Below the pieces are notes generated by a model. It was not told where the DNA came from. It made no database searches and worked only from the letters and a program-made list of their open reading frames with translations. Below, piece after piece: positions 1 through 64,000 of a stretch of DNA of 64,000 bases. Where the stretch lies: NCBI GenBank assembly GCA_963745075.1, contig CAVUWV010000008.1, forward strand, positions 480,001 to 544,000, written 5' to 3'. The position numbers and the translations under genes are program-made. Positions within the stretch are counted from its first letter, which is position 1; each line of letters starts with the position of its first letter. This DNA comes from Candidatus Hydrogenedentota bacterium. Its GTDB lineage: Bacteria > Hydrogenedentota > Hydrogenedentia > Hydrogenedentales > SLHB01.

Positions 1-1
1 G

Positions 2-52
2 GATTTGGATCCCGGGATGCGGGACGCGCTGAAGGCGTTGGGGTATTTGTAG
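2..52 (+). CDS. 3' end of a gene entering from the left edge, likely sulfatase/alkaline-phosphatase superfamily
   Basis: Reads DLDPGMRDALKALGYL*. The LxALGY[LI] C-terminus is typical of sulfatase-like proteins. Partial. Confidence 0.55.
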   Translation, partial: DLDPGMRDALKALGYL

Positions 53-60
53 AGACCGGG

Positions 61-95
61 ACGGACACGGGCCTACACGGACGGTAACGGACGAA
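61..95. repeat. Degenerate 10-nt-period tandem repeat (ACGG/ACGGAC core)
   Basis: acggacacgg gcctacacgg acggtaacgg acga; ACGG ends at 70, 80 and 90. Confidence 0.55.
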
Positions 96-132
96 TAGCG
101 CTGCCATCGGTGGCTGCCGGCGGCAAAATCGG

Positions 133-1806
133 TCAGTAATTCTTCGAGCGCAGGATGGAGATGAGGAGCATCACGCCGAGTACGGCGGCAAAGATAAAGC
201 CGACATAGCCAAGGGATCTGCCCCCGATCCCCGTGGAGACCAGCAGGCTCGAACCGACGATGAGGGCGCCGGCGATGACGCTGAATGCGATGCGGTTGCT
301 GGCCCGATCGGTAACGCCGGCGAGATGATCCAATCCTTCGTGATCTAATTGAATGCGGAACTTTCCCTTGCGAAAGGTGCGGATGAGGTTTTGCACTTCC
401 CCGGGGATTTCCTTGCCGATGCGTATCGCGTTGGTAAGGGTTTGCTGGCCTTCCTTGGCCAGTCGCGCGGGGGAGAAGCGTTCGGTGATGATTTTTTCCA
501 CGTAAGGCCGAATGATGGGGCCCATGTCGAGCGTCTTGTCGAGGGTCTTGGCGGTAGACTCGATCGTGGCCATTCCCTTCAACAGGAGGGAGAATCGCGG
601 CGACAGTTGCAGTTTGTGCCGGCGCAGGATGGTGGTGATCTGTTCGAGGGCCTTTCCAACGTCCGCGTTGCCCATGACGGATCGCGCTTCGAAAGCGATG
701 TACTCGGCCACATCGTGATCGAGATCGGCACGATGCTCCGTCTCGCCGGAGATGGTGAATTTGAGCAGGGCATCCACGCAGCGGGCGGAATCCTCTTCAA
801 AGACGGCGCGCAACAGATCCGCCATGGCGTCAACGTCGTTGGGTTCGAGATGACCGACCATGCCGTAGTCGAGGAACGCAATCTGGTCGTTGCGTGTCAC
901 GAGAATGTTGCCGGGATGGGGATCGGCGTGGAAGAGATGAAATTCGAAGACTTGCCGGCACAGGGTGTTGGCGCCGTTCGCGGCGACGGTGCGCGGGCTG
1001 CAATTGCGTTCGGCGTACTGGTTGATCGCGTCGACGCGAATCCCGTCGATCCAATCCATGACGAGCATTCGCGCGCTGGTGATGTCGGTTTCGACACGGG
1101 GCACGAAGACGGCGGTTTCGCCGGAGTAGTTCTTGCGGAACCGCTGGATGATGTGGGCTTCGATGGTGAAATCGAGTTCGCGGTTCACGGTGCGATTGAA
1201 TTCTTCGACCATCCCGACCGGGTCAATCCACTGCAGTTCCTTGACGTGCTCGGCCACCCATTCGGCGAGTCCGCGCATGAGGCTGAGGTCGGAATGGATC
1301 GTACGCCGGGCGCCGGGGCGTTGCACTTTGACGGCCACGTCACGGCCGAGTTGGGTGCGGGCGCGGTAGACTTGGCTTAACGAGGCGGAGGCAACGGGCG
1401 TTTCATTGAATTCGCCGAAGTGGTCTTCCAGTTTGCCCTTGAGTTCGGCCTCGATGACGGGGCGCATTTCGTCGAAGGGGATCGCCGCGACTTTGTCCTG
1501 CAGTTTGCTCAGTTCTTCGCACACGGCCGGACCCATGAGGTCGGGTCGGGTGCTCAGGATCTGGCCGAATTTGACGAACGTCGGGCCAAGTTCCGTGAGC
1601 GCGGCGCAAAGCCGGGCGCCCATGGTCTCGGGGACATCGGCGGCTTGCTCGATGAGATGTAAGCTGCGAAGGAGTTTGGCGGGCGCGCCCTCATAAAGCC
1701 CGACGCGGCGCACGAGGTCGGCAAATCCGTGCCGTACAAGGACTTGAGCGAGTTCCGCGAGCCGTACGGCGTCGCCTACTCGTCTTGTGAGGGATCGGTA
1801 CTGCAT
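133..1806 (-). CDS. ABC1/UbiB family atypical kinase
   Basis: LGPTFVKFGQILSTRPD, ASASLSQVY, VAVKVQRP, FHADPHPGN and LDYGMVG motifs; two C-terminal TM helices. Confidence 0.93.
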   Translation of the reverse strand: MQYRSLTRRVGDAVRLAELAQVLVRHGFADLVRRVGLYEGAPAKLLRSLHLIEQAADVPETMGARLCAALTELGPTFVKFGQILSTRPDLMGPAVCEELSKLQDKVAAIPFDEMRPVIEAELKGKLEDHFGEFNETPVASASLSQVYRARTQLGRDVAVKVQRPGARRTIHSDLSLMRGLAEWVAEHVKELQWIDPVGMVEEFNRTVNRELDFTIEAHIIQRFRKNYSGETAVFVPRVETDITSARMLVMDWIDGIRVDAINQYAERNCSPRTVAANGANTLCRQVFEFHLFHADPHPGNILVTRNDQIAFLDYGMVGHLEPNDVDAMADLLRAVFEEDSARCVDALLKFTISGETEHRADLDHDVAEYIAFEARSVMGNADVGKALEQITTILRRHKLQLSPRFSLLLKGMATIESTAKTLDKTLDMGPIIRPYVEKIITERFSPARLAKEGQQTLTNAIRIGKEIPGEVQNLIRTFRKGKFRIQLDHEGLDHLAGVTDRASNRIAFSVIAGALIVGSSLLVSTGIGGRSLGYVGFIFAAVLGVMLLISILRSKNY

Positions 1807-1852
1807 GTCCGATGGTATCCTTTCACAGCTACCGTTCAGTGCGCTTCACTAT

Positions 1853-1880
1853 ACAGACCAACACGGACGGTCACGGACTG
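1853..1880. repeat. Degenerate 10-nt-period tandem repeat (ACGGAC core)
   Basis: acagacca acacggacgg tcacggactg; same core and orientation as 61-95. Confidence 0.5.
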
Positions 1881-1901
1881 CTGAAGCGTCCTGCATCGTC
1901 C

Positions 1902-3707
1902 TCAGTGTCGAATTGCCTCCAGGAAATCGGCCGCGGTGGTTTCGGTCCGCTTCAGGCCCGTACCGGTGGGCAGCGCGAGGTCGGCTTCGGTGTGTGTGCG
2001 CGCGCCGGGGAAGGACACGATAACCAGCCGTTCGCTGACGCCTTTGTCCGGCAACACGTGCACGGCCCAGAGCCGGGGCGCCGGAGAACCGGCGTCGATC
2101 GCACGGGGCCACAGACCGGGCTTGGGAAACACGGCGCCGAACTTTTTGAGTACGGCGGCGGACGGTTTACCGACCAATTCAATCGGCCCGCCGAAGAAGG
2201 TCATTGCCGTAACGAGATCGTCACTGATTTCATTCGCCTTGGCCGCGTCAAAGCGCACGGGACCGACTTCCACGGAATACTCGTGCAAGCGGCAGGTGGA
2301 CGCGGCGGCAAGCAACCATGGGTCGAGGTTGTCGTCCAACGTGGCTGCGGACGCGCCGACGACCGTCGCGCCGGGAGCGGCCTCCGCCATGAGTTGAAAG
2401 GCGAGCGCGTCCGCGTTGGCCCGGGTCAAATCAAAGTGATTCAGAATCTCGTCGGGAATGTGCGACGGGGCGACGACGTAGAACCCGAATCCCCAACGGG
2501 CGATTTTTCGCAGATGGTCAATACCGTATTGCCGGCCCGCCTCGGTGGCGGGATTCAGCCAGCGCTGACCGTCCACGGAAACGGCGGACCAATCGTCCTT
2601 GCCATCGACGATAGCGAGAGGATCGACGGTGATACCGGGCGTTATACCGGCCTGGCGCAATTGGGACGCGGCGTTCGCCATGTCTTTGGGGTACTGGGGC
2701 TGCGCCCCTTCGAGCGATCCCGGGCGGCCTTCCCAGGTCACGGGGATCAGCGCGTGCTGAACATCCGCGTTGCTCCATTGGGATACTGCCTCGAGCAGAT
2801 CGGCCAGCGATTTACCGTCGGGAACGGTCACCCAACACGCGGGCAGATCCTCCGACTTGGCGTTGGGCGTGTTCGCCTGCGCCCAGGCGAAGTACATGTC
2901 AACATCCGACGGTTTCGGGAGCGTGAACGCGATAAAAATAGGGTCCGACGACAACGACTTTCCGGGATCGATGCGCAAGGGCGGATCGAAGGTGGTGGTC
3001 ACGTTGCCTTGGTAACGGCCGTCGAATTTCTCCAAGTGAACGCTGGAAGCGCCCCGGCCGACGGGCAGCGCACCCATGGCGATGGTGGCGTTCTTCACGG
3101 GATCGTGAAAGATCGTATAAAGCGGATCGCCGGTCGTCGTGCAGACCGGAGAGGCTCCAATGACGTCGAAACGGCGCGGACTTTCGGTGGTTTCGGCGCT
3201 GAGGTTTCCGAAACCGCCCGGCGCGATCGCGATGGGACTGATACTTCCGATTTCGATGGGTTCGCTCCCGGTATTCTCGAGTTCCACGCGCACGATATAG
3301 AATGGGTGATTGTCGTGGTACGTAATGGAGTGCACGATTTCCAGCCCCTTGGGGCCGGCGAGGGTTACCTGGTATTTGAGGCCCGGACCGAGTTCGTCGG
3401 TGGTCTTGTTTCGGGTGGTATCGCCGACGCCGAGGTCTTGCAGCTCCACGACGGTCCCATCCGCGAGCGTGAAGGCGGCGTCGGTCTTATTGATGACCGT
3501 TCCGATCCCCTTGATGTCGAGGCTCCATTGGCCGTTATCGCCCCCGTAGGTGATGTACATCTGCTGGTCGGCGGTGGTGATGGTGTAGTGGTCGCGCAGG
3601 GACCAAGGGCGTTCCGACAATGCCGGGAGGGAATCGTCCGCTGCCCATACCGAAAGAGAAACAAACACGCAGAGCATAAGTAGTTGTGAAAATAGACGCA
3701 GCCTCAT
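1902..3707 (-). CDS. Secreted protein with GH36/GH27 (alpha-galactosidase)-like architecture, catalytic motifs apparently degenerate
   Basis: Signal peptide, beta-rich N-terminal domain, and YPKDM...LRQAGITPGITVDPL resembling the GH36 FPxGM...GxxPGLW segment. Confidence 0.55.
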   Translation of the reverse strand: MRLRLFSQLLMLCVFVSLSVWAADDSLPALSERPWSLRDHYTITTADQQMYITYGGDNGQWSLDIKGIGTVINKTDAAFTLADGTVVELQDLGVGDTTRNKTTDELGPGLKYQVTLAGPKGLEIVHSITYHDNHPFYIVRVELENTGSEPIEIGSISPIAIAPGGFGNLSAETTESPRRFDVIGASPVCTTTGDPLYTIFHDPVKNATIAMGALPVGRGASSVHLEKFDGRYQGNVTTTFDPPLRIDPGKSLSSDPIFIAFTLPKPSDVDMYFAWAQANTPNAKSEDLPACWVTVPDGKSLADLLEAVSQWSNADVQHALIPVTWEGRPGSLEGAQPQYPKDMANAASQLRQAGITPGITVDPLAIVDGKDDWSAVSVDGQRWLNPATEAGRQYGIDHLRKIARWGFGFYVVAPSHIPDEILNHFDLTRANADALAFQLMAEAAPGATVVGASAATLDDNLDPWLLAAASTCRLHEYSVEVGPVRFDAAKANEISDDLVTAMTFFGGPIELVGKPSAAVLKKFGAVFPKPGLWPRAIDAGSPAPRLWAVHVLPDKGVSERLVIVSFPGARTHTEADLALPTGTGLKRTETTAADFLEAIRH

Positions 3708-3870
3708 GAACGGTCTCCATTGCGACGGGTTTGCACCAGCCGCGAATTATACACGACGCCCCCAGGCGAGCGAAACGTTCCAGTCGCGGATTGGGGAGAT
3801 GGGTACCAGAAGGGGAATTGGGATTCGCGCGCTGGGAACTGCGCTTTCTACCACTGCGCCGGTTCGGAGG

Positions 3871-3891
3871 GATCGGTCCGATCGGTCCGAT
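3871..3891. repeat. 9-nt tandem repeat (GATCGGTCC)2
   Basis: gatcggtcc gatcggtcc gat in the intergenic region. Confidence 0.5.
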
Positions 3892-4053
3892 TCAATTTGG
3901 CCTCGGTCTGTTGGTCCGGACCCCGCGCCGTCGCACTGCCCAACGGACAATTCGCGTTCCGCGGCGGGAATTGGCTATAATTTAGGCTATTTGGCGCACC
4001 CCTGGAACTCTGGCAATTGCGCCGTCTACGCATGAGGGAAAGGTTTTCGTTTC

Positions 4054-6592
4054 ATGGCCAAGAAGCTGATGGTGGTCCCGTCGGAAGTACGGAAGCGTTC
4101 CGTGCTGGAGCTGGGGTCGATTCCGGTAAACGCATACGACAAGTCGGTCTCGGAGGAACTGGAGAGCAATCCGGACGTGACCGCGGCGCGGTGTATGCGG
4201 GCGTATCGCGACATGGTGCTGATCCGCGAGTTCGAGACCATGCTCGATGAGATCAAGAAGCTCGGATCGCTATCAGGGTCTCGAGTACAAGCATGCCGGT
4301 CCGGCGCACTTGTCCATCGGGCAGGAAGCGTCGGCGGTAGGCGAGTGCTATCACCTGACGATCGACGACCACATTTTCGGCAGTCACCGCAGCCACGGGG
4401 AGATCCTGGCGAAGGGGCTGGCGGCCGTGCACGAAGCCAAGGGGTCCCAGCTGGACACGATCACGCGGGAGTATTTTGCGGGGACGATCCTGCGTATCGT
4501 GGACGGCGACAACGAGAAACTCGCTCCGTTGAGCGTCCCCGGCGGTAACGGCAAGGCCTTGCTGAAAGGCGACGACGAGGAAGAGCTGGGCATCGACTTT
4601 CTGTTGTACGGTCTGCTGGCGGAGATCTTCGGCCGGGAGACGGGGTTCAACAAGGGCATGGGCGGCTCCATGCACGCCTTCTTCATTCCTTTCGGCGTAT
4701 ACCCGAATAATGCGATCGTCGGCGGCAGCGCGGACATCGCGACGGGTTCGGCGCTGTACAAGAAAATCATGCGCAAGCCGGGTATTACGGTCGCAAATAT
4801 CGGTGACGCGTCCATTGGGTGCGGGCCGGTCTGGGAAGCCATGGGCTTTGCTGGAATGGGGCAGTACACCAATCTGTGGGATGCGGACTTCAAAGGCGGT
4901 CTGCCTATCGTCTTCAATTTCATGAACAACTTCTACGGCATGGGCGGCCAGCCCATCGGCGAAACGATGGGATTCGAGCGGCTGGCCCGGGCCGGCGCGG
5001 CGATCAATCCGGAGAACATGCAGGCCGAGTGTGTGGACGGGAACAACCCGTTGAGCCTGGCCGACGCGTACAAGCGGAAGATCGAAGCCATTCGCGCGGG
5101 CAAGGGACCAGTCCTGCTGGAGGTGGTGTGTTACCGGCAGTCGGGGCACTCGCCGAGCGATCAGTCGTCGTACCGCGAGCGCGAAGAAATCGAGTTGTGG
5201 CGTCAAGTCGACCCGTTGCTGGAATTTGGCCAGAAGCTGGTCGATGCGGGCGTCGCTACAGCGGACGACCTGAAATCCGTCGCCGAATATGCCACGCGAA
5301 AGGTGACGAAAGCGTTGCGGCTGGCCGCGGACGTGAAGGTGTCGCCGCGGATGACCCTGGGACCGGGAATGGGGCTCGACGCGCTGACCTTCTCCAATAC
5401 GATCGAAGATCCCTTGCCGGGTTTGGAGCGAGACGACGACGTGCTGGGGCCGTTGGAAGAGAATCCGCGCGTCCAGCAGATCGCGAAGAAGTCGCGCAGC
5501 GGGATCGGACCGAAGGGCGAAACGCTGAGAGAGGGTAAAGCGGTCAGTTTCCGGGACGCGCTGTTCGAAGCCATCGCGCATCACTTCTACAACGACTCGC
5601 GGGTCGTGGCGTACGGCGAGGAGAATCGGGACTGGGGCGGCGCGTTCGCTGTGTACCGGGGCCTCACCGAGGCCCTGCCGTATCACCGGTTGTTCAACTC
5701 GCCCATTTCCGAGGGCGCGATCGTCGGCACGGCGGTTGGGTTTGCGCTCGAAGGCGGCCGGCCCTTGGTGGAACTGATGTACTGTGATTTCATGGGGCGC
5801 AGCGGCGACGAGATCTTCAATCAATTGCCGAAATGGCAGGCCATGTCGGGCGGCTACAGCCGGATGCCGGTCGTCGTGCGGGTTTCGGTGGGCAGCAAGT
5901 ACGGCGCACAGCACTCGCAGGACTGGACGGCGCTGTGTGCGCACGTGCCCGGGCTAAAGGTGGTCTTTCCGGCGACACCGTACAGTGCGAAGGGATTGAT
6001 GGCCTCGGCATTGAGTGGCAGCGATCCCGTAGTGTTTTTTGAGAGCCAACGCATTTACAACGTCACGGAACAGTTTCACCCGGAAGGTGTTCCGGCAGCG
6101 TATTACCGGGTGCCTATTGGTGTGCCGGAGGTGCTCAAAGAAGGAACCGATCTGACGATACTGACTTTTGGCGCCACGTTATATCGTGCCGTCGAAGCGG
6201 TCAAGCGCTTTGAGGAGGAGTTTGGGATCTCGGTCGAACTCATTGACGGTCAATCGTTGGTGCCGTTCGATTACGAAATCCTGCATGCCTCCCTCAAGAA
6301 GACGGGGAAACTCATTCTCGGCAGCGATGCGTGCGAACGCGGCAGTTATCTGCACACGATCGCGGGCGAGATCACGCAAATGGCCTTCGATCATCTCGAT
6401 GCGCCGGTGTGTGTGGTGGGCGCGGAAAACTGGATCGTTCCGCCCGCCGAATTGGAGGACGCCTATTACCCGCAGCCGTCGTGGTTCCTGGACGCCTACC
6501 ACGCGCAGATCAAACCATTGCCGGGGTACAGTCCATCGAGCGAGCGTACGGGGAAAGCGATGCTGCATCGATCGACGTACGGCGTGATTTAA
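4054..6592 (+). CDS. Fused 2-oxoacid/acetoin dehydrogenase E1 alpha-beta subunit (TPP-dependent), one +1 frameshift near 4270
   Basis: IREFE in the first frame, then HLSIGQEA, SHRSHG, GMGGSMH, GDA...NN, PISEGAIVG, GAQHSQ and PVVFFE in the second. Removing one C in TCG-C-TAT joins them as ...KKLGSYQGLEYKH... Confidence 0.88.
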
Positions 6593-6598
6593 CGTCGC

Positions 6599-8558
6599 TC
6601 AGGCGGCATTCTTCGCGCCATCGGGACCACTCAATTCGACGCGGGCTTCGCCTTTCCCGTCGACGGCAACGTCGACGGAGGCCTTGCCGGGAACGCGTGT
6701 CTGTGTTGTGGGCGAACCGTTGACGTAATCCAGCAGGTGCCCGAGAACGGGGGTCGCGGAGCGCCGGAAGTCATCTACCGTGCGTCGCTTGATGTCTGCG
6801 AAGACGGGCTCCAGCCGGTACGTGCCCGCCGGTAATCCGCTCACGCGGAACGTTCCGTCATCCGAGATGGGGATGTAGTCGGGCACAATCGCACCACGTT
6901 GGCGTGCGTCGTCCCAAAGGTATTCCACGCGGACCACCGCATCCTCGGCATCGGCAGGAAGCCCCGTGACGGTACCCTGGATGCCGCCGCCGCTGTGCAA
7001 ATCAAAGTCTTTCTGGACGTAGCCGTTCTCGGGCACGTCGACGGCGAAATACCGATGCATGGTATCGTAGTACATGCGATTGTGGCCCTTGGCCCGCCGG
7101 TACGAGATCGACTCGGGCACGGCGGCTTCGACTCCGATGAGATATCGGCCGGGTGGGAGGCCGGTCAGTTGATACCATCCGCCGTCATCCGCTTGCGTTC
7201 GGAGTAAGACTTGGGAATTGTCGCGCTCGTAGGCAACCGATACCTGGGCAACGGCGGGAGTCTCGTTAAACCGGACGAACCCTTCGACCAACGCCCCGGA
7301 CTCTGTGAAATAAAAATCCATCTGGACGGGACTCGTATCGGGACCTACGGTGACCTGCCGAATGGCGAGCCGGCGCGGCGCGCCGTCGGACAGGCCCGAG
7401 ACTTCATCGGGATCGATTTCGCCGACCAGCGTAATTGATCCGGGCGCCACGTGCCGGAAACCGTAGGAGCCATCACGGTCGGTTTCCTGGAACCGGCTGT
7501 AGTGGGTCCCGGGGATGCGGATTTCGACACGCGCGTCGCGTACGGGCTCTTCATCGAGGAAAATGTTGCCTTGCACTCGATACCAGGAATGAGTTGGACA
7601 TCAACGCGCACTTGCGAGCCGGGATCGATATTCGGAACGTCTACCGGCGCCGGGGCGAAGTCCTTATGAAGCGCGACGAAGCGCGCGGGGGTATCCGCCA
7701 CGCCATGGACCATATACGTTCCTTCTTCCGTTGTCCGGGCCCCCACATCGAATTTATCCTTGCTGACGGTTTGACGGGACGATTTTGACGCCTTGAACGG
7801 GATTACCATCGGTGTCCGTCACCTTTCCGACGATCGTGGATGCGCGTTTCAAGGGAAACTCGAATACGGGGCGCGGCGGTGCGGGGCTTTTCGGCAATGC
7901 CAGCTGGAACGGTAAGTACCCGTCGGCGCGAACGACGATATTGGTTGCGTTGCCAATTCCGTGTCGCCGTGAAGATGCCGTCCTCGTTCGGTTGCACGGA
8001 AACGAAGCCACTTTCTCCATCGAGGCGAAACCCCGGAATACTGGCTCGAAAGAGGAGATCGTATTGCGGAATGGGTTCACCGGTGTCCGCCGCGTACACT
8101 TTGCATAGGACTTCATTGTTCGCGTCCAGTTTCACAACCAGCAGGTTGCTGGCGCCCTGGAACGTAGTCACGCCGCGGTTCGGCGGGTAGTCATCGTGAT
8201 CGACGGACAAGGCGACTTCGCCGGCCGGGACATCGGAGAAATGGCAAGTCCCATTGCCATCGGTCGTCTGTTGCAGTTGCCGGGCGTCCTCGATAATGAG
8301 ATCGACTTCCGCTCCGGATATGGGCTCGGGATGTGGACGGTTGTCGGATACATACACCGTGATGCCTTCGGCAGGCACATCCGGCAGTTGTGGCAGGTCG
8401 CTTTCGGTGACACGATGCGAGGTTCCATCAACGTCGAAAACGATGGGCACGTCTTTCGATGCGCTACCGCCGCATCCGGTCAACACGGATGAAAGACAGC
8501 ACAGCCCCGCGAGGCCACAGAGGACGCCAAGGCGAACACGGCCACAAAAGGGTTCCAT
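6599..8558 (-). pseudogene. Lipoprotein with repeated carboxypeptidase-regulatory/Cna-B-like beta-sandwich domains, split by three frameshifts (about 7961, 7770, 7577)
   Basis: Lipobox LTGC. Repeated GxVTDxDGxPV, TDxDGxY and GLPPGxY motifs continue across four overlapping ORFs (7803-8564, 7754-8116, 7345-7809, 6599-7576). Confidence 0.7.
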
Positions 8559-8726
8559 GGTCAAAGCCTCTTGGTTGTGGAACAGCGAAAGACGCCGAAG
8601 TGGTTACCTTCGTTCACGTGAAACGTCTTCGCGATCGAATGAATCGATTGAATTGAGCGATGTTCACCGCAGCGCCGACTGCCGCGTTGAACCACGCCTC
8701 CTACCATACGGATTGGACCGCCCGTA

Positions 8727-9623
8727 TTACAATTTCTTGTCGAACCAGTCCGCCATCACCGCGACTTCCTCGGGAATGGTCGGCCACGGATGGGCACCGC
8801 CGGGTTTGACGATCAGTTCCGCTTCGCCGCCGGCTTCTTTTACAGCGTTGACGAAGTCCTGGGACTGTTGCAGGGGCACGAGGGGGTCGGCGTCACCGTG
8901 GATCAGGAGGAGGGGCGGCAACGGTTCGCCCTTCTCGATCTGGTGAAGTGGAGACAGTTTTCGGGCTTGGGCGTCGATTTCATCTTCCGTGTGGCCTTCG
9001 ACGCCGCCGTAGAACAGGAGGGCGCCGATATCGCCGCTGAAGTCGGGCTTGGAGCCGCCCCAGTTCAGAAAATCCGTGGGTGGGAAGAAGACCGCGACCG
9101 CTTTGACGCGGGTGCTCTGGCGCATCAAGGGATCTTTGGCATCGGGATCTCCGTCTTCAGCGGTTACCGTAGCGAGGAGCGTGAGATGGCCGCCCGCAGA
9201 CGCGCCCATCATCCCGAGGCGGTTCGGATCGACGCCGTAGTCGGCGGCGTGGGCTTTCACCCAGCGAATGGCGGTCTTGGTATTGGCGAGCAATTCGTCG
9301 CCGGCATACTTCGACACGGAACCGGGCCGCATGGCGAAGACGGTGTATCCGCGGCTGCAGTAAGTGGTGTACACTTGCGCCAGCATATGGTCGCGGATCT
9401 TGCCCCGATCCGAATGCCACGCCCCGCTGACGAGATCGAGGATCCCGAGGCCGTTGGACGGACCGGTCGGCGTGAAAATGTCGCAGAGCAACCCAGTGCC
9501 GTGGATCTCAGCGTAGACCACATTTTCCTGCTGCTTGAAGGGCAAGGTGTCCTGCTGTGCGAAGGCGCGGACGGTAGTAGCCAGAAAAATCACAGAGTAT
9601 ATGAGTGTGCCGTAACGAAACAT
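8727..9623 (-). CDS. Secreted alpha/beta hydrolase (esterase/lipase)
   Basis: Signal peptide, GASAGGHL nucleophile elbow, HGDADPLVP and C-terminal His (GGAHPW). Confidence 0.9.
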   Translation of the reverse strand: MFRYGTLIYSVIFLATTVRAFAQQDTLPFKQQENVVYAEIHGTGLLCDIFTPTGPSNGLGILDLVSGAWHSDRGKIRDHMLAQVYTTYCSRGYTVFAMRPGSVSKYAGDELLANTKTAIRWVKAHAADYGVDPNRLGMMGASAGGHLTLLATVTAEDGDPDAKDPLMRQSTRVKAVAVFFPPTDFLNWGGSKPDFSGDIGALLFYGGVEGHTEDEIDAQARKLSPLHQIEKGEPLPPLLLIHGDADPLVPLQQSQDFVNAVKEAGGEAELIVKPGGAHPWPTIPEEVAVMADWFDKKL

Positions 9624-9716
9624 GGGACCCTCCCTCGTTCGAGTACGTTGCCGGAAAACCCGGGGTGCGAATCAGTCCCAAACGCTACCGGAACTGCACA
9701 AGATTATCCAGTGACG

Positions 9717-11051
9717 TCAGTTTGCGCCGGGCGCGGGCTCGTCTCCGCCCGCGTCCCGATGAAAAAGTTCCCCGTATTTCAAGGGCTGGCCCGTTTCCCA
9801 GGGGTGGTACGTATTGCAAAACGCGACGCGTTGGGCGATGGGGGGATGGCTCGAGCGCAAAACGGTCATGAGCCAGCCGGGGTCCGGGTAGCCGAGGTTT
9901 TCGGAGTAGAGTTTGACGAAGGCTTCCGCGGCGGCGTGGTTATTCTGGGTCAATTCGAGGCCGAAGCGGTCGGCTTCGTGTTCGATGTGTCGCGAGTAGG
10001 CGAGTCCCACCGGTTCGAGGAAGAGCGAGACGACGCCGAACACGACCAGCAGCAAGGGCAGCGATGCAACGTCCCAGAGCCGATCGAACCCGAATCGGGG
10101 CGAGAAGCGCCCGAGAAACCGCAAGGCAAGACGATTGGCCAAAAAGAGTCCAGCCATGATCAGGGCGGAGAAGAAGAAGATTCCGTGCACGACGTGGCCG
10201 AGAACGTAGTGGCCCATTTCGTGGGCCATGACGAAGAGGATTTCGTTCTCGTCGAGTTTTTTCAGGATGGTGTCCCACAGCACAATTCGTTTCGTACCGA
10301 GGAATCCAGTCACGTACGCGTTGATAGCATTGGTATCGACGCTCTTATCCACTTCGTACACGCGGCCGCCTTCGATGCCGGCGGACTCGGCGAGGTGGAG
10401 GATCTTGGTTTCGAGCGCCTTGTCTTTCATCGGCCCGAATTTGTTGAAGAGCGGATCGATCCAGATGGGCATGACGAACATCATAAGCGTGATGAACGGC
10501 ACCATCAGGAGTCCCGTGTAGAACCACCAGCGGCGGGGGGACTTCTTCAAGAGCAGGTATGGAACCCACAGAAAGAGACAGCCAAAAACCGCGTAGACGG
10601 CGAAGCTCATGAGGGAATCAGTGAACCATTTCAAGAAGGTCTGGTTGGACAAACCGTAGGCATGCTGACGTATGTACCCGGCGTAGAACGACAAGGGCCA
10701 ATCGATGACGTACATTACGGCCATGAACAGGACCCAGTAGACGGCGATGGTGAAGAACCAGTTGCGTCCCAGGCGCCGAGCGGTGTTGCGCAGGGTAGCC
10801 GAGAAGCCGGTGAATACGATCATCCCGGGAATCAGGATTTCCCATAATTTATTGAATACCCACAGGGCTACCCCGGTGCGGTAGAAGCGCACGGCTTTCC
10901 CGGATGGCGGCGGCACGGTCACGGAGGCCGCATCCGTCTTCTCAGTTTGCGCTGCGCCGTCGGGAGCGGGTGCGGGATCCTGAGCGGCGGCGGCAGGAAT
11001 ACGTATCGCTGCAATCAACAACAGGAAGACCAGGCAGCGAATGACACGCAT
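9717..11051 (-). CDS. M48 (Ste24/HtpX) membrane zinc metallopeptidase
   Basis: NAYVTG, AHEMGH (HExxH), EHEAD and SHPP motifs; multiple TM helices. Confidence 0.93.
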   Translation of the reverse strand: MRVIRCLVFLLLIAAIRIPAAAAQDPAPAPDGAAQTEKTDAASVTVPPPSGKAVRFYRTGVALWVFNKLWEILIPGMIVFTGFSATLRNTARRLGRNWFFTIAVYWVLFMAVMYVIDWPLSFYAGYIRQHAYGLSNQTFLKWFTDSLMSFAVYAVFGCLFLWVPYLLLKKSPRRWWFYTGLLMVPFITLMMFVMPIWIDPLFNKFGPMKDKALETKILHLAESAGIEGGRVYEVDKSVDTNAINAYVTGFLGTKRIVLWDTILKKLDENEILFVMAHEMGHYVLGHVVHGIFFFSALIMAGLFLANRLALRFLGRFSPRFGFDRLWDVASLPLLLVVFGVVSLFLEPVGLAYSRHIEHEADRFGLELTQNNHAAAEAFVKLYSENLGYPDPGWLMTVLRSSHPPIAQRVAFCNTYHPWETGQPLKYGELFHRDAGGDEPAPGAN

Positions 11052-11213
11052 GGTTTTCGGATCCTCCGGTAGATTCTGACGGGACCAGCCGTTGGACGCA
11101 ACGTTACGGTACCGGAAAGGCGGGGGGACAATAAAGGTTCATCTCCCAACACCGGGGACCATACCTCGATTGAAACTGGTTGCGTCTTGATTTCATTGAG
11201 TCGTTCCAGAGAG

Positions 11214-11295
11214 AAGACCCCCCTCTAACTCCCCCGTGAACGGGGGGAGAACGGGCTCCCTCCCCGTTCACGGGGAGGGCCTGGGAGGGGGTCTT
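11214..11295. repeat. REP-like compound palindrome
   Basis: Outer inverted repeat aagacccccctc...gagggggtctt encloses two mutually inverted hairpins, ctcccccgtgaacggggggag and ccctccccgttcacggggaggg. Confidence 0.8.
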
Positions 11296-11487
11296 GTGGC
11301 GCAAATCCTATTCGTAAAAGAATTGATTTCTCCCCATTCTTTGGAGATGAACCACAATAAAGGGGGATTGGTGCGATTACGAGAACGAGAACAGGGGCGC
11401 ACCCACGGAAGGGTGCATAGGTGGACTGGTGCGGGGACGGTCAAGATGTGCGATAATGGGTATACGAAAGGAGTCATCATTCGCATT

Positions 11488-12318
11488 ATGGCACAGCGAG
11501 AGGAAATTCCGCATCTGATTCATCTGCTCGACGACGAGTCGTCCGTCGTACGCGAACAGGTGCTGCACGAGTTGCTGGCGTTCGGCCCCGGGTTGGAAGA
11601 GATGCTGCGGGAGTTGGACGACCAATTGACGCCGGCCCAGCGGGCGTTGGTGACGCAATTGGTAGCGGGTCATCTGGAGATTCGGGCGCGGCGCGACGCG
11701 TGGCGAATCTGGCCGTCGCTGCCGACGCGGCGCGAACAATTGGAGCGGGCCTTCGATCTCCTGGCGCAGTTTCAGTTTGGCTGGATGCCGCCGGTGCACG
11801 TGTCCGAGTTGCTCGACGACCTGGCGAAGGAATTCAAAGCCACGGGCCACGCGCGCGATGCCGTGTCCTTGAACCGCTTCCTGTTTGTGTCCAAACGGTT
11901 CCGTGGGTGCAACGAGGATTATTACGAGCCCCTGAACAGCAACCTCATCCATGTGTTGGACGAAGGTAAGGGGCTGCCCATTAGCTTGGTGTGTGTGTTC
12001 ATGCTGGTGGGAGAGCGGGTCGACGTGAAGATCGAAGGGTGTGGCGTGCCGGGGCATTACCTCGCGCGGGCGAACGCGGCGGATCGCGACACCTATTTCG
12101 ACTGCTACAGCGAAGGCCGGATGTTGACACGCCGGGACGTGGACAAGATCCGGCGGCGGCTGTCGCCGAATCTGACTCATCTGCTCACCGAAGTGCCTAC
12201 CGCCCAAAACATCATTCGTCGCGTGCTGCGCAATCTCATCAACGCCTACGAGATCGAAAACGAGCACGACAAGAGCGCGCTCATGGCGGAACTGCTGGAC
12301 GAGGTGCGCGTCAGCTAG
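11488..12318 (+). CDS. SirB1/transglutaminase-like (Transglut_core2) family protein
   Basis: LIHLLDDES, DYYEPLNSNL, GLPISL, GVPGHYL and RRVLRNL motifs. Start placed at ATG 11488. Confidence 0.85.
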   Translation: MAQREEIPHLIHLLDDESSVVREQVLHELLAFGPGLEEMLRELDDQLTPAQRALVTQLVAGHLEIRARRDAWRIWPSLPTRREQLERAFDLLAQFQFGWMPPVHVSELLDDLAKEFKATGHARDAVSLNRFLFVSKRFRGCNEDYYEPLNSNLIHVLDEGKGLPISLVCVFMLVGERVDVKIEGCGVPGHYLARANAADRDTYFDCYSEGRMLTRRDVDKIRRRLSPNLTHLLTEVPTAQNIIRRVLRNLINAYEIENEHDKSALMAELLDEVRVS

Positions 12319-12430
12319 CGCATCTCAGCGCGACCAATCTTTTCACGCAGCCGTTGCGGGCCCGTTGTACTACTCCGATGATCGCAACTCACACTTCGGG
12401 TGTGCATGTAGGACGGGAATGATTCGCGTC

Positions 12431-15073
12431 CTACGGGTGGTTCGGTTCGTCTCCGGTGTGATTTGCCAAATGAACGATCAGGTTCGCGACCAGTCCCGTC
12501 CATCCGGTCTGATGGCTGGCGCCGAGGCCGGCGCCGGTATCGCCATTGAAATACTCGTGGAACCACAAGTTGTCGCACCAGAGGGGATCCGTATTGTGGG
12601 GCGTACGGTTTCCCCAAAAGGGCCGGCAATCGCCGTCCCGTTTGAAGATGCGGACGAGCCGGCGGGAAAGTTCGTGGGCGACTTCTCTCAGGGTCATTTC
12701 ATTGCCGGAGCCGGTGGGGCATTCGACGGTGAAACGAGGGCCCCAGTACGCGTAGTAACGGTGCAAGGCGTCGATCAGCAGGTAGTTCACGGGGAACCAG
12801 ATGGGGCCGCGCCAATTCGAGTTTCCGCCGAAAAGGGAACTGGCGGACTCGGCGGGTTCGTAATTCACTTCGGCGCGATAGCCTTCGGCCTCGAACACGT
12901 AGGGGTGGTCGAGATGGTACTTGGAGAGCGACCGGATACCGAAGTCGGAGAGGAACTCGTTTTCATCGAGCATGACGCGCAAGATCTTGCGTAGTCCATG
13001 CTGGTTCAGCAGAGACAGGCAACAGCGGCCGGCGCGATCGGGTTCGAAAATGCAGGAGATGTTGCCCGTCAGATCGGGCCGGTGCTCGTAGAACCAATCC
13101 ATGCGGCGGGCGAAGTCCGGGGTCGCGTGCAATTTTTCGTGGTTGATGAGTTCCACTGCCAGCAAGGGGATTAGACCGACCATCGAGCGCAGCCGGATGG
13201 GTTCCCGATGTCCGTCGGGAAAACGGATCTGGTCGTAGAAGAAGCTGTCCTCGTCGTGCCAGAGCGATTGGCCGGACCCGTCAATATTGTGGATGGCGTC
13301 CGCAATGTAGAGGAAGTGTTCGAAGAATTTGGAGGCCGTGTCCTCGTAGGCTTTGCTCGTTTGCGTTAGTTCCCAGGCCATGGTCAGCATGCGCAGGCAG
13401 TACATGGCCATCCAGCTCGTGGCATCGCTTTGTTCCAACACGCCGCCCGTGGGCAAGGGTTTGCTGCGGTCGAAGACGCCAATGTTGTCCATGCCGAGAA
13501 AGCCGCCGTTGAAGATGTTGTCGCCTTTGTCATCTCTGCGGTTCACCCACCACGTGAAATTCATGAGTAGTTTTTGGAATACGGCTTCAAGATAGCGCGT
13601 GTCGCCATTGCCGGTCGTGTCCCGTTCCATCCGGTAGACCTGGAACGCGGCCCAGGCGTGGACGGGCGGGTTCACATCGGAGAAGTCCCACTCGTAAGCG
13701 GGGAGTTGGCCGTTGGGATGCATGTACCACTCGCGGGTGAACAATTCGATCTGCCGCTTCGCGAACTCCCCGTCGATGAGGGCGTGGGTGATCGCGTGGA
13801 AGGCGGAATCCCACACGGCGAACCAGGGGTATTCCCATGTGTCCGGCATAGCGAGGACGTCGTCGTTGTAGATGTGCCGCCACTCCTCGTTGCGCACGCG
13901 ATTGCGGTGCGGCGGCGGCATGGTGGGGTCGCCCTTGAGCCAGGTTTCCACGATGTAGTGGTAGAACTGCTTGTTCCAGATCATGCCGGCGAGCGCCTGG
14001 CGCGTAATACTCCGCTCATCGTCGTCCAGGCGATCCGGCAGCCTTGCGGCATAGAATTCGTCGGCCTCGCGGATGACCTTGCCGAACCGTTTGGAGAGCG
14101 TCGACTCTCCGACGGATTTCGTGTCGCTGCGCGCGAGACGGAGCACGATGCTGCGGGTTTCGCCAGGACCCAACTCGAGGGTGTATCGGGCGGCGCACTT
14201 CGTGCCGCCGTCGCGGGATACCGCGTTTTCATCCCCGTGAACGATGTAGCGATGAATGCCGTCTTTCACGCGAGGCGCGGGATTGTCGACCTGATAGAGC
14301 CGTCGCTGGTTCGTTTCGTTTTCCGTAAAGACAATTTCGTCCGACGCCGGCGCCCAGAGGCGATAGGTCCCGAGCGTGGGGTGTTCGGAAACGACGGCAT
14401 CCTCGCCGTCTCGCGAAACCGACGGCCGCGGCGCGTTCTCGGTCCAGGTCCACGTATTGCGAAACCAGAGTGTGGGCAGCACCGTAAGCGTCGCGGTCTC
14501 GGCGCTTTGATTGGTTACGGTGATCTTTATCGCGATGTCTTCGGGGGCGGTTTTCGCGTATTCGATGAGCACGTCGAAGAAACGGTTGTCCTGAAAGATG
14601 CCGGTATCAACCAATTCGAATTCGGGTTGGGTTTTGGTGCGGCGGCGGTTTTCGCCCGCGAGCAGATCGTAAGGGAACGCGTCGATCGGGTAGCGGTAGA
14701 GGTACTTCAGGTAGCTGTGCGACGGCGTAGCGTCGAGGTACCAGTAGCACTCCTTTACGTCCTCACCCTGGTTTCCTCCATGGTTGGAGAGGCCGTACAG
14801 GCGCTCCTTGAGGATGTCGTCGTGGCCGTTCCACAGGGCCACCGCGAAACAAAGCCGTTGGTGGTTGTCGCTGATGCCGGCGATGCCGTCTTCGCCCCAA
14901 CGGTAGGTGTAGGAGCGGGCCAGGTCGTGGGTGACGTACCGCCAGGCGTCGCCGTCGGGGGAGTAGTCTTCGCGCACGGTGCCCCACTGCCGCTCGGAGA
15001 CGTACGGTCCCCATTTGCGCCAATGTTTTTTGTGCGCGGCGGTTTCGCGTAGACGCCGTTCTTCGGCGGTCAT
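12431..15073 (-). CDS. GH63-like glucosidase / mannosylglycerate-hydrolase-like protein
   Basis: WGPYVSERQWGTVREDYS, MPDTWEYPWFAVWD, GGNSNWRGPIWFP and GASHQTGWTGL family motifs. Confidence 0.9.
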   Translation of the reverse strand: MTAEERRLRETAAHKKHWRKWGPYVSERQWGTVREDYSPDGDAWRYVTHDLARSYTYRWGEDGIAGISDNHQRLCFAVALWNGHDDILKERLYGLSNHGGNQGEDVKECYWYLDATPSHSYLKYLYRYPIDAFPYDLLAGENRRRTKTQPEFELVDTGIFQDNRFFDVLIEYAKTAPEDIAIKITVTNQSAETATLTVLPTLWFRNTWTWTENAPRPSVSRDGEDAVVSEHPTLGTYRLWAPASDEIVFTENETNQRRLYQVDNPAPRVKDGIHRYIVHGDENAVSRDGGTKCAARYTLELGPGETRSIVLRLARSDTKSVGESTLSKRFGKVIREADEFYAARLPDRLDDDERSITRQALAGMIWNKQFYHYIVETWLKGDPTMPPPHRNRVRNEEWRHIYNDDVLAMPDTWEYPWFAVWDSAFHAITHALIDGEFAKRQIELFTREWYMHPNGQLPAYEWDFSDVNPPVHAWAAFQVYRMERDTTGNGDTRYLEAVFQKLLMNFTWWVNRRDDKGDNIFNGGFLGMDNIGVFDRSKPLPTGGVLEQSDATSWMAMYCLRMLTMAWELTQTSKAYEDTASKFFEHFLYIADAIHNIDGSGQSLWHDEDSFFYDQIRFPDGHREPIRLRSMVGLIPLLAVELINHEKLHATPDFARRMDWFYEHRPDLTGNISCIFEPDRAGRCCLSLLNQHGLRKILRVMLDENEFLSDFGIRSLSKYHLDHPYVFEAEGYRAEVNYEPAESASSLFGGNSNWRGPIWFPVNYLLIDALHRYYAYWGPRFTVECPTGSGNEMTLREVAHELSRRLVRIFKRDGDCRPFWGNRTPHNTDPLWCDNLWFHEYFNGDTGAGLGASHQTGWTGLVANLIVHLANHTGDEPNHP

Positions 15074-15154
15074 GATGTAACGACTCCTTGCAGATTTCGA
15101 CGGTACGCGCCAACCGGTGCGCGCCGTTTCATTCAACCGCGTCGCGGTACCGTG

Positions 15155-16795
15155 TCAGCCACGGAAATAAACGAGGACACAAGTCACGATGATCAGCAGT
15201 ACGACGGTCAGGCCGGCGTTGAGTTTCTTGCCCTTGGCTTCCAGTTCGATGCCCTCGATGGCGGCCTCTTTCTCCGCGGTCTGGAACGTAAGGCCGCGAA
15301 GCTGGGCCTCGGGCACGGGGCGCGTCAAGAGGCTGACGACGATCAGAATTCCCGAGCAGATAGCGAAGAGCAGCACGCAAAAGTGCAGGAAATTAATCGT
15401 GGCGAAGCGGTAGAGCAATCCGTCGCCAAGATGGGTCTTGTTGAGTTCGAGCACGAGCCGGGTCATTCCGATGACGAATCCGGAGATCATGGCGGCCATG
15501 GCGCCGGGGCCGTTGACCCGTTTGAAAAAGATGCCGAAAAGGAAGACGGCGGCGATGGGCGGGGCGATGTAGGCCTGGACACTTTGCAGGTACTGATAGA
15601 GTTGGCCGGAGATGTAACTCATGAAAGGTATCCAGGCCAATCCCAGGGCCACCATCACGACGGTGGAGATCTGGCCGACCCAGACGAGCTGGCGTTCCGA
15701 CGCCGTGGGGTGGAGTTTCTTGTAGATGTCCCACGTGACGAGGGTCGAGCACGAGTTGAACACCGAGGACAGCGAACTCATGAGCGCGGCCAGCAATCCG
15801 CCGACCACGAGTCCCCGGACGCCAACGGGCAGCAAGGCGCCGACCAATACCGGCAACGCGTGATCGGGCTCATCCAGTGTTAACTGGTGCTGCTTGGCGA
15901 GGGCGTAGGCGATGACGCCGGGAATCACGAAGATGAACAAGGGCAAGACTTTCAGGAATCCGGCGAAGATGGCGCCGCGCCGGCCGACTTCGACGTTGGG
16001 TGCGGATAACACGCGCTGGACGATGAATTGATCCGTGCACCAGTACCACACGCCCAGGATCGGCGCGCCGAAGACGATGCCGGTCCACGGGAACGCAGGG
16101 TCGGTGGCGGGCTTCCACAGCGTGAAGAAATCGCTGCCCGCCGTTTCGTACAACGCATTCCATCCACCGATCTTTTCGAGGCCAATGACCGCCACCGCAA
16201 TGCCGCCCGCGACGAGCACGAACATTTGGAACATGTCGGTGTAGAGCACGGCGCGCAATCCGCCGAAGACGGTGTAAATACCGGTGGCGACGACGACGAT
16301 GAGGGCGCCGGTCCAGAAGTTGATGCCCATGAGGGATTCGAAGACGATGCCACCGGCGTAGATGGACACGGAGATCTTGGTGAGCACATATCCGACGATC
16401 GAGATGAGCGCCAGGTACCAGCGGGTCGCGGGGGAGTAGCGCCGTTCCAGGAACTCGGGCATGGTGAACACGCCGCTCTTGATGTAGAAGGGCACAAAAA
16501 CCCAACCCAACAACAGGAGGAGGAACGACGCGAGGATTTCGAATTGCCCCACGGCGACGCCGCTGGCGGCGCCAGTCCCGGCGAGGCCTACGAGATGCTC
16601 GGAACCGATGTTCGACGCGAAGAGGGACGCGCCGATGACAAACCATCCAGCGTGCCTGCCCGCAAGGAAGTAATTGGTGGACGTGTCGCGGGTATGATCG
16701 CGCCACGTGGACCAGAAGGCGACGCCGAACACGGCGACAAAGTAGGCCCCGATGATGATCCAATCCAAGGTAACCAGCGAACCGGCTGAATTCAT
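15155..16795 (-). CDS. Sodium:solute symporter (SLC5/SSS, sugar-transporter-like)
   Basis: YFLAGR, ASNIGSEH, TMPEFLERRY, WYWCTDQFIVQR and LAALMSSL; many TM helices. Confidence 0.93.
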   Translation of the reverse strand: MNSAGSLVTLDWIIIGAYFVAVFGVAFWSTWRDHTRDTSTNYFLAGRHAGWFVIGASLFASNIGSEHLVGLAGTGAASGVAVGQFEILASFLLLLLGWVFVPFYIKSGVFTMPEFLERRYSPATRWYLALISIVGYVLTKISVSIYAGGIVFESLMGINFWTGALIVVVATGIYTVFGGLRAVLYTDMFQMFVLVAGGIAVAVIGLEKIGGWNALYETAGSDFFTLWKPATDPAFPWTGIVFGAPILGVWYWCTDQFIVQRVLSAPNVEVGRRGAIFAGFLKVLPLFIFVIPGVIAYALAKQHQLTLDEPDHALPVLVGALLPVGVRGLVVGGLLAALMSSLSSVFNSCSTLVTWDIYKKLHPTASERQLVWVGQISTVVMVALGLAWIPFMSYISGQLYQYLQSVQAYIAPPIAAVFLFGIFFKRVNGPGAMAAMISGFVIGMTRLVLELNKTHLGDGLLYRFATINFLHFCVLLFAICSGILIVVSLLTRPVPEAQLRGLTFQTAEKEAAIEGIELEAKGKKLNAGLTVVLLIIVTCVLVYFRG

Positions 16796-17005
16796 GGACT
16801 TCCCCTCTCCGCGTCCTGGGTTGCTTGCGCGCCACGAGCCCCCATCGTATGCCGAGGCGCGGCGTGCGTCAAGACGGACGGGGATGGACGAAATGGATAG
16901 GGATTGGGGAACGGGGCGTTGTCAGTCGGTCGACGGTTCCGATATGCTTTGGAGAGGGTAGGTTGACACTGCCCGATCTTTTGCAGCCAACGCACGGAGT
17001 TTCCT

Positions 17006-18815
17006 ATGGCTGAATCCATTCTCATCGGTCTTGCGGGGATTGTCGTATTGGGGATCGCCGCGGAGTGGCTGGCGTGGCGCATTCACCTGCCAACGATCTT
17101 CGTCTTGCTGGTTTTCGGCGTGCTGGTGGGACCTGTCACGGGGTATCTCGATCCCGACCGGATGTTCGGAGACCTGCTCATGCCGTTGGTCTCCCTGTGC
17201 GTGGCCGTGATCCTCTTTGAAGGCGGCTTGACGCTGCGGCTCCGCGAACTGCGCGCGGTAGGCGGCGTAGTGTGGCTGCTAATCACGCTGGGCGTTCTGA
17301 TTACCTGGGTGCTCGCGGCGGTCGCGGCATGGTTTTGTCTCGGGTTCGATGTTCGCTTGGCGGCGCTGCTCGGGGCCATCCTGGTGGTGACGGGGCCGAC
17401 GGTCGTCATGCCGTTGCTGGCGCACGTGCGGCCGCGGGGACGGGTTGCGTCGATTCTGAAGTGGGAAGGGATTACGGTCGATCCGGTGGGCGCGACGCTG
17501 GCCGTGCTGGTGTTCGAGGCGCTCATGGAGCATCCCGGGGGCGGCGCCACACAAGTATTCGTACTCGGCGTGGTGCGGACGTTGGCCATCGGATTTGTAC
17601 TCGGGGGGGGCGGTGTCGTCTTTCTCGTGGTCGTCCTGCGCAAGCAGTGGATTCCAGAACACCTACACAGTCCGATTGCGCTAGCGGTGGTGCTGGGGGC
17701 CTTTGCGCTCTCGAACGTCATTCAGCACGAGTCGGGATTGTTGACCGTGACCGTGTTGGGTGCGCTGTTGGCCAATCAGCGGTACGTGGACATCCGGCAC
17801 GTCATCGAGTTCAAGGAAAACTTGCGGGTGCTGTTGCTCTCCAGTTTGTTCATCATTCTGGCAGCGCGGCTCGACGTCGATCGGATTACGGGTCTTGGCA
17901 TGGGGAGTCTTTGGTTCCTCCTTGCGCTGATCGTCATCGTGCGTCCGGTTACCGTACTCGCTTGCACGATCGGGTCGAGTCTCGGTTGGCGCGAACGGGC
18001 GTTTCTGGCCTATCTGGCGCCGCGCGGCGTCGTGGCCGCGGCCGTGACGTTCGGTCTTCGCGCTGCGACTGGCGGAGGACGGCATCGCACAAGCCGAAGA
18101 TATGGTGCCGATCGCATTCTTCGTTATCGCGGGGCTGGTGGCGTTATACGCGGTGACCGCCCGGCCGGTGGCGTGGTTGCTGGGCCTAGCCTTGCCGGAT
18201 CCGAACGGGATCGTCATCGTCGGCGCACACCGGCTGGGGCGCGCGATCGGTATGGCGCTGAAAACCGAAGGTCTTCCCGTTCTTGTTATCGACCGCAACT
18301 GGGGCAACATCAGTGCCGCGCGCATGGAAGGCCTCGGGGCGTACCATGGCGACGTGCTTTCGGAGCACGCGTTGCACGAAACCGACTTGTCGGAGATGGG
18401 AAAGTTGTTCGCCATGACCGCCAACGACGAAGTCAACTCGCTTGCGGCGATCCACTTCAGTGAACGATTCGGAAAAGCCGGCGTGTATCAATTGGCGGTC
18501 GAGGGATCGGACGCGGAGGACGAAGGCAGCAAAGCGCCGGCGCCGTATCTGCGCGGACAGATCCTCTTCGGCCGCGAACTGGGCTATGACGAACTGACAC
18601 GGCGACTCGTCGAGGGCGCGACGATCAAAGCGACAAAGCTTAGCGAGAAATTCACGTACGAGTCGTTTCGGGAGAAGTACGGCGACACCGCGACGCCGTT
18701 GTTCGTGATGAACAACAAGGGCGCGTTGCGCATCATCACGGCCGGCGCAGATATCAGCCCCGAGCCCGGCGACAAGATCGTCGCGCTCGCCGATCGCGAA
18801 CCGGAGACCGCATGA
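17006..18815 (+). CDS. CPA1 cation:proton antiporter with C-terminal TrkA-N/RCK domain, one +1 frameshift near 18050
   Basis: ILFEGGL, VTGPTVV, WEGITVDP and APRGVVAAAV. Removing one T in GTGACGT-TCGGTC gives ...AVTSVFALRLAEDGIAQAEDMVP, in frame with ORF 18102-18815. Confidence 0.88.
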
Positions 18816-19963
18816 ACGTAACGGTACCGATCACGGCGGTGGCCCACGGCGGCCACGGCATCGCGCGCGTCGACGGGCAAGTGTGTTTCGTGCCGTACGC
18901 GCTTCCCGGCGATGAAGTGGCCGTACGCATCGTCCGCCGTTCAAAAGGGGTGTTGTGGGGCGCCATCGAATCGATCGTGACGCCATCGCCCGATCGGATC
19001 GATTCCGGTTGCTCCGTGTACGGGCAGTGCGGGGCGTGTACCTGGCTCCATTTCGCGTACCCGGCGCAAGCAGAATGGAAGACACGCATCGTGCGGGACT
19101 GTTTTGCGCGGATTGCGCGCGTCGACGCGGATGTGGCGTGGGCGGACGATCCGAATCATCGGCTGCACTACCGGACGCGGGCGGAGTTCCACGGCGACGG
19201 TAAGGGTTTCGGATTTTACGCGGGCGGAACGCATGACGTAGTGGACGTGGTGACCTGCCCCTTGTGTCATCCGCTCCTCAACCGCGCGTTGGCGTCCTTG
19301 CGCGAACAGCGCATCCGGGGTTGTGTCGAAGTCACGGTGAACCCCGAGGGCAGCGACGTGCTGGTGTGGTCGCGGAAACGATATGCGCCCGTTGAACGGG
19401 CGTTTCCCCAAGCGCAGTGGCACGGTCACGAAAGTCCGCGGACGTCCTTTGTCTTCGACGGCGCAGCGGTGGTCAACGGCGCGTTTTCCCAATCCAGTCT
19501 GTTGCTGAACCGCGTGTTGGTGCGTATCGTCCATGCCGCCCTTGGCGATGCTGAGAAGGTACTGGACCTGTACTGCGGCAACGGGAATCTGTCCTTGGGA
19601 CTCGCCGATTCGCGAGCCGTGACGGGTCTTGACCACAGCCGCGCGGCGGTGGAAGCGGCGCAGGCAGCGGGGCGCGGAACGTATCGAATCGGCAGCGAAG
19701 AGGATTTCCGTGCGGCGATAGGTGAGGAATCGTGGGACGTGATCCTACTCGATCCCCCGCGCACCGGCGCCAAATCGATTGCAGCGGCACTGGCATCCTG
19801 CGCGGCGAAGCGAGTTGTCTACGTATCGTGCGATCCGGCGACGTTGGCGCGGGATGTGAAGGTGCTGCGCGAGGGAGGATGGCAGGTGAAATCCGCAACC
19901 GCAGTCGATCTGTTTCCCAACACCTTTCATGTGGAAACGGTTTGCGTGCTGGATCGCGGATAA
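18812..19963 (+). CDS. rlmD: TRAM-domain RNA (uracil-5)-methyltransferase, RlmD/TrmA family
   Basis: TRAM N-terminus, CxxYGQCGAC Fe-S motif, LDLYCGNG, LDPPRTG, YVSCDPATLARD and FPNTFHVE. ATGA overlap with the antiporter. Confidence 0.85.
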   Translation: MNVTVPITAVAHGGHGIARVDGQVCFVPYALPGDEVAVRIVRRSKGVLWGAIESIVTPSPDRIDSGCSVYGQCGACTWLHFAYPAQAEWKTRIVRDCFARIARVDADVAWADDPNHRLHYRTRAEFHGDGKGFGFYAGGTHDVVDVVTCPLCHPLLNRALASLREQRIRGCVEVTVNPEGSDVLVWSRKRYAPVERAFPQAQWHGHESPRTSFVFDGAAVVNGAFSQSSLLLNRVLVRIVHAALGDAEKVLDLYCGNGNLSLGLADSRAVTGLDHSRAAVEAAQAAGRGTYRIGSEEDFRAAIGEESWDVILLDPPRTGAKSIAAALASCAAKRVVYVSCDPATLARDVKVLREGGWQVKSATAVDLFPNTFHVETVCVLDRG

Positions 19964-20016
19964 ACGAGGTGCCGCACGAATCGATTTTGAACGACCCCGG
20001 GCGTTGTCGCGGTGAA

Positions 20017-21714
20017 TCAGGCGCCCCAGCCGACGATCCAATACACCGACCCGATCAGTAGTCCTACCAGTCCCCAAATCACAACAAATCCACCCATTCC
20101 CACCAGACTCGGCATCGGGATTTCCCAATCCGGATGATTGAAAAGTTTCCGAGGCGGCGGCGCTTCAACGCCGGGCGGCAGGCTGAACGGTTCCTGGTGG
20201 GGTTCGTTCGGCTGAATGGGCGTGCGCAAACAGGCGTAGACGCGATCCAATTTGTGGTCCGGAACGCGTTTGGTGAAAAGACTAACCAAAATGCACGTGG
20301 CAAACCCCGCCGAGAGGAACGTGAACATCTGCCAGGACACGCGGAATTTGTCGTCCCAGATCATCATCTCGGGAAGGTGGTTCACTGCAACGGAGTGGAA
20401 GGCCGCCGTGTCGGTAATAATCGTTAGCGCTAGGGCAACCAGGGTGCCCGCCCATGCGCCAGCGACCGTCGTGCGGCGCCAGAACAGGCCCAGCCAGAAT
20501 GCAGCGCCCATGACTGCCTGCACGCGGAAGAACCACTCGAGGGCAACAGGAACGCTGCTGAACGCAAAGGAGAAGGCGATGCTGCACACCACGATGAAAA
20601 AGGCGGTCACCCGCCCCACGTTCACGTAGTGGCCTTCGCTGCGTCCCCGTGCAATGAAACGCCGGTAGAAGTTCTGGGTGAAAAGTCCGGAAGACGAGAC
20701 CATGAAGGCGTCGCAGGAGGACATGATTGAAGCCAGCAACGCGGCCAAGAAGAGCCCAACGAGACCGGGCAGAACCTGCGGAAGCATCTCGCGCGCCATC
20801 GTACCGTAGATGAGATCGGGATCGACATGCTCGCGTCCGGCAAAGTAAACAACCCCGCAGAGGCCGGTCAGCATCCATGCAATGGTGCAGACCCGCTTGA
20901 GCAAATTGCCGCCGGCGAAGCCGACGCGACCGTCCATCTCGTTCCGTCCACCGGCACAAACTCCCATGATGTGCGGCTGCGTCACGATTCCGATCAACGC
21001 GCTGGCCGCGAACATGGTGATGTGAAACCCATCGATTTCGCCCGGCGCAACCAGGCTGAACATGTGTTTGTTCGCGATTTGTTCGTGAACTCCAACCATT
21101 CCGCCCACGGCTTTCCAGGCGAAAGGCAATATAATGAATGACAGGATGATGGTCAGAATGCCCTGGATGAAGTCCGTTACGATGGCCGCAGCCAGCCCGC
21201 CAGCGATCCCATAGATGACGAACAAGACCGTCATCACCAGGATGGCCACGTTGGCGTTGATTTCGCCCCCGGACACGGCTGCGATGGTCGCTCCGGCGCC
21301 TTTCAACAGTACGCCAATGTTTACGGTTAATTGCAGCACGCCGACGACCGCGTAGAGCCCCGCGACGCTGGAGTCGTACCGGTATTCGAAGAAGTCGCCT
21401 GTCGTGATGGCGCGCATGCGGCGGAAAACCGGCGCAATCAGCCAGTAGAAAGGGGTCGCAAAGAGCCAGAGGAACTGGTACCAGATTCCGGAGACTCCGT
21501 TCGTATAGGTCTTCGACGATACGCCGACGGCGTCGTTCCCGCTTGTGCCGGAGCCGAAGGAGAAGAAGATCATGAAAGGTTTGTTGAAACTGCGGCCTCC
21601 CATGAAGAAGTCGGCGGAATCGTGGATGCGGCGAACCGTCCACACGCCAATTGCCGTGATGCCGATCAGGTACGTCCCCAGCGCCACCCAGTCCCAAAAT
21701 CCGATGCCAAGCAT
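20017..21714 (-). CDS. Sodium:solute symporter family protein
   Basis: DFFMGGR, GGLAAAIVTDFIQG and LLASIMSS; many TM helices. Confidence 0.9.
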   Translation of the reverse strand: MLGIGFWDWVALGTYLIGITAIGVWTVRRIHDSADFFMGGRSFNKPFMIFFSFGSGTSGNDAVGVSSKTYTNGVSGIWYQFLWLFATPFYWLIAPVFRRMRAITTGDFFEYRYDSSVAGLYAVVGVLQLTVNIGVLLKGAGATIAAVSGGEINANVAILVMTVLFVIYGIAGGLAAAIVTDFIQGILTIILSFIILPFAWKAVGGMVGVHEQIANKHMFSLVAPGEIDGFHITMFAASALIGIVTQPHIMGVCAGGRNEMDGRVGFAGGNLLKRVCTIAWMLTGLCGVVYFAGREHVDPDLIYGTMAREMLPQVLPGLVGLFLAALLASIMSSCDAFMVSSSGLFTQNFYRRFIARGRSEGHYVNVGRVTAFFIVVCSIAFSFAFSSVPVALEWFFRVQAVMGAAFWLGLFWRRTTVAGAWAGTLVALALTIITDTAAFHSVAVNHLPEMMIWDDKFRVSWQMFTFLSAGFATCILVSLFTKRVPDHKLDRVYACLRTPIQPNEPHQEPFSLPPGVEAPPPRKLFNHPDWEIPMPSLVGMGGFVVIWGLVGLLIGSVYWIVGWGA

Positions 21715-21831
21715 GGAAATAGATCCCTCTTTCTTGTCAAAAAACCTCGATTTTTAGCCCCGACACCCCACGGAGCCGAGCGGAGCGTACGTGACTGTAC
21801 GCGTGTGATTTACAGCGACAACGGTCGCGTA

Positions 21832-22404
21832 TTAAAAGGTGTAGCCTACCGCCAACCCCAAGCTGTTGGCCCCGGCGTTATCGTCGGACAGACCCCCGTT
21901 CGAGACGTGCTGGAACTGGAGCGCGACATGCCAGTCGGTCTGCGGGAATTGGTATCCCACGCCGGCTTCCAGCAGGAAATCCATGGTCGCCGAGTTGCCC
22001 TCAATGTGATTCGTATGAAATATGATGCCGGCTCCGCCCTCGGCATAGAGCCCGTCTCGATCGTCCGCATTCCGGTAGTACCGCGTCACGAATCCGATTC
22101 CACCACCCTGGATCGTCTCGCTCGGGTCGTCCTGAATGTAACTGAACAGGGGATACGCGCGCAGACCCAGCGTGCCGCGCGCGAAGATCGGCCATTCATA
22201 CTCGACGTTACCGGTGACGAGCACGTCATTGGTGCGGTCGCGCCGCCCGGAATGGACACCGGTACCCGCGCCGAACTCGACCCGCCACCGTCCTTCCGCA
22301 AAGCCGCGCGTAATCGGGTTGTCGGCATGCGCTTCGGGGGCCATGAAACAGACGCCCAACGGAATAGCCATTGCAACGATCAGGCTTGAAACCAAGGTTC
22401 TCAT
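21832..22404 (-). CDS. Acyloxyacyl hydrolase / PagL-like outer-membrane beta-barrel
   Basis: Signal peptide, YAEGGAG, QHVSNGG (PagL HxSN motif) and terminal Phe. Confidence 0.8.
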   Translation of the reverse strand: MRTLVSSLIVAMAIPLGVCFMAPEAHADNPITRGFAEGRWRVEFGAGTGVHSGRRDRTNDVLVTGNVEYEWPIFARGTLGLRAYPLFSYIQDDPSETIQGGGIGFVTRYYRNADDRDGLYAEGGAGIIFHTNHIEGNSATMDFLLEAGVGYQFPQTDWHVALQFQHVSNGGLSDDNAGANSLGLAVGYTF

Positions 22405-22771
22405 CTTTACTTCGACCTCTGTTCTGTGTCCCGTGCATGGCCGTGTTGCCCATCATCGGCACGTGGCGTGATAATAGTGATCCCTTCCAAAACTGTCAAC
22501 TTCCCCCAGCTTCGAGTTGAAATCGTGGAGTTTTCGGCTTGCCGCGTTGAGCCAACAGGACTTCGGACGCGGCCTTCTCGCAGTATCAGCGGGACTCAGG
22601 ACCTGGGGAAAGATTGGACGAGGCACCCCAAATTATGCGAAAATAGAGCACTTGGTGGGATGCTCCAGGTTCGGTCTGCCGTAGGATGAGTGAAGCACGT
22701 TACCGACTGTCTGGGGGCGAAAAGCATGCCGCCATCCCGGTAGTTGGTGTATCTGCAGCGGGAGACGAATT

Positions 22772-24388
22772 GTGCCTGACGCCTATCTGACACGCCTTGG
22801 AATCACGGAATGGATGGAATTGTACCGCAATCCGTCTTACGATGAATTATATGCCCACGAACTCGATTCGGAGTTGGACGGGCTCGAGCGAGGCGTGCTC
22901 ACCAAGTTTGGCGCGGTGGCGGTCGATACCGGCCGGTTCACGGGCCGCTCTCCCCAGGATAAATACGTCGTTGAGGAAGATGCGTCGAAAGACGAGATCT
23001 GGTGGGCGGGCTCGGACAGCCCCGGCTCCAACAACAAACGATTAAGCGGCGAAGCCTGGAATCATCTCAAGGACTTAGCCCTGAAACAGTTAAACGGGAA
23101 GAGTCTGTACGTGGTCGATGGGTTCTGCGGAGCCAATCCGGACACGCGGATGAGTGTGCGAATTGTGGCCGAGGTCGCGTGGCAGGCCCATTTCTGCAAG
23201 AACATGTTCATTCGCCCCACGGAAAATGAACTGCGGGATTTCAAACCGGACTGGACCATCCTGAACGCATCCAAGACGAGCTGCCCGGACTTTGCGAAGT
23301 ATGGTATGCGCTCCGAAGTGTTTGCGGCGTTCAACATCAAGGAACGCATGGCGGTAATCGGCGGCACCTGGTACGGCGGGGAGATGAAGAAGGGCATCTT
23401 CACCATCATGAATTATTTTCTGCCTCGCCAAGGGATTGGGGCCTTTCACTGTTCCGCGAACATGGGTAAAGACGGCGATACGGCGCTCTTCTTCGGCCTG
23501 TCGGGCACCGGCAAGACGACTTTGTCCACCGATCCCCACCGTTTGTTGATTGGCGACGATGAACACGGCTGGGACGACGACGGGATCTTCAACTTCGAAG
23601 GGGGCTGTTACGCCAAGACCATCGACCTGACGGAAGAAAACGAGCCGGACATCTACCAGGCGATCCGGCGGGACGCCCTGCTGGAGAACGTGACAATCAA
23701 CGGTTCGGGAACGGTGGACTTTCACGACACGTCCAAGACCCAGAACGGCCGGGTGTCCTACCCCTTGTACCACATTGAGAACATCGTCAAGCCCGTGTCC
23801 AAAGGCGGTCATCCCAGCAAGATCATATTCCTGGCCTGCGACGCCTTCGGGGTGTTGCCGCCCGTGGCTCGGTTGACGCTGGAACAGGCGATGTACCAAT
23901 ACCTTAGCGGCTACACGGCCAAGGTGGCAGGCACCGAACTCGGGATCACCGAGCCGCAAGCAACCTTCTCGGCTTGTTACGGTGCGGCGTTTCTGGCAGT
24001 TCATCCCACCGTCTACGCACATATTCTCGGCCGGAAAATGGCGGAGCACGGCTCCGAGGCATACCTCGTGAATACGGGGTGGACCGGAGGCAAGTACGGT
24101 GTCGGCCATCGGATGCCCCTTCGCGACACGCGCCGCATCGTGGACGCAATCCTCGATGGGAGTCTGTCGCAGGCCGCGTACGAGACGGCGCCGATTTTCG
24201 GGCTCGCGATACCGAAGCAATTGCACGACGTGGACCCGACCGTCCTGAATCCCCGCAACACGTGGAAGGACCCGGCGGCGTACGACGCGACCCTGAGGAA
24301 GCTGGCGGAAATGTTCATCAAGAACTTCAAATACTTCACGGACACGGAAGAGGGCAAACAGCTCGAGCAGGCGGGACCGCATTTGTGA
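22772..24388 (+). CDS. pckA: Phosphoenolpyruvate carboxykinase (ATP)
   Basis: [35 protein letters not shown] and NFEGGCYAK. Confidence 0.97.
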
Positions 24389-24420
24389 TCGCTGGGGTCG
24401 TTGATCTAAGAATAATGCGG

Positions 24421-24451
24421 TTGACACATATCGGGACTTTGGGTGTATAGT
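24421..24451 (+). promoter_or_regulatory. Possible sigma70 promoter upstream of the small-ORF cluster
   Basis: TTGACA at 24421 and TATAGT at 24446. The 19-bp spacer is longer than optimal. Confidence 0.35.
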
Positions 24452-24683
24452 AATGGGACTCAGGGACGTGTGGGCTCTGTCCTTCTTTCACAATGTCTCT
24501 GGATTTCAAGGGGTTGGTGCAGCAGGACCGGAGCCGATCAAGTCTGGATTACGTCGACTTGGACAGATGAAACGGTTGACGAGTATCGGGCGCGTGAAAA
24601 CGTTTTTTATGCATACCATCTATCTCCGGCAAGGTACCGGTGAACGCCGTGCAGGTTGATGAGGGCTTAACAAGGAGAATTGT

Positions 24684-24905
24684 ATGAAGCATCATAGATG
24701 TATAAGCCGCAGACCTGCGGTCGCAACCAGCGCACTTGGAGCTAAGCTGGAGTTCAAAGCCAGCCTTTCGGATTCGGTTGCAACGGGCGCGGCAACGCTG
24801 ATACAAAGCTTCACGTCCATGGTTACGACGCTATTGCTGAATGCGTTTACCTGGAACGTGAGTACCGTGGCCACGGTATATCCCGGTGTGCGGCTCGAAG
24901 CGTGA
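24684..24905 (+). CDS. Small protein (73 aa) with conserved basic leader-like motif
   Basis: SD AAGGAG about 6 nt upstream. N-terminal HHRCISRRPAVATSALGAKLE matches the next ORF. Confidence 0.75.
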   Translation: MKHHRCISRRPAVATSALGAKLEFKASLSDSVATGAATLIQSFTSMVTTLLLNAFTWNVSTVATVYPGVRLEA

Positions 24906-24944
24906 GTGGTTCGCATAAAGAGTCATAACGAAAGGAATTAATTG

Positions 24945-25211
24945 ATGCGAGGAAAAGCACCTCATACTAGGTCGGTGACTCGAAAGCCGAGCGTGGCGAG
25001 CACGGCGTTACAACTGAAGTTAGACAATTTCATTATTTACTTCGATAATGCCGTCAATCTACTCGATGCGTTTCTGGTTCAGGGTGGCGCCACGATGGCG
25101 ACTTTCGTGGGCGATCTCGCCTCGGCGCTACCGTACAAGAACGGTACCGGCGGCAGTAGTCAAGGCGGTACGGGCACCGGCGGTACGGGCGGTACGGGCA
25201 TCGGCTTGTAA
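24945..25211 (+). CDS. Small protein (88 aa) with the same leader-like motif and a Gly/Thr-rich tail
   Basis: SD AAAGGA 8 nt upstream of ATG. HTRSVTRKPSVASTALQLKLD motif and a GGTGTGGTGGTG tail. Confidence 0.78.
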   Translation: MRGKAPHTRSVTRKPSVASTALQLKLDNFIIYFDNAVNLLDAFLVQGGATMATFVGDLASALPYKNGTGGSSQGGTGTGGTGGTGIGL

Positions 25212-25367
25212 GTTTTTTATGCGGCGCCTGTGATTGAGTACCGGATCGCTTGGTAACGAACGAGCGTTTCAGTAGCAGGTGGTGCCGGCGAAGTAAAGCT
25301 GCCTGGTCGTCGCTGACGTTTGGGCTGAGCGTGGGATGATTGAACTGAACGGCGAAGGAGTCGATAA

Positions 25368-25499
25368 ATGGGATTATCTTGTTCGTTGTGTTCTACACTG
25401 TTCCTGGGATTCAGCGGAGCCAATTTGGGGCAGTATGCCTTCGGCGTTTTGTTGCCGGGATGGTGGCAGGCGATCCAAAGTTACATGATGTTCGTGTAA
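25368..25499 (+). CDS. Putative 43-aa hydrophobic peptide, below the ORF-track cutoff
   Basis: SD GAAGGAG 7 nt upstream. Translates to MGLSCSLCSTLFLGFSGANLGQYAFGVLLPGWWQAIQSYMMFV*. Confidence 0.55.
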   Translation: MGLSCSLCSTLFLGFSGANLGQYAFGVLLPGWWQAIQSYMMFV

Positions 25500-25595
25500 C
25501 GGCCCCAAGACAATTCGCACTTATTGCGAGCGGACATGTGCCGAAATGGCGCTGTCCGCTCGCGTTGTTATTTCGGGGGAGTCTACGTGAAACGC

Positions 25596-26432
25596 TCAGA
25601 TCCTCGGGCGCCCGACATCGGCGAGGACGATGCGTAGCTGATCGCAGCTTTCGAATCGCTCGGCGGGGTTCTTGGCGATCATCTTCATGATGATGTCGCC
25701 CAGGGCGTGAGGGCATTTCCGGTTGACGAGCGTCGGGTGGACGGGATCGGTGTTGACGTGACAGTAGTAGAGCTTCTGCAGGCTGTCCACCTCGAAGGGG
25801 ACTTTGCCCGCGAACATGAGGTAGAGCGTGATTCCGAGGGAGTAGATATCGCTCTTGCTGGTGGCCTTTTCGCGCTTGATGATTTCGGGGGATACGTACA
25901 TGGGGGTGATCTGCTCAGCCAAGCCGGAATCGAACAAGGAAAAGAATTTTTCCCGGCACAGGGAGTAATCGGACAGCTTGGCCATGCCCTTGCGGGTGAA
26001 CAGGATATTGGCCGGTTTCAGGTCGTGGTGTGTGAACCCCTGATCGTGGATGTACTGGAGACCGTTGCAGATTTGCGCGATGATGACGAGGCGTTCCTGA
26101 AGGTTCCAGGGGCGGTTTTCGATGTACCAGCGCAGGTCCGGACCGTCCACGAACTCCATCGTCATGCAGAGCCCTTCCTCGCCATCGATGAAGTCAAAGA
26201 CCTGCATGACATTGTGGTGTTTGAATTCTTTGAAGCGTTCGACACTTTTGGCGAAATCCCGGACCTGTCCCCGATTCTTGAAGAAATTTGCATGAAAGAG
26301 TTTAACTGCGACGACTTCGCCCTTCTGGGTGTCAATACCGCGATAGACCGTGCCGGTGCCGCCTCGGCCCAGAAGCAGGTCGAGTTTGAAGTGATAGAGC
26401 TTTAGTCGGTCCGGCAACTCCTGCTTGCGCAC
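25596..26432 (-). CDS. Hanks-type Ser/Thr protein kinase, kinase domain only
   Basis: GRGGTGTVY, VAVK, HHDLKPAN, YVSPE and SDIYSLG. Confidence 0.92.
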   Translation of the reverse strand: MRKQELPDRLKLYHFKLDLLLGRGGTGTVYRGIDTQKGEVVAVKLFHANFFKNRGQVRDFAKSVERFKEFKHHNVMQVFDFIDGEEGLCMTMEFVDGPDLRWYIENRPWNLQERLVIIAQICNGLQYIHDQGFTHHDLKPANILFTRKGMAKLSDYSLCREKFFSLFDSGLAEQITPMYVSPEIIKREKATSKSDIYSLGITLYLMFAGKVPFEVDSLQKLYYCHVNTDPVHPTLVNRKCPHALGDIIMKMIAKNPAERFESCDQLRIVLADVGRPRI

Positions 26433-26435
26433 TGC

Positions 26436-26867
26436 TTACCCTCCACCGCGTTTCGCGGAAGACTTCCCTGCCTTGTGGGTACCGGCCAGTGCCAGATCGA
26501 GCCGGGGCGCGTCGCCCCAGAGGCCGTCAAGATCGTAGAATTCGCGCGCCTCTTTGCGGAAGATATGGACGATGATGGACCCATAATCGAGCACCACCCA
26601 GCCGCTCGTGTACGCGCCTTCCGCGTGGAGCGTGTTGACGCCGATTTCGCGCATCCCCTGTTTTACGGTGGAAAACACGGCCTTCACGTGTGGCTCGCTG
26701 TTCGCGGTGCAGACGATGAAGGCGTCGGCGAGGACCGTCAGCTCGCGCACGTCGTAGGCTCGAATGTCTTCCGCCTTGTGTTCGTCCATGAGGGCGGCGA
26801 TGCGGCGGGCATTAGGAATGAAATCGGGTTCGTTGGCGGCGGTGCGTTTCTTTACAAGCTGTGGCAA
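26436..26867 (-). CDS. rsfS: Ribosome silencing factor RsfS (Iojap)
   Basis: KAEDI...DV, WVVLDYGSIIVHIF and REFYDLDGLWGD. Confidence 0.93.
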   Translation of the reverse strand: MPQLVKKRTAANEPDFIPNARRIAALMDEHKAEDIRAYDVRELTVLADAFIVCTANSEPHVKAVFSTVKQGMREIGVNTLHAEGAYTSGWVVLDYGSIIVHIFRKEAREFYDLDGLWGDAPRLDLALAGTHKAGKSSAKRGGG

Positions 26868-26896
26868 AGTGGGTTGCGTCTCCTAAACCGTTTGGC

Positions 26897-28333
26897 CTAT
26901 TCGCTCTTGGCCAATGCTTTTCGAATGATTTCGTTCGCCATCTTGGGATTGGCCTTGCCCTTGGTCGCCTTCATCATCTGGCCGACCAGGAAGCCCAGGG
27001 CTTTCTCCTTACCGCTGCGGAAATCGGCGGCGGGCCCGGGATTGGCCTCGATAATCTCGCGGGCAACAGCCTCCAACTCACCGCTGTCGCTGATTTGCAC
27101 CAGCCCCTTTTGTTCAACGAGCGTCTTGGGCGCCTTGCCCGATTCCAGCATTTCCGGCAGCAGATCTTTGGCGATCTTACCACTGATTGTACCATCTTCG
27201 ATGAGTGCGATCATGGCGGCGAGGTTTTCGGCCGTCACGGGGCAGTTCGCGATATCGATGCGCCCTTCAGTCAGAAGGGCCTGCAAATCACCCATAATCC
27301 AATTGGCGGCCAGTTTGGCAGGCGCGCCTGCCTTCACAACAGCTTCGAAGTAATCGGCCATCGCTCTTTCGGCTGTCAGCACACCGGCGTCGAATTCGGA
27401 GAGCTGGTATTCCGAGCCGAACCGTTCGCGGCGCGCCTGGGGCTGTTCCGGCAAAGAGGCGCGAATTTGGCTCTCCCACGTCTCATCCACGACGAGGGGC
27501 ACGAGGTCCGGTTCCGGGAAGTAGCGGTAGTCGTGGGCGGATTCCTTGGCGCGTTGCGAGAAGGTGATGCCGCGGTCGGCGTCCCAGCCGCGGGTTTCTT
27601 GGGTGATGGCGCCGCCCTCGTCGAGAACCTGCTGATGGCGGGCGATCTCGAAATCGATGGCTTTGTGGATGCCGCTGAAGGAGGCCACGTTCTTTACTTC
27701 GGTCTTCGTGCCGAACTCGCTCGCGCCCTCCGGCCGAATGCTGATGTTGGCCTCGGCCCGGAGCGAGCCTTCTTCCATGTTGCAGTCGCTGACTTCGAGA
27801 TACCGGAGGATCTGCTTGAGGTTGGTCAGATACGCGAACGCTTCATCGGCGCTGCGGATGTCCGGTTCCGTGACGATTTCCAGCAGCGGCACGCCGCAGC
27901 GGTTGAAGTCCACGCCGCTGTCGCCGCCACCGATGGTGTGGGTGTTGCGGGCGGTGTCCTCTTCGAGATGGGCGCGCGTAATACCGATGCGTTTAGCGGA
28001 ACCGTTTACGTCAATTTCCAGATAGCCGTTCGCACATAGGGGCAGATCGTACTGGCTGATTTGGTAGTTCTTCGCGAGGTCGGGATAAAAGTAGTTCTTA
28101 CGATCCATCTTCGACCAGCGCGAGATCGTGCAGTTCAGCGCGAGACCCACGGCGACCGACAGTTCGACGGCGCGTTTGTTGATGACGGGCAGCACGCCGG
28201 GCATGCCCAGGCACACGGGGCAGACGTTCGTATTGGCCGGCGCGTGGAAATTCGTGCTGCATCCGCAGAACACCTTCGAAAGCGTGCTCAGCTCGACGTG
28301 AACTTCCATCCCTATGACCGCTTCGTACTTCAT
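26897..28333 (-). CDS. gatB: Asp/Glu-tRNA amidotransferase subunit B
   Basis: [24 protein letters not shown] and YRYFPEPDL. Confidence 0.98.
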
Positions 28334-28362
28334 GCTTGTTCCTTACGCTTCCTCAACCACGG

Positions 28363-29841
28363 TCACCCGGCACTCACCGCGGCGGGCATGCCCAACTCGA
28401 AACCGCGATTCCGCTCGTAGGTGTACGCGACCCGCAGCAGCGTTTCTTCATCAAAGGGCTTTGTCATAATTTGGAGTCCCGCGGGAAGGCCGGACGAGGT
28501 CAAGCCGCAAGGCAGACTCAATCCCGGGATCCCCGCGAGATTGACGGAGATCGTGTAGATATCGCTCAAATACATTTCCAAGGGATCGGCGGTCTTCTCG
28601 CCAATCTTGAACGCCGGTGTCGGCGCGGTAGGCGTCAGGATCGCATCGCACTGTTCGAAGGCTTCCAGAAAGTCGCGGGTGATCAGCGAACGCACCTTCT
28701 GGGCCTTGAGGTAATAGGCGTCGTAATAGCCGCTGGACAGCACGTAGGTGCCCAGCATGATCCGGCGGCGCACTTCCGGACCGTACCCCTCGGACTTGGT
28801 CTTCCGGTACAGCTCGTCGACGTTGCTCACGCCGCGGGCGCGGTAGCCGTAGCGGACGCCGTCGAATCGCGCCAGATTGGCGCTGGCCTCGGCCGTGCAA
28901 ATGATGTAATACGTGGCCACCGCGTAATCGGTGTGCGGAAGGGAAACCTCGACAATCTCCGCGCCCTGGCCTTCGAGCACCTCGATGGCCGATTCGATCT
29001 TCCCCCGGATTTCGCCGCCGAGAGCATCGGTAAAGTATTCCTTCGGCAGGCCGAGCTTCATCCCCGAAACATCGGACTTCAGGGCCTGGGTGAAGTCCGG
29101 TACCGGGATATCGGCCGAGGTCGAGTCGCGCAGGTCATGGCCGAAGATCGCGTTCATCATCAGCGCGCAGTCTTCCACGTCTTTTGTGAATGGCCCGATT
29201 TGATCGAGAGACGAGGCGAAGGCCACCAGCCCGTACCGCGACACGCGCCCGTACGTGGGCTTGAGCCCGACACAGCCGCAACAGGACGCAGGCTGACGAA
29301 TCGAACCGCCGGTGTCGCTGCCCAGGGTCGCGGCGCATTCGTGACCGGCCACCGCCGCCGCGGAGCCGCCGCTCGAACCGCCGGGAACGCAATCGAGGTT
29401 CCACGGGTTGCGCGTGGTCTGGATGGACGAATTCTCCGTGGACGAACCCATGGCGAACTCGTCCATGTTGAGCTTACCCATGAAGATCGCGCCGGACGCG
29501 GCCAGCCGCTCCACCACGGTTGCATCGAAGGGGCTGCGATAGCCCTTGAGGATCTTCGAACAACAGGTGGTCGTGCCCTCTTGGGTGCAGAGCACGTCCT
29601 TCAGGCCGATGGGCACGCCAGCGAGCGGACCCGGGTCGTCACCCTGTTTGATTCGCGCATCGACGGCCTGGGCCTGAGCGCGGGCGGCGTCGTTCCATAC
29701 GTCCACGAAGGCTTTCAACTTGTCGTCCACCGCTTCGATTCGTTGAAGACAACTTTCCGTGACCTCCAGCGCGGTGGTATTGCCCGAGCGAACCGCGTCG
29801 CGGATTTGGTGGGCGGTCTTCTCGTACCAGGATTCGCTCAT
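28363..29841 (-). CDS. gatA: Asp/Glu-tRNA amidotransferase subunit A
   Basis: Amidase signature GGSSGGSAAAV and GSDTGGSIRQP; RRIMLGTYVLSSGYYDAYY. Confidence 0.98.
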   Translation of the reverse strand: MSESWYEKTAHQIRDAVRSGNTTALEVTESCLQRIEAVDDKLKAFVDVWNDAARAQAQAVDARIKQGDDPGPLAGVPIGLKDVLCTQEGTTTCCSKILKGYRSPFDATVVERLAASGAIFMGKLNMDEFAMGSSTENSSIQTTRNPWNLDCVPGGSSGGSAAAVAGHECAATLGSDTGGSIRQPASCCGCVGLKPTYGRVSRYGLVAFASSLDQIGPFTKDVEDCALMMNAIFGHDLRDSTSADIPVPDFTQALKSDVSGMKLGLPKEYFTDALGGEIRGKIESAIEVLEGQGAEIVEVSLPHTDYAVATYYIICTAEASANLARFDGVRYGYRARGVSNVDELYRKTKSEGYGPEVRRRIMLGTYVLSSGYYDAYYLKAQKVRSLITRDFLEAFEQCDAILTPTAPTPAFKIGEKTADPLEMYLSDIYTISVNLAGIPGLSLPCGLTSSGLPAGLQIMTKPFDEETLLRVAYTYERNRGFELGMPAAVSAG

Positions 29842-29844
29842 CGT

Positions 29845-30141
29845 TTACTCCGTATCCAGGATGCGCGGCACGAGGAAATACTCGCCGTCCGTCTTCGGGG
29901 CGTTCATCAAGGCCGATTCGCGCGGCAGGGATGGCCATACCACATCCTCGCGGAACACGTTGCTCATCTCCTGGACGTGCATCATGGGCTCGATACCCGT
30001 GGTGTCGAGTTCGTTCAGCTTGTCCATGTAGCCCAGGATTTCGCCCATTTCCGCCACGAGCCGTTCTTTTGTGGACTCGTCGAGGGTCAGCTGGGCCAGC
30101 CCGGCCACGTACTCAACGTCGGCTTTGGTAATGTTCGCCAT
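29845..30141 (-). CDS. gatC: Asp/Glu-tRNA amidotransferase subunit C
   Basis: ITKADVEYVAGLAQL...LNELDT...FRED...NAP...YFLVPRI; directly upstream of gatA. Confidence 0.95.
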   Translation of the reverse strand: MANITKADVEYVAGLAQLTLDESTKERLVAEMGEILGYMDKLNELDTTGIEPMMHVQEMSNVFREDVVWPSLPRESALMNAPKTDGEYFLVPRILDTE

Positions 30142-30408
30142 CGTGTTACTTTCCAGCGTTGGCGCGGGTCTGGCACGGCCGGATCGGGGGAGTACACGCC
30201 GAAAGGGCGTCCGGTGGGTGCAGAGCACCCGCGCATTGCGTTAAACAGAGGGCATATGCTAGCACACGGGCGCGGCACGAGTCCAAAATCGCGGCGCGTT
30301 GCGGCCGCCCTTGGCGGTATGGAGATCCCTGCATTTGAACGGGTTCCGCCGGTCGCGCATGATCGACACAACGGGTGAATCAGCCTCGTTCATTACTCGG
30401 AGGTTTCG

Positions 30409-31164
30409 TTGGAACAGACGCTGAGGGAACACGGCATGACTGCCATCGTACGGGGTTCCGATCCGGCTATTCGGGCCGCCCTGCTCGAGCGGGACGGGTG
30501 CGAGCCGCTGGCGAGCCATGGACGCGGTCACGTGTTCCGATTTCAGCTTGCCGACGGCGCTGCCATCCTGCGTCCGTACCGGCGCGGTGGGGTGATTCGG
30601 CTGTTTGTGAAGGAGGCGTATCTGTTCGTGAACCGGCCCCGGCGCGAATGGGACGTTCATGTCGATCTCTACGACGAAGGTTTTCCCGTGCCCGAACCGC
30701 TTGGGGTGGTTTGGGAGCGGCGGGGATTCGTCTATCGCGGGGCCTTTGCGACGCGGTGGATGGACGGCACCGACATCCTGGCCGCGACACGGGAGCGTCC
30801 CGACGACGCGCCCGCCCTGCTGACGCGGGTTGGCGAGTCGATTCGACGCATGCACGATCTGGGCGTGTATCACGCGGACCTTCAGGTCAGGAACATTTTG
30901 ATTCGCAGCGGAGACGACGAACCGGTGTTCATCGATTTCGACAATGCCCGCCGCCTACCGCACGTCTCGGGAGTGGCCCGCGCGCGAAACCTGCTGCGCC
31001 TGCGCCGGTCCTGCGCCAAGAACGGTATCGGCCTGGACGCCTTTGCCGCGATTCAGCAGGGCTATGGCATGACGACTTTCCCGTGGTGGCTGGACCGGGC
31101 ATACCGGGTCAAGGGGACCTTGTCCGATGCGGCCGCCGGACGTGAGCGAATGCATGCCGGATAA
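30409..31164 (+). CDS. Kdo kinase-like (KdkA/InaA) lipopolysaccharide kinase
   Basis: GRG, RPYRRGG, VPEPLG, HADLQVRNIL, IDFD and NLLRLRRS. Confidence 0.85.
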   Translation: MEQTLREHGMTAIVRGSDPAIRAALLERDGCEPLASHGRGHVFRFQLADGAAILRPYRRGGVIRLFVKEAYLFVNRPRREWDVHVDLYDEGFPVPEPLGVVWERRGFVYRGAFATRWMDGTDILAATRERPDDAPALLTRVGESIRRMHDLGVYHADLQVRNILIRSGDDEPVFIDFDNARRLPHVSGVARARNLLRLRRSCAKNGIGLDAFAAIQQGYGMTTFPWWLDRAYRVKGTLSDAAAGRERMHAG

Positions 31165-31966
31165 CGACGACATCATCGTGGAACGCCACGACGATCTCCG
31201 CGTTCAGCGTCGGCCGGACGTAGCGCTGGATACCGTCCTCGAAGTGATGCGCAAACCCGGGGAGATTTTGAAATCATCCCACAAAGCCGAAACCCTCCGG
31301 GTGGGCGGCTGGGTCGTGAAGCGGAGCCGGAACGAAGGCGGCGTCGGCGTGGTGAAACACACCTTCCAGCGCGCGCGGTACCGGCAGGGGTGGGAAGCGG
31401 CATTGCATCTGGAAAAGCGCGGCGTCCCGGTGGCGCGGGCCCACGCGTACGTGGAACGGGTGCGGTTCGGGTTCATTTTGTGCAACGTGCTCTGCACGGA
31501 CTACCTGGACAATTGCGTCGACGTGGAGACCTTTGCGGACGGAATGATTCGCGAGGGGGTCGACGACGTGACAGTCGAGGGCTATCTGGAACGCATCGCG
31601 GAAGCGGTGAACCTGTTGTGTGCGAGCGGCGCGTATCACAACGACCTCGCCGGGAAGAACATCCTCACGCCGGACGGCGAGCGATTCTACTTCATCGATC
31701 TCGACGGCATCGTGTTGAACCGGCCCTACACCGACGACCTCCGGCTGAAAAACTATGTGCAACTCTATGACTCCTTCATCGACCGCTGGGACGACGGACT
31801 ATTGGTACCGTTCGTTCGTCATATGCTGCCCGAGCCGGGAAACGTGGACGCGTGGATGGACCGGGTCCGCCCCGCACAGGTCAAGCGGCGAGCCCGCACG
31901 GAGGCCATCTGGGCACGGGAGGAAAGAGAAAAATGGGAAAAATGGTGGGAAAAATGGGGACAGTAA
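31154..31966 (+). CDS. Kdo/WaaP family lipopolysaccharide kinase; C-terminus contributed by an inserted repeat
   Basis: VVKR, HNDLAGKNIL and FIDLDG; overlaps the preceding kinase. Confidence 0.82.
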   Translation: MPDNDDIIVERHDDLRVQRRPDVALDTVLEVMRKPGEILKSSHKAETLRVGGWVVKRSRNEGGVGVVKHTFQRARYRQGWEAALHLEKRGVPVARAHAYVERVRFGFILCNVLCTDYLDNCVDVETFADGMIREGVDDVTVEGYLERIAEAVNLLCASGAYHNDLAGKNILTPDGERFYFIDLDGIVLNRPYTDDLRLKNYVQLYDSFIDRWDDGLLVPFVRHMLPEPGNVDAWMDRVRPAQVKRRARTEAIWAREEREKWEKWWEKWGQ

Positions 31967-32063
31967 CCATTTATTCCGTCATGACTATTCGTTGTAACTC
32001 GACTGAACAGAATAAAATAAATGGTTACTGTCCCCATTTTTCCCATCCATTTTTCCCATTTTT
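31929..32063. mobile_element. 135-bp MITE/REP-like element with ~47-bp terminal inverted repeats
   Basis: aaaaatgggaaaaatgg-tgggaaaaatggggacagtaaccatttatt, a 40-bp spacer, then its reverse complement with a 1-bp indel. AT-rich within a GC-rich context. Confidence 0.8.
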
Positions 32064-32075
32064 CCGGGTAATGCG

Positions 32076-32663
32076 ATGAATGGTCGAGACCTTGCCACTT
32101 CGGGGATCATCTACGTTTGCGCGTTACTTCTGCTCCAACTGTGGTTGATCGGACCACGACAGGATCGCATTCGGAAGTCCTTCGCGAATGCGCTGCGCAT
32201 ACCGCTGCGGCTTGCGGCGCCTGTGTCGTTGCTGCACGCCGCCATCGCCGTGTTCGGTGTTCCGGTGTGGAAAGGCTACGCAGCCTACGGCGCGCTGGAC
32301 GTACTGCTCACGGTGTTCGTCGGGTTTCCCGTCCCGCTGACGTCAGCCGTGCTGCAGTGGGTGCTCGGCTGGCCGAGCTTCGACGAATGGCAGCCGGAAC
32401 GCCGTTCGATCTTCACCCCCGAAAAAGAACCGTTGCCCGAACCGGCGGCGGCGCCTCCCGAATCGCAGCAGGAACCACCGCGCGAAAGTACATTGGTGGG
32501 ACGCACCGGCGTTGCCGTGACCCCGCTCGCACCTGCGGGAAAAGTGCGCGTGGATGGCCAAACGTACGCGGCCCATTCGGACGGACAGTTCATCGACCGG
32601 GACATGCCCGTCCGGGTCGTCGGCGAAGACGGTTTCGGCGCGCTGGCCGTGGAGCCGGAGTGA
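32076..32663 (+). CDS. Membrane protein with C-terminal NfeD-like OB domain
   Basis: N-terminal TM segments, then LVGRTGVAVTPLAPAGKVRVDG...A.S.G.FI. Confidence 0.8.
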   Translation: MNGRDLATSGIIYVCALLLLQLWLIGPRQDRIRKSFANALRIPLRLAAPVSLLHAAIAVFGVPVWKGYAAYGALDVLLTVFVGFPVPLTSAVLQWVLGWPSFDEWQPERRSIFTPEKEPLPEPAAAPPESQQEPPRESTLVGRTGVAVTPLAPAGKVRVDGQTYAAHSDGQFIDRDMPVRVVGEDGFGALAVEPE

Positions 32664-32731
32664 CGTTGGGATCGCCCAGTAAGAGATATCGCTGAGAGTT
32701 AGTGCTATTCCAAACTATCCCGATCGGTCGA

Positions 32732-34552
32732 TCAGTTCCCCTTCTTCCACTTCTTGATGAATTCCTTTCGCTCGCCGGGGGCGGACTGGAAGAGCGGGCC
32801 CTTGTCGCTGAGGCTTTGGCGGATACCGGTCAGTTCGTTGAGCGTGTACGCGAGGCGAAGCATGACGTAAGGCTCTTTTTCGTCATCAAACAGTTTGGCA
32901 AGCTTCTTGAAGTCTTTGTCCGTGACGACGGTGGTCAAGGCGTAGGAAGCGCGGTCGCGCACAGAGGCCGGGGCGTCCGATTCGAGAATGTCCAGCGTCG
33001 TGTCGTGAGTCAGCTCCGCCGGCGCGTGGAACTGGAGGGCGCCGATCAGTTTGACGCGCGTTTCGTCGTCTTGGCTCTTGTCCCGCGCCTGTTCGGCGAC
33101 CTTATCCGCGAGGTCTTCCGGCATGGCGACTTCGAGCGCGCGGGCCACGTAGCGGCGCACGGCCAAATCGTCGTCGGTCAAGTAAGGCAGAAGATCCGCA
33201 GCCACGTCGCCATTGCCAATCAGGCTCAGCGCCTGGGCCGCTGCTTGCCGTACGGCGGCATCCTTTCCCGCGAGATACGGGACGAGCGCGGGCGCGGCCG
33301 GATCGTAGATCATCGCCGCCAGCTCCTCCATGCCCGCGATGAGATCGGCGCCCTGCTTGTTGGGCAGCGCCGCGAGCGCGGCCTGGGGGATGGCTTCGTC
33401 CTGCCAGCGGATGACGTGGTCGAACAGCACGAACTCCTTCTTCTCGGGTGACCAGCAGAACGTACGCACGTTGATGCGGTCGAGCTTACATTCGACGAGC
33501 GTGTAGGTTGGTTTCGACAGCGGCACGTGATAGTCGGAAACTGCCGTCCACCAGTCGGGATAGTTGCCGCCGATGTCACCGCCGTTGACGACGTACAGCA
33601 CGCCATCGCGATCGTCGCGCTTGTTGTCGCGCAGAGGATAGGCGCGTTCGTAGATGTGCGTATGGCCCGCCAGGTCCACGTCTACGTCGTGTTTGTCAAA
33701 AACCTCGCGCAAATTCGCCATGTCGTCGCTGGGTTCTTTGCGGCTGTTTTCGGGCCCTTCATAGCCCGTGCAATAGATGGGGAAATGCTGCATGACGCAC
33801 ACGTAGGGCGAATCTACCTTGTCGAGGTGGGTATCGAGCCACTGGACTGCGTCCGCTTGCTGGGTGCCCAAAGTTTGTTCAAATGACAGGAGCACGATGT
33901 GGGTATTGCCCCAGTCAAAGAACCCGTAGGGTTCGCCGCCGGGCACTTCGTGATACTTGCCGAACCAGTCGTTTTCCACGTCGTTGAGCATGGACCCTTC
34001 GTGATTGCCGCGCGCCGTGGCCACCATGTACTTGCCGTTCAACCGCGCGAAGCGCCGGAAATGTTCGGGCCACAAGTCGTACTCGTGGCCGCGGCCGACC
34101 AGGTCGCCGTTAATAATGAAGAACTCGGGATGCCATTGCAGGACGTGATCCCACATGTGGGTCTCTTCGACCATGTCGTCCCAGCGGCGCGTATCGCCGA
34201 ACGCCACGAAGGTGATTTCACGGTTGGGGTCCTTCGGAGGAGCGGTCTTGAACGTGTTGGTGTAAACCGTGTCTCCTGCGTGGACCCGGTAGGAATAGGA
34301 CGTGTCGGGTTGGAGGCCCGTAATGCGGACGCGCCGAATCATCTCCTCTTCGGGGTTGGTTGCTTTCTGGTCGTACGATCCTTCCGGTCCGTACTCGACA
34401 ACCGCCGGGCCCTCCTCTTCGGTTTGATAGATGATCGTGACGCCGTCCGGTGTGACGTCTTGAAGATGGGGCGCCACGTAGAAACTGTCGGCCCACACAA
34501 ACGGCGCGAGCGCGAGCGCGACGACAATACACGCGGATTTGATTGTGCGCAT
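32732..34552 (-). CDS. Secreted purple-acid-phosphatase-like metallophosphoesterase with FN3 domain and C-terminal HEAT repeats
   Basis: Signal peptide, GLQPDTSYSY, GD, GDLV, GNHE, HFP and GHTHIYER; HEAT-like VRQAAAQALS and VRRYVARAL repeats. Confidence 0.88.
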   Translation of the reverse strand: MRTIKSACIVVALALAPFVWADSFYVAPHLQDVTPDGVTIIYQTEEEGPAVVEYGPEGSYDQKATNPEEEMIRRVRITGLQPDTSYSYRVHAGDTVYTNTFKTAPPKDPNREITFVAFGDTRRWDDMVEETHMWDHVLQWHPEFFIINGDLVGRGHEYDLWPEHFRRFARLNGKYMVATARGNHEGSMLNDVENDWFGKYHEVPGGEPYGFFDWGNTHIVLLSFEQTLGTQQADAVQWLDTHLDKVDSPYVCVMQHFPIYCTGYEGPENSRKEPSDDMANLREVFDKHDVDVDLAGHTHIYERAYPLRDNKRDDRDGVLYVVNGGDIGGNYPDWWTAVSDYHVPLSKPTYTLVECKLDRINVRTFCWSPEKKEFVLFDHVIRWQDEAIPQAALAALPNKQGADLIAGMEELAAMIYDPAAPALVPYLAGKDAAVRQAAAQALSLIGNGDVAADLLPYLTDDDLAVRRYVARALEVAMPEDLADKVAEQARDKSQDDETRVKLIGALQFHAPAELTHDTTLDILESDAPASVRDRASYALTTVVTDKDFKKLAKLFDDEKEPYVMLRLAYTLNELTGIRQSLSDKGPLFQSAPGERKEFIKKWKKGN

Positions 34553-34623
34553 GATTCGATTCCTTTCACTGAATTTGCAGTAGAAACGTGAGGCAACGGT
34601 AAGCGGCGAACGTTACAGTACGA

Positions 34624-35223
34624 TTAGAGTGCCCGTTCGGCCGTCCCCGTCAGCCACCATTGACGGACCCGCCGTTGTTTCGGACGCCGCACCAGACCGG
34701 CGTCGTCCATGCCTTCGTAGAACGATTCAGCGGTGAAAATACCAGATTCCGGGTGGATGAGGAAAATCCGGGTCAAGGGATGGCCGACAAAATCGCGCAG
34801 GAACTCCTCGTACGCGAACAAGCCGCCTGGTTTCAGCACCCGGGCCACCTCGCGCAGCGTTTGCCGCCAGTCGTGCATGTGATGGAGGATAGCGAACTCG
34901 ACCACAGCGTCGAACTGGTTGTCGGGGAACGGGAGACGTTCGCCGTCGGCAAGGAAGAGCGTGAATTCGTTGGAGTGGCGCCGACGCAGCCGTTTCCGCG
35001 CCCGGCGAACCTGGTCCGGGTCGTAATCGAAGGCGAACACCCGTTCTGCGCCGGACGCGTGTAACAGCGATTCCGTCCCCGCTCCCTGTCCGCACCCGAT
35101 CTCGAGGACGCGTCTGCCGCGCAGATCGCCAATGTTGCGAAACAGGCGATGGGTCAACACCTGCAACATCCCGGAGCGGATTGGGTTGTTGACCATGAGC
35201 TTTTCGAGGGTGTTCATCTTCAT
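34624..35223 (-). CDS. Class I SAM-dependent methyltransferase
   Basis: VLEIGCGQG, LPFPDNQFD and RVLKPGG. Confidence 0.92.
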   Translation of the reverse strand: MKMNTLEKLMVNNPIRSGMLQVLTHRLFRNIGDLRGRRVLEIGCGQGAGTESLLHASGAERVFAFDYDPDQVRRARKRLRRRHSNEFTLFLADGERLPFPDNQFDAVVEFAILHHMHDWRQTLREVARVLKPGGLFAYEEFLRDFVGHPLTRIFLIHPESGIFTAESFYEGMDDAGLVRRPKQRRVRQWWLTGTAERAL

Positions 35224-35257
35224 GATAGAGAATCAGGTCCGGCAAACTGTTACTGGG

Positions 35258-35704
35258 TCACGGAAGGTGTTCGAGGTCGTCCAGATCTTTGAAGCGGTTG
35301 GCGGCGCGCTTGTTGGCCTTCAGGTCTTCGAGGTCAATTATGTTGACGTCGAAACCGCGCACGTCCACGCGTTGTCGGCGTTTGTAACAGGATTCAAAGT
35401 CAACGCCGGATACACCAGTCTGGATCTCGATTCGTAGAGGGGGCACCCCCATCCGCGCAATCTTGCCTTCTTCGAGAAACAGATCGGGCGTCAAATCCGG
35501 TGTGTTCATTCCGAACCGGCGCAACGCTCTTACCACCTTTTCCGCGTTGATAGGATTGACGGCAATCCAGACGTCTAAATCGGCGGTCGCGCGGGCGTAG
35601 CCGTAGAAGCCGACCGCATACCCGCCGATCAGGAGGTAGTCAACCTTCTCCTCTTCGAACGACTTCAAGAACTCGTTGAAATCTGGGGGGAGTGGTATAG
35701 CCAT
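35258..35704 (-). CDS. Minimal nucleotidyltransferase-fold protein
   Basis: YLLIGGYAV...RATADLDVW and LKANKRAANRFKDLDDLE. Start placed at MAIPLPPDF. Confidence 0.85.
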   Translation of the reverse strand: MAIPLPPDFNEFLKSFEEEKVDYLLIGGYAVGFYGYARATADLDVWIAVNPINAEKVVRALRRFGMNTPDLTPDLFLEEGKIARMGVPPLRIEIQTGVSGVDFESCYKRRQRVDVRGFDVNIIDLEDLKANKRAANRFKDLDDLEHLP

Positions 35705-35858
35705 AAACAATCCGCCGGTTGATTTCGACCGCTTCCAGGCGTTCCTCGGGCGTCTTCGACCACCAGTACTCTTTATCGTCGGCGTCATGCAGGTTGACCA
35801 CCGAAAAGACTGTCCGGTCGACGCGCAATTCGCTTGCGTCTGTGTCGTTCGGTTCCAT
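35640..35858 (-). CDS. Small (72 aa) partner protein overlapping the nucleotidyltransferase, putative antitoxin-like
   Basis: RVDRTVFSVV...EYWWSKTPEERLEAVEINRR...RFQRVLEVV; overlaps the NTase start. Confidence 0.75.
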   Translation of the reverse strand: MEPNDTDASELRVDRTVFSVVNLHDADDKEYWWSKTPEERLEAVEINRRIVYGYTTPPRFQRVLEVVRRGEG

Positions 35859-35910
35859 GGAGTTACTATACCTGTGTGTGGAGCGAGAATTCGAGCAACG
35901 ACGCCGGGTC

Positions 35911-35978
35911 CAAATTCGAAATCCGAAGCACGAAATCCGAAACAAATCCCAATGTTCCAAATGGGGAAATGGCCAAAA
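35911..35978. repeat. Heptamer-type short tandem repeat
   Basis: caaattc gaaatcc gaagcac gaaatcc gaaacaa atcccaa..., decaying to the right. Confidence 0.7.
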
Positions 35979-36035
35979 ACTCGGGCGGTCAGCCCATCTG
36001 ATCCCAATGGCACCGGCTACGAGTCGAAGTTTTTT

Positions 36036-36137
36036 GCCCCCGACGGGGCAACGGAATTAAGCCCTAGGGTGTAGCGAGGTACGAGCGGAACCCTGGGTCA
36101 GGCGTCCATCCCCACCACAAAGCCCCCGAACGGGGGC
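36036..36137. repeat. REP-like multi-hairpin element
   Basis: Hairpins gcccccgacggggc and gcccccgaacgggggc flank a central cctagggt...accctggg stem. Confidence 0.7.
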
Positions 36138-36188
36138 GCAGGAATCGTTAATCCCAGATGCACCATTCGTCGCGTTGCAGGTTCCCGG

Positions 36189-36884
36189 CTAACCGGCTGA
36201 GGACATGGTCAGCGAGTAGTTGAGAAAGACTTCGACTTCCTTGTCGTTGACCTGGCGCACGTAGACGGGGCTTTCGAGGCCTTCCAATTTCACGTTGCGG
36301 CCGAAGGCGTCGCCCGTGGCCCCTATCGTGTCGGTTAATTGTTGTACCATCCTCTTGAGCAACTTGGACCGGTACTGCTCGGGATTCTCCACGGCGAGTT
36401 GGAGGTTGCCCAATTCGCATTCGATTTTCTCGGGCAGGACGATGGAGTCGAGGAACCGGGCCGCGTCCGCCCCCGCGGCGAAGATGTCGTCGCGGTCTTC
36501 CGATAGCGGTACGAGCACGTACAGGTCGGCGCCGGCCGCGGGTTGTGCCCACGAACCGGAGCTGATGCCGAAGCCCTTTCTCCGTTGGGTCAATTCGGCG
36601 ACGCCGGTTTGGACCTTGAAGATACCGGACTCGTCGGCTTTCTGGGTGATGGTGGCGATGGCTTCCCGGGTATTCTCGTAGGACGTGGCCGTGTCCTTCT
36701 CCTGGCTCGTCACGTGAACGGGAACGGAGACGTAGTCGGCGGGAACGGTCAGGCTAATCGCAACCGTGCGGGGTTCGGGGGCGGCTACCACGATGATGGT
36801 TCCGCTGGCGGAACCGGAACTCAGGTCCGCAAACGCCGGAACGGCGAGCGCGATCATCGGAAGGACGAATGCGAGCGCTTTCAC
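36189..36884 (-). CDS. Secreted hypothetical protein, possibly SIMPL/DUF541-like
   Basis: Signal peptide (AFA). VPADYVSV...ENPEQYRSKLL loosely recalls SIMPL domains. Confidence 0.65.
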   Translation of the reverse strand: MKALAFVLPMIALAVPAFADLSSGSASGTIIVVAAPEPRTVAISLTVPADYVSVPVHVTSQEKDTATSYENTREAIATITQKADESGIFKVQTGVAELTQRRKGFGISSGSWAQPAAGADLYVLVPLSEDRDDIFAAGADAARFLDSIVLPEKIECELGNLQLAVENPEQYRSKLLKRMVQQLTDTIGATGDAFGRNVKLEGLESPVYVRQVNDKEVEVFLNYSLTMSSAG

Positions 36885-37223
36885 TGTAGGTTCTCCTTCT
36901 CAAGGTGATGGTTGGGGGCGGGAATTTCCGATGTATAGCGAATATACAATAATAGTGGAAAACGCGTTGGACCGTCGATCTATTGCATTTTGCCCCGGAC
37001 GGTTCAGGGTTTTCTTTCATTTCCTCGCGGTTTCATGGCACAATTTCCCGGAATTGTCCCAGTCATTCATAGGTTTTGGTTTGCGCATCGTGATGTTTCC
37101 ATAACAGCGGGACCCGCAGCCGGCGAACGCGTCGTATTGCGTTTCGTGGGGTTCCGTGCGCATACGCCGCAATACTTTACAAAGGGCGACGCCGCCTGCC
37201 ACGAACGTAATTCAGGAGCAACC

Positions 37224-39140
37224 ATGAGCAGCATCAGCGTGAAATTGCCGGATGGTTCCGCCAAGGAACTGGAATCGGGGAGTACCGCCCTGGATTTGGC
37301 CAAGGGCATCGGACCGCGGTTGGCCAAGGCGGCTACCGGTGCGCGGATCAATGGCGAAGTAAAGAGCTTGCCCACGCCGCTGCAGGACGGTGACTCGGTC
37401 GAGATCCTGACCTTCGACTCCCAGGACGGGCGGAACGTATTCCGGCACAGCGCGTCGCACGTGATGGCCTCGGCGATCATGCGGTTGCGGCCCGGGACCA
37501 AGCTGGCCATCGGTCCGGCCATCGAGGACGGATTCTACTACGACATCGATACCGACCCGCCCATTTCGGAAGAGGATTTCCCGGTCATCGAAGCCGAGAT
37601 GGCGAAGATCGTGAAAGAGGATGAGACCTTCGAGCGCCAAGAGGTGTCGAAGTCCGACGCGCTAGAGCGGTTTAAGTCCAACGACGACGCGTACAAGGTC
37701 GAGCTGATCGAGGATCTCGAAGACGGGACCATCACCTACTACCGGAACGGCGACTTTACCGATCTGTGCCGTGGGCCGCACCTGCCGTCCACCGGGCGAA
37801 TCAAGGCCTTCAAACTGCTCAGCGTGGCCGGGGCCTATTGGCGCGGCGACGAGCGGCGCCCCATGTTGCAGCGGATTTACGGGACTGCCTTTCCGAGCAA
37901 AAAGGAGTTGGACGAGTACCTGAAATTCCGGGAAGAGGCCGAGAAACGCGACCACCGCAAACTGGGCAAGCAACTCGATCTGTTCAGCTTCCACTCCGTC
38001 GGCCCGGGGTTCCCGTTCTTCCATCCCAAGGGGATGATCGTGCTGAACGCGCTGATGGAATTCTGGCGCGAGGAGCATCGCAAACGCGGATACGACGAAA
38101 TCCGCACCCCCATCATCCTCGAACGGGTTCTGTGGGAACAGTCGGGCCACTGGGACCACTACAAGGAAAACATGTACTTCACCCAGATCGACGACCGCGA
38201 TTTCGCGGTTAAACCGATGAACTGCCCCGGTGGCATGTTGGTGTACAAGTCGGACTTGCGGAGCTATCGCGACCTGCCCATGCGCATGGCCGAGGTGGGC
38301 ACCGTGCACCGCCACGAGAAGTCCGGCGTGCTCCACGGCCTGTCGCGCGTGCGTATGTTCACCCAGGACGACGCCCATCTTTTCATCACACCCGAACAGA
38401 TTCGCGACGAGGTGATCGGCATCATCGATTTCGTGGACCATGTGTACAAGGCCTTCGGCTTCGACTACCACGTCGAGTTGAGCACCCGCCCCGAGGATTC
38501 CATCGGCACCGATGAAATGTGGGAGACCGCGACTTCGGGATTGAAAGATGCCCTGGATGCCAAAGGCATGGACTACAAGATCAACGAAGGCGACGGAGCG
38601 TTCTACGGACCGAAGATCGATTTTCATATCAAGGACTGCCTGAAGCGTTCCTGGCAGTGCGCCACCATCCAGCTCGATTACGGCATGCCGGAAAAGTTCG
38701 ATCTCGAATACACCGGGTCCGACGGCGAACGTCATCGGCCGGTGGTCATTCACCGCGTGATCTACGGCTCCATCGAACGGTTCTTCGGCATTCTGATCGA
38801 ACACTTTGCGGGAGCCTTTCCGTTGTGGCTGGCGCCCGTCCAGGCCGTGGTCGTGCCCGTCGCCTCCGCCTTTGACGAGTATGCCAAGTCCGTACGGGAT
38901 CGCCTGTTTGCTGCCGGGCTTCGCGTGGAACTCGACGACAGCACCGAGACCATGAAGTACAAGATCCGGTCCGCCCAGACCAAACAAGTCCCCTACATGC
39001 TCGTTGTCGGCGAACGCGAACAAGGCAGCGATTCCGTCGCCATCCGCCACCGCCGCAAGGGGGACATCGGAGCGGTGTCCGTGACCGAACTCATCGCCCG
39101 GCTCACGGACGAGGTCGCCAGCCGCAGCCTGGACGAATAA
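37224..39140 (+). CDS. thrS: Threonine--tRNA ligase
   Basis: TGS domain, RHSASH, DLCRGPH, RDHRKLG, KPMNCP and FYGPKIDF; SD caggag. Confidence 0.98.
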   Translation: MSSISVKLPDGSAKELESGSTALDLAKGIGPRLAKAATGARINGEVKSLPTPLQDGDSVEILTFDSQDGRNVFRHSASHVMASAIMRLRPGTKLAIGPAIEDGFYYDIDTDPPISEEDFPVIEAEMAKIVKEDETFERQEVSKSDALERFKSNDDAYKVELIEDLEDGTITYYRNGDFTDLCRGPHLPSTGRIKAFKLLSVAGAYWRGDERRPMLQRIYGTAFPSKKELDEYLKFREEAEKRDHRKLGKQLDLFSFHSVGPGFPFFHPKGMIVLNALMEFWREEHRKRGYDEIRTPIILERVLWEQSGHWDHYKENMYFTQIDDRDFAVKPMNCPGGMLVYKSDLRSYRDLPMRMAEVGTVHRHEKSGVLHGLSRVRMFTQDDAHLFITPEQIRDEVIGIIDFVDHVYKAFGFDYHVELSTRPEDSIGTDEMWETATSGLKDALDAKGMDYKINEGDGAFYGPKIDFHIKDCLKRSWQCATIQLDYGMPEKFDLEYTGSDGERHRPVVIHRVIYGSIERFFGILIEHFAGAFPLWLAPVQAVVVPVASAFDEYAKSVRDRLFAAGLRVELDDSTETMKYKIRSAQTKQVPYMLVVGEREQGSDSVAIRHRRKGDIGAVSVTELIARLTDEVASRSLDE

Positions 39141-39155
39141 GGCGCGACAGCGAGT

Positions 39156-39187
39156 ATGGACTATGGACTGCATGGACCGGATGGACG
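39156..39187. repeat. ATGGAC-core short tandem repeat, four units
   Basis: atggact atggactgc atggaccgg atggacg just after the thrS stop. Confidence 0.6.
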
Positions 39188-39392
39188 TTGACCGGTTTTC
39201 GTCAGCATTTCCCGGTCTTCTCCCGTAAGTACTGGTTCGAAAGCCCACTCCCCAACACTCTCCAAAACGTGTATACTGTTAAAAGCAAGTGGTGGAAGGG
39301 CGTGACAAACGCCCTCCGTTGTTCATACGACGCGGGTCGTGTCCTGACTGTGCCTCGGTATCGCGAAGGTTGGGTTCATGGGAGGATTGCCT

Positions 39393-39743
39393 ATGGCGCT
39401 CGGTGGGTTGACTTCGAATTGTATCAACCACCCCGGAGTAGAGGCGGTGGGCCGGTGTAAGCAGTGCGGCAAACCGTTCTGCAATTCCTGCAAGATAATG
39501 GGTCCGACGGGGTTGTTTTGTTCGGAAGAATGCAAGCAAAAGCACGAGACGTTCGTACAGCGGGCCCAGCAATTCGAGTCCCGGAAGGGATCGGTCAGTA
39601 TCATGGCCAAGGTCCGCAAGATCCTTGGCGGTCTTATCGCGATCATTATCGTAGCAATCATACTGGGCGTAGTCGGCACCCTCATCGACGTTCCCATCTT
39701 GAGCGATCTTGTTCTGCGCGTTCGCGAATTCATAGGGACGTAG
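39393..39743 (+). CDS. B-box-like zinc-finger membrane protein
   Basis: CINHP...CKQCGKPFCNSC...FCSEEC and a C-terminal TM helix; SD ggagg. Confidence 0.8.
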   Translation: MALGGLTSNCINHPGVEAVGRCKQCGKPFCNSCKIMGPTGLFCSEECKQKHETFVQRAQQFESRKGSVSIMAKVRKILGGLIAIIIVAIILGVVGTLIDVPILSDLVLRVREFIGT

Positions 39744-39752
39744 GAGGCAATC

Positions 39753-40208
39753 ATGGATCTGAGTGGACTGAAGTGGCCCTTGATCATCGGGGTCGTCATC
39801 CTCGCGTTCTGGCTGGTATCGGAAGGCGGCGTCAACTTTATGTACAAGCGATTCACGGCAACGTCGGTCGACCAGCAGGATGCAAACCAGCAGGTCGCGT
39901 ATGAAGCCGGGTTAAGCCGTTTGGGCGGATTCCTGCTCAAAACGTTTCGATATAAGAGAGCCGAGGAAGTGTTGACGGAGGCGGTGACGCGGTATCCGGA
40001 AGGCAAGAACTATCTGTATAATCGATACCGTCTCGCGAAATGCGCGGAAAAGCTGGGGCGTTACGCGGATTCGGTGGCGATTCTCCAGAATTTGCGGGAC
40101 CTCGGCGCGCATCAATACGACGACCGCGTGCCGGATAAGGACGTGCTGCAACTTCGCATCGATAAACTGGCGGAAACCAATGAGTTGGGAGAAGTCGGAA
40201 GCGTATAG
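39753..40208 (+). CDS. Membrane-anchored TPR-like protein
   Basis: N-terminal TM helix and helical repeats (RYPEG, YRLAKCAEKLGRY); SD aggagg. Confidence 0.75.
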   Translation: MDLSGLKWPLIIGVVILAFWLVSEGGVNFMYKRFTATSVDQQDANQQVAYEAGLSRLGGFLLKTFRYKRAEEVLTEAVTRYPEGKNYLYNRYRLAKCAEKLGRYADSVAILQNLRDLGAHQYDDRVPDKDVLQLRIDKLAETNELGEVGSV

Positions 40209-40214
40209 CGTGAC

Positions 40215-40985
40215 TTGCCGATGGTGCATCGGGCTGAGAACCGGAGTGGGGACAGTATCTTGCAGGACCGGGTGATCGGCCGAATTCCAGTATTGGAGTG
40301 CCTGCGCGCGAAAAAGCGAACCGCGCGCAGGCTCTTTTTGTTGCGCGACGGAAAAGGGCTGGACGCCATCCGGTCGGCTGCGGGAGGAATCCCTGTGGAA
40401 GCGTGTTCGCGAGGCGAACTCGATTCCATGGCCAAAGGCGCGACGCATCAGGGCGTCGTGTTGGAGGCCGATCCCATCCCGCGTGTGGCGCTCGAAGCGT
40501 GGCTCGCGCAGTCCCTGGCACCCGACGCCGTGATCGTAATCCTCGACGGCGTCGAAGATCCGCACAATTTCGGCGCCATCGTTCGGTCCGCGTCCGCGTG
40601 CGGCGCCAGTGCCGTGATGTTTGGAAAAGATCGGTCGGCGCCGCTTTCCGCCGCCGCTACGAAGAGCGCGGCCGGTGCCATGGAGTACATCGATCTCATT
40701 GAGGTGACCAACCTGGTACGCGCGGTGGAAGCGTTGAAGAAAGCGGGATTCTGGATTGCCGGCCTCGACGCGAACGCGGATAAGGACCTGTGGGACGCCG
40801 ATCTCACCGGGAAAGTCGGACTGGTGATCGGTAGTGAAGGCAAAGGCGTGCGCCGCCTCGTAGCAAAGCAGTGCGACTTTCACCTGCGGATCCCACTGAC
40901 GGGCCCGATCACGTCGTTGAATGCATCGGTAAGCGCGGCCATCGCGCTGGCGGAATGCCTGCGGCAGCGGCGCGTCAAAGCTTGA
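40215..40985 (+). CDS. rlmB: 23S rRNA (guanosine-2251-2'-O)-methyltransferase
   Basis: HQGVV, LDGVEDPHNFGAIVRSA, IGSEGKG and SLNASVS (SPOUT). Exact start uncertain. Confidence 0.93.
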   Translation: MPMVHRAENRSGDSILQDRVIGRIPVLECLRAKKRTARRLFLLRDGKGLDAIRSAAGGIPVEACSRGELDSMAKGATHQGVVLEADPIPRVALEAWLAQSLAPDAVIVILDGVEDPHNFGAIVRSASACGASAVMFGKDRSAPLSAAATKSAAGAMEYIDLIEVTNLVRAVEALKKAGFWIAGLDANADKDLWDADLTGKVGLVIGSEGKGVRRLVAKQCDFHLRIPLTGPITSLNASVSAAIALAECLRQRRVKA

Positions 40986-41049
40986 GCATGGCGCTCCCAG
41001 TGCAATTCGGTATACTACATCGCGGCAATCGGTTATCGAGGGGTAATCC

Positions 41050-42738
41050 ATGAATATTCTGGGTATCGGCGGATACTCGCACGATACATCCGCGGTGTTG
41101 GTATGCGATGGGCAACTGGTCGCGGGCGTTGCCGAGGAACGGCTCACGCGCAGAAAGCACCAGGGGCTGGTGCCGCGCTACGCGGTCCAATGGTGCCTGG
41201 AAGAAGCGGGCCTGACGCGGGACGACATCGATCACATCTGCTGCTACATGCGCCCGGGACTGCGAATTGGGCGGCGCGTGCCGTACCGCATGTCCACGTT
41301 TCTTCGGGTGCCGTATTATGCGTCCGCGTTCATTGGGTATGAATTCGTTCACAACGCCAACTACATCATCGGCATGCGTAGCCTGCTCGGCAAGAAGGCG
41401 CGGCTCCATTTCATGGAACATCACCCCGCGCACGCGGCGTCCGCGTTTCTGGTGAGTCCCTTCGACGAAGCGGCGCTGCTGACCCTTGACTACATGGGGG
41501 AATGGGCCGTGACCTGGAGCGGGGTCGGTCGCGGTACCAAGATGGAATACATCCAGTCCGAGAACTATCCCCATTCCCTGGGCGTCTTCTACACGGCCAT
41601 GACCGCGTACCTCGGGTTCATGCGCGCCAGCGACGAGTACAAAGTCATGGGGTTGGCGTCGTACGGCGAGCCGGAATACGCGGATGAGTTCCGCAGCATG
41701 TTCCGCTTGTTGCCGGGCGGGCGGTACAAGCTCGACTTGAGCTGGTTCCAATGCCACTACATGCCGGGTTCGCGGGTGGGGTACGTGTCGCCGAAATTCG
41801 AGAAACGGTTCGGCCCCACGCGCAAGAAGGGTGAACCCATCGAAACGCGCCACCAAAACATCGCCGCGTCCGCGCAGTTGGCCCTCGAGGAAGTCGCGCT
41901 GCATATCGCGGAGGACCTGCACAAACGCACCGGTCTGCGCCGGTTGTCCATGGCGGGAGGCGTTGCACTTAATTGCGCCATGAACGGCCGGTTGTTGCGC
42001 GACTCGCCGTTCGAGGAGATCTACGTGCAGCCCGCCTCCGGCGACGACGGTACAGGTCTCGGCGGCGCGTTTATGCTGCACCACGAACTCACCGGCAACG
42101 GTCGATCCTTCGTGATGAACGACGCGCGCATCGGCCCGTCCTTTGAGAGCGCTGACATCAAGGTGTTTCTCGACTTGGCGAAGATCCCGTACGAGACCCC
42201 GGAAAGCATCGTCGAACGCACGGCGGAACTGCTGGCCGAGGGCAACATCGTGGGCTGGTTCCAGGGGCGCGAAGAGTTTGGCCCGCGTGCGCTGGGGTCC
42301 CGCAGCATCCTGGCCGATCCCACGCGCCCGGACATGAAAGACCTCATCAACAAATACGTGAAGCATCGCGAAGAATTTCGCCCCTTCGCGCCCAGTTGTC
42401 TGGAAGAGCGTGCGCCCGAGTACTTCGAGGGGTGTTCGTGGTCGCCGTTCATGCTCTTTGTCTATCCCGTAAAACCGGCCATGCGCGAGAAGATCCCCGC
42501 AGTGACGCACGTGGACGGCACGGCGCGCGTCCAGACGGTATCGAAGGAAACGCATCCCCAGTACTACGCGCTGATCGAGGCGTTCGAGCGCCGTCGCGGC
42601 GTGCCCATGGTGTTAAACACGTCGTTCAACGTGATGGGCGAGCCTATTGTGAATTCGCCCGCCGACGCGATCCGCTGTTTCTACAGCACCGGGTTGGACG
42701 CCTTGGCCATCGGGGATTTCGTGGTGCTCAAGCGGTGA
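41050..42738 (+). CDS. Carbamoyltransferase (NodU/CmcH/TobZ family)
   Basis: HDTSA, EERLTRRKH, HHPAHAASAF, EYKVMGLASYG, GGVALNC, EFGPRALGSRS, FRPFAPS and LNTSFN. Confidence 0.95.
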   Translation: MNILGIGGYSHDTSAVLVCDGQLVAGVAEERLTRRKHQGLVPRYAVQWCLEEAGLTRDDIDHICCYMRPGLRIGRRVPYRMSTFLRVPYYASAFIGYEFVHNANYIIGMRSLLGKKARLHFMEHHPAHAASAFLVSPFDEAALLTLDYMGEWAVTWSGVGRGTKMEYIQSENYPHSLGVFYTAMTAYLGFMRASDEYKVMGLASYGEPEYADEFRSMFRLLPGGRYKLDLSWFQCHYMPGSRVGYVSPKFEKRFGPTRKKGEPIETRHQNIAASAQLALEEVALHIAEDLHKRTGLRRLSMAGGVALNCAMNGRLLRDSPFEEIYVQPASGDDGTGLGGAFMLHHELTGNGRSFVMNDARIGPSFESADIKVFLDLAKIPYETPESIVERTAELLAEGNIVGWFQGREEFGPRALGSRSILADPTRPDMKDLINKYVKHREEFRPFAPSCLEERAPEYFEGCSWSPFMLFVYPVKPAMREKIPAVTHVDGTARVQTVSKETHPQYYALIEAFERRRGVPMVLNTSFNVMGEPIVNSPADAIRCFYSTGLDALAIGDFVVLKR

Positions 42739-43853
42739 ACGTTGTCATCCCGACAGTGGATTATCCGCCCATTGAAGGCGGGATCGGATCGCTCACCGTC
42801 CACGTTTCCCGCGAATTGGCCGCGGCGGGGCATCACGTAACGATCATCGCGCCCTATTTTCCCAATCAGGAGACCTTCGACGCCGCCGAGCCCGTGGAGG
42901 TCGTGCGTTACGGCGGCTATCGTCTGGGATGGTTTCGCATCGTGCCGCTGGCATGGCGGTCCTGGCGCATCCTACGCAGAGCCGATCTGGTTCTGGGCGT
43001 GAATATCGCCTACGGCGGGTTGTTGGCGCTGCTGTTTGGCTGTCGATACGTGACCTTCGCGTATGCGTACGAATTCCTGAAATTCTCGCCGCGGTCCGTG
43101 CCGGGGCGGCTGCTGCGGCGCGCGTACAACCGCGCCAAGGTGGTCGTCGCGATCAGTCAGTTCACGCGGGTCAAACTCGTGGAATACGGCGTTAGTCCGA
43201 ATCGGGTTCGCGTAATCCATCCCGGAGCGAACCCGGCGGTGATCCGATCCGCGAACGAACTGGATGCGTTGCAACGGCGATATCTGCTCGAGGGCAAACG
43301 CGTTATTCTCGCGGTGGGTCGACTCATCGAACGCAAAGGCCATCGGACGCTGATTGCAGCCCTGCCGGGCATACTGGAAAAAGTCCCTGACGCTCATCTG
43401 GTGATCGTTGGGCAAGGACCGATGATGAGCGCCTGCTCACGATTGGCGCAAGAGTTGGGGATTCGGGATCACGTAACCTTCGCAGGGCGGCTGGACGATG
43501 ATGATGTGTCCGGGCTGTACCAACTCTGCGACGTGTTTGCGTTGCCGGCCGGGCAAGGCGAAGGCGGACAGGTCGAAGGGTTTGGATTGGTCTTTGCAGA
43601 AGCCCATGCGTACGGGAAGCCCGTCGTGGCCGGACGATCCGGCGGCATGGTGGATGCCGTCGTCGACGGCGAAACGGGGCTCTTGGTCGAGCCCGGCAAT
43701 CCCGAAGCGGTGGCCGATGCGGTGACGACGATTCTGCACGACGCCGATTTGGCGAAGCGTTTGGGTGAAAACGGCCGGAAACGGGTGGAATCGGAATTGA
43801 ATTGGACGGCATTTACGCGGGCGCTGCTTGCCACCGTCGAGGAGCGGTCATGA
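42735..43853 (+). CDS. Glycosyltransferase family 4
   Basis: DYPPIEGGI, VGRLIERKG and EGFGLVFAEA...KPVV; GTGA overlap with the upstream gene. Confidence 0.92.
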   Translation: MNVVIPTVDYPPIEGGIGSLTVHVSRELAAAGHHVTIIAPYFPNQETFDAAEPVEVVRYGGYRLGWFRIVPLAWRSWRILRRADLVLGVNIAYGGLLALLFGCRYVTFAYAYEFLKFSPRSVPGRLLRRAYNRAKVVVAISQFTRVKLVEYGVSPNRVRVIHPGANPAVIRSANELDALQRRYLLEGKRVILAVGRLIERKGHRTLIAALPGILEKVPDAHLVIVGQGPMMSACSRLAQELGIRDHVTFAGRLDDDDVSGLYQLCDVFALPAGQGEGGQVEGFGLVFAEAHAYGKPVVAGRSGGMVDAVVDGETGLLVEPGNPEAVADAVTTILHDADLAKRLGENGRKRVESELNWTAFTRALLATVEERS

Positions 43854-45013
43854 ACCGCATCCGCGTCGCTCACGTAATCACGCGGCTCTGCAAAGGCGGG
43901 GCCCAGGAAAACACGGTCAGCACGGTGCGCTTGGCCAATCGCGACCGGTTCCAGGTCGACCTGATCAGCGGCCCGACCTACGGGAGCGAAGGAAGTATCG
44001 AAGACGCCGTCGCCGCCGCGGGGATTGAAATCGTCCGTATCCCCGAGTTGGTGCGGAATCTCGACCCCTGGCGCGACTTTCGGGCGTACCGCCACCTCAA
44101 ACGGCTCTTTCGCGAGAAGCGCTACCATATCGTGCACACCCACACCTCGAAGGCGGGGTATCTGGGCCGGCTCGCGGCGGCGCATGCGGGCGTCCCGATC
44201 GTCGTGCATACCCCTCACGGCCACATTTTTTTCGGGTACTTCCGCTCGGGGCTGACCGCCTTCTTCACGCGTCTCGAACGCCATGCCGCGCGCAAAACAG
44301 ACCGACTTATCGCGCTGACACACCGGGGTATTGAAGAACATCTTGTACGAGGCGTCGGCCGGCCTGAACAGTGGGAGGCGATCTTCAGCGGAATCGATTT
44401 GTCACCGTACGCGCAGGCCATCGCCCGGCGGGACGATACGCGTGACTTGCTCGGGATTGGCGCAGGCGATCTTCTTGTGGGCGCGGTGGGTCGTCTTGAA
44501 CCCGTGAAGGGATTCGCGTATTTTGTCGAGGCCGCGCGCAGGGTGGCCGGGAACGCGCCGGAAACCCGATTCATACTCGTGGGCGACGGCTCCCTGTCCG
44601 GCGAGTTGCAATCGCGGGTCGCGGACTTGGGCGACCGATTTCAGTTCTTGGGGTTGCGTCACGACGTTCCCGATCTCATGGCGGCGATGGATGTATGCGT
44701 TGTGCCGTCACTCAACGAGGGAATGGGGCGCGTCCTCCTCGAGGCCGGGGCTGCCGGCGCGCCGGTAGTTGCCAGCAACGTCGGCGGCATCCCTGAGATT
44801 CTTCGCGATGGCGATACCGGAATCCTGGTAGCCCCGCGCGACGCGAAAGGCATCGCCGATGAGATTCTGACGCTACGCGACGATTCCGCGTTACGCCAAC
44901 GCATGAGCGAAATGGCGCAGCGTGTCAGCGGCGATTACAGTATCGAGCATATGGTAGAGCGTATCGAAGCCGTGTACGAAACGTTGATCGAGGAGAAGGG
45001 TCTTGACGCCTGA
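43850..45013 (+). CDS. Glycosyltransferase family 4
   Basis: HVITRL..GGAQ, HTHTSKAG, GRLEPVKG and EGMGRVLLEA; ATGA overlap. Confidence 0.92.
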   Translation: MNRIRVAHVITRLCKGGAQENTVSTVRLANRDRFQVDLISGPTYGSEGSIEDAVAAAGIEIVRIPELVRNLDPWRDFRAYRHLKRLFREKRYHIVHTHTSKAGYLGRLAAAHAGVPIVVHTPHGHIFFGYFRSGLTAFFTRLERHAARKTDRLIALTHRGIEEHLVRGVGRPEQWEAIFSGIDLSPYAQAIARRDDTRDLLGIGAGDLLVGAVGRLEPVKGFAYFVEAARRVAGNAPETRFILVGDGSLSGELQSRVADLGDRFQFLGLRHDVPDLMAAMDVCVVPSLNEGMGRVLLEAGAAGAPVVASNVGGIPEILRDGDTGILVAPRDAKGIADEILTLRDDSALRQRMSEMAQRVSGDYSIEHMVERIEAVYETLIEEKGLDA

Positions 45014-45725
45014 AGATGCGTTCCTGTCCAAACAGCGGATGCTGGTCATCGCGCCGCACGCCGACGATGAATGCTTCGGATGTGCCGGCACGATGGCGCG
45101 CATCAAGCATCTCGGCGGCGAAGTCTATTGCATCGTGTGTTCCGTGGGCGATCTGAAGCACTACGACGGCAAGACCGAAAAAGTCTCGGGGTCGACGCGC
45201 GAAGAAGAGCTGACCAACGTCATGAAGTACCTCCAGGTGGACGACTGGGAGGTCTTGTACCGCGACGAGCAGTCGCACCTGCGGCTGGACGCAATTCCCC
45301 GGCGGGACCTGGTGTCCCAGTTCGAGCGTGACTGTAAGCTGGCGCTGGACAAAGTCAAGCCCACCATGCTGGCCCTGCCGGTATCCTCGTACAACCAGGA
45401 CCACGAAGCGGTGTTTCGCGCGGCGTGGACCGCATGCCGGCCCGGCGTGCCGTCCATCAAATCCTTTCAGCCCATCGTATTGGGCTATGACAACACGTCG
45501 TTATTCTGGAGTTTGGAACGCGAGAAGTTTCACCCGAATTTTTACGTCGATATCACCGATTTCCTGGAAAACAAGCTGACCGCGTTGTCGATGCACAAAT
45601 CACAGATGCGGGACGCCATTCATCATTCCAGCGTGCAGAACGTCGAATACATTTCCCGCGTGCGCGGCCGCGAGGTTTCCGTCGAGGCCGCGGAGGGGTA
45701 TATGGTCTTCCGGCACGTGCTGTAG
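45003..45725 (+). CDS. PIG-L/LmbE family N-deacetylase
   Basis: APHADDECFGC, REEE, NQDH, YVDIT...K..AL..HKSQ and AEGY. Confidence 0.9.
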   Translation: MTPEDAFLSKQRMLVIAPHADDECFGCAGTMARIKHLGGEVYCIVCSVGDLKHYDGKTEKVSGSTREEELTNVMKYLQVDDWEVLYRDEQSHLRLDAIPRRDLVSQFERDCKLALDKVKPTMLALPVSSYNQDHEAVFRAAWTACRPGVPSIKSFQPIVLGYDNTSLFWSLEREKFHPNFYVDITDFLENKLTALSMHKSQMRDAIHHSSVQNVEYISRVRGREVSVEAAEGYMVFRHVL

Positions 45726-45790
45726 GAACTCGGACAGATTCAGTACGTGCGCATGCGCGGATTAGTTAGAAGAAGGACGAAAACACTGCA

Positions 45791-46834
45791 ATGAACAGCG
45801 AAACACTGATAATAGGTCTGCCGGCGGGGTCTTTGGCCGATCCGAATCGTGGCGGCAGCTTGATTGAACTCTTGAAGAACGCGGGTTTCCCGACGCGCGG
45901 CTACGACAAGGGCGGCCCCAGTTCGTTTCCCATCACGTCCTTTCTGGTGGGGTGGGACGGCCGGCCCCAGGAGTTCGGCTCGCAGCTCGCCGTGGGCGAG
46001 GTGGACGTCGCCATCGGTGGGGACGATTGGGTGCGCGAGCGCATGCTCGAGTTCAAGTACGAATACAAGGAGACCATCGAACTGAAGAAAGTCCTGTCTC
46101 TCGAACGCGGCTCAGTACGTATCGTGATCATCGCAAACGGCGTATCGGGAACCTGCGACGATTGGCTCAAGGGTTTGCTGTCCAAGAAGAAGCTGGTGAC
46201 GATGGTGTCCGAAATGCCCTACATCGCCCTGGAATGGTTTCAGGCAAAGGCGAAAGCCCTCGGCTTTGGCGAGTCGCACGGCAAATTCTCGGTACAGAAA
46301 TTCAAGACGCCGCCGCGCATCGATTCCGGCATCGTGATCTACGAAACCTGGGGGAAAACCGAAGCGAAGGTGACCAACGGCTCCGTGGATTTCGGCCTCG
46401 AGATCACCCAGACCGGCAGCGCCATCGCCAATTACGGTTTGCAAATCGTCGACGAAATTATGCCGTCGGAGGCGGGCATCTGGGTGAACCCGGCCATTTG
46501 CGACAATCCGGCCAAATACGACCTCGCGCGCATGTTCGTACTGAACCTCTACGGGTCCATTTTCGCCGAGAACAAGGTGTTGTTGGTGTTCAATGGTCGC
46601 ACGGCGGACGTTCCAAAGTTGATGGAGTACCTGCGGCATAATCGGTTATTCGGCGACGAGCCGACCATCAAGGAAGGGACGAACTTCACCGAGTTCACGA
46701 TCAAGCTCGATACCACGAACAAGGCACTACCGCTGGCCAAGGCGCGCTACGAACTGGCCAAACTGGGCGCGACCCATCTCGAGACGATTCCGCTGGATTC
46801 ATCCATCCCGGGGATGGATGTACTCGACTTCTGA
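45791..46834 (+). CDS. hisG: Divergent long-form ATP phosphoribosyltransferase
   Basis: GLPAGSL, RPQE...GEVDVAIGGDDW, WGKTEAK and EITQTGS (PRPP loop), plus a C-terminal ACT-like domain. Confidence 0.75.
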   Translation: MNSETLIIGLPAGSLADPNRGGSLIELLKNAGFPTRGYDKGGPSSFPITSFLVGWDGRPQEFGSQLAVGEVDVAIGGDDWVRERMLEFKYEYKETIELKKVLSLERGSVRIVIIANGVSGTCDDWLKGLLSKKKLVTMVSEMPYIALEWFQAKAKALGFGESHGKFSVQKFKTPPRIDSGIVIYETWGKTEAKVTNGSVDFGLEITQTGSAIANYGLQIVDEIMPSEAGIWVNPAICDNPAKYDLARMFVLNLYGSIFAENKVLLVFNGRTADVPKLMEYLRHNRLFGDEPTIKEGTNFTEFTIKLDTTNKALPLAKARYELAKLGATHLETIPLDSSIPGMDVLDF

Positions 46835-46840
46835 GCGCAG

Positions 46841-47557
46841 TTACTTGACGATCATGCAACCCGCGATGATGTCGTGCAGGGCCTGCTTTCGTTGGGTGAA
46901 GAAGACGAAGAAGTAGCCCATTCCGCAGAACATTCCCGAGATAATTTTCGAGAAGTGCCTCACGGTCGCCCGCGCGAACGTAATCCCGTCCCCCGTGAGA
47001 TCCGTAACGGCGAGTCCCAACGCGCGCTTGCCGAAGGTGGCGCCGTAACTGCTGCTTTCCTGAAACGCGAAATACAGCCACTGAGTTCCGACCAAAATAG
47101 CCAGCATCACCATCCCTGCGGCGAATTCGGCGGATTCGTTCTGGGGCTCTCCTATGAACGACGCGGCAATGAGCTGGAGAATTCCCATAATCGGTATCAG
47201 AATGATGAAATCGATGATCATCGCCGCTAACCGGGCGAAGAATCCGCCATTCTCAAAGGAGTCGTCGACAGCTACCCGACCCGTCACTATGGGTTGCGCC
47301 ATCGGCAATGGATCCATAGGGCTCGAATACGCCGAAGGAGCAGCTTCGGGCTGCGGCGGCGGTGGTGGAGGCGCGTTAACGAACTGGTCCTTGACCGCAC
47401 CGGCCTTTTGCCAGTTCTCCATGTGCGGGGCCCAGACGAGGTCCGTATCGTGGAGGTCCCCCTGGGCGTACATCTGGGCTAGGACTTGGGCCGTGACGGG
47501 CCCGAATTTCTGACGAGACTGTGCGTAAAACCATTGCTTGTCGGAGTTTGCAGGCAC
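46841..47557 (-). CDS. GYF_2 (DUF4339) plus RDD family membrane protein
   Basis: WFY...FGPV...LVWAPHMENW, a Pro-rich linker, GFFARLAAMIID, ATFGKR and QALHDIIAG. Confidence 0.9.
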   Translation of the reverse strand: MPANSDKQWFYAQSRQKFGPVTAQVLAQMYAQGDLHDTDLVWAPHMENWQKAGAVKDQFVNAPPPPPPQPEAAPSAYSSPMDPLPMAQPIVTGRVAVDDSFENGGFFARLAAMIIDFIILIPIMGILQLIAASFIGEPQNESAEFAAGMVMLAILVGTQWLYFAFQESSSYGATFGKRALGLAVTDLTGDGITFARATVRHFSKIISGMFCGMGYFFVFFTQRKQALHDIIAGCMIVK

Positions 47558-47891
47558 GATAGGAGCCTCCGTTCAAGGTCGGTAATGCGGTGGTGTTTCC
47601 CTCTCTTCAATGAATCCCCAATGCATCTTATACCAGAACCCATTGGGGCGCAATAGGAAAGAAGGGCAGAACCCCGGAAGTTGGACCAACAGGAGTCGCA
47701 TGCAAATTGCATTCAACGCCGATAATTTGCTATGCTCCTTTGGTTTGGGCGACGCAGCCTGCTTTCCGCCCGCGCGATCCCTCGCAAGCCGGGGAGTATT
47801 GTGCGGCCTGTTCCGAGTACCGATCCGGGAAGCGATCATGCTGTGTCTCAGGAAGTTACACTTTCCACGAACTTGCGCCGAGGATTGAATT

Positions 47892-48344
47892 GTGGTCGAG
47901 CGGACCTTTGTGATGATTAAGCCCGACGCGGTTGGCCGGCGGCTGTGCGGCGAGATCATTCGCCGCTACGAAGCCAAGGGCCTTCAGTTGGTCGGGATGA
48001 AGATGCAGATCGTTTCGCGCGAATTGGCGGAAAAGCATTATGCCGAACACGTCGGCAAAGGGTTCTACGAGAGCCTCCTGGCCTTCATTACGTCGGGGCC
48101 GACCATTCAGATGGTCTGGGAAGGCGAGAACGCGGTGGCCGCAGGGCGCAAGCTCAACGGCGCGACCAACAGCCAGGAAGCGGACCTCGGAACCATCCGC
48201 GGCGATTTCGGCATGACGGTGCAGAACAATCTGGTCCACGCCTCCGACTCCGTGGATACGGCGCAGCGCGAAATCGCGATCTATTTCGATGAAAACGAAT
48301 TGTGGAACTATTCCATGCCCGACGGGCAATGGTTGGTGAATTAG
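47892..48344 (+). CDS. ndk: Nucleoside diphosphate kinase
   Basis: ERTFVMIKPD, GTIRGDF and NLVHASDS. Confidence 0.97.
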   Translation: MVERTFVMIKPDAVGRRLCGEIIRRYEAKGLQLVGMKMQIVSRELAEKHYAEHVGKGFYESLLAFITSGPTIQMVWEGENAVAAGRKLNGATNSQEADLGTIRGDFGMTVQNNLVHASDSVDTAQREIAIYFDENELWNYSMPDGQWLVN

Positions 48345-48402
48345 GGGCCCGGTCGCGCCCGGCGTGATGGGGGCAAACGTTAACCGGTAAGGAGACCAGT
48401 AC

Positions 48403-48492
48403 ATGGCTGGTGGAAGAAAGGTGCGGCGCGCCAAGATCGCCAAGCACAAGCGCAAGAAGAAGCGCCGCGCAAATCGCCATAAGAACAAGTAA
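48403..48492 (+). CDS. 29-aa basic protein, bS22 / AURKAIP1-COX24 (DUF1713)-like small ribosomal protein
   Basis: SD taaggag. Translates to MAGGRKVRRAKIAKHKRKKKRRANRHKNK*, matching the K[IM]xKHKxKK..RxxRH pattern. Confidence 0.85.
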   Translation: MAGGRKVRRAKIAKHKRKKKRRANRHKNK

Positions 48493-48665
48493 GCGCGTTC
48501 ATCCCTGAACGCACGCGGAGATGCCATGAACGCCGCGTCACCGAATACACGATGTTTCAGAGCGCCCCGGGTCCGGTCTGCGGACGGGCCCGGGAGCCTG
48601 TTTCTTCGTCGTGCCGGCAGCGGCAGAGCACAAGGCGATTCACTCCGCACGAGGAGATTTTGATC

Positions 48666-49112
48666 ATGGGAGACGACGAGCGGAAGATCTTCATCGACGA
48701 AGATTGGAAAGCCCAGGTTCAGCGCGAGAAAGAGCAGGCCCAAACGGCGCCCCAGGAAGCGCCGGAGGCCGACGATGCTCACGGCGACGAGGCGGCCGCG
48801 CCCGACGACGGCAAAGCCACGTTCGGTTCGTTGGTTCAAAGCCTCGCCGCTCAATGTGCCTTTTCGTTGGGGCTTATCGCGCCTCAGGACACCAAACAGG
48901 TGATGGTCAACCTCGATGAAGCGCGGTATTGCATCGACACCATCGTCATGTTGCGTGACAAGACCAAGGGCAATCTGTCCAAAGAAGAGGAAGGCATGGT
49001 GTCGCAGACCCTGTCCGAACTCCAGCAGATTTACGTGGTCCGCGCGCAGCAGGTTCAAGAGGCCACACTGAAACAGGCGGGAATCGATCTGAAGAATCCG
49101 CCGCAGGGTTGA
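48666..49112 (+). CDS. DUF1844 domain protein
   Basis: KIFIDEDWKAQVQREKE and ARYCIDTIVMLRDKTKGNLSKEE; SD gaggag. Confidence 0.85.
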   Translation: MGDDERKIFIDEDWKAQVQREKEQAQTAPQEAPEADDAHGDEAAAPDDGKATFGSLVQSLAAQCAFSLGLIAPQDTKQVMVNLDEARYCIDTIVMLRDKTKGNLSKEEEGMVSQTLSELQQIYVVRAQQVQEATLKQAGIDLKNPPQG

Positions 49113-49231
49113 ACGAAGTCCCGGGCCGTTCGCGACCCGGTCTTATGCGCATGGCGGGGTGATTTTACGGGGTGTCCGATTCTATTCGGGCGGATAGCCC
49201 CCTCCATTTCCGGCTATGTTGGGGAGATTGA

Positions 49232-50524
<1,293 letters not shown>

Positions 50525-50851
50525 CGACAATTGTCCCGAGGGAGGCCAAGTCCGGGGTTCTGTCCCGAGGGGACACAACGCCATACTCCCGCAGTTTATG
50601 TGAAACCACAACGCCATCAGCACTGTCCAAGTAGTGGGAGGACTGTGTATGGACCGCGGGACGCGCGTCCCGTAACGTCTGCTGTATACGTCCTCTATTG
50701 ATTCGATCTTGAGGTTAACGTACACTGACAATTGTGGCGGCGGGAGCGCGAGGGGTTGTGCCTATCGTCCACCCTCGTGAATATCTTGTGCCGAAAGATC
50801 CCGTCCCTGCGCTGACCGTTTGATCCGTTACGCATTTGTTGGGAGGAGACT

Positions 50852-53155
50852 ATGTACCGTTCGCGCCGGTTACTTTGGGCGCTCACTGCGTGTCTGGCCT
50901 GGGGCTTGCTCTTCCCGTGTTTGTCGCACGGACAAAAGGTCCGCCCCATCTCGATTGCGGATTGGAAGCAGGACGGCTCGGCCGGCAATTCCCCTGCCGC
51001 CGATTCAAAATCCGCTTCAAAAGAGGCACAACCGGCTGCCGACGAGGATGCCGATCGGTCCAACTACCCGGCCGAAGCATTCATGCCGGCGCTCGAAGGT
51101 GATGAGACGAGAAGTGCTCCGGCGGTCGAACAAAGCCCGTTGCCGCCTGTCGAGGAAGTATCGACAGATGACCGGGGCGCGACCGTCGAATCGTCCGATA
51201 TGCAGGTGCGCGACGCGACCAACGCGGAAGCGGCGTCCGGTGATTCGGGCGATGAACCGCCGCCGTCAATTCACGCGTGGGTCGACGATCCGAACGCCGA
51301 GAGTCCCGAAAGTGTGCCCGTAGCCGCGACCGGCGAAGGCGATTCGAATGGCGAAATCAAGGCCGGCCAGATTCGTACACGGGGCGGGGTGATCAATCTT
51401 CAATCTATTTCCCTCGAACGGCTCCACGAGGAAGTGAAAGAGAAACAAACCGGCGAAGAAATGCCGGTGACCTTGCAGGACTGCGTGGCGCTGGCCCTCG
51501 AAGCGAACCAGGATATCAAGGTTTCGGCGTACGAGCCGCTCAAATCCGACGGCGACATTATGTCGGCCAAGGGCGAATTCGATCCGGTCTTGAAGAGCAT
51601 CAATTCGCGATCCCATTCCGAATCCACGGCTTCGTCTCAAACCAACGCCTTCACCGGCGGCGGGTTGGGTGGAGGTGGTAGTAGCTTACTTGGGGGTGGA
51701 TTGGGCGGAGGGAGCCTCTTAAGCGGTCTGGGCGGTCTGGGCGGCTACGGGGGCCTTCTAGGCGGCAATAACAACAATAACAACAACGGCCTCAATGTCG
51801 GCCGGATAATGCTGTCTTTGGCCCTTAACTTGGCAAGCTCGGCCCGGGGGCTTATTCAGAACTTCCTACCCCAGCAAGAGACGTCCTATGTAATCGTAAG
51901 CGACAACTGGCGGTCGGAAACCTCGTTGTCGGGCAAGATCCCCTGGGGGACGCAGTACGAACTCAAGATGGAAGTTTCGGATGAGGAGACAACCTTCAAC
52001 AACTTCGTATCCGAATTCAGCGGCGGCCTGACGTTGACGCTGACCCAGCCGCTGTTGCGCGGGCGGGGTCCGCGGGCGAACCTGGCGCGCATCCGCATCG
52101 CGAAAAACAATCGCGCCGTTGCGGAGAACCAACTCCTGACGCAAGTCATGAACACGCTGTCCGACGTGGTAAAGGCCTATTGGGACCTGGAGGGTGCCAA
52201 TCAGCAGTTAGACGTCCGCGAGAAATCGCTCGACAATGCGGAGCGCTTGCTGGACATCAACCAGCGCCGGTTGGAAATTGGCACGGGCGCCGCATTGGAG
52301 GTCGTGCAGGCCAAGGCCAGCGTGGCGCAACGCCAGGGCGACGTGATTTCCGCCCGGTCGCAGGTGCGGTCCTCGGAAGACCGATTGAAACTGCTGCTGA
52401 ACATGCGGGATGACGAGAATTTCTCCACGGCCCGGTTGCTTCCCACAGACAAGCCCGTGGCCACGGAATTGGACCTGGACGAGACCGAGAGCATCAATCT
52501 GGCGCTCTCGAACCGGCCGGAAATGGACTCCGCCAATCTGGATATCGATAGCGCCGATATCGACCGGCTTCGCGCAGCCAATGAAATGCTGCCGCAGTTA
52601 GACGTCACGGGAAGTGTATTTCAGGGCGCCCGGGGTTCGAAGGCGAGCGACGTGTTTGACGGGGTGTCCAACCGCAACGACAACTCCTGGTCCCTCTCCG
52701 TGACCGGATCCGTCCCGATTCCCAATCGTTCCGGGCGGGGAGCGTACTCCAAGGCGGAGATTACGCAGCAGCAAGCCGAGGAACGATTGCAGAAGACCAT
52801 AGCCGACTTGACGTTAAACGTGCGCACCGCCATCCGGAGCGTGGGCACCACCCGCATTCTCGTCGAGAGCAGCCGTCAGGCGAGGAAGTTGCAGGAAACC
52901 AACGTGAACGCCGAGGAGAAGAAACTCAAACTTGGTGTGACGACCAGCTTCGAGGTTTTGCGGACCCAGGAAGACTTGGCGTCCGCACAGGCGCAAGAGG
53001 TGCAGGCGCTGATCGATTTCGAAAAGGCGAAGGTTGACCTGGAGTTGGCCGAGGGCGTGTTGCTCGATAGCCTCGGGGTCGAATACGAAGTGCCCGAGCC
53101 GCAGAAGACGGTAGGATTTGTTCGCAGTATCGTGCCACCGGCTCCGAAGCACTGA
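50852..53155 (+). CDS. TolC family outer-membrane efflux protein with acidic N-terminal extension and Gly/Asn-rich insert
   Basis: Signal peptide, TLQDCVALALEAN, LTQPLLRG, VVKAYWDL, LSNRPE and LPQLD repeats. Confidence 0.9.
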   Translation: MYRSRRLLWALTACLAWGLLFPCLSHGQKVRPISIADWKQDGSAGNSPAADSKSASKEAQPAADEDADRSNYPAEAFMPALEGDETRSAPAVEQSPLPPVEEVSTDDRGATVESSDMQVRDATNAEAASGDSGDEPPPSIHAWVDDPNAESPESVPVAATGEGDSNGEIKAGQIRTRGGVINLQSISLERLHEEVKEKQTGEEMPVTLQDCVALALEANQDIKVSAYEPLKSDGDIMSAKGEFDPVLKSINSRSHSESTASSQTNAFTGGGLGGGGSSLLGGGLGGGSLLSGLGGLGGYGGLLGGNNNNNNNGLNVGRIMLSLALNLASSARGLIQNFLPQQETSYVIVSDNWRSETSLSGKIPWGTQYELKMEVSDEETTFNNFVSEFSGGLTLTLTQPLLRGRGPRANLARIRIAKNNRAVAENQLLTQVMNTLSDVVKAYWDLEGANQQLDVREKSLDNAERLLDINQRRLEIGTGAALEVVQAKASVAQRQGDVISARSQVRSSEDRLKLLLNMRDDENFSTARLLPTDKPVATELDLDETESINLALSNRPEMDSANLDIDSADIDRLRAANEMLPQLDVTGSVFQGARGSKASDVFDGVSNRNDNSWSLSVTGSVPIPNRSGRGAYSKAEITQQQAEERLQKTIADLTLNVRTAIRSVGTTRILVESSRQARKLQETNVNAEEKKLKLGVTTSFEVLRTQEDLASAQAQEVQALIDFEKAKVDLELAEGVLLDSLGVEYEVPEPQKTVGFVRSIVPPAPKH

Positions 53156-53461
53156 ACGGCATGGCCAGGGTCTTTTTCCCGGAATCGGGTCCACGGTTGC
53201 GAACCCGGATCTGAAAACCAAATCCCCCTGACAGAAGTCTAAACGGCAACGACGCGTGCGTCCCGCGATTCCTGCGTTCGGAGTAACCGCACGAGGTTTT
53301 GTGTTTCTCGCGTGTAACTATAGGTTAATTCAGGAGTTGTAAATGCGTTCCCGCCCAATTGAGTATCGCGCCGATAGGGCCAAGTGTCCCACTGCGCGGC
53401 GCAGCGTTGCCCTACACGCGCTCCCGCATTCGCAACCGGGCATGTGCTAGAATCTCCGCTT

Positions 53462-54175
53462 ATGACTACCGCGATAGACACGGAAGACATTATCGTCATT
53501 GAGGATCTGACGAAGCACTACGTCATGGGTGAAACGGTGGTGAAAGCCCTGCGGGGCGTCACCCTGACGATTGGGCGTGGGTCGTTTGTCGCCGTGATGG
53601 GACCATCCGGTTCGGGGAAGACGACGCTGATGGACATCCTCGGATGTCTTTCCCGTCCGACCTCGGGTGTGTATAAATTGCACGGTACGTCCGTCTCCAC
53701 ATTGACCGAGTCGCGGTTGGCGCAGTTGCGCAATCATGAAATCGGTTTTGTGTTTCAGAACTTCAATCTGCTGTCGCGGACAACGGCCCTCGCGAATGTC
53801 GAGCTGCCCTTGCTCTACGACGCCATTCCCAAGAAGGAGCGGACGAAGCGGGCCAAAGAAGTGCTCGAGTCGGTGGATTTGGGGGACCGCATCTATCACA
53901 AACCCAACGAACTCTCCGGGGGGCAGCGGCAGCGGGTTGCGATCGCGCGGGCCCTGGTGAACCGCCCCTCGATTCTGTTTGCCGACGAGCCCACCGGCAA
54001 CCTCGATTCGACGAGCGGGGCGAGCATATTAACCTTGTTCGATTCCTTGCACGCACAAGGCAATACGATAGTGATGGTGACTCATGAGCGCGAAGTCGCC
54101 GAACACGCGGAACGCATCATGAGCTTTCGCGATGGAAAGTTGGTGAAGGACGAATGGCGAAGCAACGACGTTTAG
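53462..54175 (+). CDS. ABC transporter ATP-binding protein (MacB/LolD-like)
   Basis: [33 protein letters not shown] and VTHE. Confidence 0.95.
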
Positions 54176-55398
54176 GGCCCCAGATACTCGGCTGGTTGAT
54201 CCTCCTTGCGATCCTGGCCGCGCCGGTTGTGTACATGCTCACCCGGGAGGACGTGATCGACGTGACGGCAACGACGATCGAACGGGGACACGTGGAAGAA
54301 ACCGTAACCGCGATTTCATCCGGTACTGTGAAGCCTTCCCTGGACTCCATGGTTGCCACCGGATCGCTCGGCACCGTCGTGAGCGTGCCCTTCGATGAGG
54401 GGGCCCGCGTCGAAAAAGGTGCCGTGATCGTCGAGTTGGACCACGACGAACTGGACGCCCAGGTGAAGTTGGCCGAGGCCAATCTCAAGGCCGGGCAATT
54501 TGGGGTGACGCAGGCGGAATTGGGCAAGAGCATCGGCGCGGAGGTTGCCGAAACCCGCGTGGCCCAGACCGCGGCCCAGCTCGAGCAGGCCAAAAAAGAC
54601 TTCGAGAGCATGAAAGCTCTTTCCGACCAAAATGCGATTCGGCAGAACGATCTCGACAAGGCCGCGCTCGCATTGAAGGTGGCCCAAGAGAGTTGGGCTG
54701 CCGCGAAAGCCAGCCAGCGTGAAAACCTCGTTCACGAGCAGGAAGTCAGCATGGCCAAAGCCAAGATCGAACAATTGCAGGCGGCCGTGGAGGTTGCCAA
54801 GGCGGCCCGCGATAACGCCTATGTAAAGGCGCCGTTTTCCGGTGTCATTGCAAAGGTCTTCAGCGATGCGGGTGAGGCGGTCTCGATGGGGATGCCCCTG
54901 GTCCAATTGGTCGACCCGTCCAAGTGCTACGTGGAGGCCCCCTTCGACGAGGCCAACGCCTCCGAAATCACGCTCGGCCAGAAGGCCCGCATTAATTTGG
55001 ACGCGTATCGGAGCGAGGATTTCACGGGGGTCGTCGAATATATCTCCCCGGTCGTATCCATCAACCCGGATCTCAGCCGTACGCTCAACGTCCGCATCCG
55101 CGTAAAGGAAGGGACGGACAAGTTTCTCGCGGGAATGTCGGCGGACGTGATCCTTCTCGTGAAAGAAAAGGAAGATGTCGTCTACGTGCCGACAGAAGAT
55201 CTGATTCGCGAAGAATATGTCTATGTGATTCAGGACGGCCGCGCCGTGCGCCGGGAAGTCAAGACCGGGATCGGGAACTGGGAACGGACCGAAATCGCGA
55301 GCGGCTTGGAGCCGGGCGAACAGATTGTCACGTCAATTTCGCTGACCGCGCTGGATGACGGCGTCCCCGTCAATGTAGTGGACAGCCTGGAGGAATAA
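54154..55398 (+). CDS. Periplasmic adaptor (membrane fusion protein, MacA-like)
   Basis: N-terminal TM helix, lipoyl-like halves around a coiled coil, [14 protein letters not shown] and GLEPGE. Confidence 0.92.
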
Positions 55399-56609
55399 TG
55401 GGCCCCTTTGACTACCTGCGAATCGCGTTGGATTCGCTGGCTCAGAGCAAGGTGCGATCGCTGCTGACCATGCTCGGGGTGATCATCGGGGTGATGTCGG
55501 TAATCCTCCTGATCTCGCTGGGGGAAGGCGCGCAAGCGTACGTCGCGAAGGAATTCGCGGGTATGGGGAGTAACATCCTCATCATTACGCCGGGCAAACA
55601 AGAAACCTCCGGCATGATGCCATTGGTGGCGGGCAGTTTCCGGAATCTCACCTTTGAAAACGCCAAGGAAATCGAACGGAAAGCCCAAGGCGCGAAGGCC
55701 GTGTCGCCGGTCGTGCTGGGCGCCGGTGCGGTGAAGTACGGCGACCGGCGCCGCAACACGATGATCTTGGCGGTTACCCCCGCGTTTGAAGTCGTGCGGA
55801 ACCTGCACGCGCAAATCGGCCGGTTCATCAGCGAGCAGGACATCGATAAGAATGCCAAGGTCTGCGTGATCGGCACGCAGGTGAAAGACGAATTGTTCGG
55901 AAACGACAACCCCATCAACCAATCCGTTTCCATCAATCGCACGAAGCACACCGTCGTCGGGATTCTCGAACACAAGGGCGTGACTCTCGGAATCAACGTC
56001 GACGATTTGGTGATCGTTCCATTGCCGAGCGGACAGCAGATGTTCTACGGCGGCGAAGACAAGCTGTTCCAGATCGTGGTGCGCGCGAACAGCCCCGAGG
56101 ACGTGGCCCTGGCCACGGAGTCGATCCGGGAAATTCTCACCGCCGCCCACGACTACACGGAAGACTTCACGATTACCGATCAAACGTCGATCCTCTCCAC
56201 GCTGGACAATATATTCACAGCCATGAAGGTCATGTTGGCGGGTATCGCAGGCATTTCGTTGCTCGTCGGCGGCATCGGCATTATGAACATCATGTTGGTC
56301 ACGGTACGTGAACGCACCCGCGAGGTGGGCATTCGCAAGGCCGTCGGGGCCACGCGCCACGATATCGGCATGCAGTTCGCCATCGAATCGGTGACGTTGA
56401 GTTCGATCGGAGGTTCCATCGGTATTCTTTTGGGCTACCTCGGGACATTCACGATTCGCCAAATCTATCCGCCGCTGCCCGTCTATACGTCGGGGTGGGC
56501 AATCCTTCTCGCGTTTTTCTTCAGCATGGCGGTGGGGGTCTTCTTCGGCGCGTACCCGGCGGTCAAGGCGTCCAGCGTGGATCCCGTGGAAGCGCTTCGC
56601 TACGAATGA
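55398..56609 (+). CDS. ABC transporter permease (MacB/FtsX family)
   Basis: RSLLTMLGVIIGV, GGIGIMNIMLVTVRERTREVGIRKAVGA and DPVEALRYE. Confidence 0.95.
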   Translation: MGPFDYLRIALDSLAQSKVRSLLTMLGVIIGVMSVILLISLGEGAQAYVAKEFAGMGSNILIITPGKQETSGMMPLVAGSFRNLTFENAKEIERKAQGAKAVSPVVLGAGAVKYGDRRRNTMILAVTPAFEVVRNLHAQIGRFISEQDIDKNAKVCVIGTQVKDELFGNDNPINQSVSINRTKHTVVGILEHKGVTLGINVDDLVIVPLPSGQQMFYGGEDKLFQIVVRANSPEDVALATESIREILTAAHDYTEDFTITDQTSILSTLDNIFTAMKVMLAGIAGISLLVGGIGIMNIMLVTVRERTREVGIRKAVGATRHDIGMQFAIESVTLSSIGGSIGILLGYLGTFTIRQIYPPLPVYTSGWAILLAFFFSMAVGVFFGAYPAVKASSVDPVEALRYE

Positions 56610-56730
56610 TACCGCGGCCTTCGCGCCGGTCTTGACAATCGAACAGCGCCACGGTATCCATAGTATGCAGTTGGCAGGGTGTCCTGGGTTATCGTTGGCC
56701 GCAACCGGTGGTTTGAGGGAGTGCTGTCCC

Positions 56731-58302
56731 ATGTTCAATCTAGCTGCAATACTCGAAAACAGCGCGCGCGAGTACCCTGACAAAGAGGCCATCACGTTCA
56801 ACCACTTCCGTTTGAGTTTCAAACTGGTGGACGATCTGGCTAATCAGGTGGCGAACGGGCTGCGGGCCGCTGGTATTCGCAAAGGGGACAAAGTTGCGTT
56901 CCTGTGCCCGAACCTCCCATATTTCCCCATCGTCTACTTCGGCATCTTAAAGGCCGGGGCCATCTTCGTGCCGCTGAACGTGTTGCTTCGCGAGCGGGAA
57001 ATCGCCTATCACCTCGCCGACTCCGACAGCGTCGCCTTTATCTGTTTCGAGGGAACCGAGACGCTCCCCATGGGACAAATCGGGCACCGGGGCTTCAAGG
57101 AGGCGGAAACATGCGACCGCTTCTGGATCATCCCCACCGTTCCCGGTGGAGACTCGCCCATCGAGGGCGTGCCCACGCTGTCCGATCTCATGCACGACCA
57201 GCCCACAACCTTTGAAACGGTGCAATGCCGCGCCGACGACACCTGCATCATCATCTACACCTCCGGGACGACCGGTCATCCCAAGGGCGCGGAACTGACG
57301 CATTCGAATATCCTGATGAACTGCATGTCCACACGAAAACTGATTGAAGGCGGTCCGGAAGACACTGCTTTGGCGGTGCTGCCCCTGTTCCACTCCTTCG
57401 GGCTTACCGGCATTCTCAATGCCGCCGTGCTCAACGGCAGCCGGCTGGTGTTGGTGCCGCGATTCGAACCTGCCGAAGTGTTGCGGGCGTTCCAGGACGA
57501 GGGCGTCACCTTGTTTGCGGGCGTTCCGACCATGTACTGGGAGCTGCTGCATTATCCCGAGGCGGACCAGTTCGATCTGGAAAAGATCGCTTCCACCTGG
57601 CGGCTGGGAGTGTCCGGCGGCGCCGCCATGCCGGTCGACCTCATGTTGGAGTTCCAGGAGAAGTTCCGCATCCGTATCCTGGAGGGCTACGGTCTTTCGG
57701 AAACGTCGCCGGCGGCCTCGTTCAGCCGCGAAGACATGCCGCAAAAGATCGGATCCATCGGCGTGCCCATTTGGGGCGTGGAAATGAAAGTCGTCGACAA
57801 CGACATGAACGAAGTGCCCCGCGGCGAGTCGGGCGAGATCGTTATTCGCGGGCACAACGTCATGAAGGGGTATTACAAACAGGACGAGGCCAACGAAGAA
57901 GCCTTTCGCGGCGGCTGGTTTCATACCGGGGATATCGGATATCAGGATGACGACGGGTATTTCTTCATCGTCGATCGCATCAAAGACATGATCATTCGCG
58001 GCGGATTCAATGTGTATCCGCGCGAAGTGGAAGAGGCGCTCATGATGCATCCGGATATTACGCTGGCCGCGGTCATCGGCGTGCCCCACGAGGAGTACGG
58101 CGAGGAAATCAAGGCCTTTGTTATTCCCAGACCGGGGGCGACCCTCACGCCCGATGCCATTGTCGCCTTTGGCAAGAAGGAGATCGCCGGTTATAAGTAT
58201 CCGCGCATCGTCGAGCTGTGCGAGAAACTTCCCATCGGCCCGACCGGCAAGGTGCTGAAGAAGGAATTGCGAGACCAGGCAATAGCAGATGCAAAAGCGT
58301 GA
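56731..58302 (+). CDS. Long-chain fatty acid--CoA ligase, copy 1
   Basis: YTSGTTGHPKG, EGYGLSETSP, GWFHTGD, DRIKDMIIRGG and PTGKVLK. Confidence 0.93.
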   Translation: MFNLAAILENSAREYPDKEAITFNHFRLSFKLVDDLANQVANGLRAAGIRKGDKVAFLCPNLPYFPIVYFGILKAGAIFVPLNVLLREREIAYHLADSDSVAFICFEGTETLPMGQIGHRGFKEAETCDRFWIIPTVPGGDSPIEGVPTLSDLMHDQPTTFETVQCRADDTCIIIYTSGTTGHPKGAELTHSNILMNCMSTRKLIEGGPEDTALAVLPLFHSFGLTGILNAAVLNGSRLVLVPRFEPAEVLRAFQDEGVTLFAGVPTMYWELLHYPEADQFDLEKIASTWRLGVSGGAAMPVDLMLEFQEKFRIRILEGYGLSETSPAASFSREDMPQKIGSIGVPIWGVEMKVVDNDMNEVPRGESGEIVIRGHNVMKGYYKQDEANEEAFRGGWFHTGDIGYQDDDGYFFIVDRIKDMIIRGGFNVYPREVEEALMMHPDITLAAVIGVPHEEYGEEIKAFVIPRPGATLTPDAIVAFGKKEIAGYKYPRIVELCEKLPIGPTGKVLKKELRDQAIADAKA

Positions 58303-58371
58303 CCGGTAAAAGGGGGACGTCCGCATTTCGACGAGTGCGGTGCAGCGGATAGGAAGGAGATTCAGAATCAC

Positions 58372-59946
58372 ATGCTGAATGTGGCCACACTTTTGGAGAA
58401 CAGCGCCCGAGAGCTGCCGGACAAGACCGCCGTCGTCTTCGGGGGTCATATTCGATTGACGTACAAACAGATCAACGAGATGGCCAATCAAGTCGCCAAC
58501 GGCTTGAAAGCGGCAGGGGTGAGAAGAGGAGACAAGGTCGCGGTCACATGCCCCAATCTTCCTTATTTCCCCATCCTGACCTACGGGATCATGAAGGCGG
58601 GCGCCGCGCTGGTTCCGCTGAACGTCTTGCTCAAGCGGCGTGAGATTGCCTACCACCTGTCCGACTCGGAAGCGGTGGGATACATCTGCTTCGAGGGCAC
58701 GGACGAACTTCCCGTAGCGCGAGAAGGCCTGGCCGGTTTCAAGGATGTCGATTCCTGCGAGCACTTCTGGATCATTCCCACGATTCCCGGCGCCGATTCG
58801 CCCCTTGAAGGCGTGCCGACACTAACCGACTTGATGCACAATCAACCTCACACCTTCGACAGCGCGCCCACGCGGCCGGACGACACCTGTGTCATCATCT
58901 ACACGTCGGGCACGACCGGCCGGCCCAAGGGCGCCGAACTGACCCATTCGAACATCACGCTCAACGCTATGGTTACCCGGGATATGTGCGATTCAACGCC
59001 GGACGAGGTCATGCTGGTGGTTTTGCCGTTGTTCCACTCGTTCGGGTTCACCTGTCTCATGCAGACGGGGATACTTGCGGGAGCGACCTTGGTGTTGCTG
59101 CCCCGGTTTGACCCGGCGGCCGTGTTTGCTGCGTTGCAAGATGAGCAGGTCACGCTGTTTGCCGGGGTTCCCACCATGTACTGGGACATTCTCAACCACC
59201 CGCAGGCGGGAAAATACGATCTGGAGAAGATCGCGAAGACGCTTCGCTTGTGTACGTCAGGCGGCGCGGCCATGCCCGTCAACGTCATGAAACGATTTGA
59301 AGAGAAGTTTCACGTGCCGATCCTGGAAGGCTACGGACTGTCCGAAACCTCCCCGGTTGCGAGCTTCAACCAATTGCACAAACCGCGCAAACCCGGCTCC
59401 ATCGGCTTCCCCGTCTGGGGCGTGGAGATGATGGTCGCCGATCACGACATGAACGAATTGCCGGTCGGCGAAACCGGTGAAATCGTCATCCGCGGGCACA
59501 ACATTATGAAGGGCTATTACAAGCGCGATGAGGCCAATGACGAAGCATTCCGCGGCGGATGGTTCCACAGCGGCGATCTCGGGTACAAGGACGAAGACGG
59601 GTACTTCTATATCGTGGACCGATCTAAAGACATGATTATCCGGGGCGGGTTCAACGTCTATCCGCGGGAAGTGGAGGAGACGTTGATGACGCATCCGGAC
59701 ATATCACTCGCCGCGGTGATCGGCGTCCCCCATGATGAATATGGCGAAGAGATCATGGCCTACGTCATTCCCGAACTTGGATCTACCGTCACCGCGGAAG
59801 TTATCATTGCGTGGAGCAAGGACGAGATGGCGCGCTATAAATACCCGCGACACGTCGAAATTGTGAAAACGCTGCCCATGGGGCCGACGGGGAAGATTCT
59901 CAAGACGGAACTCCGGAAAATGGCCACGGAGCGGACCGCGAAATAG
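58372..59946 (+). CDS. Long-chain fatty acid--CoA ligase, copy 2
   Basis: YTSGTTGRPKG, EGYGLSETSP, GWFHSGD and PTGKILK; colinear paralog of copy 1. Confidence 0.93.
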   Translation: MLNVATLLENSARELPDKTAVVFGGHIRLTYKQINEMANQVANGLKAAGVRRGDKVAVTCPNLPYFPILTYGIMKAGAALVPLNVLLKRREIAYHLSDSEAVGYICFEGTDELPVAREGLAGFKDVDSCEHFWIIPTIPGADSPLEGVPTLTDLMHNQPHTFDSAPTRPDDTCVIIYTSGTTGRPKGAELTHSNITLNAMVTRDMCDSTPDEVMLVVLPLFHSFGFTCLMQTGILAGATLVLLPRFDPAAVFAALQDEQVTLFAGVPTMYWDILNHPQAGKYDLEKIAKTLRLCTSGGAAMPVNVMKRFEEKFHVPILEGYGLSETSPVASFNQLHKPRKPGSIGFPVWGVEMMVADHDMNELPVGETGEIVIRGHNIMKGYYKRDEANDEAFRGGWFHSGDLGYKDEDGYFYIVDRSKDMIIRGGFNVYPREVEETLMTHPDISLAAVIGVPHDEYGEEIMAYVIPELGSTVTAEVIIAWSKDEMARYKYPRHVEIVKTLPMGPTGKILKTELRKMATERTAK

Positions 59947-59971
59947 CCATCGTTTTGGGGGAACTGACACT

Positions 59972-61222
59972 ATGGCATTGCAGAAACCTTCCTACCGGGA
60001 ACGAATGACCTGGTTCCACGACGCTCGATTCGGGATGTTCATCCACTGGGGGCTCTACTCGATCCTGGGTCGCGGGGAATGGGCGATGCTCGAGGAGCGC
60101 ATTCCCACGTCCGAGTACGCCAAGCTCGCCGGCCGGTTCAATCCAAAGAAGTTCGACGCGTTCGCATGGGCTGAACTCGCCGTTCAAGCGGGTATGAAAT
60201 ACGCCGTACTGACAACCCGGCATCACGACGGGTTTTGCCTGTTCGACAGTGAAGTGTCGAATTTTACGTCCGTGAAGACCGCCGCGAAACGCGATTTCGT
60301 GGCGGAGTATGTCGACGCGTTTCGCCGGGCGGGTCTGAAAGTCGGTTTCTATTACTCGTTGCTGGACTGGCGCTATTCCGGGTATTGGGACACCCGGAAG
60401 TACCGGGAGAGTGCCGAGGCCATGGTCGAACAGTACCACGCCCAGGTGCGGGAGCTGATGAGCAACTATGGCGCGATCGACGTGCTCTGGTACGACGGAC
60501 ATTGGATCGACGGCGTGAAAAACCTGGCCCGTTTCTGGCGCGCTCGCGAGATCAACGAATGGGTCCGCAAGAAGCAGCCGCACATTCTCATCAACAATCG
60601 ATCCGGCACGAACGAAGATCTGGATACGCCCGAACAGCACGTGACGGCGTCGAAACCGGGGCGCGGTTGGGAATCCTGCATGACCATCGGCGACCCGGTC
60701 GGCTGGGGCTACATCCGCAACAATCCGAACATGAAGACGGAGACCCAGTTGTTGCAGCATCTCGTGACCGCCGCGGCGGGTGAAGGGAACTTCCTGCTCA
60801 ATGTCGGGCCCAAACCAGACGGGACCGTTCGCAAACGTGAGCGTCAGCGGCTGAAGGCGTTGGGCAAGTGGCTGCGGATCAATGGGCAGGCGATCTACGG
60901 CTCCCAGCGATGCGCGCTGAAGAACGGCATGATTGGCCTCTGGACGGCGCAAGGCAGAACGGCCTATCTCCATATCTTTCGTTGGCCGGGGCGCGAGGCG
61001 GTCATCCCGCTGGTGGGATCGAAGGTGAAGTCGGCGACACTTCTCGCGACGGGACAGTCGGTCGAAGTGCGCACTGAATACAACGGCAGGCTGGTGCTGG
61101 CCGGGCTGCCCAAAAAACCGCCGCACCCATCCGTCTCGGTGGTTAAGGTCGAGTTTGCCACAAAGCCCAAGTGCTTGCAGGAACGCGACGCCGCCGCGTG
61201 GCTTGAAGGCGATGCGGGGTAG
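59972..61222 (+). CDS. Alpha-L-fucosidase (GH29)
   Basis: WFHDARFGMFIHWG, TTRHHDGF, LWYDG, WESCMT and LLNVGP. Confidence 0.93.
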   Translation: MALQKPSYRERMTWFHDARFGMFIHWGLYSILGRGEWAMLEERIPTSEYAKLAGRFNPKKFDAFAWAELAVQAGMKYAVLTTRHHDGFCLFDSEVSNFTSVKTAAKRDFVAEYVDAFRRAGLKVGFYYSLLDWRYSGYWDTRKYRESAEAMVEQYHAQVRELMSNYGAIDVLWYDGHWIDGVKNLARFWRAREINEWVRKKQPHILINNRSGTNEDLDTPEQHVTASKPGRGWESCMTIGDPVGWGYIRNNPNMKTETQLLQHLVTAAAGEGNFLLNVGPKPDGTVRKRERQRLKALGKWLRINGQAIYGSQRCALKNGMIGLWTAQGRTAYLHIFRWPGREAVIPLVGSKVKSATLLATGQSVEVRTEYNGRLVLAGLPKKPPHPSVSVVKVEFATKPKCLQERDAAAWLEGDAG

Positions 61223-61280
61223 CGGGACACCCTGCGGAACGTTTGTATTTCGCTGACGCGGGCGCAGAACCAGTCGATGG

Positions 61281-61325
61281 AATATAAAAAGGGCCGTCAC
61301 CGAAACTGGTTCGGTGACGGCCCTT
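61281..61325 (-). terminator. Intrinsic terminator between convergent genes
   Basis: Perfect 16-bp stem aagggccgtcaccgaa / ttcggtgacggccctt with a 5-nt loop; U-tract on the minus strand. Confidence 0.85.
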
Positions 61326-61334
61326 CTCGCTCGT

Positions 61335-62960
61335 TCAGTTGTTGGGGGGTTGTCCGCCTTGGCCCGGCGCGTTGGCCTGACTCTTCCGCAATTCTTCGTA
61401 TTGCGTCTTGGCGCGTTCAGCGTCCTTGACCTTCTCCTGCGCTTCCTCGAGGAGTTTTTGTTTCTGTTCGGCGTCGGGGCCTTCCTTATCCGGCACCACT
61501 TTCAGGATCGTCTGGACGCCCGTGTACCGGCTCATGGCGTCGTCGAACTTCTTATCCTCAACGAGCCGGTCGCCTTCGTCGATTTGATCCTGGGCCAGAT
61601 CCAGCACTCTCCGGATAATGCGGCTGATCATCCGGTTCGCCGTCTCAATCCCGTCTTTGGCCGCTTGCGCCTGTTCTTTGAACTCGTCGGTCACCTGTTG
61701 GAATACCAGAATGGCCTTTTCGTATTTGGCGAGGGCTTCTTCATTCTGCTCGGCGGCGAAACTCGCTTCCGCTTCGCGCAACACGGCTTCGCCGGTCGCC
61801 ACGGTCTGAATGGCCAACTGCTGGCGCTCGTTGCGTTCGGTGATGGCTACCTGCGTTTCGTTAATCAAGTTGGCCGCGTCGTCGCTCGAGCGGTCGTATT
61901 CCAGGGCGCGGGTAAACGCGTTCAAGGCCAACTGCAGGGTTTCGCTTGGCGCATCGGGGTTGGACGCTTCGTCGTACAGCTTTTTCCCCTGTTCCAAGTA
62001 GTGATTGGCCAGCTTATGCAGGATTTCCTTCCGGTTCGGGCCATTCATAGACAGCGCGGCGTCCCACTCCTGAACGGCCCGGTCGCGGGCTTCCTTTGTT
62101 CCGAACGCGTAAAAGGCGTCGCCCACGCGTTCGTAGACATCTTGATTATCCTGGTTCTGCGCGGAAAGCTGCCGGTAGACCTTCTCCGCTTCCAGCAAGT
62201 TGTGCTTTTCTTGCAGCAGATACTGGATTTCGTTGACGAGGTACCAGGTCATGGATTTTGACGAGGGCCGGATATCGCTCTTGTCCCCTTCAGTCCGCAA
62301 CACGGTGTACCACGCGTCCGCAACCGATACGACGGCGCTCCCGAAAAATTTCTGACCGCCTTTGGTCATATACCCCTCGTATCCGCGGCCGACTTGGTAG
62401 TCGGAAAGGATCAGCGTCTTTGCGTCGTTGTAGAAACCGTGGCGCTCTTTGAAATAGAGAGTCGGATTGCGGATGTATTCGAGATGCTCGGGGCGCGAGG
62501 TCAAACGATACACGGATAAATGGCTGTCCACATCCTTCTCGATCTGTTCGAGCATCCGTTGGCTTTGGGCGTCGTACTCGAATGTAAAGGGAAGCATGAT
62601 GTCGGACACGAGGCCCGCGAGAACGCCCATCCGGTAGCAGAAATAACTTCCCACACCGTACTGGCGCGCCTCGCGCAACAATTGAACCTCCGTGCCAACC
62701 GCATTGATGGCTTCCGCACGGGTATTCAAGGGAACATTGGCCAGTTCCGCCCGGTATTTCACGGCGCCTTGCATGACTTCCGATTCGTAACTGATGTCGA
62801 CGTTCTTGAACGGGTTCTTATAGAGTTGGCTGAGCACTTGAAACGCGGTGGCCACGATGGACTTCTGCGCGGTGGGTCCCCAAGCGTTTGCCTGGGTGGT
62901 CATCAACCCCACACTAATACCGGCTACGATCGCTAATCTGGTCAGAAACCTGCACGTCAT
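61335..62960 (-). CDS. Secreted helical/TPR protein with N-terminal phospholipase-C/P1-nuclease-like domain
   Basis: Signal peptide ending ANA|WG; TPR-like segments (YERVGDAFY, FTRALEYD, ALAKYEKA). Confidence 0.7.
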   Translation of the reverse strand: MTCRFLTRLAIVAGISVGLMTTQANAWGPTAQKSIVATAFQVLSQLYKNPFKNVDISYESEVMQGAVKYRAELANVPLNTRAEAINAVGTEVQLLREARQYGVGSYFCYRMGVLAGLVSDIMLPFTFEYDAQSQRMLEQIEKDVDSHLSVYRLTSRPEHLEYIRNPTLYFKERHGFYNDAKTLILSDYQVGRGYEGYMTKGGQKFFGSAVVSVADAWYTVLRTEGDKSDIRPSSKSMTWYLVNEIQYLLQEKHNLLEAEKVYRQLSAQNQDNQDVYERVGDAFYAFGTKEARDRAVQEWDAALSMNGPNRKEILHKLANHYLEQGKKLYDEASNPDAPSETLQLALNAFTRALEYDRSSDDAANLINETQVAITERNERQQLAIQTVATGEAVLREAEASFAAEQNEEALAKYEKAILVFQQVTDEFKEQAQAAKDGIETANRMISRIIRRVLDLAQDQIDEGDRLVEDKKFDDAMSRYTGVQTILKVVPDKEGPDAEQKQKLLEEAQEKVKDAERAKTQYEELRKSQANAPGQGGQPPNN

Positions 62961-63596
62961 GGTCTACCTCATTCGTTTCGGACTCAACGTCCGAACGCGT
63001 TTTCGGTTTGTTCCGTTCTAGCTCCAAGCACACAGCCGACGCCGCGTGCGCACGATGCGGTGAAAGTCGCCCCGGTTCACGATGGTTTTCAAGCTCCCCA
63101 ACCGGCCTGCCGATGGCCCCGCCAGTTCCGTTCTTGAGGCCGGAAAAGGGTGGCCCCACCGTACTTACGTCCAACGACTTGGTTCACGCCGATGCGATCA
63201 ACCATTTACCCCAAGTTCGCGGTACACCCCGAGTCGATACTGTCTCACCGCGATGGAGAATATCACAAACGCACTACGTACAAAAAACGCGATGGCCCCG
63301 CGCCGGCGCCGAAGGCCGGTTACCCGGATCGGGCGCACCCCGTTCGCGCAATGGCTTCGGCGCTCGCACCCATGAGGGTGTTCGAACCTTGCGATTCCTT
63401 TCGGGCGGGGTCGAGTTTACCGCGATACACCGCCGCGTGCTTCTCGCATCGCTAAGTCAAAGCGCAACAATATCATAAGTCGATTATTCCGTCAACCGGA
63501 CATGGGGCGAAGTATGGCACGCGGGATACCTCCCGTCCACTGGAACGTATCCCGCGTTAACCGACAATCTACCGACGTATCCAGTTGTCGCGCACC

Positions 63597-64000
63597 CTAC
63601 AGGGACGTCGTGTTGAGTCCGTCGTAGAGGGGGTCGTCGGGGTAATACCAGAACCGCGGTTCGAAATCCGTCCCCGGGAGGCGGTTGCCGCACCATGGCG
63701 GTACGTTGATGAGCGGCCAATTATCGTACACGTTGGCTTGCAGGAACTGAACGAAATTGGGCGTGTACGGCAGAACGTAATTGAACACATTACTTGTATA
63801 CTTGACGAATTTTACATGACCGTCGAGGTAAAGAATATTGCCGCCTCGGGGATCGTGGTTCATTACGATCCGCGCGTTCTCGGTAACCGAGTCGAACAGA
63901 ACCGGGATTTGCGTGTCGGACACAGAGCTGTTCGCGGGATTGTTGATGTCCGTGATGAACAACCGTCCGGCGCCGATCCGTGTCCGATAGAAGGTGTTGC
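63597..64000 (-). CDS. C-terminal part of a DUF1559 / prepilin-associated H-X9-DG domain protein, truncated by the window edge
   Basis: Frame is open to the edge: NTFYRTRIGAGRLFITDINNPA...MNHDPRGGNILYLDGHVKF. Confidence 0.85.
   Translation of the reverse strand, partial: NTFYRTRIGAGRLFITDINNPANSSVSDTQIPVLFDSVTENARIVMNHDPRGGNILYLDGHVKFVKYTSNVFNYVLPYTPNFVQFLQANVYDNWPLINVPPWCGNRLPGTDFEPRFWYYPDDPLYDGLNTTSL

Follow-up and report, generated by a model that had tools for sequence, protein, structure and literature searches.

Two Conserved Tandem Genes of Hydrogenedentota Encode Leader-Bearing Peptides That Probably Are Substrates of a Remote Maturation and Export Cassette

Two adjacent small genes, A and B, were analyzed within a 64,000-nucleotide stretch of DNA (the window) from a Candidatus Hydrogenedentota bacterium (assembly GCA_963745075.1, contig CAVUWV010000008.1, positions 480,001 to 544,000). 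A and B are real genes, and they form a tandem pair that is under purifying selection. Each product begins with a short tag that probably directs it to a distant gene cluster for trimming, modification, and export. In the reading that we favor, with a probability of about 0.58, the tag would dock on an RRE, a GNAT would acylate the peptide, a CPBP protease would cut it after a PxxA motif, and an ABC-2 transporter would export the product as a membrane-bound helix. A and B would then be the most conserved substrates, encoded at a distance from their enzymes, of a Hydrogenedentota peptide-maturation pathway of SCIFF descent.

The pair lies between pckA and a convergent Ser/Thr kinase gene, and the features of the region are collected in Table 1. 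A preliminary description of this DNA had reported two adjacent plus-strand reading frames of 73 and 88 residues, each with a strong Shine-Dalgarno sequence, an N-terminal alignment of the two products, and a Gly/Thr tail on one of them. Both frames and both ribosome-binding sequences are seen at the positions listed, the N-terminal alignment holds as described, and the tail is found on B. The putative promoter does not appear in the output of a consensus scan that accepts spacers of 16–18 nt. A search of Rfam returned nothing at 24000-26000. Elsewhere in the window, a cation/proton antiporter-like gene (17006-18815, plus strand) has an apparent frameshift that leaves two overlapping reading frames.

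Table 1. Features of the A/B region, in window coordinates
Feature	Position	Strand	Basis
ORF A, 73-aa precursor	24684..24905	+	Sequence; profile matches; pairwise dN/dS mostly 0-0.5
ORF B, 88-aa precursor, paralogue of A	24945..25211	+	Sequence; BLASTP; dN/dS 0-0.37 where not saturated
Shine-Dalgarno sequence of A, AAGGAG, purine-rich	24672..24677	+	SD score 6/7
Shine-Dalgarno sequence of B, AAGGA, purine-rich	24932..24936	+	SD score 5/7
Putative sigma70-like promoter, TTGACA-19 nt-TATAGT	24421..24451	+	Hexamers invariant in 6/6 aligned upstream regions from 5 genomes
Putative second -35-like hexamer	24576..24581	+	GGTTGAC invariant in 6/6 aligned upstream regions
A leader (residues 1-14, closed by PxxA), predicted to bind the RRE as a strand and to be cut at its end	24684..24725	+	Family-wide motif
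B leader (residues 1-18, closed by PxxA), predicted to be cleaved	24945..24998	+	Alignment; family-wide motif
Predicted mature core of A (59 aa; a single long helix with a net charge of 0)	24726..24902	+	Alignment of relatives; AlphaFold2 model
Conserved LPYK that closes the B helix, replaced by PWK in other families; candidate acylation site at Lys65	25128..25139	+	Orthologue comparison
Variable Gly/Thr tail of B	25140..25208	+	Orthologues differ in length and sequence, often Gly/Thr/Asp/Glu-rich
Weak terminator-like hairpin and T run at the end of B	25193..25220	+	3 in the region against 1.3 expected
pckA, upstream gene for PEP carboxykinase, a landmark outside the system	22772..24388	+	PF01293; abuts the kinase gene where the pair is missing
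Convergent soluble Ser/Thr kinase	25596..26432	-	Kept in 8/9 genomes lacking pair and cassette; adjacent in 7/15 pair loci

With a profile built from the first ~40 residues of 23 members, matches at E ≤ 0.01 were obtained in 117 of 135 Hydrogenedentota genomes, including 81 of the 86 of high quality; most take the form of a tandem pair, and a few near E 0.001-0.01 may be chance. The same profile retrieved 193 proteins from 1.84 billion representatives; among the 150 matches listed, 147 belong to the family and are short, and the other 3, repeats or a fusion, were set aside. A third match to A3 in the source genome (contig C28, E 0.005) was rejected, since it crosses a stop codon and runs antisense to other genes. 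Purifying selection extends across the cores: one pair of B orthologues differs by 16 synonymous and 0 non-synonymous changes over 52 codons, and one pair of A orthologues by 11 and 0 over 80 codons; distant A pairs gave dN/dS values of 0.4-0.9, near saturation. Neither A, B, nor any of the 23 aligned members matched Pfam, NCBIfam gave no match above the cut-off for A or B and only chance hits below it, and PHROGs returned single weak matches for the family. One genome (G005; loci L002 and L112 on contigs C339 and C10) holds two diverged pckA-A-B-kinase blocks, from either a duplication or a mixed bin.

The two products align with each other over 47 residues at 36% identity (BLASTP E 2e-7), beyond chance, and are conserved paralogues. 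Their cores, described at first as unrelated, are covered in part by this alignment, which extends past the N-terminal motif, and each core is conserved within its own family across the order. In most families A has ~42 residues, and B has ~70 with a PWK end followed by a Gly/Thr/acidic tail; the helices of both are longer in the source genus. An AlphaFold2 model of A consists of coil (residues 1-16) and helix (residues 17-65) with a mean pLDDT of 82. The core of A has Lys21 and Lys25 as its sole lysines, and its maximum 19-residue hydropathy of 1.24 is below that of a typical transmembrane helix. Amphipathicity is only moderately above that of shuffled sequences (median z 0.92). The A/B cores are single-copy; cysteine occurs in the core of 1 of the 135 scored relatives and is absent from those of A and B. 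No structural match to the model was found with Foldseek, the ESM Atlas returned only low-score unrelated clusters for A, and nothing useful came from PDB sequence searches that took A3, a single dispersed member, or the leader profile A5 as the query.

Two variations in A were observed. In the window, the C-terminus of A (24850-24905) is unlike that of its relatives in the genus, in which an acidic, Gly-rich tail closes the protein, and a simple frameshift was not apparent by eye. Some A orthologues (P0038, P0067, P0121, P0142, and L052) have Gly/Thr-rich insertions right after PxxA, which suggests that a spacer between the predicted new N-terminus and the helix is tolerated.

The family-wide leader motif is M-K-H-x-[RK]-x-[ILV]-[ST]-[RKQ]-x(1-4)-P-x-x-A, a segment of 14-18 polar and basic residues. 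The leader had been put at ~22 residues, which is too long: the likeness among dispersed members stops at PxxA (residue 14 in A and 18 in B), indicating a leader of ~14 residues, and the ALxxKL[DE] part of the earlier consensus falls in the segment (Q/T)(T/S)xLxxKL(D/E)F that starts the conserved A/B helix. That exact consensus is found only in A and B among 142,608 six-frame segments of the source genome. The residue before the predicted cut is Ala in 120, Gly in 9, and Ser in 6 of the 135 scorable relatives among the 150 matches listed, the search pattern having demanded a small residue there. The Ser or Thr that had been proposed to follow the cut is a peculiarity of the source genus, and Gln occupies +1 in 108 of the same 135 relatives.

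A motif scan, which had been suggested as a check, did reveal a lineage-specific set of dispersed small genes with the same leader and variable C-termini. The source genome (G000) encodes 19 short genes (32-88 aa) with a clear leader, the A/B pair included, and ~8 further genes in two protease-linked arrays that carry a weaker Arg variant of it. The dispersed cores in this genome are mutually unrelated and include hydrophobic helices, Cys pairs, and Lys/Pro-rich sequences. The strict leader pattern fits 17 Met starts in the source genome, 16 of which are preceded by a Shine-Dalgarno sequence (background, 10,153 of 88,352, or 11.5%), and none of the fitting starts lies in a reading frame longer than 130 aa. 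A DNA pattern that combines the Shine-Dalgarno sequence and the leader gave 739 matches in 129 of 135 genomes, compared with 22 for a reversed control; its specificity is incomplete, since some of these matches are pilin-like starts. A and B are the only members found that are conserved across the order, and their job is therefore likely to be basic rather than competitive.

A thermolysin-type (M4) protease is present in two copies (G000:C9:113183-116203 and C18:191691-193920; L074 and L075), each followed by an array of ~59-aa two-Cys peptides that carry the Arg variant of the leader. Two dispersed leader peptides are found near asparagine-synthetase-like genes (G000:C30:9996-11973 and C13:164203-166851, both on the minus strand); elsewhere, the asparagine-synthetase fold serves peptide cyclization or amidation. 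Three tandem leader peptides lie directly downstream of genes for an ECF sigma factor and a zinc-finger anti-sigma factor (G000:C17:124428-127537, minus strand).

The preliminary description had also predicted a dedicated protease or exporter encoded elsewhere, and a cassette with both was found on contig C20 of the source genome; the RRE/SPASM pseudo-enzyme and the GNATs that accompany them had been overlooked. Two leader-bearing members head this operon, which encodes three GNATs, a Rce1-like CPBP protease, an ABC ATPase with an ABC-2-type permease, and a protein of 640 residues that we call the scaffold (Pfam: Acetyltransf_3/4, Rce1-like, ABC_tran, and a weak ABC2_membrane_3). The gene order is conserved. 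In 10 of the 11 cassette loci fetched, which include the other taxonomic order, the first GNAT gene is immediately preceded by leader peptides; the contig of the 11th ends early. In the source genus the fatty-acid genes DUF177-plsX-fabG (G000:C20:130803-133534, plus strand) lie tail to tail with the end of the cassette, an arrangement that is not seen in the other fetched families.

The scaffold (G000:C20:133684-135606) is a CteB-like RRE-SPASM protein with a fused GNAT. Its sole sequence match in the PDB is CteB (5WGG, E 1.5e-20), to which the N-terminal RRE region and the SPASM domain align, and its model also finds CteB first by fold (E 1e-17), followed by SpeG/RimJ GNATs. The radical-SAM motif CxxxCxxC is absent from the scaffold in the 5WGG alignment and from 12 of 12 orthologues, in which the RRE region is conserved and the four Aux II cysteines (Cys393/396/402/425) are invariant. 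The score against TIGR03974 is 77.7 bits (cut-off 425), and a pairwise comparison of a SCIFF maturase with the first 130 residues of the scaffold gave a weak alignment (E 0.41). A complex prediction with scaffold residues 1-95 and A residues 1-40 (score 0.03, mark 0.32) informs neither way. Among the 120 scaffold matches listed, the named relatives are from Hydrogenedentota, except for one archaeal label on a shared MAG protein.

The SCIFF precursors offer a parallel to the leader. Twenty distinct precursors from 30 loci share leader positions 2-7, and their median score on the leader matrix is 11.7 bits, a value reached by 0 of 4,786 genes longer than 100 aa in the source genome. The combination of a SCIFF-like leader start and a CteB-like scaffold without the radical-SAM cysteines makes the address look inherited from SCIFF, with the chemistry replaced. 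His3 of CteA reportedly has a role in RRE binding, and a leader with a similar start is said to occur in the case of QhpC.

The favored pathway would comprise four steps. First, as homology to CteA and CteB suggests, the initial 7-8 residues of the leader would add a β-strand to the RRE of the scaffold, which would have lost its radical chemistry and would serve as a leader-binding platform. The fused GNAT and the two or three stand-alone GNATs of the RimJ/SpeG type would next add an acyl group to the core, on a lysine or on the new N-terminal amine. The CPBP/Rce1-like membrane protease would cleave after PxxA, and the ABC-2 transporter would then export the helical core with its Gly/Thr/acidic tail directed outward on the membrane or the surface. 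Precedents are described in the available text of the following reports: the CteA leader binds the RRE of CteB as a β-strand (PMC6231123, PMC8326336; for further background on CteB, see PMC8172795 and PMC10288494), GNATs fatty-acylate Lys or Orn in selidamides (PMC8784127), the CPBP protein MroQ removes a leader (bioRxiv 2021.12.29.473670), and daptides bring together an RRE, a membrane protease, and helical cores (bioRxiv 2023.03.08.531785). A broader form of this pathway is less likely: any small gene that gains the ~14-residue tag might be docked by the dead radical-SAM protein, acylated, cut, and exported, with A and B as a housekeeping heteromeric lipopeptide coat or filament and the scattered members as lineage-specific cargo. 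Such a general sorting route, with a former SCIFF maturase as its receptor, would resemble the lipoprotein pathway on the scale of peptides and would be assembled from RiPP components.

Lysine, a candidate acyl acceptor, is present in 135 of 135 scored cores, and exactly one distal lysine is found in 88 (Poisson expectation 49), counts that come from homologues and hence are not independent. Among 29 core clusters, some of which are false or merged, lysine follows a hydrophobic residue in 25, a modest excess over 21 for Asp, 19 for Ser, and 18 for Thr. A of the window has no distal lysine, which counts against lysine acylation, and Gln at +1 tends to cyclize and would fit N-terminal acylation badly. 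The CoA-binding loop looks degenerate by eye in GNAT1, GNAT2, and the fused GNAT, whereas one GNAT is 47-62% identical across families, which suggests catalysis. The same docking, cutting, and export could operate on unacylated cargo, with the GNATs as scaffolds or for self-protection and the bare helical cores, having a pyroglutamate N-terminus, assembled in a surface filament or coat, in line with the filament subunits proposed in the preliminary description. The degenerate GNATs, the frequent Gln at +1, and the conserved, single-copy, nearly Cys-free cores that form one long helix with variable tails would all suit such a filament. We nevertheless regard it as unlikely; one GNAT is conserved, as noted, pilus or secretin genes are absent beside every pair or cassette locus examined, the model of A lacks a structural match, and many dispersed cores are polar or contain cysteine, unlike filament subunits.

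The favored pathway also depends on cleavage. The cassette CPBP scores 38.8 bits against PF02517 (cut-off 22.4) and has the motifs EExxxR, FxxxH, and HxxxN, the last as HxxxD in the source genus. CPBP proteins are often non-catalytic, and many work without the motifs, according to the available text of one report (PMC13559823), and members of the leader family adjoin unrelated genes. The leader could accordingly be a docking tag that is retained, with the peptides as inner-membrane or cytoplasmic regulators that bind the pseudo-enzyme, the CPBP as a non-catalytic partner, and the ABC transporter moving other cargo. This proposal is quite improbable, given that the protease motifs EE, H, and H-x3-N/D are kept in 11 of 11 CPBPs, that similarity among the dispersed peptides breaks off abruptly at a small residue following the Pro, as would be expected of a cut site, and that the genes for the protease, the exporter, and the GNATs are translationally coupled behind the leader peptides in the same order across families.

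The presence and absence of the pair tie it to the cassette. The scaffold is found in 123 and the CPBP in 118 of the 135 genomes, and nine genomes of one family lack A/B, the scaffold, and the CPBP together. These nine contain 4 matches to the combined Shine-Dalgarno and leader pattern in total, compared with a median of 5 in each of the other 126. Trees allow this co-loss to be counted as only one or two independent events. Of the nine genomes, five are less than 90% complete. The correspondence has exceptions. Genome G041 has the cassette and no A/B match, showing that the pair can be dispensed with. A scaffold without an A/B match is seen in seven other genomes (66-91% complete) and an A/B match without a scaffold in two (60% and 88% complete), all of which are fragmentary or no more than 91% complete. 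G042 has a lone CPBP homologue without a cassette.

Processing by general machinery, either signal peptidase I at an AxA-like site or prepilin peptidase, with a merely coincidental link to the cassette, would account for the basic N-terminus and for the resemblance of PxxA to a signal-peptidase c-region. It is very unlikely, as the leader family and the cassette were lost together and the peptides lack the features of either substrate. In agreement with the preliminary description, neither the hydrophobic h-region that precedes AxA in Sec substrates nor the class III prepilin site (Gly at -1, Phe at +1, Glu at +5) is present in A or B. In the 135 relatives scored among the matches listed, Ala is usual at -1 and Gln at +1, and Glu is found at +5 in 20. 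The hydrophobic stretch of ~20 residues in a type IV pilin is also absent (hydropathy maxima of 1.24 and 1.27).

In 6 fetched genomes of the nine that lack the pair, pckA and the kinase gene are still tail to tail, 8-615 nt apart, and a leader motif was not found between them (one gap contains unread bases). The kinase is a soluble Hanks-type enzyme in which HHD and DYS replace HRD and DFG, and it is single-copy and 53-89% identical in 122 of the 135 genomes. It was considered as a dedicated enzyme of the system and rejected, since its retention in eight of the nine genomes without pair and cassette marks it as a neighbor and not a partner; it probably adjoins the pair by ancestral gene order and stands outside the system. 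That A and B are its dedicated substrate, phosphorylated at R-x-x-[ST] of the leader, is extremely improbable despite the invariant Ser/Thr in 49 of 49 aligned leaders (required by the selection pattern) and the adjacency seen at some of the 15 pair loci and in many others, because the pair and the kinase are apart in 8 of those 15 loci and the kinase is the last gene after gatA-gatB-rsfS, closing that operon on the opposite strand.

The system was compared with several known families. SCIFF/ranthipeptide systems (CteA-CteB, ScfA-ScfB; PDB 5WGG; TIGR03973, TIGR03974) have the leader start M-K-H-[IV]-K-x-[LI] and a partner protein of RRE, TIM barrel, and SPASM domain, and they are near-universal in a lineage. 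They differ in having Asn rather than Ser/Thr at leader position 8 and a six-Cys core, which is absent here together with any match to TIGR03973 or another NCBIfam model. In Hydrogenedentota, the scaffold is without the radical-SAM motif and the Aux I ligands and has a fused GNAT, and there are many scattered precursors, a dedicated CPBP protease and ABC-2 exporter, and a PxxA leader end. As far as the available text describes them, daptides likewise have several precursors with a conserved leader and a hydrophobic helical core, an RRE fusion that delivers the substrate to another enzyme, an intramembrane protease, and an ABC transporter (bioRxiv 2023.03.08.531785). Their invariant C-terminal Thr, site-2 (PF02163) protease, and dehydrogenase, aminotransferase, and methyltransferase have no counterpart here; A ends in Ala and B in Leu, and Dmp-forming enzymes are missing from the cassette. 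Phenol-soluble modulins are short amphipathic helices that are exported by an ABC transporter and have neither a cleaved leader nor a maturase; the one weak match (NF033428, E 0.01) is under the cut-off.

Selidamides, in the part of the source that describes them, share GNAT maturases beside ribosomal precursors and Lys as a candidate acyl acceptor (PMC8784127), but the NHLP/Nif11 leaders that end in Gly-Gly and the LanM rings typical of them were not found here, their transporters are of the C39 type, and the GNATs of the cassette score as Acetyltransf_3/4 (RimJ/SpeG-like). The AgrD-MroQ pair is similar in that an N-terminal leader is taken off by a membrane protease of the CPBP family whose gene lies away from that of the substrate (bioRxiv 2021.12.29.473670, PMC10885120, as available), but here there is no thiolactone, AgrB, or adjacent sensor kinase, and the cores are long helices. 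A double-glycine bacteriocin would require GG at the leader end, which is absent as previously noted, and the cassette transporter consists of a bare ATPase and an ABC-2-type permease rather than a C39-peptidase protein. On the features compared, the system thus appears to work like a RiPP pathway without belonging to SCIFF, type IV pilins, double-glycine bacteriocins, daptides, or selidamides.

A published description was not found in a literature search that covered mainly freely accessible papers. The A/B locus adds an order-wide conserved remote pair, the selection on it, its co-loss with the cassette, and the kinase as a control. As the only members found with conservation across the order, A and B would serve best as initial substrates. 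If the favored pathway is right, it would represent an undescribed peptide class in which thioether cross-linking has been exchanged for acylation while the leader-RRE address was kept, and one machine would serve many unrelated, scattered precursors. It would also give an uncultured phylum a conserved cell-surface or signaling trait, reconstructible in E. coli with seven small genes, and it would provide a very short, substrate-tolerant tag for peptide modification and export.

Intact SCIFF-like radical-SAM enzymes, found in three relatives, were considered as the maturases and rejected, as they adjoin a different Cys-rich precursor and none is encoded in the source genome. At these loci (L107:5913-8766, L108:4556-7242, and L109:5894-8652, in G032, G001, and G002), an intact RRE-radical SAM-SPASM enzyme is followed by a precursor of ~400 aa that has a twin-arginine-like beginning and an internal stretch resembling a leader, and that carries many Cys-x-x-Asp-x-Ser-Gly repeats. 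The system is ranthipeptide-like and separate from that of A and B, and two Acidobacteriota records contain close relatives of it.
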